Position numbers and translations under genes: made by a program
Shown: piece by piece, positions 1 through 64,000 of the stretch
How positions within the stretch are numbered: position 1 is the first letter of the stretch
Layout of the letters: every line of letters starts with the position of its first letter
The notes under the pieces: generated by a model
Told to the model about the DNA's origin: nothing
The model's input: only the letters and a program-made list of their open reading frames with translations
The model's database searches: none
Origin: Octopus vulgaris
Lineage: Eukaryota
Length of the DNA stretch: 64,000 nt
Assembly (NCBI GenBank): GCA_951406725.2
Contig: OX597817.1
Span: 35,774,001-35,838,000, forward strand
Direction of reading: 5' to 3'

Positions 1-437
1 ATTATCGTATAGTCATGTCTTAAATAAAACTATACATTGTAATTGCTCTTATACATATACACACAGTCTTTACATTATTTCTTTGTGTTGGTAAAATGGA
101 AAAGCATTATCTGCTGCTGAATTTCACCAAACATATTGAACATGAGAGCATGACAACTTTTATATAAGTGGTGTTTATCATCGTTATTATTTGTATTAGT
201 AAAAACAATATTATATAGATGACGATCATATATACTGGCCTTCATTCTACAATCAGTAATCCACTTTCAGTTCCGAGCTGCAGTCCCTTTTCTGAAGAAA
301 CTATGCTGCTCATATTATAAAGAAAGGACTTGAACATCACAATTTTACTTTGCTTAAATATTTTATGTTTCTTAACTACTGAAAGCTGGTTTATTTTGTG
401 TTGGCTTTTAAAATTACTTCTAATTATTTTCTTGTAG

Positions 438-503
438 CTTGATAAAGAAGTGATAGAAGGAATTGCCACCGGTCAATATTGGGGTGGAAGAAGGTTGTTA
501 AAG
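438..503 (+). CDS. SLC34A2: SLC34 (NaPi-II) Na+/phosphate cotransporter, internal exon (LDKEVIEGIATGQYWGGRRLLK)
   Basis: Acceptor ttttcttgtag, donor AAG|gtaaaa; 66 nt, phase 0-0; resembles the LDKxVIxxIAxG segment before the NaPi-II extracellular loop; joins the next exon in frame. Confidence 0.85.
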
Positions 504-785
504 GTAAAACTCCAGCTTTAATTATCGAATTTTATCATCAATAAATCACTTTTAAATGTTGTTGTTAATTTTGCCAATATCTAGCAGCAGTGAGCTTTGA
601 GTCAGAACATTTGTATTGCAGTTTTAACAATGATCTACAGTCAACATTCTTATATCACTGTAGATGTGGTATCAATGTTCACTTGCTTAACCGGTGAAAG
701 GAAGAATACTTCTGCTGGCACCATGCTTTGGATAAGTAATTAATTGACCACACTACAACTTCAAACACAAATGCCAGTATCCTAC

Positions 786-1085
786 TTTCGGGGTCGATAA
801 ATTAAGTACCAGTTACGCACTGGGATCGATGTAATCGACTTAATCCCTTTGTCTGTCATTGTTTGTCCCCTCTATGTTCCTTGTGGGCAATAAAGAAATA
901 AGAAATGTTAGCATGCTGGGCAAAATGCTTAGCAGTATTTTGTCTGTCTTTACAGTCTGAGTTCAAATTTGACTTTGGCTTTCGGGGTTGATAAATTAAG
1001 TACCAGTTGTATACTGGGGTCGATCTAATTGACTTGCCCCCTCCCCCAAAATTTCAGGCCTTGTGCCTAGAATAGAAAAGAATAT
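786..1085 (+). mobile_element. two partial tRNA-derived SINEs of the '(c)tttcggggtcgataaattaagtaccag' family (Meta/MESC-like central domain)
   Basis: The same central motif recurs at 8143, 13041, 37893 and 60928; the domain name is from memory and unverified. Confidence 0.7.
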
Positions 1086-2105
1086 TCAAATTTTCTCTTC
1101 CTCTAGTTTGCATATTCGTTTATGTCACTAATAAACCTAATTTCATGTTACAGTTCTCTCCCAGCATAAAATATTATATGCATTATATTAGAACTTGAAA
1201 TATGTTTTTGATATCCCAGTCTAGAATACCACCAATTCACTGTATGTTATAGCCTCGACAGAGGCTAATGTATCAATTTTAAAGATGCATGTATTCTGCT
1301 ATATGGCAAAATCTCTGCCTTATCTGACATGTTTAACATGCATTATTAATATCATCTTTAGAAAATAGTGAGTAGTTTATCAGAGATTTCTATTGATGCA
1401 CCACTTGTATTTTTAAGATTCTAAATTTAGTGGCAGTGGGCATCACATTGACACCACAGCATTGCTTTTAGCACTGATTACACAAGGTCAGTATTGTAGC
1501 AACATAAGTAGAATTCCATAGCTCAGCTGTGTACATGCTGGCAAATAGGACAAGAGGCCAAGAAGACAGCCAAAATGAATGCATGTGAATTACACTTATG
1601 ATGATATTGCCACCCTTAATGGTGAAAAGGGTACGTTTGTTGAAACCTGAATTCTAACTACAGGGTCTTCAAATTCAACAATTTTCATATATGCTACAAG
1701 AGCTAAGATAAGGATGGAAAGATCAAAATCTTGTTCACCTAACTTATGATTTAGAATCCTTGCATATTTAAAATAGCTTCAATATTATATAGATTAGTCC
1801 ACATTAATCCATAAAGAGTCTAGGGCTGGTTTCATCATCATCATCATCATCATTTAAAATCCACTTACCATGCTGGCATGGGCGGGATGGTTTCACAGGA
1901 GCTAGCCAGGCATTAATGCAGCACCACATGCTTCAATTGGTTGCACACCACAAGGCTCAATGGAAGCTACAGGAGCAAGCAAGCACACTTGCAGCATTAC
2001 CATGGCCGATGGCAAGACTAAGGCATTGGAAAAGTCAAGTGCCCTTACAGGCATCACCTGACACCTTGATGAGGCAAGCTGCCCAACATGACAAGAACTT
2101 TGCTA

Positions 2106-2700
2106 TTAGTGGCCCAGTCCCTCTAACATATCAAATGCCACTTGTTGGAAGAAATAGTTCACTGCCAGGTCCCGATACTTCAGGCTTTTGTTCTGTTTGG
2201 CTATGGAAGCAGTGACCCTCCCATTTACTGCAGCATTCAGGATGTGGGAGAGAGCAAAACAGTCACAGACCATGGTATCCCAGATGAGGCATCTGCCTCT
2301 TACCCAAGGCCAGAAAGTAAGACCATCTGGTCTTTTCCCATCACTTCTTGATAATCCAAAGTTATGGGAATAATAATCCAAGCCAGGGCTCACTTAATGA
2401 TTAAGTTTAGCTCATTGTGACAAGCCAAACAACCAGCATTTAGCGGGCAAGACAGACCATAATGAACTGTGGAATTGAGGAGCCTACCACAGTGACATCT
2501 CACTCCCCTTCAGATGTCAGCTTCCACTCTGAGTGCGATGGAGATGCAGAGCTGATCTAGGCTGAGTAGACTTCCAATATTGGCCATAGGCAGGGCATCA
2601 ATCCAGTCCTGTGAGAATTTTGCTTAAGCAGAAAGTCGGCGACGCCTTGAAAATCGATCAGATTGATCAAAGAGAGAGTTGAGAGTGATACTTGAACACA
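2106..2700 (-). mobile_element. decayed CRE-clade non-LTR retrotransposon fragment (Zn motif and restriction-like endonuclease)
   Basis: Minus translation DWIDALP...IALRV...CHCG...HYGLSC...HNELNLIIK*AL then DGKRPDGLTFWPWVRGRCLIWD...KYRDL...FQQVAFD; contains in-frame stops. Confidence 0.8.
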
Positions 2701-3065
2701 GAACATCCCATATTCTTAATGATTTCTAACTTTGGTATAAGGCCACCTGCTTGTTAAAGCAAAGTATATTAACTCCAGTATATGACTGGTATTTATCTTA
2801 CCAACCCAGTGGGTAAGAATAGGCATAATTTGTTTGCAATTTTTGTTTGGAACAAAGAGGATAGAATTAATTATATTAGAGTATTGTCTGGTTCTTTATG
2901 TTTTTGTCACTACATTGCCTTCCTTCTTTAGATCTGTCATGTGTAAGACTGATAAGGTTGGAGGTGTATAAGTAACTGAAATCACAACACCCCCACAGAA
3001 CAGGGCATTACCTTTCCAGCTACTGTTGGAACCTGTTTACAGCTGAGTGGACTAGAGCAACATGA

Positions 3066-3270
3066 AATAATAATAATAATAATAATAAAAAGAATAATAA
3101 TGATAATGAAATTATTGTATACAGTGCTCAGATGCTTCACAATTTGTCAAAAGTGCAAATAAAGCATATGCAGTATTGTACAAATGTCTGGAAAGTGAAC
3201 AGTGTATGAGTCAGATACATGCTTGTGTGTGTATGGAGGGGAGAAAATCAGGTGTAGTGTTGGCGAAATG
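3066..3270 (+). mobile_element. (TAA)n-associated repeat fragment; related copy at about 27700-27745
   Basis: aataatgaaattattrtatayagtgctcag occurs at both sites next to TAA tracts. Confidence 0.45.
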
Positions 3271-4057
3271 AAGTATTTTACTCAAGAACACGACACACCA
3301 CCTAGTCATAGAATTGAAACCACAATTTTACAATTGCAAGCACAACGCCCTAACCACTAGACCATGTTTTCACTATCTTCCCACCTTAATGCTAATTAAA
3401 GTGAAAATTTTGGTGCTGGTTCTTTTGAGATGAGGTTTGACCTCGACATTATATAAATCTTTCAAACTACTAGGCAATTTTCTAGTTTTTCTGGCACAGT
3501 ACCAAAGAAAATGATGGCTAATTGATAATTAAGGCACAACAAGGTGCAAATAGAAATAATCTGAACTTAATTTCTGATCCACTTGAAGAATTAATGATCT
3601 GCCGAATGATTACCAAGTGGCTTCAGTCATGTTTATCAGTCTTATACACTGAAGGCATTGTGTTGCTCTGTTGTTCATGGCAGTTACTTCTGATGATTTA
3701 CAATAAAAACAAAACTATTTGTGATAATTTGGGGTTAACTTTCATGTAGTGAGCCAAAAGAATATATTTTCAAATCAAAATGTTCAAGTGGGGAAAGAAA
3801 TCTGGACAAGGAGAAATAACTCTGAAATCCAAACAAAAAAGTCGGCAGCTGGTGTTTATGCAGTTTGCATTAACTTAGCAGTTTGGCAAAAGAAACTGGT
3901 AAAATAAGTACCAGCCAATTCTTTTGACTCTAATTCTTTAAGGTGGTTCCCTCAGCTTGGCCACACACTGAAACAAGTAAAAAATAAAAGTATAGGATTA
4001 TTAATTCATACTTTTTGTGTTTTGTTTCATCTAAAATATTCAATCAGTTATATATTA

Positions 4058-4401
4058 CTAGCAGTATCGCCTGGCGTTGCTCGGATTTGTAAGGGAAATA
4101 ACTATATAAGCATTTTTAGAGAGTTATAGCCAAAAAAATGCATTAAAAATGGTAAATTTTTTTTTAAATCGTTGACTCATCGTAGACATTTTTAGAGAGT
4201 TACTTCCCTTATATAATAGCGAAAAAAATGCATTAAAATGGAAAAAAATTATGGTAAATTTTTTTTTAAATCGTAGACTCATCGTAGATGCTCGCTAATA
4301 CCCAGAAGGGCTCGATATGAATCACGACTATAAGATACCCGGTTTTGGTTAAACTGCACCGCAAAATGTGGGAGTAGTTAGGAATCTTTTATATATAAAG
4401 A
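4058..4401 (-). mobile_element. non-autonomous Helitron
   Basis: Minus strand starts A|TC and ends CTAG|T with a subterminal GC-rich hairpin (ccgagcaacgccagg); no TSD; internal direct duplication. Confidence 0.8.
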
Positions 4402-4559
4402 TTATGCATTTTATCTTGGATATTTTCTAAATGGCTGGCATGAACTTATATATCTTTTAGGAAATTATAAAAGTTCTGGACTACGTTGAGCAGCTTTTAA
4501 GTTGTATATGGTATAAAAACCAAATAAACCGTCTAAAAGCTTTAAATTTTCACTCAACA

Positions 4560-4830
4560 TCATCATCATCATCATTTAACGTCCGTTTTCCATGCTAGCA
4601 TGGGTTAGACGGTTCAACCAGTGTCTGGCAAGCCATGGAGGCTGCACCAGGCTCCAGTCTGATTTGGCAGTGTTTCTACAGCTGGATGCCCTTCCTAACG
4701 CCAACCACTCCGTGTGTGTAGTGGGTGTTTTTTACGTGCCACCGGCACAGGGGCCAGAGCAGGCTGGCAAACGGCCACGATCGGTTAATGCTTTTATGTG
4801 TCACTGACGCGGCGCTAGTGTCTGCCATAA
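4560..4830 (-). mobile_element. SINE with (GAT)n tail ('ggttggcgttaggaagggcatccagctgtagaaac' family)
   Basis: Further copies at 1833, 6540, 20580, 23091, 34705, 44750, 49000, 61840, 62190 and 63232. Confidence 0.85.
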
Positions 4831-5074
4831 AATACATAAATTCAGAAACACTAATGCATAGGAATGCAGTAAGTGTTGCTAAATTTGGACCTTGTATCCT
4901 TAAATGTCTGTTTTGTTGTTATTGTCAGTGTTCAACCTCACATCAGCATGGTGTGATTTTAGGGAGATTTAGCTGTTATATTTTGCGGGTCATGCAACTG
5001 TGTTGAGACTACTTAGTTTGCATTTCTATTTTGCATAATTAAAAATTGATGTATAAATATTTGTCTCATTTCAG

Positions 5075-5222
5075 GTTTGGTGCAAATATAACAAAACCTA
5101 TATTCTACAAAATGTTACACGTGAAGTTAATGTGTCTTCCAGTGAAGGTCCTAATTTAATATTCAAGCTACAGAATGTAACACAATTAGAGGAAGCATAT
5201 ATAACATCACCCACAGAGAAAT
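5075..5222 (+). CDS. SLC34A2: SLC34 exon encoding the large extracellular loop (VWCKYNKTYILQNVTREVNVSSSEGPNLIFKLQNVTQLEEAYITSPTEK-C)
   Basis: Acceptor ctcatttcag, donor AAT|gtaagt; 148 nt; WC motif and four N-x-S/T sequons; the last T plus GT of the next exon gives TGT (Cys), in frame with ORF 8608. Confidence 0.88.
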
Positions 5223-5530
5223 GTAAGTTATGTCATACAGTGAAATCGTATTATTCATTTTAATGTATTTAAAAAAATGTTTATTGAGTTGGAATAAATT
5301 TCTTGCTTTATTCTTAGTGTGACCATTTTACAGAAAACGGGTCCTAAGTGACAAATGTTATATTTCTTCTGTCCCAGATCATTAAACCTCAGGTTAATAT
5401 TTATTTTGGTAAGGAAGATTGTGAGCCTGTTTTCATAACAATGCCGGTATTTATGACATCTAAGCAAAATATAAGACAATATATATAAACACATACAGAC
5501 ACAGTCATATTTCTTTAACTGTTATTTTTT

Positions 5531-6724
5531 AAAAACAAATCAAAATAGATGAACATCAATGGAATTTGTATCTTTGTGATACCAGTGCCGGTGGCACACA
5601 AGAAAACCAACCGAACGTGGCCGTAGCCAGTACCGCATCGACTGGCCTCCGTGCTGTGGGCACATAAAAAACACCATCCGATCGTGGCCGTTCGCCAGCC
5701 TCATCTGGCACCTGTGTCGGTGTCACATAAAAACACCATCCAAAGACCCGGCAAGACTAGTCAGGCCATAACCCGTGGCCCCTACCTGAGACGTAGTCAG
5801 TTCACCTGTGCATACCTTCCTTCCTACTTGTGACACTTGTGAAGACCTGTTGAGGCAAGTGAAAATCAAATCAAATCAAATCAAAACAAATCAAAATAGA
5901 TGAACATCAACGGAATTTGTATCTTTGTGGTACCAGTGCCGGTGGCACTCAAGAAAACATCCGAACGTGGCCGTAGCCAGTACCGCATCGACTGGCCTCC
6001 GTGCTGTGGGCACGTAACAAACACCATCCGATCGTGGCCGTTCGCCAGCCTCATCTGGCACCTGTGTCAGTGGCACATAAAAACACCATCCGAGCGTGGC
6101 CGTCTGCCAGCCTCGTCTGGCACCTGTGTCGGTGGTACATAAAAAACACCATCCGAGCGTGGCCGTGCATACCTTCCTTCCTTCTTGTGACACTTGTGAA
6201 GACCTGTTGAGGCAAGTGAAAATCAAATCAAATCAAATCAAAACAAATCAAAATAGATGAACATCAATGGAATTTGTATCTTTGTGGTACCAGTGCCGGT
6301 GGCACACAAGAAAACCATCCGAACGTGGCCGTAGCCAGTACTGCATCGACTGGCCTCCGTGCTGTGGGCACGTAACAAACACCATCCGATCGTCGCCGTT
6401 TGCCAGCCTCATCTGGCACCTGTGTCGGTGGCACATAAAAACACCATCCGAGCGTGGCTGTCTGCCAGCCTCGTCAGGCACCTGTGTCAGTGGCACATAA
6501 AAAACACCATCCGAGCGTGGCCGTTCGCCAGCCTCGTCTGGCACCTGTGTCGGTGGCACATAAAATCACCCACTACACTCTCGGAGTGGTTGGCGTTAGG
6601 AAGGGCATCCAGCTGTAGAAACACTGCCAGATCTGACTGGCCTGGTGCAGCCTTCGGGCTCCCCAAACCCCAGTTGAACCGTCCAACCCATGCTAGCATG
6701 GAAAACGGACGCTAAATGATGATG
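5531..6724 (+). repeat. tandem array of about 355-bp composite SINE units (starts about 5531, 5883, 6240) joined by (AAATC)n, ending in one complete (GAT)n-tailed SINE 3' end
   Basis: aaaacaaatcaaaatagatgaacatcaa(t/c)ggaatttg occurs three times; each unit contains about 62-bp subrepeats. Confidence 0.9.
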
Positions 6725-7140
6725 TTTCCCCATATCCATCCCAGTTATACAAGTATGGGGAAACGATTTTAAAAAATAACTGTTAAAGAATATTTGCAGT
6801 GCTTGGTTTTAAAGCTGCATATTAAAGTATATTTAGAGCTCACTTCCAATCAATTTAAAAATCATTATAACCAACATGCCCATACTTTCTGACTTAAACA
6901 CACAATCATTATCAAGTTTTATTTGAACATTGAAAACATGAACATAAATTAAAAATAAGTTGGGATATAATATCAAGCACCTAATCATATTCTAATAATC
7001 ATAAACCACTAAAATTATGCATTACAGAAAAAACTCCCAATTCTAATTAGATTTTTTGAAACTCCTGCAAGCACAAAACTATAAAAACCTATAACAATGA
7101 GTAGAACATTTTATATATCTTAACCCATTTATGTACATTT

Positions 7141-7521
7141 AGTTAGTTTGTTAGTTAGTTAGTTAATTTTTTGGCTCAAAAAGCAAAAATCAAGGCCATG
7201 TAGGGGGACATGGAGTTATGTACAGGGTGGTGTTCATGTAAAGAGTTCAGGCCACTTGAGGTCAAGGGAGACTTTAAACCGAGCGGTCATCGGCATCTTC
7301 ACCATCTTGCCTGGCAGCTTATTCCACGGATCCGCAACCCGAACGGAGAAAGCCCCTCTCCTTCGATTGAGATGAAGTCGTCACAGATAGAGCTTTTCGG
7401 AATGACCCTGCAGCCGACGCTCTGGAGCAGGAGTGAAGAACAGCTCTTTTGAGAGGTTACACTTTCCGCTTATGATGTTGTGAGCAAGAATGAGATCTCC
7501 ACGGCGTCGTCGTTTTTCTAT
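7141..7521 (-). mobile_element. 5'-truncated CR1-type LINE 3' end with (TAAC)n tail
   Basis: Minus translation EKRRRRGDLILAHNII...GHSEKL...FSVRVADPWNKLP...FKVSLD, typical of the CR1 ORF2 C-terminus; one internal stop. Confidence 0.85.
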
Positions 7522-7679
7522 ATTTCATCTATATATTCTACTGTTCAATTTTGATAAGAATTTAAATATGTGAGGTTTTGCAGTATGTATCTGATCACAA
7601 ACAAAGCAGTCCAGTGGAACTTGACTTCCTCTATAGCTTCACTTGCATATACAATTATGTCAATTCATGTTTGTAAATT

Positions 7680-7937
7680 TGGTAGATGTCAACGATAGGT
7701 AGCACATAGAAGTTGGAATTTCTACATTTTGATGGGGATTTTTCAGATTTTTTGTTTTTTCACGGTGCCCTTGGAAAAAAATACATCATTTTCCCAAAAA
7801 ATACTTTTTTTTAAATTTTTGTTAGAAAGATGCTCTCCATCATTTCCAAGGGCATTGTGAAAAACAAAAATCAGAAAAACCCCATCAAAATGGAGAAATT
7901 CCAACTTGTGTGTGCTACCTTTCACTGACATCTACCA
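7680..7937. mobile_element. MITE with long (about 95 bp) terminal inverted repeats
   Basis: tggtagatgtca...gcccttggaaa pairs with tttccaagggc...tgacatctacca; superfamily and TSD unclear. Confidence 0.8.
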
Positions 7938-8142
7938 TAGATTTATCTTCCATATAATTCTCTCCCAAAGACTAAATCAAGAGGTTTATTCCAGCTAACT
8001 AAACATTTTGTAAATATATCAAAATATGTATAAGTCTCAGAATGTTTACTTGTTTACTTGTAAGTTTCAACCTATGAAATACATAAAAGCAAATACATCT
8101 GTCTAAAGGTGTGCATTTATATCTATGTATGTAGATGGATAC

Positions 8143-8355
8143 AGGTGGTGAGCTGGCAGAATCAACAGCATGTTGGACAAAATGCCTGGCAGTATTTCTT
8201 CTGGCTCTTTACATTCTGAGTTCAAATCCTACCAAAATTAACTTTGCTTTTTCATACCTTTGGGTGTTAATAAAATAAAGTACCAGTCAAGTACTGAGCA
8301 AGATGCAATCAACTTGCTCCCTCACCTCATCCCTTCAGAATTTCTGCCCTTGTAC
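8143..8355 (+). mobile_element. decayed Meta/MESC-like SINE
   Basis: ggtggtgagctggcagaatc head; ttctgagttcaaatcc B-box-like motif; aataagtaccag. Confidence 0.7.
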
Positions 8356-8596
8356 CCTGCTACACGACTGGTATTCTGTTAAGTGAGGAATGTTATTTCG
8401 GTCACTAATATGCCGTGGAAAATGGGTTCTAAAGCTAGAGAAAGGGTAAAAAAAAATGTAGTTGGATGGCTACATGTGTTAACAGATGCATGTTATATTT
8501 TCTAGTGATATTTTGCTATCAATAATAGATTTTTTTGTGTAAAAAGAAATTTTTTCATATAAACATGATATTAAATTTTTTTTTAATATATTTCAG

Positions 8597-9546
8597 GTTA
8601 TTGTCTGATGAGTTATATCAATTGGAATGATTCGGTATCCGGTGTTGTTTTGCTGGTCATCTCATTGTTATCATTGGTCTTTTGTCTAATGGGAATGGTA
8701 CGCTTGCTTCATTCGATGCTCCGTGGACCTGTAGCTTCAGCTTTGAAGAAAACAATAAACTCTGACATTCCAAAACCATGTTCATTTCTAACTGGATATG
8801 TAGCCATCATTATTGGCGCTATATTAACAATAATTCTTCAGAGCAGTTCTATATTCACATCAACGCTCACACCTTTAGTTGGTATGGGTGTCATTCACAT
8901 TGAGCGAATGTATCCACTGACTTTAGGTTCCAACATTGGAACGACTGCAACTGGTTTATTAGCTGCCATGGCAACTTCGGGAGACAAGCTGAAAGCTGCT
9001 CTGCAAATTGGACTCTGCCATCTTTTATTTAATCTAACTGGCATTTTAATATTTTATCCAGTACCAGTAATGCGTAAGCTTCCTATAAACCTGGCGAAAA
9101 TGTTGGGCAACACTACGGCCAAATACCGTTGGTTTGCTTTCCTGTATTTACTGACTGCATTTTTCCTGCTTCCAGCATTTGTCTTTGCCTTGTCACTGGC
9201 TGGCAAATATGCACTGATCACAGCTTGTGCCATCATCATTCCACTCCTTGCCTTCATCATCATTGTTAATATTCTGCAAAGAAAAATGGAAAACGTCCTG
9301 CCAAAAGTATTGAGGAACTGGGACTGGCTTCCTCTCTGTTTACATTCACTAGAACCAATGGACAAGTTCCTGTCAAAGTTCACAGGATTCTGTAAAATGT
9401 GTCAAAAAAAGCTGGATCAGCCAAGAGCGAATGAAGGATCCAGCCTGAGTACGATTAATAATTCTTGTGGTGTAAGTCCTGGAGCTGACAGTCCTTCAAG
9501 TTTCCATTCTACAGCACGACTAATACAAGATACAACAAAATGTTGA
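8597..9546 (+). CDS. SLC34A2: SLC34 terminal coding exon (C-terminal repeat, TM helices, cytoplasmic tail); SLC34A2-like, invertebrate orthology unresolved
   Basis: Acceptor atatttcag ending at 8596; signature motifs LQSSSIFTS, YPLTLGSNIGTT, ALQIGLCHLLFN, LGNTTAKYRWFA, LHSLEPMD; stop TGA at 9544-9546. Confidence 0.96.
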
Positions 9547-11120
9547 TAATTTAGGAATTAATAGCTCATTATAAAATAATTATTCATTTAGGAATTTTTA
9601 AATTTTGAATCACCTTTTTTTTTTTTTTTTCACCCCTCTCTCATGTGAGAGCAGATCTGTTATCATTTCCTACAACTTTTGTGTAGGTGTGAAAGGGATT
9701 ATATATACACAGTCACATATCTACAACTGTACATATATAATTGTGTGTGATTGTATATATACACACATATATACTTATGAGTTTCTCTGTGTGGTGTGTG
9801 TGGGTGGGTGTGTGTGTCTGTATGTGTGTGTGTGTGTGTGTGAACTTGCATAAATGTTATATTGAGGGTGCTGGCACTGCAGTTTGTAAATATTCTTCAT
9901 CTAAGTAACATAATAGGACCGAGCTAATATAGGGGATCTATTCAAGTGAATGCTTTACTGAAAGATATAGAAGTTTATACCATTATATAAAGCTATCCAT
10001 AGTAAAATTAAGATGTGTATTTATGTGCATTAATTATTATTAAGGCTTGTGCATAAATGCATCTGTTCCTAATTAGTACGCAATAGAATAACTAATGATC
10101 ATGTATGTAAGATATATAATGTATATATTTATATATATCATAAACATCCATATTCATGCATATGTGCATAGATATATGTGTGTAGATGCGTATATGTATA
10201 TATATATATGCATACATATATCAATGTGTATGTATACTATATATGTCTACATACATATATGTATATACATGTTTGTGTGTATAAAGTAAAGCTGTAATCA
10301 CATGTATATATTTGAACAGATTTGCACTAATTCATCATTATATATTTATGTTAGCTAATGGCTGCATATAGTGAACTATATGCTGGCACAATTATTTCCA
10401 AAACCATTTTACAACGACACTATCTCATTGACATTGCTGAATGATAAAAGCTGCTGAGAAAAACTTACTTCAGAAGAAATGAAGTCATTCTTCAAGTTAT
10501 CTTTTGAAGCTTACCTTTATATTAGTTTATTAGTGATTATGAGTAGAAAAAAAAATTCTAGTAATATTAATAACTTAGATGAATATTTAGTAATTTTCAA
10601 AAATTTTGTTTCTTAATTTACAAGCTATTTTAATATAATAATATGTATAAAAAAAACTGGCGTGGAGAAAGAGTAAGCTTGGGTAGCTTATTCTTTAATT
10701 TCAGTCGCTAGTTCATTCACTTCATTTATATCATGACCGATAACTAGGAAAGTATGAACATCATTAATTAATATTCACAAGAAGTAGTAAGCAGTGTAAT
10801 ATAAGCGATGAAATATGTTGATTAGCTGGCTCTTCAACCAAACTGCTTTTAATCCCCATCTCCAGGTCTTTCATTTCATTTACATAATCACTGACCTTTA
10901 GGAAGGCATAAACTTCACATCTTCATTCAACCACCTACTCCGATAAAAACTTAAATTTTGTGCCTATTTAAAACATTAATATATATACATATACACACAC
11001 AAATATATGTGTGTGTATGTATATATATATATATATATATATTAGCTAATCTTATGTTATACACCTGGTAGTTTGCTGGTAAAGCATGTTCACTGGCTCA
11101 GTGTTCATTGGGTATGTAAT

Positions 11121-11641
11121 TAATGAGAGAAACGGAAGATGGCGAGACTTTATTGATCACTACAATCATTTTGACCCATCTAGCATCAAACCCCTGCGGA
11201 TGGGATGCTGCACAACTGATTTAGGTATATCCCTCAGTGTAGATGTGTCTCCTCAGGTGATTTCAAGAGATATTATTAAAATAAACTGTTTCACACAACT
11301 TGTTTTCCTCTTGGTCTTCATGATAGAAATAGCAAATTGGTGGGTACTGCGTCATTCTTATAGAATATCAATATTTTTTTGCTGTATTGTATATTTGTTT
11401 CTTTTTGTATCTGGTTTTTGTGATTGATCTTCTATAACAATGAAGCCGTATCCATTAATTTACCGTTCCTATCTTTGAGGACCAAGAAGAAAATATGCAT
11501 GTCATGTGAAACAGTCTATTTTAATGAGATACTGTTTGAAATCACCTGAGGAGACACATCTACACCCATAAAGGATCACTGGTAGATGAATCGAAACGAT
11601 TGTAGTGATCAATAAAGATTCTTTTATCTTTCATCTCATTA
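11121..11641. mobile_element. foldback element (PLE pseudo-LTR-derived) with hammerhead motifs on both arms
   Basis: Arms about 11121-11372 and 11423-11641 are imperfect reverse complements; TA repeats on the right flank and nearby on the left. Confidence 0.85.
11541..11609 (+). ncRNA. type I hammerhead ribozyme (predicted cleavage after GUA at 11604)
   Basis: ATCAC-CTGAGGA-[GA..CATCTAC...GTAGATG..TC]-GAAA-CGATTG-TA-GTGAT: stem I ATCAC/GTGAT, complete core, near-palindromic helix III ACGATTGT; AATAAA at 11611. Confidence 0.8.
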
Positions 11642-13040
11642 TATATATAGTTAACTCTATTGTAAACAATATTTGAGACTAAAAACCTAATTTATTTACA
11701 GAAACAATTTATGTTCCTCAAAATATGCTTTCTTTAGATACTGAATTAAAACTAAATATCATACTTAATTGGTACCGTTCAAAATAAGGCTAATTTTAAT
11801 TTATATATGTATGTTTTTTTTATAAGCAAGTATCTTTATCGTGAAGATTAAGATCAATTTAGACAAATAAAATTATAAAATAATAAAAATAAGTGATAAG
11901 ACTATAATAATTATTATTAATATGGAAAATATATTTAGGTATTTTACTATAAATTTTGTTTATAAAGTAAAATTTAGTCCTATTTAAAAATATCTTAAAA
12001 TTTTTCTGTTCATTTTTGTTTTGTTTTCAAACACTCAGAATTTTTCATAGGTATAAAGAAAAACTACACAAAAAACATTTTCAATTTCATTTTGTCAATT
12101 CTTTTACATCTTTGGTTAATGTTCTAACTTTGAAACAATGTTAAATATTAAAATTATTTGATTTAAAAAAAAATTATTTACTTTTTTTTTTTGTTTCATT
12201 CTCCTACATTTCTCCTTTTAAAAACATCTGAGAAATATCTTTTTATAGTGTAAAATGACATTTTATATTTAGTTTTTTTTTTCTTTCTTTCTTTCTTTTT
12301 TTTTTTTTTCCAAATTTTAATACAAAAATGATGCCTAAGATTGGCACAAGTGTTCAATTATAGGAAAGAACATAATCAATTATATTGACTCAAGTACTTA
12401 ACCAATATTTGATTCCAGAATGGCAAAATCAACTCTTGCAGGATTTGAACATAGGACACAGAAACTTCTAATATAAAATAATGAATCCTACCCCATTAGT
12501 AGTCTAAATTATTTTACTCCCTAATTGTCATTATATCATTTTTTTTTTTTATCTATCTTAGTCTTGCAAGTCAAAACTAATACATTTATGGAAGAATGGT
12601 TTTAATTTTATCTGTCTCCTGAAAGTAGAGCTACTATGATATACCTGCTACATTGTGATAAAAAAATTTTTTTAAAAAGCATCACATTTTTTTTTTCAGT
12701 GACTATTAATCCTTTTGACTTCTGACCTAAATTGTGAACCACCAATCTTTTATTTTGTTCATGGCTATCAGTGCTTCTGTGTGAGTATGCACGTGTGTGT
12801 GTGTGTGTGTGGTAACTGAAAAGGTTGGTAAATAGGATGAAATACAAAAATAATAAAAGAGAAAATTACTCAACTAACAGGTGGGGAAACACATTTGTAT
12901 GTGTTTCTATTCAGAAAATTAAAAGATAACCTTACAGTCCTCCAGTTTAAATTGAATGATGCTTTGGTGTGGTTACAAAACTCAACACCTCATTGCACTG
13001 ACTAGCATGTTTATTGTTGTTGTTATTATTATTATTATTA

Positions 13041-13705
13041 AGGCAGTGAGCTGGCAAAATTGTTAGCACACTGGGCGAAATGCTTAGCGGTAGTTCATCT
13101 GTCACTACTTTCTGAGTTCAAATTCTGCTGAGGTCGACTTTGCCTTTCATCCTTTCAGGGTTGATTAAATAAGTACCAGTTACGCACTGGGTTGGTGTAA
13201 TCGACTTACCCCCACCCACCTGCAAATTTCAAGCCCTGTGCCTATAATAGAAAAGATTATTACTATTATTATTATTATCGCCGCAGCAGTCTGGGACAAT
13301 TGTCAGCATGCTGGCCAAAATGCTTAGTAGTATTTCTTCCGATTTGAACTTCAGAGTTGAAATTCCATCAAGACCAAGTTTGCTTTTCATTCGTTCAGGA
13401 TTGATAGAATAAGTACCTATTGAGCTCTAAGTTCAATATTATCAACAGAATTTCAGAAAAGATTATTATTATTATTATTATTATTAAGGTGGCAAGCTGG
13501 CAGAATTGTTAGCACATCAGACAAATTGCTTAGCAACATTTCTTCTGGTTCATTTACATTCTGAGGTCAAATTCTGTCATGATCAACTTCGCCTTTTATC
13601 CTTTTGGCATTGGTAAAATAAGTACCGGTTGTGCACTAGGGCCGCTGTAATCAACTAGCACCCCCTCCTCCAAATTTTCAGGCTTTATGGTTATAGTTGA
13701 AAGGC
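13041..13705 (+). mobile_element. three head-to-tail Meta/MESC-like SINEs separated by (TTA)n
   Basis: Heads at about 13041, 13277 and 13486; gcctttcatcctttcagggttgattaaataagtaccag core. Confidence 0.85.
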
Positions 13706-14258
13706 CTGTTATTATTATTACTATCATTATCATTATTTAACCACACATCTCACCTTCTGCTTCCCCACATTTTCTCTTTCAAATTTCAACAGATCTGTCA
13801 CATTTACACTATCTCATTCTCATTTTATTGGCTCTTCCTCTTACCATTTTAATATATACAGTTTTTTGGGGTTCTTTTCTAACCCTCTTATTCCACCTTT
13901 GCCTATGCATCATAAATCCATTGCCATTTGTACCAGATGTCCTTGTATTTATGTTAAGTCTCAGCCATAAAACATCACTGTCCATTGATTAAACACAGCT
14001 GTCATCTGTTCTTTTTTCATTTTATATTCCATTTAACATTGTTTCTTTTTCAGCAAATTTGCAATTTTTTTAATCCTGTTAAAAACCAAAAATAAATGAG
14101 ATAAAGTTGATTTGTTTTAGATTTCCCAAATATTACATAGCCAGAATATCAATTAACTCATTATTGCATTCCATGTGGTTGCTACTGGTTTCTCAATTTT
14201 GGGGCAGCAACTTTCTAACAAATGCCTCAAGTAACAAAATATATGTATATGTATATGT

Positions 14259-14542
14259 GGAGGCGCAATGGCCCAGTGGTTAGGGCAGCGGACTCGTGGT
14301 TGTAGGATCGCAGTTTCAATTCCCAGGCCGGGCGTTGTGAGTGTTTATTGAACGAAAACACCTAAAAGCTCCACGATGCTCCGGCAGGGGGTGGTGATCC
14401 CTGCTGTATTCTTTCACCACTCTTTCTTCTGTTGGCCTGCTCACTTAGCCAGCAGGGTGGCGTCATTGGAAGGCTAAAACAATGTGAACACATTGTGACC
14501 AGCGATGTGTAACAACATCTGATGGTCTTGTCGGTCACGTGA
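14259..14542 (+). mobile_element. tRNA-derived SINE in a (TA)n tract
   Basis: A box TGGCCCAGTGG, B-box-like GTTTCAATTCC; tail ...tcggtcacgtga(TA)n. Confidence 0.85.
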
Positions 14543-14666
14543 TATATATATATATATACATATTGTACTAATGGGCAACAATGGTAAGAAGTACTCAATA
14601 GAGATTAATAATTTATTTACTGATTGAGATACACACACACACACATGTACATATACAGATATATAT

Positions 14667-14990
14667 TGGTTGTGTGATAAGAAGTTTGCTTCCTAACCAC
14701 ATGGTTCCAGGTTCAATCCCACAGTGTAGTATCTTGGGTAAGTGTCTTTTACTACAGTTCAGGTAGACTGAAACTGAAAAAAGTCCATCATATATATGTG
14801 TGTGTGTGTGTTTATGTTTGTCCCTCTCCACTACTTGACAACCAGTTTTGGTTTGTTCATGTCTGTAACATAGTGGTTCAGGGACTGATAGAATAAGTGC
14901 TGGGGTTAATTCATTTGACTAAACTAAACTCCAAGCCAGTGTCCAGCAAGGCTGCAGTCCAATGACCATAAGTAAAATGTGAAAGGTATA
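14667..14990 (+). mobile_element. decayed CORE-type SINE (OR2-like)
   Basis: Similar to the better-preserved copy at 20198. Confidence 0.7.
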
Positions 14991-15719
14991 TACATATACT
15001 AATAGCCACACTTTGCATGTTGACATGAAAGCGCTCACTACAATAATCTTGGTTGTCATTTCAATGTAGATTTTCTTTGTCAATGCTCCTCGTGAGTTGC
15101 CAACCAGATAGAGGTATCCTTAATTTGGGAGTCTTCTACCTCTTAATTAGCTTGTCATGTATCATCATCATCATTTTAATGCTGACAGGGTCCAGCATCA
15201 GTTTTTATGTGGTTTCTATTGCTGTATGTCTTTTCCAATGCCAACCTCTTTACAGGCATGTTCTGAGAGCTTTTCTTCATGCCACTGGCAAAAGTGAGTC
15301 TTGCCAGGTAACTTGCAAGACTGTAAAAGAACAGGGCGAAAGGAAAGGGGAAAAATCTCCTGCTATTAAGTGGTAAGGAGCATTTTAACTGGGGCTGTGT
15401 TTTTATGTCAGGTGTTGAAAGTATGATAGAGGGATAAGCACGGGCGTCTTGCTATAGAAGGGATATATAGTTGGTCAACTAAACTCTTCAAGGTAGTGTA
15501 TGTATGCATTTATTCATTTTAATATCTATCTTCTCCATGCTACTATGGGTTTGGACGAAGAAATATTTGAGGCAGGATGTTATTTTTATTGGTTGCCAAC
15601 TATTATCTTTATGTATGGGTTTTCTGGTTTTATTTTTCAAATTTCTTAGTGGAGAAAGTGTTGGTTTCTTAGCCTAGCAAAATGGCTCTTTCATTTAGAC
15701 AACATCAACAAGATAATCA

Positions 15720-15935
15720 TGTATTTAAACCAGCCATATCCAGCCAAAATGTTCTACCAGTTTTATGTTCAAACTGGTCAGATCTAGCTTTTCACATCTA
15801 CCCTACAATGTCATTTTAGAAATAAATAATCATATCTTTGAAATCTCAAAGCAACTAGACAATACATGGTTAACTTCAAAAAATATGAATAAATAAGCAT
15901 TACATTTGACAAGTAATCTGAATGCTAAAGGGTCA
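15720..15935 (+). mobile_element. piggyBac-type MITE (ccctttagcat TIR family); sister copy at 30682-30879
   Basis: Right end aatgctaaaggg; internal sequence matches the 30682 copy. Confidence 0.65.
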
Positions 15936-16019
15936 AACTATACTTGCATACATGTGTGCAGGCATAAATGTCATTACAAATGTGGATCTGTATATTCGTG
16001 TATAATGCACTTATTACAT

Positions 16020-17230
16020 GCCAAACTTTTATGATGTTCTACGAAATTTGATAGTGTGTTTGGCTTGTAGCTATTATCTCATGATTAAGCATACTTTTTC
16101 TGAATTTTGCAATTCAGCTTCTCAAGATTTCTACTGAATCAGTCAGTCATATAACTAAGTGCTCTAATAATTTTAAGTAGAAATTTGAAACAAAAGTCTT
16201 GATAGATAAGCCTCATATTCCTTATCAGTTTGGCACATATGTTTTATTTTTCACTAATCTTCAACACTTTTAACAACTAATCTACAAAGTCTCTTTTCTC
16301 TATCCTTGGTCAGTATATATAATCTGTTGTGCTTGCATTTTATCGAAGTCTTGATAGGAAAATTCAACCAGTATTCTTTCAAATGAGAGATTATACTCTC
16401 CTCATCACTGTAACCTTTTGTATTCTCAGGAGTATCATTTCTGTAGCTTTTGTTGTATGTAAAGTTCTAGCTACAACATCATGCTTCATAGGTAAGTACT
16501 GTGATGACATCTTGGGGTAACAATTTATATAAGATGGCAACAATTTTAATTCCCCTGAGCCTGCATCCCTATCTCTTGTGTACATTTATATTCAAAATGG
16601 TGGACCAGGGCAAAATGAGTTTGCCTGTAGCCTTGATAATAATATCTGAAACTTTAGCACAATAAGAGGACTCTAGCATCCACAAGTGAAGAAAATAATC
16701 AAATACTTTCTCATAATCCCGCCAGAGTGTAACCAAGTTCCTCCTGTGTCACTTTATTTCTAACATCATGAGTTTGATAATTAAGAATTCTTCAGTTGTG
16801 ATCCTAGAGAATTAGGTTCAGACTGGCTGTATACATTTTATACATGTTCTTGCAGTTGATCAGTAGTTTTATTTACCATGTGGGTGCCATTGTTTTGGGG
16901 TATCAGTTTTGTTTCTGCTGGCACCAACCAGCTTATGTTTGTATCGTTATTGAGAGCTTGTTGGCAAAGGTTAATAAGGTACCTCTGATAAAAGGTAAGT
17001 TTTTGTACCATTTTAGAGTTTCAAGCGTTTCATCATTAATGCACAGAAGTAATGTTTCTTTCGGATTCCATCTAACCATCCTACATTCTAACTGAACTCT
17101 TTTGCCTCATTTAGACCATAGGGTGATCTTATTTTACCTGATGTTTTTCTTGATCCTTCTCCCGCAGTGTTGATATTGTCATTTCCAACCATTTTGTTTC
17201 CTGTAAATTAGTTGTGAATTCTTGCAGCAG
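16020..17230 (-). mobile_element. decayed R4/Dong-like non-LTR retroelement fragment
   Basis: Minus ORF ...INCYPKMSSQYLPMKHDVVARTLH matches the C..Y..RHD.VA..LH segment between the Zn knuckle and the RLE domain; boundaries approximate. Confidence 0.55.
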
Positions 17231-18041
17231 TACTAGATCATCTTGTAGCTTGTAAGGTCAAAGATCTAAAGAAACCCCTAAAACTGAGGGAGAATAGACA
17301 AGAAACAGAGCAATAGGTACCAGTTGGTTACTGGGATTGAGGCAAACAACTTATCCCCTCCCCTTAAATTGTTGGCCTTTTGCCAAAATTTCAAATCACT
17401 ATTAAAGATGATATTCATTGTATTCACAATATAATATCCCACACTAAATATATGACTTCTCTCATCAAATGCATCTATGTATGTATTAGTATGTTCATCC
17501 AATCATTTTCGCATACATTTTTTTCTATGTTACATGGGTTACATTATGGAGGCATTGTTTTACAACCAGATGCTCTTCCTGCCACTAATGAATCCCTGTT
17601 TCAACTATGGGGAATCTTATTCCACACATTTTTAAAAGTACAGAGCCAGTAATGAGTTCTACCACTTGCAGTTCAATAGTTTTTCATGCAAAGTGCACAG
17701 GATGTAAGCATTCCCACTGTTACATGATGGTCCTTGTGCAGTTACTGTCTGGCATCTTCACTCCTAAGGCATTGGCCATCCTGGAATACAATAGAAAATA
17801 CTTGCTCAACATGCTACGCAGTGTGACTAAACCCCAAACCACACACTGTCAAGCGAACTTCTTAACCACAGAACCATGCCTGCACCTATGACAAAAATGA
17901 TTTCATTCAAACACATATATATGTGTATGTATATATATATAAGTTCAGCAAAATTTAGGTTCAGATGAATATGGTACTTAAGTTAAAGGCACCAGAATTT
18001 TGTATGGTATTATCCATATAAATCAAATGGAATGATTATAA

Positions 18042-18235
18042 TCAAAATAAGCAACAAGGATATCCAAGGTAGTGTAGTACAATTGTTTCATGCTACTTCA
18101 TTTTATTAAACTTTAAGTATTACATCAGCTTTGCTCGACATTTTAAAACTGATGTAATACTTAAAGTTTAATAAAATGAAGTAGCATGAAACAATTGTAC
18201 TACACTACCTTGGATATCCTTGTTGCTTATTTTGA
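18042..18235. repeat. perfect 87-bp inverted repeat with 20-nt spacer; contains the hammerhead 3' half GAAACAATTGTA
   Basis: 18042-18128 is the exact reverse complement of 18149-18235 by manual comparison. Confidence 0.93.
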
Positions 18236-18297
18236 GTATATATATATTGTCTTGTGTGGACTGTCCCAAAATGTGGCTGCTCAATACCATAGCAGAG

Positions 18298-18453
18298 ATG
18301 ACTATTTTATTTTGGTTGAGTCAGTCTCTTGCTACTCTGAGTTTCACTTGTAGATGCATAGGATCTTCAGACAACTTGCCTGATGATCTTGTACATCTAC
18401 CAGTGAAACTCAGAATAAGAAAAGACTGGCTTGGCCAAAATAAAATAATTCAT
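18298..18453. ncRNA. foldback element with degenerate hammerhead motifs on both strands
   Basis: Plus: CTTGC-CTGATGA-tcttgtacatctaccagt-GAAA-CTCAGAA-TA; minus: CTGAAGA-...tacaagt-GAAA-CTCAGAG-TA-GCAAG; arms 18298-18370 and 18380-18453. Confidence 0.7.
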
Positions 18454-18479
18454 ACATATATATATATATATGTGTATGG

Positions 18480-19200
18480 ATGATCATAATTTTCATTGCC
18501 ATTTTTCTCATCTTGCATTTACTGGATGAGTCTCACAACACTTTGCATTCTTTTGTCATCTCTTTTCTAACATTCAGCTTCCTGAAGTAAACTTTTACCA
18601 CTTCTACATTGGTCTTTCATCAGGCTTCCTCAATCACATCTTCCTTAAATTTGGCTTTCCTAGCATTTCTTTACCCAACTGCCGTATATATGCATTACAT
18701 ATCCATACCAGTGCAATCTAACAGATATTGCACACCAGTGGAATAGGCTTGCTTCAGTTCTTTATAACCTTTGCAATTCAATCCACTGCAGTTCTTACAT
18801 AAGTATTATACAATCTACCTTCCTTTGTTCAAACAGAGAATACTTTTATTTCCAGCAGAGCGAATAGCTTTTCAAACATTTTCTACTCTTATGCTTTCAG
18901 AGCATCCATCTCTACTCATAACAGAATCTTTCAACTACTTGCAAACATTGGAGAGAATTTTTTCCTATGGTGTTCTTGTACTCTTAATATTTTTACTGCT
19001 AAATATTCCTCTGCTTCTACAACATACAAAGGCTTTTTTTTTAACCTTCAACTTGCTTTCTGATTCCACTGCATCTCTTATACACTTACAATCTACATTG
19101 AATACACCATAAAGAAATTCTTGTTATCTTATAGTCATTACACTAAACATTGTTATATTCATTATGAATTCGTTTTGTGAAGTCTGACTTTCTGGTAAGG
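18480..19200 (-). mobile_element. highly decayed RTE-like LINE RT C-terminal fragment
   Basis: Minus-strand remnants resembling CSESI...LL and GRLY..YVRTA. Confidence 0.45.
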
Positions 19201-20197
19201 TGTTAAACTATTGAGCTTTTAAATCTTGGATCTGTGTTAGCTCTATATATGAAAGAGTGGCTTCAAGTAGAAACGTTACATAGCTTGAAAGGACCATATT
19301 TTTTTCATACACATTTCTTTGTTTTTGTTCTACAAATGAAAAGTATTTTAAACAGATATCCTCCATTTTGAATTTCATTTTAGAAGAGTATAACATACTT
19401 CAAGATTATTTATGAAATAACTGAAGACAGTTACTTAAATAGTTTTTAGACAATAATATGGCTTGAATATATTTTGCAGACATTTTTGAAATACACAGTT
19501 ACATAAATTCTTTATATCTAATATAACAGTCCATTTGGTATAAGATGACCTTGTGTTTATTATTGACTTTCTTGTTGACTCAGAAAATTCAATTTGATAA
19601 TACTTTATTCAGTCCACCTGAACTTTCCTCTGCTTCTATAATACAAAGCCCATCATTTAAAAACCATAATTGATTATTTTACTACAGAAGATTTTTGTTA
19701 GGTTATATAACAAAAACCAGCTTAAGAAAACAAAAACTGTGCTATTAAATTCCTTCAACACTTTTCGGTTATTTTCAAAGTTAATTGAAACAAAAAATTG
19801 TTTTATTGAAAAGCAATGCACCAGACGATATACATTTTGAAAGAAAAGTGTTTGAAATATAAGAAAACAAAGAAATATTTCCTTATATTTCAGGCATTAA
19901 GCAGTTAAAGCATTATCAAATCAGAGATTGCCATGTACAGACTTAAGCTACAAATAGTTATCTCTAATTTCTGATAATTTGTTAACTACTTTTTTCTCTG
20001 CAGAAGGGTGGTTCACCCAAAATATATGGAATTAGTAATTAATCCTGGACTCTTCAGCAGTTTTATGGTGCTTCAAGTGTTGTATAAAATTTGAAATGAG
20101 GCAAGACTGCAGTCATTCAGTTTACTAGAAATAGCAGTCAAGTTTCCCTCAAAACACCATTTTACTGGACACATTAAACAGTGTAGTCCTAAACATA

Positions 20198-20562
20198 GGC
20201 GCAGGAGTGGCTGTGTGGTAAGTAGCTTGCTTACCAACCACATGGTTCCGGGTTCAGTCCCACTATGTGGCACCGTGGGCAAGTGTCTTCTATAGCCTCG
20301 GGCCGACCAAAGCCTTGTGAGTGGATTTGGTAGACAGAAACTGAAAGAAGCCTGTCGTGTATATGTATATATATGTGTTTGTCTCCCCAACATCGCTTGA
20401 CAACCGATGCTGGTGTGTTTATGTCCCTGTAACTTAGCGGTTCGGCAAAAGAGACCGATAGAATAAGTACTAGGCTTGCGAAGAATAAGTCAGGTCGATT
20501 TGCTCGGCTAAAAGGCGGTGCTCCAGCATGGCCGCAGTCAAATGACTGAAACAAGTAAAGAG
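20198..20562 (+). mobile_element. CORE-type tRNA-derived SINE (OR2-like)
   Basis: Head ggcgcaggagtggctgtgtggtaag; CORE-like tggcaccgtgggcaagtgtcttctatagcctc; tail gactgaaacaagtaaagag. Confidence 0.85.
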
Positions 20563-20959
20563 AGTATACTCTTCTTTTCATTTAACATTTGTTTTCCATG
20601 CTGGATGGTTTGACAAGAGATGGCAAGGCCAGGAGCCACAGGTTCCATAGTCTGTTTTGGCATGGTTTCTACAGCTGGATGCCCTTCATAATGCCAACCA
20701 CCTTACAGAGTGTACTGGGTACATTTTACATGGCACCAATGCTAAAATAAACTATACAACATGGAAAGACTTGTTAATCATAGGTCTGCTCTGTGAGAGT
20801 TAACCTAGGAATAAACACCAATAACTTTGAAAATTAGATATTGGGAGATGGAGGTGATTAAAATATAGTGAAACGAAATAGTATTAGGTATCATGATCAT
20901 TTTCAACCTTCTCAAGTTTTTCTTTGACCTTTGTATAGATGTTATTATTATTATTATTG

Positions 20960-21430
20960 AATGACAGCAGTGCATGCCATCAAAGTGACACTGGGGTAAA
21001 ATATACGAAGCCCAGCATAACCCATCATGACTACCCACCTGATAAGGGTACACCAGGTGCATGCATCACAAGCATATGTGCGCAACATGGTGATCTCATA
21101 TCAAGATAAACAGCACATGACCTTGCAGGTGGGGCCCAGTTAGAATTTTCTTCTGGTCGAGTAACCCATCCCACTCAAAAGGTCCCTGAACAAGGGTTGT
21201 TTAAGGATGTTGAACGAAACACCCATGTTTCCAGAGGTGAATTATTCAAACCCCAAAGAATCCCTCTCAACACATGGCTATGATGCTCCCTCACTACTTC
21301 TGCTCGTGATCAGAGATGCACATATCGTCAGCCACTAAGGGACATGCTCAACTGGTTATGGTCAAGCAAGCAAATCTGTGGTATTGAGCAGAATATTTGC
21401 TGTAGCCCATCTTTTATACCAAGACAAAAT
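20960..21430. mobile_element. non-coding element of about 470 bp inserted in (TTA)n; copies at about 51485-51960 and 58100-58578
   Basis: Near-identical sequence gtgcatgccatcaaagtgacactgggg...tgtagcccatcttttatacc, bounded by TTA tracts on both sides. Confidence 0.85.
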
Positions 21431-22530
21431 TATTATTATTATTATTCTTTTTCAATGACATGGCATACCAAATCAAAGAAACATCTTGATACTGAAGCGA
21501 ACAGTGCCCCAGACATAAAGCAATATGTTGATTAAAGCATTAATTGAAGGACATTCAAATGGAAGTCCTGGTACTATAACAGTGGAGCAAGCAAACTGGC
21601 TGCTTATGTCAGCAACAGTATACATAGTAACAAAGACAATGGAGTAACTTCTATATATTTGCTTGATATGCAAGAAATAGCAGCCTAATCTTTCTCAAAG
21701 CATGGTGTACTGTTTTGTGTACATTTGTCTGTATGTTGTAGAATACATACTACTGAGACATTGTTTCCCCAACTGGATGTTCTTCATATTGCTAATTCTT
21801 GCCTATTTTTGTATTTTTATTTTTAAGTAAGGCAGTTATCATTTAACTTCGTCAAAACAAAATGCTTTGTTGACAGATAAATGTCAAGCATCATTATCAA
21901 TAACTTATTCATACAAAGTGCAGAATGTATATATATACACTTTCACACAAACACTAGGCTTTGACACTTTTCATCTATATTGGTCAATCTGGGGACCTGC
22001 AACAGAAGACACTTACCCTAGGTGCCATACAGAGAGACCGAATCTGGAACCACATGGTTGCTAAGTGAAGTTCTTAACTACACGGCCATTCATTGATGTA
22101 GTCTGAGATGCATTATTCCTGATGATCATGAAAAACCTTTGGTCAGAGATGTCTTCAATCAGGGTTAAACAGCTATAATTAACCCAGAAGGTAATGAGCC
22201 AATGAAGATGTCCCTTTGTGGTCACTCACCCCGTTAGAAAATATAGCCAATTTCCCCTCAAATTACACTTTACAGTTTTAAATTAAAAAAAGGTTACATT
22301 TGATAATATAGAAGAAAAATGTGATGGTCACAACTGACCTGGGGTGAAATAACAGCAATGACCCATTTAGGAAGTAGGATTTCATATTTAAAGATATAAA
22401 TTTTATTTTATAGTTTGTCATATATTCAAAACTTATTGTAAATGGGATGGAAGGTGTTATGCACTTTAGAATAAAAATAAATCCTTGCTAACCTTCAGAT
22501 TCCAATTTTGATTCTTGGCAAGCTATTTCA

Positions 22531-22830
22531 TTATTAACTCCACCTTAACGAAGGCAGAGGTATTGTTTTCAGTCATGCTTGTTTGTCCGTGGACAAGATA
22601 TCTCAAGAACCGCTGGATGGATTTGGATGAAACTTTCAGGGATGTTTGGCCTCGTGACTAGCATGAACTTATTAAGATTTGGGGATTGATCCGGTACTGG
22701 ACAAGGATTCTGGATTATTTTTTCCTGTAATTTTTCTTAATTTTTGAGAGCTGTCAGGTTCATTTTTAGTATTCTCGTTTGTGAGAGCAGTTGAGATTAG
22801 CAGAGTTTTGTGCTGAGTGCCCTTGTTCTT
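22531..22830 (+). mobile_element. Helentron-associated (HINE/DINE-like) non-autonomous element
   Basis: Start ttattaactccacc...gaggtattgttttc; internal ggatggatttggatgaaactttc; end agagttttgtgctgagtgcccttgtt. Confidence 0.6.
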
Positions 22831-22998
22831 ACTATGTTTATGTTCTTAAAAGAGGCATGAATACTACAGCTTCAGTAAATATGCAATTGTCTGAAGGAAA
22901 GCTTTATTTTGTACCTAGCTAAATTGTAGAATAATATAATATATATATGTAAATATCAAGCAATGAGGAGTGCTCAACACTGCATTGCTGGATAAAGA

Positions 22999-23082
22999 TT
23001 GTTTGTGTATTAAGGCTACCATTGGTTTCATGTTAAAGAAATTCTCAACATGAAATCAATGGAAGCCTTAATATACGAATAA
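22999..23082. repeat. short inverted repeat with hammerhead 3' half (minus strand GAAACCAATGGTA)
   Basis: Arms 22999-23034 and 23047-23082; TA repeats nearby on both sides. Confidence 0.7.
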
Positions 23083-23090
23083 CGTATATA

Positions 23091-23447
23091 TCATCATCAT
23101 CGTTTAGCATCCGCTTTCCATGCTAGCATGGGTTGGACGGTTCAACTGGGGTCTGGGAAGCCAGAAGGCTGCACCAGGCCCAGTCTGATCTGGCAGTGTT
23201 TCTACAGCTGGATGCCCTTCCTAACGCCAACCACTCCGTGAGTGTAGTGGGTGCTTTTAACGTGCCACCGGCACGGAAGCCAGACGAGGCTGGCAACGGC
23301 CACAATCGGATGGTGCTTTTTACATGCCACTGGCACGGAGGCCAGGCGGGGCGGGGCGGCGCTGTCAACGGCCATGTTCGGATGGTTCTCTTATGTGCCA
23401 CCGGCACTGGTATCACAGCTACAATTTCCACTGATGTTGATCGATTT
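23091..23447 (-). mobile_element. near full-length (GAT)n-tailed SINE
   Basis: Same family as 4560 and 62190. Confidence 0.88.
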
Positions 23448-24004
23448 ATAAAAAGAATTAACAGAATGAGATAAAAATCCAAGGCTGTGAAAGATTACAG
23501 AACATCTATAAATAGGTCTTACAGCTGTTTCCTGGATATTTTATATATCCCTTCATCAGAGATGGTGTGAGAAAATGGTTAAGCAATAGTTACTCTAGAG
23601 AAGATATGAAATAGAGTGAAGTGGAGGAATGAAAATGGATGTGAGATATGCAGGGATATTGTATCTGTAGTTCCATTATTTAGGCAGAATGGTATACATA
23701 TAAGATTCCTATACCTTCTGAGAAAGTTCCAATAGTATTTAAAATTGGAACTTACAAGGTATAGGAATCTTATATGTATACCATTCTGCCTAAATAATGG
23801 AACTACAGATACAATATCCCTGCATATCTCACGTCTATTTCATATCTTATCTAGAATAACTATTGCTTAACCATTTTCTTGCACCGTCTCCAATGAAGGG
23901 ATATATAAAATATCCTGGAAACAGCTGTAAGACCTATTTATAAATGTTCTGAAATCTTCCACAGCCTTGGATCTTTATCTCATTCAGTTAATTTTTTTTT
24001 ATAT
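23448..24004. mobile_element. about 560-bp foldback element with hammerhead motifs on both arms
   Basis: Arms about 23448-23717 and 23756-24004; minus arm TCT-CTGATGA-A-GGGATAT-ataaa-ATATCCag-GAAA-CAGCTG-TA-AGA. Confidence 0.88.
23516..23563 (-). ncRNA. minimal type I hammerhead motif with palindromic helix III ACAGCUGU
   Basis: Core CTGATGA and GAAA intact, GUA cleavage triplet, stem I (G)TCT/AGA(C); stem II closure imperfect; the plus-arm copy has a mutated core (CCAATGA). Confidence 0.7.
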
Positions 24005-24148
24005 ATACACATGCTGATATATGACTGATGTTGGACTCCTCATTCACATAATCTGCGAACCTGGAGCTTAACGATAGTCTATCCATAGCACTTACTCAGC
24101 ATCACCTGATACCTTTGGGTCTTATTGACACCATTAGCTCTCTCTTAT

Positions 24149-24182
<34 letters not shown>

Positions 24183-24455
24183 GTGAAGGTGTGTGGCCTA
24201 ATGGTTAGGGTGTTGCACTCACAATACCTAGATCCTGGGTCCGATTCTCAGACTAGGCAGCATGAGAAAAACACTTCATTTCACTTTGCTCCAGTCCACT
24301 CAGCTGTTAATAGGTAACCCTGTGACAGAACAGCCTTCCAATCAGGGGGAATGGTGTCTTGCTCCCCTAATCAGCAGTGTGAAAGTTAAAATGATGCGAA
24401 GCGCATTATGACCAGTAATGTCTAACAACATTCGATAGTCTGGACAATCACATGA
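24183..24455 (+). mobile_element. decayed chimeric tRNA-SINE; sister copies at 26711-26990 and 27801-27920
   Basis: Head and body like the 39596 family, tail like the 14259 family. Confidence 0.7.
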
Positions 24456-25123
24456 TATATATGTATGTATGTATATATAGTATGTATGCAGATCCTGTGG
24501 GTGTGATATTAAATGGTTACACAACTCTTGTTATAGGTTAACTACAATCTATCTAATTTATCCCAGATATTACAAATACTGTTTTTTTGATTACTGAGTA
24601 CTTTTTTGTTCCCTGGTGCTGGTGATGATATACTGTATGTACATAATAACCCTTTCTAATTTTGATGCAAGTCCAGCAGATTTGAAGGGAAGGGTCAAGT
24701 CAATTAAATTGACTCCTGTAGATGACTAGTACTTCATTGACCTTGGGTGAATGATGGATGAAAAGCAAAGTTGAGCCAGCAGAATTCATAATGTAATGAA
24801 TCAGTAAAAATTACTACAAGGCATTTTATCCGATGCTTTAATGATTCTGCCAGCTTGTTGCCAGAATGTATTAAATGTATGTATATAATAATAAATCCAT
24901 ACAATTGTATGGAACATGGGGTTGTTGGGGGGGGAAATAACTATTTGTGTACAGTGTGTTAATTAGTGTGCCTGATTCTAGAAAATTCTAAAATATATTT
25001 GGTGAGACCCTTGATCCTTTTTCTGAGAAATGTACAGAAGAATAAGTGCCAGGATTGCGAAGAAGTTATGTGTAAAAAGCTTTACATCTAATCTTATGGG
25101 GTATTTATTTTCTATCTGCTTAA

Positions 25124-25333
25124 CCCATTTGTTACTAACTGGCTCTGGCTCTGTGATAAAATGTCTTGTTTTCATAAGTTTTGAATTAAAATATTCCATT
25201 AAGCCTTAGTCACAGTTTATATTTCCTAACACTAGCTTAATGATAACTAAGTTGTTTTACTAAATTCTTTGTTATATTTAAAATAATTGAAAGAAACACA
25301 GAGCATCTCAAAATAAATACAGTAACGAAAGGG
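25124..25333 (+). mobile_element. piggyBac-type MITE
   Basis: TTAA|CCCATTTGTTAC...GTAACGAAAGGG|TTAA. Confidence 0.85.
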
Positions 25334-26104
25334 TTAATGCTACAAAAATTGGGTTTACATATTAGCCTTATGGACTTTCATACTTGCTGGAATAATTAAA
25401 ATGATTTTAGTCATTAAGCTAACATCTGTCTTTTCCTCTCCAAATAATTATTTCCAATCATATTTTTATATTTTCACTATATTAAATACATTAGCACTTA
25501 ATTAGAGAGAAGTTTTATGAATTTTACTTAAGGATCACATATTACTTCAATCTTTTTGCTCTTTCTCATTGTCATAGAGATAAATCAGTGGAAATAGTAA
25601 AAATGTAGCTCTTTTGTACAAATTTGACAACACAGACATTCAAAGATTTGTGATAGTAAAGCTAGCTGTGGTGACTATTTTGACATTTGGTTATCAGTTT
25701 GTTGGCAATGCAAGTAGGTAGGTATACTGTATTTACAGTCTTACACAGTGGATAGATCATTTGCTGATTATTTGATGTAACAGCTAAGAGAAGACTTGGC
25801 AAGGCTGGTAGTGGTTATTTTTAATATTTACTGGCTTGAAGGAGAGAAAAAGTATCTATAACATTTTTTTTTAAAAACACCTGCCTAAACAAGTGAACTA
25901 GAATAAATAGGTGAGGTTAGCCAGGCTGGAAACACAAGTGATAAATAATTTCAAAGTACATGCAGGATCAGATAAAGCTTGGTTAAGATAAAGAGCCAGT
26001 GAGAAGAAGAATCAGAACCTGTTATGATAATATTAGTAGAGGAGATGATAGATTGATGGCAGATGTTGATGTTGGACAGATTTCTTTTCAGATATACTCT
26101 AAAT

Positions 26105-26401
26105 CAGTGCTGCTCAACTGGAGCTCATATGGACACTGGGAGTCTACACAAGCAAAATAGTAAATTGGGGATCCACAAGTTGTATATCAAGTATCTCAAA
26201 AAACAGCTGGGTTTCTTTCTCCAGTGTTTAACATAGTTCAACCTACACTGGTTGATGTGTGAAAAGCAAAATTAGAATTTTGAAAGAAGTATCTAGAAAA
26301 CTAGGTTTTAAACATGAAATGGCTATGGGAGGTGGGTGGGGCTACCAGAGTAAAATAATAATCAAAGGGGTCCATAGGTAAAAAATCGTCAACAACCACT
26401 G
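26105..26401. mobile_element. hAT-type MITE
   Basis: CAGTG...CACTG termini; 8-bp TSD ctctaaat/ttctaaat. Confidence 0.8.
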
Positions 26402-27049
26402 TTCTAAATTGTAAAAACCATGCCAAAGCTGAAACTGGAGCTCAGAACATCCCTGTGACTTTCCAAATTGTCCAACTCATGCCAGCATGGAAAATGGACA
26501 TTAACTAATGAGGATGATGATGATGTACTATTTTCAGTTATTTTGTAGTGCAAAAACAAGTCCTCAATACATTTTTGTGTCAGAAGTATGTAATGGCAAC
26601 TTTTGACATTTTAATTTTAATCCAATATTCCACACGCTATTTACTTCAAATTCCACTGCTAAAACTATGTTTCATATCTCTGGAAAATTTATATGTGCAT
26701 GTATGTGTATGTGAAGGTACATGACCTAGTGGTTAGGGTATTGCCCACATATTGCTAGATTGTGGGTTCGATTTCCAAACTAGGTAGCACAAAACACTTC
26801 ATTTCACATTGCTCCAGTTCACTCAGCTGTAAATGGGTGACCCTGTGATGGATAAACCCTCCAATCAGGAGGAATGTTGGTCTGCTTACCTAGCCAGTCG
26901 GGTGGCATCATCTGAAAGCTAAAATGATGCAAAAGCGCATTGTGACCGGTGATGTATAACAACATTTGCTAATCTGGTTGATCATATGATATATACATAC
27001 ATATATATGTATGTATGTGTGTATGTATATATATATATATATATCATGA

Positions 27050-27236
27050 TAGATCGCTAGCCAATACACGTTCTTTATTTTCTCTCCCTGTTTCTTTCTG
27101 TGTTCCTTTCTGTGGAAGAGCATAGGCTCGAAACGTTAAAGACTTTTTCACTTCCTCAGTGTTAAACTATTACATCTGTTTGTTGTCTACACCACCTGTC
27201 TTTGTCTTTTGTTTTTTTTTGTGAATTCTCCCCCTA
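27050..27236 (+). mobile_element. PLE-tail-like element in (TA)n with a variant hammerhead motif at 27106-27141
   Basis: CTTT-CTGTGGA-A-GAGC-atag-GCTC-GAAA-CG-TT-AAAG; long TA tracts on both sides. Confidence 0.65.
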
Positions 27237-27246
27237 TATATAGAGA

Positions 27247-27288
<42 letters not shown>

Positions 27289-28186
27289 GATATGTATGTA
27301 TTGTGGGTATGGGATTTTTTTGCATTTAAATGCAGTTTATATCAGTGCAACAGAACAATGAGATATCATAACAGTATTTCAGTATACCAAACGGTATGAG
27401 TTTTGTTGCTGGTTTAGATTTTAATGTTTGACCATATTAACAGATGACAAGACTGAGAAAGGCAGGCATTTAACTAACTACATGGAGAAGCAAAAAGATA
27501 ATTAACTTAAATTTTTAAAATTAACTGTTGATCAAGCCTTGTTGCTAGACACTTAATTATTTTAGAAGTGTGTTGTGAGTTCTTTTAAATTTAACAATCC
27601 CTCATCAGACATGATGTTTGTTCTTGTTAATCATGACAATAAAGGATAGCTAGACACTTGTTACCATTTGTAGAAACAATGCATGTGCTTCCAATCATAA
27701 TAATAATGAAATTATTATATATAGTGCTCAGGTGCACTACAACACTGCTCAAACTATAATAATAATAATACATATCTTTTGAAAGTTATGTGTGTGTGTA
27801 TTTGAAGACACATGGCTCAATAGTTAAAGTGTTGCACTTATGATTGCTAGATCACAGGTTTGATTCCCAGACTAGATGGCACAAAACACTTCATTTCACA
27901 TCACTCCAGTCCACTCAGTCTAGCTGGCACCAGTGGCTCAGGGTAGGTTTTAGTTCTTTTTAAAGAAGTTTACTTTGGTTATTCAAAGGTTTACTGCATA
28001 TTTGTTTTACACTAAGATCTCCATTGTTATTCTTCCTCCACACGTTTTATCTATGTTGGAACACTGCACCGAGTAGTACGAATTTGTAGAAATGTTCCTG
28101 AGATTCTGTGATTCTTTGATGCAGTTGTTTGGTAGATGCCAGGTGCTTTTTTGCTCCATTCTTGCTTGAAATACATCAACACAAGA

Positions 28187-28238
<52 letters not shown>

Positions 28239-28241
<3 letters not shown>

Positions 28242-28404
28242 ATTAATAAAATTATACAGTATTATAGACCTATTAGATCCAATTTTAGAAATCAGTTTCA
28301 CACAGGATATTAGATAATCAGACAGATGATTATCTAAGATATTTCTATGTGAAACTAATTTGTAAGATTGGCCATTATAATTCTATATGTCTTGATTAAT
28401 ATAC
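28239..28404. repeat. old imperfect inverted repeat beside (TA)n
   Basis: ccaattttagaaatcagtttcacacagg..tagataatca pairs with tgattatcta..ctatgtgaaactaatttgtaagattgg. Confidence 0.65.
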
Positions 28405-29749
28405 CCACTAATAGAGTGCCTATTTTTTCTGACTTATGGATTTTTAGACAATTGTCTATATATGTATGTAATATATAATATCAATCTTTCTCGGTATATA
28501 TATATATATCTATATATATATCAGAGAAACTCAGAGTGAGTAGTTTACCTTTTCCAAAATAGCTAACTTTTTGTGTGACAAACAAAAAGCCAAGATTATT
28601 TACTCTTCAAAATTGTCATAAATTGTCAAAAATTCAGTAAAGAACTACCTTCTTGATGGGTTGTTCTACATTGTTTTGTCCGGTGTTAGAAATAAGAGCA
28701 ATATGCATGGGAAATGGTGTAGACAAGAATATTGAACAGTAGAGGGAGAAAGACTTAATTGAATATTGCATTTCTAAACAGAATCAATACATTTTTGGCT
28801 CTTGCCATTATTATTTATTTTTGGCATATTTTGTGTCTTACTTAGATCATTTTCTTCTCACGTATATCTTAATCACCATATTAGCTGACCTATTTAACTG
28901 CAGTCTCGCACACTGTTTATTAGACTGGGTTTATCTGTTAGTTTAATGAAACAAACGAAATTTTGCTTATTATATATTTTAAAAAAATACACACACAAAA
29001 AAAGAAGAAAAAGATTTAAAAAATTAAATAAAAAATTTTAAAACAAAGCTTTATTTTATTGAAACTTAAATTAACCTGATGTATCACTTCAGTTAAAATA
29101 GAAAATAAACCATAATGTATGTTATAATAATAATAATAATAAAGTACAAATTTACTTCTTATATATATTTTGCTTTTCTGCAAACAAAAAATACCAACAA
29201 AAAAATCAACATATATAGCAAAAGGCAAAAAATAAAAACGATAAAAATCAAATAATTTAATCTTAAATGCTTGAGCTTCTATATATTTCCAAAACAAACA
29301 AGCATAAAATATTCATATTTTCATAAAAAAACAAATTTTTGCTCATCCAGTTGTACATATGTAGAATTTTAATTCTTCATTAGTATTCAAGACACACAAT
29401 GTGTCCTTTTCAATAACAGACATTCTATATCAGACTGTATTCTTTAGAATGGTTAATCACATACTCCAGTGGATACCGTTTAGTAACTGTGGTGCCATTT
29501 AGAATAAATTGGTGCTACTTGTAACATTCATTTTATGAAAGATTTTTTTCTCTTTTTTTTTTTATTATTTCCTTTGTCTTTTCAAAACACAAAAAAAGAA
29601 AGGTTCAATTTATTTTCTGAATTGACAATTCTGTCTGTCTTCCTGTTGTTTGTCTGCAGCAGCACCATAGTAAAACCAACTATCTCTGTGACTTTCGAAT
29701 AATGTTCTTCCCAGACACCTTCTGTTAGTGTACAGAAATTAACTGAATG

Positions 29750-29779
29750 GATATATATATGTGTGTGTATATATATATA

Positions 29780-29820
<41 letters not shown>

Positions 29821-30275
29821 ATATATATATATGTGTATATATATATGTATGTGTATATATATATATATATGTGTATATATATATATGTATGTGTATATAT
29901 ATATATGTATGTGTATATATATATATATATGTATGTGTATATATATATATATGTATGTGTATATATATATGTATGTGTATATATATATGTATGTGTATAT
30001 ATATAAGTATGTGTATATATATATGTATGTGTATATATATATGTATGTGTATATATATAAGTATGTATATATATATATGTATGTGTATATATATATATGT
30101 ATGTATATATATGAATATATGTATGTGTATATGTATATATATACATATATATATATGTAATATGATGATGACATTATATATATATATATACATTATATGT
30201 GTATATATATATAATATATATATAACATATATATATATATGTTATATATATATATATACACACACACATAATATG
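29750..30275. repeat. compound (TA)n/TATGTG microsatellite-minisatellite
   Basis: Repeating gtatgtgtatatatatat-type units; produces spurious Y/I/H/T ORFs. Confidence 0.97.
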
Positions 30276-31270
30276 TAAATGAAAGAGATAGGAGAAAATA
30301 ACACCCAATAAAACAAACCTAATAATAACTATTGGTACTTTTTATCTGCTGTGGACCCTTTATTTATTCCATTCTTTTTCTCTTGTATTCTAATATATTT
30401 GGAGTGGAGAACTAATAAATTGATAATAAAATGAATATCTATTATTCATGTGTGACTTTTATTGTGACTGTTTGTGAATAAGTCACAAATTAAAGTGAAG
30501 CATGGAAGAAGTTATAGGCCTGTTCTCTCTAAATTAATGGAATTGCTTATATATTTGATAATCTGTATATAAATTTTGAAAATGCCTTTTTTTAAGGTTT
30601 TATTTTTCAGAAGGGAAATACCTAATACTAATACAATCTAACTGTGATGAATTCTGTCTCTATGTTGGTCTGCAGTTCTAACCCTTTAGCATCTAAAATG
30701 GCCATATCCAGCTGAAATATTCTATAGATCTGGCCTTTCACACATATCCTTCAATGTCATTCTAAAAATAATGAACCATGTTATCAAAATCCCGAAGCTA
30801 TGAGATAATACATTATTAATTCAAAAAGTGTGACTTAATAAGCATTACATTTGATAGAGTAATCTGAATGCTAGAGGACTAAGTGAGTTTTAAAAGAGCT
30901 TTACCATGGTAACATATCCTGCTAGAAATAGCACTCATATCTGCTCAGCAAATCACATTCCGCCATTTAAAGCAAGGAGTGTAACACTGGAAAATATAAG
31001 CCTCAATACTATTAAAACAGCATGATGATCATAGCATGGAGTGCTCAATCAAGTCTGATCTGAATTTAAAGAACAACATGACATTTGAAACTCAGTGATT
31101 TTCTATTTCACTGTGCGGTCACTCATCCTGCTAAAAATAACAGTGAAATTCTCCTGCCATCTAAACAGGCACCAACATTGGATAAAGAAAGCCTGATACT
31201 CTGAAATGATGGGATGGATTTAGCTGAATTAGCTTTGATCACATTTGTTCAATCAAGCTGACCTGGTTAA

Positions 31271-31491
31271 CCCTTTCATTACCAACCCGACTGAAACCAG
31301 CTCTGGCTCTGAGTACAAATGTCTTGTTTTCATAAGTTTTGAATTAAAACCTTCCACCAAACCTTAGTCACAATTTATGTTCCTAACACTAGCTGAATGA
31401 TAACTAAGTTATTTTACTAAATTCTTTGTTTGTATTTAAAGTAATTGAAAGAAACACAGAGCATTTCAAAATAAATACAGCAACAAAAGAG
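31271..31491 (+). mobile_element. piggyBac-type MITE (same family as 25124; further copies about 47775-47980, 54402-54603; related at 43083-43305)
   Basis: TTAA|CCCTTTCATTAC...CAACAAAAGAG|TTAA. Confidence 0.85.
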
Positions 31492-32681
31492 TTAAACAAC
31501 TTGGTATTTGGAACTCAATAAGTCTTGTTACACACTTAAGTCAAAAAATAATTGCCAAGTCTTCCCACTGCCTTAACAGAAGATAAGCCTGATGCTCCAA
31601 AAAGATGGGATAGTCATAACTGGAGAGTTTTGACAGTAACTTGATATTCATCACTTGGCAAGTTCTGTTTCTACAATCTATTTGATTTTTAAAGGCATAT
31701 CTATGTGGTTGTTTATTCTGCTCAATCAAACCTAACTTGGAGTTAAACAAAACTTGATTTTAGGAACTCTGTTTTGATTTTACAAACTCTGTCAATTTCA
31801 TTTCTCCTATTTAGACAAATAATTGTCATCACAGCTAAAAAGGCAGTTACTTGTTGATTGAATTGATATGGTTGCAGAATCAAGGATGTATTTCCTATTC
31901 CTAGTGCTTCCATGGTTTCTGTACATCAGTCTCTTTGGCTGTGAAAAGGTACCATAGAGCTGTGCTATTAGTATGTTTAAAAGAAATGTTTATTTAATAG
32001 GTGAATTGTTAGCTAGTAATGTTGAACTCAGATTCTTTTATGTGTACAATAAAGGAAGCAATGAGAAACTGACCTCTCCATTGAAACACTACATAAAGAC
32101 TACATTCAGTGGAAATTCCATCAACTCACTGGATCATGTAACCATTTTTCATTCACATTTAGGAACCACTTAAGTATTCCTTCTCTTGAAATGCTGTGAG
32201 GGCAGTCTTGAGTGAAACCTCCAACAGGTCAATAGGACATGAAACATTACTAAAGGCAGTACTCCAGCATTGCCACAGTCAAATGACTGAAACAAGTAAA
32301 AGAATTCATCTGTGATACAGATTTCTACAGCTGAGAGTCATATCCTGAAGCTATTCTACTTCAACACATAATTAGAGCATTAACACTAATTAAAGCATCA
32401 ATCCAAAGCAGTGATGGGGTAGAAAATGTTAGTTCTTGCAGTATGTTTCAGCTTCTTGTAATCAGACAACATCACATACAATAACACTGGTGCCAAGCTT
32501 TAATGGCCCAAGTTGGTGTCCTTTCTTTTGAAATAACACTGGTGTTGTGGAGGGAGGAGACAGGCATGTATGTGCATCTATTAGTCTACCTCAAAATATC
32601 TTGCCAGGGTTTTTACAAACAAGTGCATGGTCAGCTTTGACCAATAGAGGACCAACTAATTTGAATTAAACATGTTAATAT

Positions 32682-32951
32682 TTACATTATTTACATTTGA
32701 CGGATATTTGTCCTCATCTTGTTTGTTGTTAACACAATGTTTCGGCTGATATACCCTCCAGCCTTCATCAGGGCATATGGCGTAGTGGTCAAGAGCATGG
32801 CTACTAACCCCAAGATTCTGAGTTTGATTTCAGGCAGTGACTTGAATAATAATAATAATAATATTAATAATAATGATAACATTGAAAAATACCTTAGGAA
32901 TGAGAACCCAGGTTCGAAATTTCTCCAAGACACCTGATGAAGGCTGGAGGG
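32682..32951 (+). mobile_element. tRNA-headed SINE-like element with a hammerhead-bearing PLE-type tail and an inverted copy of that tail at its 5' end
   Basis: Inverted tail 32682-32772; A box TGGCGTAGTGG 32778-32788; B box GAGTTTGATTTC 32820-32831; (AAT)n spacer; GACAC-CTGATGA-AGGCTGGAGGG 32929-32951. Confidence 0.75.
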
Positions 32952-33266
32952 CAAGTGTCTTCTACTATAGCCTCAGGCTGACCAAAGCCTTGTGAGTGGA
33001 TTTGGTAGAGGGAAACTGAAAGAAGCCCGTCGTATATATGTGTGTGTGCATATGTTTGTGTGTCTGTGTTTGTCTCCCCAACATCGCTTGACAACCAATG
33101 CTGGTGTGTTTACGTCCCCGTAACCTAGCGGTTCGACGAAAGAGACCGATAGAATAAAGTACTCGGCTTACAAAGAATAAGTCCTGGGGTCAATTTGCTC
33201 GACTAAAAGGCGGTGCTCCAGCATGGCCACAGTCAAATGACTGGAACAAGTAAAAGAGTAAAGAGT
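32949..33266 (+). mobile_element. 5'-truncated CORE-type SINE joined to the preceding element at a GGG microhomology
   Basis: gggcaagtgtcttctactatagcctc...gactggaacaagtaaaagag. Confidence 0.85.
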
Positions 33267-33704
33267 ATTAAATATTTTAAATACTAACTGAACTACCTAT
33301 GCTAAGATTAACATCTAACCACTGGGGAGAAAATTTACCCTTTTAGTTCTGAGTCATACAACCAAACTACACAACTATTGTTCAACTTATGACATCTGCT
33401 TTATTGTGCCAATGTTCTACAATTTCTGGTCACAGCATTTTTTTTGTTTGTTTTTGGAGCTTCAACTTCAGCATTTTTTTTATTGTTTTATATTTTGTTT
33501 TGTTATTTATAATGATAATCTTCTTCTCGGAAGCTTTCCCAATCACACATCATTATATTTTCCACTTTAGTGGTTTTATTTTGTGTTGCCTCCTTATTTG
33601 ATTGTTATTGTTGTTGTTGTTTAACCCTAGGTCAACCCTAAGGTCCAATGATCAAAAGCATTGCAATCATGACCATCCAGTCAATTATTCAGATATAGTA
33701 TTGT

Positions 33705-33916
33705 TTCAGTTATCAGACTGCAGCCATGCTGGAGCACCATCTTGAAAACTTGTAGACAAATGAATCAATCCTAATACCCATTTTTTAAAAAGCCTGGTAC
33801 TATTATATTGGTCCCTTTTGATGAACAGCTAGGTTATGGGAACCTACACACACCAACACCAGTTGTCAAGTTGTGGTAAGGGTCAAAGACAAACACACAC
33901 ACACACACACACACAC

Positions 33917-33957
<41 letters not shown>

Positions 33958-34110
33958 CAGCAGGCTTCTTTTAGTTTCCAGCTACCAAATCCACTGACAA
34001 GGCTTTGATTGGCCCAAAGCCCTAGTAGAAGATACTTACCCAAGGTGCCACTCAGTGGGACTGAACCCCAAACTATGTGGTTGGAAAGCTTCTTACTACA
34101 CAGCCATACT
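33705..34110 (-). mobile_element. CORE-type SINE with internal (CA)n/(TA)n
   Basis: Reverse complement of the 20198 family. Confidence 0.8.
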
Positions 34111-35592
34111 TACATTATCCACTGTACCCTAATTCAGTGATTAATGTATGCAGGTCAATAAACAACAACGGAATGGGTCAGAGAGTTTAAGATAATTTTC
34201 CTAATGTCTCCAACCCTAAGACTATAAAATGTCAGCTGAATTTATATTATGGCAAGAACAAAACACAAAAAATGCAAAAAAGAAAAAAGAAAGATTCATC
34301 TCCAACCTGTCATTGAGATTTTATTTGTGTTCCTATGCTTAATGTTAAATTATTGACATTTATATGAATGATAATGTAAAGATATCATGCTAATCTCTAG
34401 AGATACATCATAAACTTTATGGACAAGGCATTTTAGCCATTGAAAAACACACAGAAAATGTTTGGCTATGAAATTAGTGTTCCCATGCAGTAGTTCTTCT
34501 AGTTTCAATTCAACATACTGTGTCTGATCAAATACTTACCAGACAAGTACAACTCTGAAAATTTAAGTTGTAGATTATCTCACAATAATTGGGTATGTGA
34601 AATCCTTATTTCTTAGTATTTTGTTTGTTTACAACAAGCTTAGAGGGAACTTCTGCATTTGACACCTGGCCAATAAAAAAATACCCAACAAATCTACTAA
34701 AAAATCATCATCACCATTATCATTAACATCCATCTTCCATGCTGGCATGGATTCAATGGTTTGACAGGATCTGGCCAGCTGGAGTGCTGCACCAGGCTCC
34801 AGTTCTTTTTGCATGGTTTCTACAGCTGGATACCCTACCTAATATCAACCCCTTTACTAAGTACACTGGGTGCTTTTTACATGGCACCAGGTGCATTATA
34901 TATGGCACTGGAATGGTTATTTTTTTTTATGTGGCACCAGCATGTAAAATAGATAAACAAAACAACTTGTCCCTGCATCGATAGAGACAGGATGTTTTAA
35001 GCCTGAGAATTTTAGATAACATCTATATTCTTCTTTTTCCAGAAGAGTGAGTCTATATGTAAGAGATGTGCACTCAACACTAGTCAATCTGCTTTTATTA
35101 TTGTTCCCCAGCTTTGTTAAAGCCAGTGTTTTCATTAAATCTGATATTGCATAAATCTGGTCAAATCCCCATTAACTTTAAAAATACGTCTTCCACAGAG
35201 TTCTTCTACATAACAGGGCTGCAATCAAACTAAATATTTATATCTAGAAATATTGGTTTCTAATTTTGGCACAAAGCCAATAATTTCAGCTGGTCAAAGG
35301 TTGATTGTATTGATTGTATTGTCTCAGGTACTCAACCGGTACTTATTTTATTGACCATGAAAAGACAAAAGACTAAGTCAACTCCAGCAGAATTTGAACT
35401 CTGAACACAAAGACAGAGGAAATACTGTGAGGCATTTTGACTGGCATGTTCATGATTCTGCTAGCTTGCTGCCTTTTTATAGTTAGAAATATTGAGTGAA
35501 CATTCCATTCAACCAACTGACCAACTGTTGGTGTACTATGCTTAATTATTATAATTTTACTCTGATTATTCAATAATAACAACATCAATGCC

Positions 35593-35738
35593 CAGTGATG
35601 TAGCTAGAATGTGCTGCCCAAGGCTACTCTTTAAATTGCCTCTGGGTCCCCACAAGCCTATAAACAGACCCAAAAGTGCCATTCTCATAAAAAACATTAC
35701 CCAGAGCTTACCACTTCTTGCCCACAGCTATGCAACTG
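35593..35738. mobile_element. short hAT-like MITE
   Basis: CAGTGATGTAGCT / AGCTATGCAACTG TIRs; imperfect 8-bp TSD tcaatgcc/ccaatacc. Confidence 0.55.
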
Positions 35739-37892
35739 CCAATACCAATATGTTTTAATGTAAATTTAAATAAATACCAGTGTGTGACATGAAAATTTCA
35801 AAATGATTTATATAGTTTCTGGAGTCATTAAAGGAAATAAAGTAAACACTTTCATGAACAAGATCAGCTCATAGAGCTTTGGACATTTGCAGAAATCAAA
35901 TCAGAGAATGGAAAATGAATTTCATACTTTGAGCAATGTCAATTTTAAACAGTCTGGTATTTATCCCTCCACATTGAGGAAAGTAAAGCATGATTCATTC
36001 AGTTGATGTCCATTTTTCTATGCCAGCATGGGTTAGACAAATACATATGGAAGCATTGTTTACAGCTGCATGTCTTCTTGTTAACCCTTGTTTTTCAAAT
36101 AAAGGATTTTATTTAATTCCACTTGTCTTTGCAAGTAAAAATCAAAGGATGATTTATGAACAACTTGTCAACATGATGTTATGACTAGTTTTTGAGCAAT
36201 AAGGATATGGAATGGAAACATTCACAGATACATGCACATGTATATACGATGGGCTTCCATGCAGTTTCTATCAACCAATTCCACTCATAAGGCATCGGTT
36301 AGCCTAAGATGTCAGCAGAAGTTACTTACCAAAGGTGCTGTGTAATGAGCTAGAACTTGAGGCCTCATGGTAACAAAGCTAACTCTGTATTCACAGACAT
36401 ACAGTTATACCTACACCTATGATGTAGAATTAAATATAATTCTTAAAAGACACAGAAAAAGTCAGTAGCATCTGATCCTGTGAGCCACATATAAACATTC
36501 TTATACTTTCAAGCTAATGGGAAAGCCTCTACATGAAATAGCAGCCAAAACTCATAAGAGCACAGTTTATCATCTTAAAAAGAGGACACATTGGATACTG
36601 TGATTCTTGATACACTGTATCTAGAAAACAAAATAAGACAGGATGGTCATGGCTGAAATATTTTTGGACACAGTTCTACTCAATCAGAGCTGACCTAAGG
36701 CTAAACAACAACTTCTATATTTTATCTAATTTTATTAACATTATACATTTTGACAATTGGCATAAATCCAGTAGGTTTTTTTTTCTGTTATTTTTTTAAT
36801 GCTTTTGTGTGTTAAGCCATTAATTCATGGTTGTTACCCTGGCTACGGATTTAAAAACTGTTTTGTTGATGCGGAATTTCATGCCTGATCTTATATAATC
36901 TTTTTCTCCAATCTCTTATACACAGGATTCAATCCCTGAATTTTAATTCATTCAGTTATGCATGAATTAACTATGAAAGGATATCCCCCAGACAGATAGA
37001 GAGATACAGAGTAGAGAAGACTTCTTTTTGTTTTGCTGCGTACACAGCAGCCCTACTAAAGCTGCTACAATGATAAAATGCTTCCAGTATATTCTATAAA
37101 GGAACTGGCAAACATGTGCAAACAATAAAGGGTTGAACAGACCTTTTGGTCTTGTCTTGCTCGCAGCATGACAACCTCTCTAGTGCTAGTGCCACAAAAT
37201 AATAATTGTTTTTTAAAGCTTTAAAGATAGTTTGATAATGTCTTCAACCTAATAGAATTTATATGGCCAGAAAAAAAAAAAAGATTCATTTCTAACTTGT
37301 TGAGGTTTTATTTTGTTCATATGCTTAATGTTAATTATTGACATTTATATCAATATTGTAATCTTGCTAATCTATAGAGATATATTATAAACTTTAATTT
37401 ATAACAATTACATTATGGAAAAAGCATTTTAGTCATTCAAAAACATGCAGAAACTGTTTGGCTAAAATAATTTTTCAATGTTGTAAAATTACTTTAATTT
37501 CAAATCAACATATTTTCTCAAATATCACTTGTGAGACAAGTACAACACTGAAAATTTAAATTATAGATTATCTCACAATAGCCAGGTATATAAAGGACTT
37601 GTATTTAGGTATTTTGTTCATTTGCAACAGGTCTCTGTAAAATGGCTGGTAATTGGAGAACATTCAACTAATGATAGTTTGCTAAAATAAAATGCCTGAG
37701 CAAGATGTGATCTCCTGGTATATTTAAGGAGGGCAGTAACTTTGAATAAGAACTGACTCAGAATGTGATAAACCCATCCAGCCTTTGCCAGCATGGAAAG
37801 TGAATGTTGAATAATGTTGATGAAATGTTTCTAATTACTGAATCACAACCAGGTTAAAAATTTCTAAATTCAGGTTGATAAGTTCACTGTTC

Positions 37893-38125
37893 TTATTTCT
37901 TTACTGCCCACTAGGGGGCTACACACAGAGGGGACAAACAAGGACAGACAAATGGATTAAGTCGATTATATCGACCCCAGTGCATAACTGGTACTTATTT
38001 AATCGACCCCGAAAGGATGGAAGGCAAAGTCGACCTTGGCGGAATTTGAACTCAACGTAGCAGCAGACGAAATACTGCTAAGCATTTTGCCTGGTGTGCT
38101 AACGTTTCTGCCAGTTCGCCGCCTT
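37893..38125 (-). mobile_element. young Meta/MESC-like SINE with TSD
   Basis: Full head ggcggcgaactggcagaaacgttagc; flanked by the direct repeat taagttcactgttctt. Confidence 0.9.
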
Positions 38126-38610
38126 TTAAGTTCACTGTTCTTGATAACAATGCCCTTCTGAGGGTGCATGTACATCATTTTTATGATGACCATAAACTGA
38201 AAGAAGGTATATACTAACACGGCAGAATGTTGCCTTCCTCTAATTTGATTTCTTACTTTAATTGGTCAGAAATGGTTTTCAATTGTCTTGAAATAACCAA
38301 TAGTTTTCTTGCTTTTATCAGCATGACTCTTTTTTAAATTATCAAGAAGTCATAAAGGTTTTAAAGGCTCTTTAGTTTCTATTTTTGTTGGAAGGTGGGG
38401 TGGGGGCTGAAACATCTTTCAGTAAAACCGACATTACTAGGAGTTACTGGGTATTTTGAATGTACTATGACAATGATAAAATAATCCCTGTCCCATGCAA
38501 AATATCTGAAATTTGAAAAAAAAAAAAGTTAGATATATCATTAGAAAAGCAGGAGAATTGGTATATATAACCTCCAACTGCATTAAATATCCAATTTTAT
38601 TCTTCTAAAT

Positions 38611-38923
38611 CAGAGGTTCTCAAACTTTTAGGGCCCCACCTCATGGCCACATAATACCCTCAGCGCCCCACCCCTATTTTTATGTATAAATATTTTATAT
38701 TTTACTAATTTATATATATACTATGAATCATTTGATATCTAATAATATTATATACTTTGTATACAATACTATAATAATATTATAATAAATTCATAGCGTC
38801 CTTCCAATCAACTGCCTTCCTCTCAACACCTCCTTTTTCTCTACCACCCCCTTAGGTACTAGTGCTCACTGGACTGTCTCAACACCCATTGGGGTGTGGT
38901 AGCATCCACTTTGAGAACCTATG
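38611..38923. mobile_element. hAT-type MITE
   Basis: CAGAGGTTCTCAAA / TTTGAGAACCTATG TIRs; perfect 8-bp TSD TTCTAAAT. Confidence 0.88.
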
Positions 38924-39595
38924 TTCTAAATTGATCTTCAACTAGAATTATAAGACTAAGTGCAAAAGAATTAATAATTATGCTTTTAATTTTATGATGT
39001 TAATTATACAATTTGCTATTTCACCATAGTCATGTAAGTCATCAAGTTCCTATCTTTTAAAATTAAAAATTGAATGGTTTTAGTTTGATAATGAAAAAGC
39101 ACTAAAAGTACACTAACAACAATAGCCACATCATGATTTTAGTAGTACAACCCTAATTTTAAGTTAAATTGCTACTTTCTCTAGAAGTAGGCCAATCTTA
39201 CATCTTCCACAAACTTAGTAACATTTTCAACACAAGCAATTTACATTTATACATATATTTGCACTCTTTATAAATTTGTTATCATATGAGGAGGTAAAAT
39301 AATTCAGTAGTCTGTCTTATTAAGAAGCATCTGCTCTAATTAACTGAATAAGTGACTGGAAGAGTTGTTGACTGTGCTTGAAAGAAGAGACAAACAAGAA
39401 AATGAAGAATGAAGATGTACTGGAGCTTCATAAGAAAAATCAATAATAATAAATGGTAGCTCAGAGAAGAACTTGTTTCTAATTAGGTACGAATTGTGCA
39501 CTTTAATCATAAACATCACTAAGACACAATAGAATGTTCTGAATGATGACCATGACCCATTGCTATTTTTACTGGTCACTTCTTTTTAATATCGT

Positions 39596-39846
39596 GGAGG
39601 CACGGGGCTTAGTGGTTAGGGTGTCAGCATCACGATCATAAGATTGTGGTTTCAATTCCTAGACCGGGCGACGTGTTGTATTCTTGAGTAAAACGTTTCA
39701 TTTCGCGTTGCTCCAGTCCACTCAGCTGGCAAAAATGAGTAACTCTGCAATGGATTGGCGTATCCCATCCAGCTGGGGAACACATATGCTATAGAAACTG
39801 GGAAACCAGGCCCATGAGCCTGGCTAGGCTTTAAAAGGATGCATTT
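39596..39846 (+). mobile_element. tRNA-derived SINE (ggaggcacgtggcttagtggttaggg family)
   Basis: A and B boxes; same family as 46691 and 53324. Confidence 0.85.
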
Positions 39847-39911
39847 ATTTTATATTTTTTCCTTTTCAATATCAATGATGGTGTTTTAAACCTTAATGAG
39901 AAATTCAGAAA

Positions 39912-40346
39912 TAGGTGCAGGCATAGCTGTATGGAAAGACTTTTGCTTCCCAACCACCTGGTTCTGGGTTCAGTCTCACTGCATGGCATCTTGGGTAGGT
40001 GTCTTTTGCTATAACTCCAGATTGACCAAAGCCTTGTAAGTGAATTTAGTACATGGAAACTGAAAAAAGCCTCCTGTAGTGTATGTGTGTGTGTGTGCAT
40101 GCTTATGTCCCCTTGACTTACCATTATGTGGTAGTTGTAAAAATGACTATCAATGTCATATAAGAGGTGTCCTTCATTTACCACATTCTGCAAGAACATG
40201 TCTGGACATGGGAAATATTACCATTCTTGAAAATAGGTGAGGGCTGGAGATAGGAAGGGCATCTAACTGTAGAAAATCTGCTTCAGTATATTCCATCCTA
40301 CTCATCCAATCATGGTAAAGTGGATGCTAAAATGATGATGATGATG
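39912..40346 (+). mobile_element. chimeric SINE: CORE-type head with a (GAT)n-family tail
   Basis: 5' part like 20198; 3' part aggaagggcatctaactgtagaaa...(GAT)n. Confidence 0.7.
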
Positions 40347-40592
40347 AATTCAATCATAAGTTTTCTTCCCATATTTTGGGATATAGTTTTGGATGTCTTC
40401 ACACAATAATTATGTAAAAATGATATTCTTGTTATTTATTGGCATCAGTTAACTATAATGTCAGAATTTACAATTGATCATCTCAGCTGAATTTTATGCT
40501 ATAAAGCTGCATCATAAACATATGTTTATATACGATGTAGCTGCAAATGATCATGTTTAATTAATTACAAATAGCCAATCAGATTTCATATA

Positions 40593-42010
40593 CACTGAAC
40601 CACAAAAGAAACGCGAGACATGTGTGACTGAGAAATATGTTTTAATTTCATTATGTCAGAGATAAATTTTGATAAATCTGATGAAGTCAATTTTTTGGAT
40701 GCACTTTGACCACAGTCTATGGGTCGTTGTTATGTGTTCTGGTAGTGGGCAGATCCAGCACATTGAGATTGTAGGGTGTGACATGTTCAATACCGTGAAT
40801 GCCCTCCGTGGGTGTTCAAAATAGCCATACACCATCAGTACATGGAGTGCATGAGGCGGTTTACAAAAGCCATTGGTACCTGTGACCACACCTTGAGTAA
40901 AGCTGCCTCCAATTTCACACGAGTTGTCAGCTTTGGAACCACCTGGTTCAGCCTTCTCTGGATTTCATCCCACAGGTATTCAATTGGGTTCAAATCCGGG
41001 CTGAGAGCTGGCCTCAGCATGGTTCTGATGTTGTGCTGATGCAGGAAACCCATGGTAACCCTGGCTGTGTGGGAGGGAGCATTGTCCTGCTGGAATATGC
41101 GGCTGTGGGGACATGCAAAGAAAAGCATGATGTGTGGTCTTAGGATCTGGCCAATGTAGCGCTATGCTGTGATATCATTCCCTTTGCCCACACCAACATT
41201 TTGGAACACATGGGGCTCAGTTCTCTGATTCAGGCTTATAGCACCCCAAACCATGATGCTTTGGCCACCCCACACATCTCTGTAGCGTTTATCCCTCCTA
41301 TGTCACACCCTCACTCTGCCATCCGAGGTTGAAATGCAGTACTGGCTCTCAGCAGAGAAGACTACCGAACTCCATTGTTGGTGCCACCAATGTCAGTGGT
41401 GTGTGCCCCACTGTAGTCATGCTTGACAGTGGTGGGCAGTGAGGACAGGCTCTTGAGCAGGATGATGGCAATGCAGGTTGTTGGCAGCCAGTCGACATCA
41501 TACTGTGTCATCACTGATGGGTCACTGTCTAATGCCTATGGCCTTGCAAGCTGTCATGCTGGCTGGTCTGAAGCAATCATGAAGGTGTTGCAGGTGGATA
41601 AAGTGGTCCTGCCTGGGCATGGTCACCTGAGAGTGCCTTCTGCGGGCACAGTCTACAGTGCTGTTAGTGTTGTTGTATCGTTGCAGGCAATAGATGGTGC
41701 TGACATGAACATTGTAAGCTTTTGCAATAACCAGGGCACGCTGCCCTGCTTGAAAATTGGCCAATAGCTTGTTCTCCCTGTGCTGCTGACAACTGGGTCA
41801 TACCTGATGTGTCCAAATTACGAATGCCAGGAACGTGGTTCAAGTTGATTTTTATACCCATAACTTCCACGAGATGCATGTGCATTTTGGTTTTCATGAC
41901 AATTGTTTGCGACTGCCACCTATGGCATTCAATGCAGCTGCATTTTGGCATCTTGTTTAGTATTGAAGTGTCTCCGAGTTTAGTATTGAAGCAAGTGAAA
42001 AGTTGATTTC
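40593..42010 (-). mobile_element. decayed Tc1 (DD34E) transposon
   Basis: TA|CACTGAACCACAAAAGAAACGC left terminus; broken transposase about 41801-40787; right TIR not found. Confidence 0.9.
40787..41801 (-). pseudogene. Tc1 transposase pseudogene
   Basis: MTQLSAAQGEQAIG start; VFSAES (first catalytic D changed to A); FQQDNA-34 aa-E (SPDLNPIE); GGHSRY* end; frameshifted. Confidence 0.9.
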
Positions 42011-44749
42011 TTGTTCATAAATTGCTCCAGCATAATGGCTTTATCCTAGGATTATGAAAATAACCCTATGTGGTTGCTCAGTTTGCTAAAATTGGCCACC
42101 AAATCCTTCTGCATGTTACAACTTGCCCTCTTAAAAAGGAAGGAAACTTTACATAATGAAGTCCTATATACACTACACCTAACAAAAAACTGAATAGTTG
42201 GATGGTCATGGTCAGCTTACCTTTGATCAAATCTTTTCTTGATCAAGGGTAACCTTTGAGCTAAACAACAGCAACAACAAAAGAATTGTTAATTTGTGAC
42301 AGAATTATTAGAGCATCAGAACAAATGCTTTGTAATATTTCTCCTGACGTTTTATGTTTCAAGTTCAAATCCCACCAAGGAAGTCGACTTTATCATTCAT
42401 TCTTCCAGGGTCATTAAAATGAAGTACACAGCTACTGTGGAGTGGGGTGGGGAACTGGTCCTCAAAATTTCTGATCTTGTCTCTAAATTAGAAACAATAT
42501 TGTGAAGAGGATACACACATAAATGTTTGGAGAAACAAGACCAGAACCATTGGCACAGCAAGTTAAGTGCTTAGTGACATTTCTTCTGGTACTTTACATT
42601 GTAAGTTTAAATTCTGCTGAGGTCAACTTCACCATTTATTATTTTGGAATCAATAAATAAAGTACCAGTTGAGCACTGAAGTTAATATAATCAACTAACC
42701 TTCTCCCTACTAAAGTCAATAGTAGAAACAATCTTTTAAAGTCTGCACCAAATATTCTTTCCACTATTTCTGAAATTGTCCAAATAACAGTGGATTTTGT
42801 GAATCTCAAATTATTAGGGAAACCAGGAAATATTTTGAAAAACTGAAAATAATGTTAGCATAATTCGTAAAAAGATTTCTGTTGTGATGAGAATGTTCAT
42901 GTAATGACTTCCTGTTGAGATGTTGATCAGTAGAAGTGGTGTTTGTTGTAGCTCCTTATGTTTTAAGTTTAAATCTCATTCCTTTTAGGTTGATAAAATG
43001 AATTCCCAATTAAGTACTGGCAACTGAACAAAGTGAAAAATCTAGCAACTTAGCAGTTGAAATTTCCTTTCCTATCACTTTAACTCTTTTGATATCAAGC
43101 CACCTGATAACACCCCTGGTTCTATATGCAAACGTCTTGTTTCAAAGTGATCAAAGTTAAAAACCTTGCATCAAAATTACTAGTTAATTTAAGTTCCAAA
43201 AACCAGATTAATACTGACAAAATTATTTTAATAAATTCTTCATTATTTTCAAAATTAATTGAAACAAAAGCAGAGCATTTCAACAGAAATGTGGTAACAA
43301 AAGGTTGACTGTAGTAGTTGCTTCCTACCTATCTGTGTTGAAACACAGATGTTCATGAGAGACTCAAGCTACATTTCATGAACATAGATGTTCATCAGAG
43401 AGTCAAGTCACATATCATGGAAAGCAGACGTTAAACAATGATGATGATATCAATAATTTAGTGAATGACAAAATAAGGGCATAACAGTTATAGTATCTTT
43501 TTTATTATTATTATTCATTGTTTTAATGAAATACAGGATGATGGGTGATTAGTTGAATCATTAAAGTGTTGAACAAAATACCTTGTGGTGTTTGTTGTAG
43601 TTCCTTATGCTATTAAGTTTAAATCTCATTCCTTTTAGGTTGATAAAATGAATTCACAATTAAGTACTGAGACTGATGTAAACGACTATTCTTTGCCAAA
43701 TTTCAAGCCTTGTGTCTATGTTAGGAACAATTGTTTTAATGAAATATATTGATTTTATATTTGATCACCAATTTGTAAAGGAAGTTGGCCAGATTTTCAT
43801 AATCTCAAATCAACACACAAAATTGTATTTTAAACATAAAATATACACAAAGTATGTATGACAATTTTCATTTTACTACTGGACAATTTTAATACATATA
43901 TGGTTACAGTCACTATAATCTAAGACTGGAATTTTTTAACTCGGTTTCTTTTCTTATATATAATTTCAAATCCCTGTTCAGTTTGCAGTTTGTGTTTGAA
44001 AGTCGTGTTAAGTCATTTTGTAATGTTCTTTGATCTACAACTCAACTTTCAATATTTTTGAAAGAAGGAAATTGCTTTATTGGTTTTTTTCTCCAAGCTA
44101 TATTCATTAAACTAAAGATGTTTAGGAACTGCATTGAAATGTGTGTAGTAAAAATTCATAATTATATTTGTCTGTTTCTTCTCAAATGTTATTTTGTAAT
44201 CATTCATTTTGAAGGATTTTTGTAGAAATTAGAAATATGGTATTGCATAAATGATGGAATACAGAAAAGTTGAATGGATAAAGTGTGAGCTTGAAAGCAA
44301 GAATTTAATTCCTTACATGTCCTAGTTTTTCTGTCCCTATTCACTTCTATTCACCTCATATAAGGGTTCACCACTATTTTATTTCTCTTTTCAGTTCCAT
44401 CCTGTTTACTATAACTCTCTCTCTTCTATAATGCGAATTGTTATGTAACTCTTCTAAAGAAAAAAAAAACTCTCTTCTGGCCACTTCTATCATCCCTGTA
44501 CATAAAACTGCTTCCCTAATTAATTTATCTTGCAAGCTGCATAATGACCTCACTAGTTTTGGTGTCATGAAAAAAGCAACCAGTACACCTTGTAATGTGG
44601 TTGGTATTAGGAAGAGCACTCAGCCATAGAAACTATGCTAAAGCAGACACTGGAGCATGGTGCTGTCCCTGAACTTGTTGATTCCAGTCACACTGTCCAA
44701 TCTATACCAACATGGAAGATGGACAATAAAGCATGAGGATTTCCATTCC

Positions 44750-45232
44750 ATTGATGAATGAACCAAATTCGATGACTGGCACCCATGCCAGTGGAGCGCT
44801 AACAGCTCCATCCAAGTGGGAACACTGCCAGAGCAGCTGTCTGGCACATAAAGAGCACCATTTGAGCGTGATCGTTGTCAGCATCGCCTCACTGGCACTT
44901 GTGCTGGTTGCACGTGAACAAAACATTTGAGTGAGGTTGTTGCCAGTGCTGCTGGACTGACTCCTGTGCAGGTGGCACGTAAAAAACACCATTTTCGAGC
45001 GTGGCTGTTGCCAGTACTGCCAGACTGGCCCTCGTGCTGCTGGCACGTTAAAAGCACCCACTACACTCTCGGAGTGGTTGGCGTGAGGAAGGGCATCCAG
45101 CTGTAGAAACCCTGCCAGGTCAGATTGGAGCCTGCTGCAGCCATCTGGTTCGCCAGTCCTCAGTCAAATCGTCCAACCCATACTAGCATGGAAAGTGGAC
45201 GTTAAACGATGATGGTGATGCTGATGATGATG
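44750..45232 (+). mobile_element. (GAT)n-tailed SINE with internal subrepeats
   Basis: Family motif and tail present. Confidence 0.85.
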
Positions 45233-45736
45233 TTATTGTGGCATCTGTTGAAATGTGAACGTCTTTAATAGTGATTGTTGGCCAGTAGGGGGTCGGCAGT
45301 AATTCAAATTCTCTTGTAATCTAATACTTACCATCCAGATAATGTGAGTGCAGACAATCATATTATTTGAACAACTGAAAATGTTGCCAATTCCGATAAT
45401 TGAAGTCTGTTGTTGCTAGAGAGATATAGAACTAAAAGTTTAAGTTCTAATTTGCTATTTTTCACATATATAAAATTTCAGATTTGACACCAATAAAAAC
45501 GTAGTACTTTTCATCAGTTGGCAAGGCCAACATTCTGCTATCTACAAAAGCTAGGATTTTACTAGTCTCATTAGAACATTCTCACTCAAATGAGGAACAT
45601 CTGGCAACCCCAGGTTTTAAACTATAATTTGAAATGACTACTATTTAGTTATTGTTGCTGTTTTTGTTGTTATTTAGTTTCAAGTCAACCCTTCATCAAG
45701 CTGACCTTGGATGAAAGGCATTCAAGCTATGGCCTC

Positions 45737-46137
45737 TCTCTCTCTCTCTTTTACTCTTTTACTTGTTTCAGTCATTTGACTGCGGCCATGATGGAGCACC
45801 ACCTTTAGTCGAGAAAATCGACCCCAGGACTTATTCTTTGTAAGCCTAGTACTTACTCTATCGGTCTCTTTTTGCCAAACTGCTAAGTTATGGGGATGTA
45901 AACACACCAGCATCGGTTGTCAAGCGATGTTGGGTGGGGGTGCAAATACAGACACACAAACATACACACATATATATACATATATACGACGGGCTTCTTT
46001 CAGTTTCTGTCTACCAAATCCACTCACAAGGCTTTGGTTGGCCCGAGGCTAAAGTAGAAAACACTTGCCCAAGGTACCATGCAGTGGGACCATGTGGTTG
46101 GTAAGCAAGCTTCTTACCACACAGCCACTCCTGCGCC
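45737..46137 (-). mobile_element. CORE-type SINE (duplicate at about 52375-52767)
   Basis: Reverse complement of the 20198 family. Confidence 0.85.
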
Positions 46138-46690
46138 ATTAATTTTCTAATTATTTTTCTGGAATAGTGTATATTAGGTTAAAAAAATCCAGTGTATTCT
46201 TCTTTTAGGATGATAGGGTATGTTTCAAGGGAGATTTTGCTGTTATTTCTAGAAGGTTGAGCAAGTATGCAAAAGCTCCTTCATTGGCTTGACTATGATT
46301 TAGTTAACAAGGGCAGCGAGCTGTAGATACTGTTGTGCTAGACTAAATAGCATCAACTACTTCAAACGCATTCAAATTTTATATTCTGCATTAAAATCCT
46401 GTTGGAATTAACTATTCCTATAATCCTCTTTCTAGCAAGAAGCAATTAAGATTGAGACGGGATGGACAGTCTAATCAGGAATATCTGTGTCTGTACACAA
46501 ATTTACTTTATGTCTAGTTAAAAGAAATTTTCAATCCACTTAACAGATTCTTGAATTCTGATGAGAAGTCCATAATCAAAAACACCATATTTATTTGAGT
46601 TTAATACATACAATACATACCCATAATTTTGGGCAATGAAATTCCAGAAAAAAATATGTACTAATTTTTTCTTAGTATTACAATATATGT

Positions 46691-46940
46691 GGAGGCACGT
46701 GGCTTAGTGGTTAGGGTGTAAGCACCATGATCGTAAGATTGTGGTTTCGATTCCTGGACCGGGCAACGTGTTGTGTTCTTGAGCAAAACACTTCATTTCA
46801 CGTTGCTCCAGTCCACTCAGCTAGCAAAAATGAGTAATGCTGCGATGGACTGGCATCCCGTCCAGCTGGGGAACACATACGCCATAGAAACCGGGAAACT
46901 AGGCCCATGGGCCTGGCTAGGCTTTTAAAAAAGTGCACAT
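46691..46940 (+). mobile_element. tRNA-derived SINE with 14-bp TSD (duplicate at 53324)
   Basis: tattacaatatatg at 46676-46689 and 46957-46970; GGTTTCGATTCC B box. Confidence 0.9.
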
Positions 46941-48160
46941 TTTTTTTTAAAGATTTTATTACAATATATGGAAAAAGGAATTGTTTAGTCTCATTTATTA
47001 TAAGTTCCCTGTCTAAATTACACAGTAACAGTTCTCATGCCCCAAATAAAACAAAAAGCAGATTTGAAAGTGATATTTGAATTTACTAGTGTAGACTGTA
47101 AAAGTGCACATGCTGAAAATTTAACATTGTAAAAATCATAGAATCATGTTTTGTTTTTTTGTTGTTTTTTTTTCTCCAGAAAATCAATTTATTTTGAAAA
47201 TCATGTTGTACTTTCATTTTTACTCAATTTTACAATTTAATTTGCACAGTGATGCATACATCACTAACCATGTTGTCTCAGGAGAACAAAATATTTTTGT
47301 TTAAGCATGCATTTTTTTATTAAATTCCCCTAACTTTATTATTTTTATTATTTTTTACAGTCTCTTGATTTTCATTTTGGACATCTGGCAAATGTTTTTA
47401 ATTTAAAATTGTTTTTCAAAATTGAAAAAAATTAAATCTGAATCTTTATAAATTGAAGCACATTTTAAATTTTTTCTACATTTAAGGACATAATAGGAAT
47501 AGATATTGCCTATTTTTAGTACAAATGTATGTCAAAATAATGGAGGTGGCATGAACCCAGCCTGCTCTGAAGAGCTGAGGCCTTTACAGAAGCAGTAGAA
47601 AATGGCTGAGAGAGGAAACAATGTGCCTTTGGGTCAGAGTCTTTAGTGTGTCTGTCAGTGGCATTATTTAGTATTGACTGCAAATACAATAAATGAATCT
47701 AATAAATAAATGTGTATTGGTAACTAGGAGTATAAATGAGCTAAACTAGGGTAAGGTTCTTTCCTACCTACCAGATTACTGTATTTATTTTGAGATGCTC
47801 TGTGTTTCTCTCAATTGTTTTAGATATAACAAAGAACTTAGTAAAATAACTTAGTTATCATTAAGCTTCAGTGTTAGGAACATAAATTGGGACTAAGGTT
47901 TGGTGGAAGATTTTAATACAAAACTTATGAAAGCAAGACATTTGTACTACAGGGCTACAGCCGGGTTGGTAATGAAAGGGTTAAAGCTAATAAAGTACTT
48001 TTTTTGATTAATCATGTTAGATTATGAGCTCACAAACAGGAAAATGTGAAAAAATCATAATCTGTGTGATTTTAATTAGATAATTTAGGTAAAGGATTTC
48101 AGGTAAAACTTAAAAAAGATAGTGAAATTATTTAGTACTTTACATAACTTATATAATTTA

Positions 48161-48952
48161 CTAGCAGCATAGCCCGACGTTGCCCGGGTATGTAAGAGCC
48201 CCTAGTAGGCAACGACTAATCCCAATCTAGTCCTTTCCCTCTAGGGAACGAAGGCGCATGTGTAGGTTGCAATGTCTTCTCTTCACTCCCAAATAACTAT
48301 CAAACAGTTATCGATAATTCAACCCAACCAATTCCTACCAGGAAGAAATTACATTCGAGACTTTACTCCCAACACTTCTGCTAATAGCTGCTGCAGCCGC
48401 AAGTTATTCGAATACTTTTTTTGTTTATACTTTCTTTATAACTACCACCCCAAACGTTTTACCTTAAATTTTTGACGTACCCTAAGGGTCCTCGGGCATA
48501 CTTGCAAACTCTTGGTTTATTATAAACCGCTTTTGTCGTGTGCACCAAAAAACCTTTTCCATTCGTTTGTTCAGTTTGGTCACCTTTGACTTTTTCGTTG
48601 TTGTCACTCACATTGCTGCCCACTTTTTTGCCGTTTTTGTACATTTTTATACATTTTGGGATACTTATCCCACGTGTTCCGAGAGTTAAAAAGGTCGAGT
48701 TGCGTTCCCTAGACAGTCTGCAGAAAATGTGTTGCATATAAAAAGCTTTAGATTCTCGACCCATGTCGAATTTATCGATTTTTTTCAGAACCGGGGGAAC
48801 TTTTCAAAATTTTCGCTGCGTTAGTTTTGAATTATGACATTGTGCTATGTGTGTGTCAAGTTTCATCAGAATCGGTTGAAAGCCGTGGTCAGGGTGAGGG
48901 TACAACCTGACAGACACACAGACAGACAAACTGCCGTTTATATATAGAGAGA
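48161..48952 (-). mobile_element. non-autonomous Helitron
   Basis: Minus strand A|TC...CTAG|T; subterminal hairpin cccgggcaacgtcggg; (CTGT)n near the 5' end. Confidence 0.85.
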
Positions 48953-50668
48953 TAACTGAATGAAAAAAAAAAGTACATACTAAATATTAGTAACTCAACA
49001 TACTTAACAACAATGAGGTCGTTGCCAAACAAAACATTCGAGCAAGGTCATTGCCAGTGCCGCTGGACTGACTCCTGTACAGGTGGCACATAAAAAACAC
49101 CATTTCGAGCGTGGCCATTGCCAGTACAGCCAGACTGGCCCTCGTGCTGGTGGCACGTAAAAGCCCTCACTACACTCTCGGAGTGGTTTGGCGTTAGGAA
49201 TGGCGTCCAGCTGTAGAAACTCTGCCAGATCAGATTGGAGCCTGGTGCAGCCATCTGGTTTGCCAGTCTTCAGTCAAATCGTCCAACCTATGCTAGCATA
49301 GAAAGCGGATGTTAAATGATGATGACTATGAATACTTGGTACTTTCTTTGAATAGACAAAACCTCAGTCCTGAAATGAAGTAACAACATGATTATAGAGA
49401 GTATCACTCAAATATGTTTGTGATGGAACATCACCTCTAATGAGTTCTATACTTGATTACGACTGAAGAGAAGAACTATTCCAATTTACCGACAAAACTT
49501 GCCTTCTGTAATGTCTTCTATCTGATTCTTTTACTGTTATCATTAAGTAATCACATAATATTGAGAATGCGATCCTGAAATTCCTAGCTGTTTTCTTTCC
49601 CATTCTTTAAACTGTTTGCTGCATCTCGCCTTTCAATTGTATCCTTTTTTTGTTTCCCCATAAGCATTTTCTCCCTTAAAATATTTTACCTATCAACTCA
49701 TTGAAAACCACCCTTCCTTTTCTCATCCAGAATCCTTTTACAGACTTTATATTTAAATTTAAACTCAATTATATGCAAGAACATGTTTTAATTTCAAATT
49801 CCAAATTAATAATTTTGGATTATTTTCAAAAGCAATTCAAATATTTCATAAGAAATATGGTCAAAAAAGTGTTAAGCTGTTTGTGAGACATTTTCCATTT
49901 ATTCCTTCATTTCAATAATTCTTTGTATGTATCGTATCTTCCATATATTTTCCAAAAGCACTAACATTTATTGATTTTGTGTCTTCCAGTTTTTTTTTTC
50001 CATAAGCATTAACATTCAATATTTACAACATTGAGTTAATGACATCAGTCATGTTCAAAAAAAAAAAATTGTTTAGATTTTAAGATTGAGAAGTAGCAGA
50101 ATTGGTAAAATGTCAAATGAAATATCTTGTGGTACATATTCATCTCTTTACATTCCAAGTTCAGATCCTGCTGGTGCCAGGTTAAATAAAATAAGTACCT
50201 GTCACATATTGAGTCAATTAAATTGACTATATCCTTTCCTGTAAATCTGAAGCAAGGTCTGCTACAAATTATTGGCAGAATTGTTCGAACATTGTAAAAA
50301 AATGTAGTCTGGTTTTCTTCCTGCATTTTATTGATCTGAGTTCAAATTCCACCAAGGTCACCTTTGTCTTTTATCCCTCTAGGATCAAGTATCAATCAAG
50401 TTCTGAAATCAACAATATCTGCTAACCCACTCCTTTTAAAAATGCTAGTTTTGTGCTTAAATTAGAAACAATTGGTGAGCCGACAGAATGGTTAGCACAC
50501 TGGGTAAAATCCTTAGTGGCATTTCATCTTTACAGTCTGTGTTAAGTGCCGCTGAGGGTGACTTTGCTTTTCATCCCTTTTGAGGTTGATAATATAAGTA
50601 CCAGTTGATGTAATCAACTTACTCCCTTCCTAAAACTGCTGGCCTGGCTTTGTGCCAAAATTTGAAAC

Positions 50669-50729
<61 letters not shown>

Positions 50730-50730
<1 letters not shown>

Positions 50731-51332
50731 TATGTTTGACTTGTGCTTTATATTTGCACAAGTTGGCTCCAAGTCTCACCCAGAGACCTCAAGTGACAAC
50801 AAGTTGGAAGTTCATGTTGGTGTTATGCCTAGTGTGCCATATATTTGGCTTTGTACTTAGTGTTGTACTAGTGAATGTCTAAAAAAAAACAAAAAAAAAC
50901 CGAAAATTATGTTTGTTTTAAAACTTGAGATCACATAGAAAGTATTTTGCGTAGGATATGAGCAGTTCCCATGAGCACTATCCTTTAAATTTCTGTCATT
51001 TTGGGGTTTCCTGGTATCTGAGTTAGGTAGCAATCAGCCCCTTTTGCTATCATTCCCAGGGCACCTATGACAACAGGTATTGTTTTAGTCTTCAGGTTCC
51101 ACATTTTGCTGATTTCTATTTCAAGATCTTTATATTTGCTCAGTTTTTGGTAGGTCTTGACAGATATTTTTATATCGATTGGGACAGTCATATCAATGAG
51201 GAGGCATGTTCTTTGTTTGAAGTCTTTCAATATGATGTCTGGCCTATTTGCATCTATTTTTCTGCCAGTTTGAATGGGGAAGTTCCAGAGGAGTGAGATG
51301 TGGTCATTTTCGAGCTTTGTCAACATCTGCAT
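50730..51332 (-). mobile_element. 3' end of an R4/Dong-like non-LTR element (RLE endonuclease and 3' UTR) inserted in (TAA)n
   Basis: LWNFPIQT...NRPDII...LIDMTVP...KLSKYKDL...IPVVIGALG; abuts a (TTA)20 tract. Confidence 0.88.
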
Positions 51333-52175
51333 TATTCGCTCTCTTTAGGTATTTGCTATAGAGAGGTTTTTTCTTGTCATTTATCATTCAGAATATCTAA
51401 GGCAGCAGTTTTAGCATGGGTTTTCATGCATTTAGCTTTTTCTGTGCTTGTTTCTTTATTATTATTATTATTATTATTATTATTGAGTGAGAGAGAAGTG
51501 CATGCCATCAAAGTGACACTGGGGTAAAATATATGAAGCCCAGTATACCCATCATGACTACCTGTTTGATAAGGGTACACCAGGCACATGCATCACAACC
51601 ATATGTGTGCAACATGGTGATCTCATATCAAGATAAACAGCACATGACCTTGCAGGTGGGGCCCAGTTAGAATTTTCTTCTGGTCGAGTAGCCCATCCTG
51701 CTCAAAAGATCCCTGAATAAGGATTGTTTAAGGATGTTGAAAGAACCACCCATGTTTCCAAAGGTGAATTATCCAAACCTCCAAGAATTCCTTTCTCACA
51801 TGGCTATGATGCTCCCCCGCTAGTTCTACTCATGGTCGGAGATGCACATATCATCAGCCACTAAGGGACATGGTCAACTGGTTAAGGTCAAACAACTGAC
51901 AAGCAAATCTGTGGTATTGAGCAGAATACTTGCTGTAGCCCATCTTTTATACCGAGGCAATTATTATTATTATTATTATTATTCAGTAGTTTTATTTTTA
52001 TAGCGTGCATTCACTTCACTACCGAGCGCAGCTCTGTGTGCCTTGGGTATGTGCTGTGATTTGTTGTGATGTTCTGATGGTTATTGTATGGAAAATGTTC
52101 TGCGTAGGATGTGTGCAGTGCCTAGTAGTGCAATTTTCTGTATGTTATATGTGTTTGTAAGTCCTAGTGTTTTTG

Positions 52176-52275
52176 NNNNNNNNNNNNNNNNNNNNNNNNN
52201 NNNNNNNNNNNNNNNNNNNNNNNNNNNNNNNNNNNNNNNNNNNNNNNNNNNNNNNNNNNNNNNNNNNNNNNNNNN
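52176..52275. other. assembly gap (100 N)
   Basis: Run of n. Confidence 1.
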
Positions 52276-54783
52276 TAGTTGTTGTTGCTGTTTTTGTTGT
52301 TATTTAGTTTCAAGTCAACCCTTCATCAAGCTGACCTTGGATGAGAGGCATTCAAGCTATGGCCTCTCTCTCTCTCTTTTACTCTTTTACTTGTTTCAGT
52401 CATTTGACTGCGGCCATGATGGAGCACCACCTTTAGTCGATAAAATCGACCCCAGGACTTATTCTTTGTAAGCCTAGTACTTACTCTATCAGTCTCTTTT
52501 TGCCAAACTGCTAAGTTATGGGGATGTAAACACACCAGCATCGGTTGTCAAGCGATGTTGGGGGAGGGCGCAAATACAGACACACAAACATACACACATA
52601 TATATATACATATATACGACGGGCTTCTTTCAGTTTCTGTCTACCAAATCCACTCACAAGGTTTTGGTTGGCCCGAGGCTAAAGTAGAAAACACTTGCCC
52701 AATTAGCCATGCAGTGGGACCATGTTGTGGGTAAGCAAGCTACTTACCACACAGCCACTCCTGCGCTATTAATTTTCTAATTATTTTTTTCTGGAATAAT
52801 GTATCTCAGGTTAAAAAATCCAGTGTATTCTTCTTTTAGGATGATAGGGTGTGTTTCAAGGGAGATTTTGCTGTTATTTCTAGAAGGTTGAGCAAGTATG
52901 CAAAAGCTCCTTCATTGGCTTGACTATGATTTAGTTAACAAGGGCAGCGAGCTGTAGATACTGTTGTGCTAGACTAAATAGCATCAACTATTCAATCGCA
53001 TTCAAATTTTATATTCTGCATTAAAATCCTGTTGGAATTAACTATTCCTATAATCCTCTTTCTAGCAAAAAGAAATTAAGCATTGAGAAGGGTCGGTCAG
53101 AGTCTAATCAGGAATATCTGCGTCTGTACACAAATTTACTTTATGTCTAGTTAAAAGAAATTTTCAATCCACTTAACAGATTCTTGAATTCTGATGAGAA
53201 GTCAATAATCAAAAACACCATATTTATTTGAGTTTAATACATACAATACATACCCATAATTTTGGGCAATGAAATTCCAGAGAAAAATATGCACTAAATT
53301 TTTCTTAGTATTACAATATATGTGGAGGCACGTGGCTTAGTGGTTAGGGTGTAAGCACCATGATCGTAAGATTGTGGTTTCGATTCCTGGACCGGGCAAC
53401 GGGTTGTATTCTTGAGCAAAACACTTCATTTCACGTTGCTCCAGTCCACTCAGCTGGCAAAAATGAGTAACGCTGCGATGTACTGACATCCCGTCCAGCT
53501 GGGGAACACATACGTCATAGAAACCGGGAAATTAGGCCCATGGGCCTCACTAGGCTTTAAAAAAGTGCGCATTTTTAAAGATTTTATTACAATATATGGA
53601 AAAGGAATTGTTTAGTCTCATTTATTATAAGTTCCCTGTCTAAATTACACAGTAACAGTTCTCATGCCCCAAATAAAACAAAAAGCAGATTTGAAAGTGA
53701 TATTTGAATTTACTAGTGTAGACTGTAAAAGTGCACATGCTGAAAATTTAACATTGTAAAAATCACAGAATCATGTTTTGTTTTTTTGTTTTTTTTTTCT
53801 CCAGAAAATCAATTTATTTCGAAAATCATGTTGTACTTTCATTTTTACTCAATTTTACAATTTAATTTGCACAGTGATGCATACATCACTAACCATGTTG
53901 TCTCAGGAGAACAAAATATTTTTGTTTAAGCATGCATTTTTTTATTAAATTCCCCTAACTTTATTATTTTTATTATTTTTTACAGTCTCTTGATTTTCAT
54001 TTTGGACATCTGGCAAATGTTTTTAATTTAAAATTGTTTTTCAAAATTGAAAAAAATTAAATCTGAATCTTTATAAATTGAAGCACATTTTAAATTTTTT
54101 CTACATTTAAGGACATAATAGGAATAGATATTGCCTATTTTTAGTACAAATGTATGTCAAAATAATGGAGGTGGCATGAACCCAGCCTGCTCTGAAGAGC
54201 TGAGGCCTTTACAGAAGCAGTAGAAAATGGCTGAGAGAGGAAACAATGTGCCTTTGGGTCAGAGTCTTTAGTGTGTCTGTCAGTGGCATTATTTAGTATT
54301 GACTGCAAATACAATAAATGAATCTAATAAATAAATGTGTATTGGTAACTAGGAGTATAAATGAGCTAAACTAGGGTAAGGTTCTTTCCTACCTACCAGA
54401 TTACTGTATTTATTTTGAGATGCTCTGTGTTTCTCTCAATTGTTTTAGATATAACAAAGAACTTAGTAAAATAACTTAGTTATCATTAAGCTCGTGTTAG
54501 GAACATAAATTGGGACTAAGGTTTGGTGGAAGATTTTAATACAAAACTTATGAAAGCAAGACATTTGTACTACAGGGCTACAGCCGGGTTGGTAATGAAA
54601 GGGTTAAAGCTAATAAAGTACTTTTTTTGATTAATCATGTTAGATTATGAGCTCACAAACAGGAAAATGTGAAAAAATCATAATCTGTGTGATTTTAATT
54701 AGATAATTTAGGTAAAGGATTTCAGGTAAAACTTAAAAAAGATAGTGAAATTATTTAGTACTTTACATAACTTATATAATTTA

Positions 54784-55575
54784 CTAGCAGCATAGCCCGA
54801 CGTTGCCCGGGTATGTAAGAGCCCCTAGTAGGCAACGACTAATCCCAATCTAGTCCTTTCCCTCTAGGGAACGAAGGCGCATGTGTAGGTTGCAATGTCT
54901 TCTCTTCACTCCCAAATAACTATCAAACAGTTATCGATAATTCAACCCAACCAATTCCTACCAGGAAGAAATTACATTCGAGACTTTACTCCCAACACTT
55001 CTGCTAATAGCTGCTGCAGCCGCAAGTTATTCGAATACTTTTTTTGTTTATACTTTCTTTATAACTACCACCCCAAACGTTTTACCTTAAATTTTTGACG
55101 TACCCTAAGGGTCCTCGGACGCTACTTGCAAACTCTTGGTTTATTATAAACCGCTTTTGTCGTGTGCACCAAAAAACCTTTTCCATTCGTTTGTTCAGTT
55201 TGGTCACCTTTGACTTTTTCGTTGTTGTCACTCACATTGCTGCCCACTTTTTTGCCGTTTTTGTACATTTTTATACATTTTGGGATACTTATCCCACGTG
55301 TTCCGAGAGTTAAAAAGGTCGAGTTGCGTTCCCTAGACAGTCTGCAGAAAATGTGTTGCATATAAAAAGCTTAGATTCTCGACCCATGTCGAATTTATCG
55401 ATTTTTTTCAGAACCGGGGGAACTTTTCAAAATTTTCGCTGCGTTAGTTTTGAATTATGACATTGGGCTATGTGTGTGTCAAGTTTCATCAGAATCGGTT
55501 GAAAGCCGTGGTCAGGGTGAGGGTACAACCTGACAGACACACAGACAGACAAACTGCCGTTTATATATAGAGAGA
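54784..55575 (-). mobile_element. non-autonomous Helitron (duplicate of 48161)
   Basis: Same termini as the 48161 copy. Confidence 0.85.
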
Positions 55576-57288
55576 TAACTGAATGAAAAAAAAAGTACAT
55601 ACTAAATATTAGTAACTCAACATACTTAACAACAATGAGGTCGTTGCCAAACAAAACATTCGAGCAAGGTCATTGCCAGTGCCGCTGGACTGACTCCTGT
55701 ACAGGTGGCACATAAAAAACACCATTTCGAGCGTGGCCATTGCCAGTACAGCCAGACTGGCCCTCGTGCTGGTGGCACGTAAAAGCCCTCACTACACTCT
55801 CGGAGTGGTTGGCGTTAGGAATGGCGTCCAGCTGTAGAAACTCTGCCAGATCAGATTGGAGCCTGGTGCAGCCATCTGGTTTGCCAGTCTTCAGTCAAAT
55901 CGTCCAACCTATGCTAGCATAGAAAGCGGATGTTAAATGATGATGACTATGAATACTTGGTACTTTCTTTGAATAGACAAAACCTCAGTCCTGAAATGAA
56001 GTAACAACATGATTATAGAGAGTATCACTCAAATATGTTTGTGATGGAACATCACCTCTAATGAGTTCTATACTTGATTACGACTGAAGAGAAGAACTAT
56101 TCAATTTACCGACAAAACTTGCCTTCTGTAATGTCTTCTATCTGATTCTTTTACTGTTATCATAAGTAATCACATAATATTGAGAATGCGATCCTGAAAT
56201 TCCTAGCTGTTTTCTTTCCCATTCTTTAAACTGTTTGCTGCATTCGTCTTTCAATTGTATCCTTTTTTTGTTTCCCCATAAGCATTTTCTCCCTTAAAAT
56301 ATTTTACCTATCAACTCATTGAAAACCACCCTTCCTTTTCTCATCCAGAATCCTTTTACAGACTTTATATTTAAATTTAAACTCAATTATATGCAAGAAC
56401 ATGTTTTAATTTCAAATTCCAAATTAATAATTTTGGATTATTTTCAAAAGCAATTCAAATATTTCATAAGAAATATGGTCACAAAAGTGTTAAGCTGTTT
56501 GTGAGACATTTTCCATTTATTCCTTCATTTCAATAATTCTTTGTATGTATCGTATCTTCCATATATTTTCCAAAAGCACTAACATTTATTGATTTTGTGT
56601 CTTCCAGTTTTTTTTTTCCATAAGCATTAACATTCAATATTTACAACATTGAGTTAATGACATCAGTCATGTTCAAAAAAAAAAAAAATTGTTTAGATTT
56701 TAAGATTGAGAAGTAGCAGAATTGGTAAAATGTCAAATGAAATATCTTGTGGTACATATTCATCTCTTTACATTCCAAGTTCAGATCCTGCTGGTGCCAG
56801 GTTAAATAAAATAAGTACCTGTCACATATTGAGTCAATTAAATTGACTATATCCTTTCCTGTAAATCTGAAGCAAGGTCTGCTACAAATTATTGGCAGAA
56901 TTGTTCGAACATTGTAAAAAAATGTAGTCTGGTTTTCTTCCTGCATTTTATTGATCTGAGTTCAAATTCCACCAAGGTCACCTTTGTCTTTTATCCCTCT
57001 AGGATCAAGTATCAATCAAGTTCTGAAATCAACAATATCTGCTAACCCACTCCTTTTAAAAATGCTAGTTTTGTGCTTAAATTAGAAACAATTGGTGAGC
57101 CGACAGAATGGTTAGCACACTGGGTAAAATCCTTAGTGGCATTTCATCTTTACAGTCTGTGTTAAGTGCCGCTGAGGGTGACTTTGCTTTTCATCCCTTT
57201 TGAGGTTGATAATATAAGTACCAGTTGATGTAATCAACTTACTCCCTTCCTAAAACTGCTGGCCTGGCTTTGTGCCAAAATTTGAAAC

Positions 57289-57349
<61 letters not shown>

Positions 57350-57350
<1 letters not shown>

Positions 57351-57949
57351 TATGTTTGACTTGTGCTTTATATTTGCACAAGTTGGCTCCAAGTCTCACC
57401 CAGAGACCTCAAGTGACAAGTTGGAAGTTCATGTTGGCGTTATGCCTAGTGTGCCATATATTTGGCTTTGTACTTAGTGTTGTACTAGTGAATGTCTAAA
57501 AAAAAACAAAAAAAAAACGAAAATTATGTTTGTTTTAAAACTTGAGATCACATAGAAAGTATTTTGCGTAGGATATGAGCAGTTCCCATGAGCACTATCC
57601 TTTAAATTTCTGTCATTTTGGGGTTTCCTGGTATCTGAGTTAGGTAGCAATCAGCCCCTTTTGCTATCATTCCCAGGGCACCTATGACAACAGGTATTGT
57701 TTTAGTCTTCAGGTTCCACATTTTGCTGATTTCTATTTCAAGATCTTTATATTTGCTCAGTTTTTGGTAGGTCTTGACAGATATTTTTATATCGATTGGG
57801 ACAGTCATATCAATGAGGAGGCATGTTCTTTGTTTGAAGTCTTTCAATATGATGTCTGGCCTATTTGCATCTATTTTTCTGCCAGTTTGAATGGGGAAGT
57901 TCCAGAGGAGTGAGATGTGGTCATTTTCGAGCTTTGTCAACATCTGCAT
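57350..57949 (-). mobile_element. R4/Dong-like RLE fragment (duplicate of 50730)
   Basis: Identical 115-aa ORF. Confidence 0.88.
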
Positions 57950-58599
57950 TATTCGCTCTCTTTAGGTATTTGCTATAGAGAGGTTTTTTCTTGTCATTTA
58001 TCATTCAGAATATCTAAGGCAGCAGTTTTAGCATGGGTTTTCATGCGTTTAGCTTTTTCTGTGCTTGTTTCTTTTTTATTATTATTATTATTATTATTAT
58101 TGAGTGAGAGAGCAGTGCATGCCATCAAAGTGACACTGGGGTAAAATATATGAAGCCCAGTATACCCATCATGACTACCTGTTTGATAAGGGTACACCAG
58201 GCACATGCATCACAACCATATGTGTGCAACATGGTGATCTCATATCAAGATAAACAGCACATGACCTTGCAGGTGGGGCCCAGTTAGAATTTTCTTCTGG
58301 TCGAGTAGCCCATCCTGCTCAAAAGATCCCTGAATAAGGATTGTTTAAGGATGTTGAAAGAACCACCCATGTTTCCAAAGGTGAATTATCCAAACCTCCA
58401 AGAATTCCTTTCTCACATGGCTATGATGCTCCCCCGCTAGTTCTACTCATGGTCGGAGATGCACATATCATCAGCCACTAAGGGACATGGTCAACTGGTT
58501 AAGGTCAAACAACTGACAAGCAAATCTGTGGTATTGAGCAGAATACTTGCTGTAGCCCATCTTTTATACCGAGGCAATTATTATTATTATTATTATTAT

Positions 58600-58805
58600 T
58601 CAGTAGTTTTATTTTTATAGCGTGCATTCACTTCACTACCGAGCGCAGCTCTGTGTGCCTTGGGTATGTGCTGTGATTTGTTGTGATGTTCTGATGGTTA
58701 TTGTATGGAAAATGTTCTGCGTAGGATGTGTGCAGTGCCTAGTAGTGCAATTTTCTGTATGTTATATGTGTTTGTAAGTCCTAGTGTTTTTGTTATGTAT
58801 TTGTC
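58600..58805 (-). mobile_element. extreme 3' end of a second R4/Dong-like family between (TTA)n tracts (also about 51984-52175)
   Basis: Minus translation ...NIQKIALLGTAHILRRTFSIQ*. Confidence 0.8.
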
Positions 58806-58847
<42 letters not shown>

Positions 58848-59389
58848 TTGTTATTATTATTATTATTATTAATTATTATTATTATTACTATTATTATTAT
58901 TATTAATTATAAGAAGGGCATTGGATTGGTAGAAGAAACATTAGAACATTAAACAAATGCTGACTGCTTTCTGCTCTGAAACTTCAGACCTTGTGTCCTT
59001 GTTATAACATTGTTATTGCATTGGATTGTCAAAATTGTTGCAGTATTTAGTTACAGCTCTCTACATTCTGAGTTCAAATCTCCCTAGGGCCAACCTAACT
59101 TTCCCCCTTCCAGGCTTGATAAAACGGATTACCAGTCAAATATTAAAACTTGTATAATAAACCCCTCTTCTAAAAACTTGAGGCTTTGTACCAGTGTTAT
59201 AATATATATATATATTTTTTTTATTATAACTGTTACAGACTAAATTAGTTTGCTGGGATGTTGTCTTGAGGTTTGGTAACAAGTTTTCCTCAAATCTCAA
59301 GAATTGTTCTTAAGATTTTTGCAGAATACAAGGTTACACTTTTCTGCTGGCCAACAATGAAAGTCTCAATACTAATCTCTTTCAGTCTC

Positions 59390-60680
59390 TTAGCAGTTTG
59401 AATACTGTGCAAAATGCACCAATTACCACAAAAATATTAGTTATCTTAGTCTTTCACAATCTCTCTGTTTAAGTCCTGATAATTCTCAATTTTTTTAGTT
59501 TCTTTGTTATCACTGTTATCATATGGTATTGCAAAGTCTATGATCTTACACTGTTTCTTTTGACTTCTATAATCATATCTGATTTTCTTGATTTAGTTAT
59601 ATAAACAGTCTTTACTGGGAATTCATATAAAATCTTGTAATACTTATTCTCTGTCAGAGCCTCTGGTTTGTATTCATATCATTTTTCTACTATTTTGAAG
59701 CCACATGCTCAGTTAACACCTCAATGCACTCTTTTACCTACACAGTCATGTCTGTAACTATACTCTTTTTGTGTTAGCTTACTGCATTCATTCAAGAGAT
59801 AGTTAATACTTATTATTATTATTTTATCCTAACTTCTGAGTTATTCATGTCACATCTCAGCTCCATTCTGCAGCTTAGAGATGCAACACTTTTCTCAACA
59901 TGTGCTATTCCAAGTATTGCCGTCTATTCTGTACTTCCTATGAAGTTTGATATTTGCAGCTTTTGATGTCAGAATATTGCTTTCTTTGAGATGGTCCCAA
60001 CTGCACTGATCACAATAGGTATCACATTCACTTTTGAAGAAGTATGGATGCACTTCACTTCCAATGCTTGGTCTTGGTACTTGCTGACTTTCTCATCCTC
60101 CTTCTTCACTATATTTTGGTCTGCAGATATAGCTATATCAATGAAGGTCCTTTCTTTGAACTCCTTCCATAGGAGAATGATATCTGGCCAAGTTATGCTG
60201 CAGATCTTATTTGTGTTGATTGACATATCCCATCTGAGTTTCACTTGATCATTCTCTGCTACTAGCAAAGGTTGGTACACACACCACTTGGAACATTCTA
60301 GTCCATGCTTCCTGCACAACTCCCAGTGTATTCACACTGCCACTTTGCCATGGCATTTTTTGTACCACTTTCAAGTCAGCTTTGAGCATCCACTAATTAT
60401 ATGTCTCACTGTGTCAGATGATTTTTCACATAATCTACACAAAAGTGATACTGCTGTCTTATCAATGGTACACTCAAATGAGCTGGTTCTTAAAGCTTGT
60501 TCTTGAGCAACAAGAATCAGTCCTTTTGTCTCCCTCTTAAAAAAACCCATGTCTTTACTATTTCCAGGATTCTTCAGCTTCATCTGATGTTTGCTGAAAA
60601 AACTCTCCATGTAGAACTTCATCTTCCCTGTTGAAGATCTTTTCTCCATTAGTCATCATTTTGTGTTCCTTGAGGATCTC
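59390..60680 (-). mobile_element. two adjacent decayed R4/Dong-like fragments (Zn knuckle and RLE)
   Basis: AQEQALRT...CRLC...TVRHIISGCSKL and WDMSI...PDII...IDIAI...KVSKYQD...IPIVISAVG; a further degenerate copy at about 59390-59810. Confidence 0.8.
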
Positions 60681-60927
60681 ACCATGGTCACTGATCCCCT
60701 CACTGGTGGAATTTATCAAAGAATAAGTTAAAAAAATAAGTTAAAAAGTGATGTACCTTTGATGTGTAGAGCAATATGGTCTCTATTTTCTGTGACAAAA
60801 TATGTGGGAGTATTTGCCTGGGTGACAGGTTGGATTGGTATGTCAAACATCTGTCCAAGTGCTAGGTTAGTTAGCAGAACACAAGAGTCACAGGCAAAAT
60901 TATCACAGTGATATTTACTCCTTGCTA

Positions 60928-61162
60928 AGGCAGTGAGCTGGTAGAAACGTTAGTATGCTGGGTGAAATGCCTAGCAGAATTTCGTCTTCCACTACGTTCT
61001 GAGTTCAAATTCCTCCGAAGTCGACTTTGCTTTTCATACTTTCGGGGTCGATTAAATAAGTACCATTTACACACTGGGGTTGATGTAATCGACTTAATCC
61101 ATTAGTCTGTCCTTGTTTATCCCCTCTGTGTTTAGTTCCTTGTGGGTAGTAAAGAAATAGAT
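60928..61162 (+). mobile_element. Meta/MESC-like SINE with TSD
   Basis: Flanked by the direct repeat gatatttactccttgct. Confidence 0.9.
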
Positions 61163-61239
61163 ATTTACTCCTTGCTTCTCACTCGTGCAATGTGAACAGG
61201 AAGTAATTGTAGAGGTAACTGATATGTGGTCAGGTAGGG

Positions 61240-61560
61240 CCATTAGGGATATACAACTCTTAATGACCTTTGAAAACCACATGGTCATTTCAGAGATGTG
61301 CCCTGTTTTGCGCATGGAAAATAAAACAATAAGATAAGCAGTCGGGAGTAGAAAGCTTAGATGCTACATTTGTGGCAGTAACAGCCACCTGAGGGCTTTC
61401 TATCTGAGGAACTGGAAAAGCAAAAGAAAAGAGAAAGAAAGAAGAGCAGTAGAAGAACTGGCAACAGCAATAACAGCAGGTTGTGAAGGAAGCTGTTTCA
61501 ACAGTATCTTCACCTACACTACCAGTTGCATCTCAAGAATGGTGAAAAAGCTTACCTTGT
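61240..61560 (+). mobile_element. possible decayed LTR-retrotransposon gag fragment
   Basis: RCYICGSNSHLRAFY at 61359-61403 fits CX2CX4HX4C with the last Cys mutated; a degenerate GH..RD..P knuckle lies upstream. Confidence 0.4.
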
Positions 61561-62189
61561 CTTCAGGATAACTAGAAATCCTCTTTGCTGGCCACCACGA
61601 ATAGCAGATGACTTGTGATGATGGGGAACAAATGGAGGCTAAAAAGGAATGACAAACCATCATGGAAAGAAAGTGAAATATAAAATATTTACAGAAAAGA
61701 ATTGTTGAGCATAAGCAAAAAGCATGTGAATATATGAAGAAGCCTCATCTTTATGAGACAATATAAGATGGATAATCATGTAATTGAGTAATATGACACT
61801 AAGATCAGTGTCCAGTTGAGGAGGGCCTTGTCTTGTTAGTTGCTTGGTGACCTCACAAGTGCTGGTGCCAGATAAAAAGCACTCAGCAATCACTGTACAG
61901 TTGTTGGTATGAGGAAGAGACATTCAACCATAGAAACCGTGTTAAAGTTGACATTGGAGTTTGGTGCAGTCCTCTAGCTTGCCAGCACCTGTTGAACTGT
62001 AAACCCATATCAGCATGGAAAACAGACATTAAATGATGATGAGGATGAGGATTATGATGATGATGATGATGTATAAATATGCCCATGTGTATGAATATTG
62101 TATAATGTCTTTGTATCTCTTCTTGTTTTATGTATAACTTCGTTCTATCCATTCCCATGCATATTGGGACCCCTACGTGTAGGTTTTTA

Positions 62190-62478
62190 TTGTATGCCGA
62201 AGCCAGTGCCGCCTCGACTGGCTTCCGTGCAGGTGGCACGTAAAATGCACCAATCCGACCGTGGCCGATGCCAGCCTCGCCTGGCACCAGTGCAGATGGC
62301 ACATAAAAAGCACCCACTACACTCACGGAGTGGTTGGCGTTAGGAAGGGCATCCAGCTGTAGAAACATTGCCAGATAAGACCGGAGCCTGGTGCAGCCTT
62401 CTGGCTTCCCAGATCCCCGGTTGAACCGTCCAACCCATGCTAGCATGGAGAACGGACGTTAAACGATGATGATGATGA
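62190..62478 (+). mobile_element. (GAT)n-tailed SINE
   Basis: Family motif and tail present. Confidence 0.88.
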
Positions 62479-62779
62479 TAATGACAGGCAGTGGTGTATT
62501 AATAAAGATATAATCATCATTATTAATTTTCAAACATTAATATCTGGAGGAAATAGTAATTATGTCTACATTTTTCTTTGCTTTTATTAGAGAGAAGTGG
62601 TAATATGTATGTTAATGGCAACAGCTGGATATTCCATACTGCAGATAACATACATGATAATGTTAACTATGAAATCATTGAACCAGATTTTAAGTGAGAT
62701 TGTTGAATGTCTGTGTTTATGTATGTAAGGAATGTGTACCCATGGAACCTTAATTGTTTTGTTGTGTGATTTCCACAGG

Positions 62780-63180
62780 AGCAGACATGGCATTGTGGTA
62801 AGAAGCTTGCTTCACAATCACATGGTTCTGGGTTCAGTCTCACTGCATGGCACCTTGGGCAAGTGTTTTCTACTATAGCCTCAGGCCAACCAAAGCCCTG
62901 TGAGTGGATATGGTAGATGAAAACTGAAAGAAGCCTATTGTATATATGTATATATATGTGTGTGTGTGTGTGTGTTTTACCCACCACCACCACTTGACAA
63001 TCAGTGCTGGTGTTTTTACATCCCTGTAACTTAGCAATTCAGCAAAAGAAATTGATAGAATAAGTACAAAGCTATACAAAAATAAGTACTAGGGTTGATA
63101 CATTCAACTAAAAATTCTTCAAGGCAGTGCTCCAGCATGACCGCAGTCTAATGACTGAAACAAGTAAAAAAATAAAAGAT
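62780..63180 (+). mobile_element. CORE-type SINE
   Basis: tggcaccttgggcaagtgttttctactatagcc core. Confidence 0.85.
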
Positions 63181-63231
63181 AAAATAACAAATTCTATGTT
63201 ACTACAAAGCAAGTATATTTATACACTAGTA

Positions 63232-63685
63232 TCATCATCATCATCAGCGTTTAATGCCCGTTTTCCATACTGGCATGGATTTGATGGTTTGACTGAGGAC
63301 TAGCAAGCCAGGCTGGCTACACCAGGCGGCTACACCAGGCTCCAATCTGATCTGGCAAAGTTTCTACAGCTGAATGCCCTTCCTAATGCCAACCACTCCG
63401 AGAGTGTAGTGGATACTTTTTATGTGTCACCGGCATGGGAACCAGTTAGGCAACACTGACGTTGACAACACTCGAATGGTGCTTTTTATGTACCACTGGC
63501 ACAAGTGCCAGTCAGGTTGCCCTTAGCATTGGTTATGCTCGAACGGTGCTTTTTACATGCCAGTCAGGTGGCACTGGCATCAGCCATCCTCGAATGGTGC
63601 TCTTTACATGCTACTGGCACAGGAGCCAATCAGGAAGCACTGGGTTCAGCCAGGCTTGAATGGTGCTTTTTATGTGCTAGGCATG
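63232..63685 (-). mobile_element. (GAT)n-tailed SINE with internal subrepeats
   Basis: Family motif and tail present. Confidence 0.8.
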
Positions 63686-64000
63686 GTTATATTAATACAT
63701 ATATTTATACACATATATTTTTGCTTTGTTTTATTCCTTTCTTTTAAATCTATTTTTCTCTGCTAACATTGTTGGAGGCTAACAAGTCAAACTTACAAGT
63801 AGAAACCAAGTTTGAAAAACATACATAATATACTTTGATGAATATATAGAATAATAGTTGCATTTAGGTTTAAAGTTATGACCATGATCTGGCGGTCAGT
63901 AGTGTGACCCCCCCCCACCATATATTTGCATGTATATATATATTAATTTATCTGACATAAATAAGGGTTACACACACACACAGACCACAGCTTCATTTAC

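Follow-up and report, generated by a model that had tools for sequence, protein, structure and literature searches.

A type I hammerhead motif behind an octopus SLC34-like exon, probably the 3' end of a Hydra-clade Penelope-like element

Results

The window, by which we mean the whole 64-kb stretch of octopus DNA that was analysed, contains the last coding exon of an SLC34-like gene and, behind it, an insertion made of two inverted arms (Table 1). The exon scores over the PF02690 cut-off and its stop codon is at 9544-9546; the upstream exons of the gene lie before the window, in L101. Two more SLC34-like last exons are present in the genome, on G000:C25 near 21.35 Mb and on C20 near 0.53 Mb, and the three paralogues match PF02690. 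The insertion begins and ends about 1.5-2.1 kb behind the SLC34 stop, with the ribozyme core starting 2.0 kb past it. On the + strand after the stop, AATAAA or ATTAAA occurs at 11275, 11280 and 11611, all inside the element, and then at 11745, 11866 and 11882. Elsewhere, the window has copies of a SINE-like repeat of about 170-240 bp, singly at 8143-8328, 37958-38125 and 60926-61096 and as three tandem copies at 13009-13731, and 100 N mark an assembly gap at 52176-52275.

Table 1. Features of the SLC34-like locus and the insertion behind it, in window positions
Feature	Position	Strand	Detail or basis
Last coding exon, SLC34-like Na+/Pi cotransporter	8597..9546	+	PF02690; acceptor AG read from sequence
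(TA)n microsatellite adjoining the long terminus, likely insertion target	11020..11042	.	sequence; (TA)n preference of Hydra PLEs
Inverted arm: loop II complete, G12 and C15.2 not retained, long terminus extended by a tail of about 80 nt	11043..11373	-	
Decayed hammerhead of the inverted arm (antisense copy on the SLC34 strand)	11156..11261	-	
ATTAAA/AATAAA within the antisense arm; no earlier poly(A)-type hexamer follows the SLC34 stop on this strand	11275..11285	+	
Sense arm: 5'-truncated 3' end of a PLE, short terminus, then TATATATA	11374..11641	+	
Type I hammerhead motif, window sense copy	11541..11609	+	sequence, descriptor, folding
Stem I	11541-11545 / 11605-11609	+	ATCAC / GTGAT, 5 bp
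Core CTGAGGA (CUGAGGA)	11546-11552	+	sequence
Stem II	11553-11592	+	2 bp, 2x2 loop, 7 bp; CATCTAC 11557 / GTAGATG 11582
GAAA	11593-11596	+	sequence
Helix III ACGAUUGU	11596-11603	+	sequence
Cleavage triplet GUA; putative cut after A11604	H17 = A11604	+	sequence
AATAAA, part of the element, directly 3' of stem I	11611..11616	+	family alignment

A type I hammerhead motif sits on the SLC34 sense strand. The initial annotation had read it as a stem I, a core, a stem II closed by G-C, GAAA, a helix III and a GUA triplet, and a check against the sequence located every one of these parts where it had been placed. The core, C3 U4 G5 A6 N7 G8 A9 with G12 A13 A14, is present throughout in the window sense copy, as is the A15.1-U16.1 pair (A11596/T11603), and ACGATTGT starts at 11596. 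A descriptor requiring the hammerhead core, a 5-bp stem I, a 2-bp stem II closed by G-C and a UH site matched once on both strands of the 64 kb, at this copy, and had 0 matches in 100 Markov shuffles. Rfam returned no hammerhead family at the motif, neither at the gathering score nor at E up to 10. Stem II of the sense copy has only two pairs, G10.1-C11.1 and A-U, before a 2x2 internal loop; the third pair seen in sibling copies, C-G, is broken here, and loop II is without 37 nt (a motif of 77 vs 114 nt). Folding prediction gives the stem II junction pairs a probability of 0.05 in the free fold. The hammerhead does lie just upstream of an AATAAA, as had been pointed out. A special link between ribozyme and hexamer at this gene is not supported, however, since the hexamer trails stem I across the family alignment and was thus brought by the element itself.

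The mirror copy that had been described on the minus strand exists as the hammerhead of the inverted arm. Its core was also rightly said to have been lost at CpG sites, with CAAAATGA in place of the sense copy's CGAAACGA, and G12 is gone. Opposite the sense arm, this antisense copy is perfectly complementary to 11536-11565 over 30 nt and 87% complementary to 11580-11617 over 38 nt. Both arms end at TA runs. Within the window tblastn (E up to 1) detected no coding remnant of a Penelope-like element (PLE), and no target duplication could be read in the TA run. The window holds a single 5'-truncated, head-to-head insertion in (TA)n. If transcribed, 11148-11617 is predicted to form a long fold-back of about -215 kcal/mol, which makes it a candidate substrate for A-to-I editing.

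The host might use this insertion without using the ribozyme, taking its SLC34 poly(A) signal from 11280 or 11611, or keeping the fold-back as a double-stranded 3' UTR element, for example an ADAR substrate. The predicted stability of the fold-back is consistent with this reading, as is the + strand from the SLC34 stop to 11275, which is free of AATAAA and ATTAAA, so that the first three such hexamers are those inside the element. However, host-looking AATAAA hexamers come close behind, at 11866 and 11882, and employing a signal would not demonstrate selection for that signal. We consider such use unlikely, though appreciably less so than the other alternatives raised below. It can be compatible with the explanation that we prefer, in which the insertion is a relic of a PLE.

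In the genome searched (2.8 Gb, 227 contigs), the stretch 11130-11640 has at least 119 matches (40 scored of 945 candidates). A 19-nt pattern from the 3' half gave 80 exact matches, and its reversed control gave 0. The perfect palindrome ACGATCGT is found in 36 of the 80 and ACGATTGT in 44. The perfect palindrome is that of sister subfamilies, and because it occurs in none of the 46 units of the window's subfamily, the T in ACGATTGT is likely the state of the subfamily itself rather than damage. The earlier observation that helix III is one transition off a palindrome thus holds for the sequence, but the difference is common to the window's whole subfamily. Four sister-subfamily copies (L110, L115, L122 and L123) have both an intact core and the perfect ACGATCGT palindrome, and would be better candidates for an activity assay than the window copy.

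Besides the window, 7 of 29 pattern-picked loci have an inverted partner. L002, L003, L007, L024 and L047 are inverted pairs that, like the one in the window, have a long end and a short end. In these five, the short arm stops about 45-65 nt past the cleavage site, and the long arm continues for about 80 nt more. A microsatellite is reached within 190 nt by 18 of the 28 ends found, a count made with no background control.

Upstream, the copies run to ragged 5' ends and on into EN and RT frames. A search with one upstream extension gave at least 44 matches (40 scored of 267 candidates), and the translated upstream copies contain CSCREKTKC, VVYKC..YIG, CRLCSEE and N..CLH. The EN frame has a CxCX5C linker, CxxC and CxH beside E and N, and one Cys only in VVYKC..YIG, so that GIY and YIG do not enclose a CCHH cysteine pair. 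In L132, a member of the window's subfamily, linker and EN are joined to a 3' end that shares 76% identity with the window's minus arm across 328 nt. L095 is 68% identical to L132 in DNA over 1,016 nt and represents a sister subfamily; it has MRWKAFF (RWK) and ADKTS (DKT in place of DKG) at the N-terminus, followed by the RT core, the linker, EN and then a related hammerhead. Residues 27-697 of the protein P0004, one of the six homologues described below, align along L095 by tblastn, with RT before a C-terminal GIY-YIG EN. The hammerhead lies a few hundred nt past the EN frame on the same strand.

The RT call consists of tblastn to homologues and motif comparison with PMC8557442, the RT frame being that of the sister subfamily L095. 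In protein searches, a 274-aa piece had 6 homologues among 756 candidates (540-757 aa, 28-31% identity), and a 112-aa EN piece had 0 matches among 77. Pfam, run on EN and RT fragments, gave GIY-YIG at E 0.034, under the cut-off, and no RT match. A PDB sequence search with the RT fragment returned only two weak matches, both unrelated. In the genome itself, the EN piece has 14,416 first-look candidates, and all 150 of those scored match. The Hydra-type PLE lineage seems very abundant here. No intact ORF was found among the 150 scored EN matches of the 14,416 candidates, and the longest open frame was 349 aa; active copies may exist among the other candidates.

Craig et al. 2021 (PMC8557442) define the Hydra clade by RWK/DKT, CxCX5C, the EN motifs, canonical hammerheads and (TA)n targets. 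Judged by the motifs tested, the element would belong to the Hydra-clade PLEs. A Neptune-clade label was considered and dropped, as the Hydra-clade definition in that paper fits instead.

Instead of a truncated PLE, the repeated unit could also be a non-LTR retrozyme, which is a short tandem repeat that is non-autonomous and makes circular RNA. Animal retrozymes, as described in PMC7229834, likewise have type I hammerheads whose helix III is 2 bp long, and at one locus, L016, two units follow each other in direct order 335 bp apart. However, the window pair is head-to-head and not tandem, a direct-repeat match was seen in only 2 of 30 pattern-picked loci, and the ragged 5' ends continue into EN and RT frames. 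Set against PMC7229834 and bioRxiv 10.64898/2026.07.22.740005, this continuity with the coding region largely refutes a tandem retrozyme, and we regard that identity as extremely unlikely. L016 itself (G000:C7, near 19.99 Mb), whose units are 96% alike, may be a local duplication or a retrozyme-like dimer. A cis dimer would be possible there if both cores were intact; one is without G12.

Decay of the core was followed in 49 loci (55 fetched, 6 dropped as the same genomic place), which gave 64 units, 46 of them spanning both core halves. All 12 core positions are kept in 10 of the 46, and G12, which lies within a CpG, has mutated in 15 of 45 units. CpG columns diverge by 0.33, inside and outside the core alike, and the others by 0.10. 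Because CpG columns of the family alignment decay about three times faster, the data suggest that the repeat copies were methylated. At non-CpG columns the core is changed in 33 of 449 cases (0.073) and the rest in 680 of 6595 (0.103), with p 0.04; when highly variable columns are left out, the rest falls to 558 of 6266 (0.089) and p becomes 0.30. Measured against paralogues, the core has no clear excess of conservation over the neutral expectation. For the stems, 86% of cells are paired in 16 hand-picked copies, with one two-sided change and no excess over shuffles, most of these rows having been picked by an invariant 3' pattern.

At 18 of 129 sites the window sense copy departs from the majority of its column, a divergence of 0.14 (range 0.08-0.19). 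A stricter descriptor is passed by just 3 of the 46 subfamily units, the window, L006 and L021, and the window sense copy is therefore among the better preserved. This, and the slightly greater conservation of the non-CpG core before filtering, count against a simple relic. With 22% of cores intact, a pair with an intact sense core and a broken antisense core is expected about once in six pairs. Among the 8 inverted pairs in which both cores could be aligned, the window has one intact core, L007 has both, and six have none. The initial annotation had left it between selection and chance that one core survived and its mirror decayed. With 10 of 46 cores intact and an overall divergence that is typical, chance fits the asymmetry and there is no need for selection. 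The sense copy likely kept its core by chance.

Alternatively, with the same PLE origin, the host may have taken over the sense hammerhead. The ribozyme would cut SLC34 transcripts at 11604/11605, just before the AATAAA, remove the poly(A) end and lower the mRNA level; this might happen after the fold-back has been opened by editing or splicing. In keeping with this, stem I and the full set of 12 core positions are preserved on the sense strand of the gene, and the window copy is one of the three units that pass the strict descriptor. Folding prediction for 11530-11620 alone points the same way: stem I forms at P ~0.8, and the hammerhead fold costs 4-5 kcal/mol above the free ensemble, like that of full-length L006. 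When the whole sense arm is present, the cost is 9-10 kcal/mol. When both arms are present, P(stems I-III) is 0.0, about 65 kcal/mol stand against the hammerhead fold, and for nearly all core and stem bases the probability of pairing with the antisense arm is close to 1, so that this arm is predicted to sequester the ribozyme. The folding energies are equilibrium predictions.

The case for takeover is further weakened by the copy itself, with its typical divergence, its 37-nt deletion and its lost stem II pair. The helix III 8-mer forms a weak duplex, -5.8 kcal/mol in the window vs -10.0 for the perfect palindrome, and there is no cis dimer in the window because the only nearby partner is on the opposite strand. 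Published systems also speak against it: PMC4209133 reports weak cleavage of animal PLE hammerheads in vitro, and PMC11167929 describes an Anolis PLE hammerhead that required protein, was dispensable for insertion in vitro and had no RNA-seq ends at its cleavage site. We therefore hold host takeover to be very improbable. By these predictions it is unlikely that the window hammerhead cleaves in vivo, or in any transcript that also carries the antisense arm. An isolated or dimeric RNA of the motif may still cleave.

Discussion

Taken together, our results make it very probable that the hammerhead belongs to an old Hydra-clade PLE as its 3'-terminal ribozyme motif and was left behind SLC34 by one 5'-truncated head-to-head insertion, with a core likely kept by chance and an activity predicted to be abolished by its own antisense arm. 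The element would have copied its own 3' end into a TA run, the inverted arm would have been made in that same event, and both arms would then have decayed at a near-neutral rate. In the active element, the ribozyme presumably dimerised through its near-palindromic helix III to cut the precursor RNA, as we infer from PMC4209133. In SLC34 read-through RNA, the antisense arm would be made first, zip up with the sense arm and block stems I-III. Since the antisense arm is transcribed first, SLC34 RNA reaching the ribozyme would already carry its inhibitor.

It is conceivable that the insertion now serves the SLC34 3' UTR as a gated ribozyme switch. The hammerhead would be locked in a long duplex by the antisense arm, and A-to-I editing or a different 3' end would release it to cut just before the poly(A) signal. 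On a broader scale, inverted PLE insertions would silence themselves, since the antisense ribozyme would be transcribed first whichever side the read-through came from. We give this proposal hardly any credence.

Within the PLE relic that we favour, most features have precedents. The element resembles the Hydra-clade PLEs with a C-terminal EN of PMC8557442 in having RWK, DKT, CxCX5C, no CCHH, CxxC/CxH, a 3' sense-strand hammerhead and (TA)n. Penelope-13_HM is listed there with a 5'-truncated inverted copy and a hammerhead on each strand, and the window pair is built likewise. Hydra-1_Obim is listed there with a different hammerhead, and the hammerhead sequence found here differs both from it and from the other listed Hydra elements compared. 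With respect to the elements listed in that paper, loop II here is far longer (a 114-nt motif with flanks vs loops of 3-10 nt), helix III consists of 2 bp and a near-palindromic loop, and the tail, in the window and the five similar pairs named above, is about 80 nt vs 30-40.

Cervera and De la Pena 2014 (PMC4209133) describe paired motifs on opposite strands, separated by about 100-700 bp, as well as single motifs that come from truncated PLEs. The motif here is like their PLE hammerheads in being of type I with a short palindromic helix III, and these are thought to act as dimers. It differs from the min-HHR of that paper, having no extra nucleotide between A9 and G10.1 and retaining a 2-bp helix III. 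For Penelope, Arkhipova et al. 2013 (PMC3846280) report insertions in which inverted pLTRs lie head-to-head and only one of the two ends bears a tail. The window pair is likewise head-to-head with a tail at one end, but unlike those insertions it retains only 3' ends, with no ORF at the locus. In the literature searched, we found no report of this PLE family or of the SLC34 locus. The element is an ordinary one, a new family of an already known kind of PLE end.

Mammalian Clec2-type hammerheads in host 3' UTRs are conserved, monomer-active host features. The window motif resembles them in being a sense-strand motif downstream of a stop codon. In contrast to them, it is one of many copies of a repeat, its divergence is ordinary, and an antisense twin lies upstream of it. 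Our literature search found no host use of a PLE hammerhead.

With these findings, the known repeats of this genome gain a Hydra-clade PLE lineage that is abundant and decayed and carries a long-loop hammerhead. In genomes of this kind, hammerheads that look intact are to be expected near genes by chance. If the window copy did cut SLC34 RNA in vivo, it would matter as a host use of a PLE hammerhead. It would also matter if inverted pairs were better tolerated in genes through silencing their own ribozyme.
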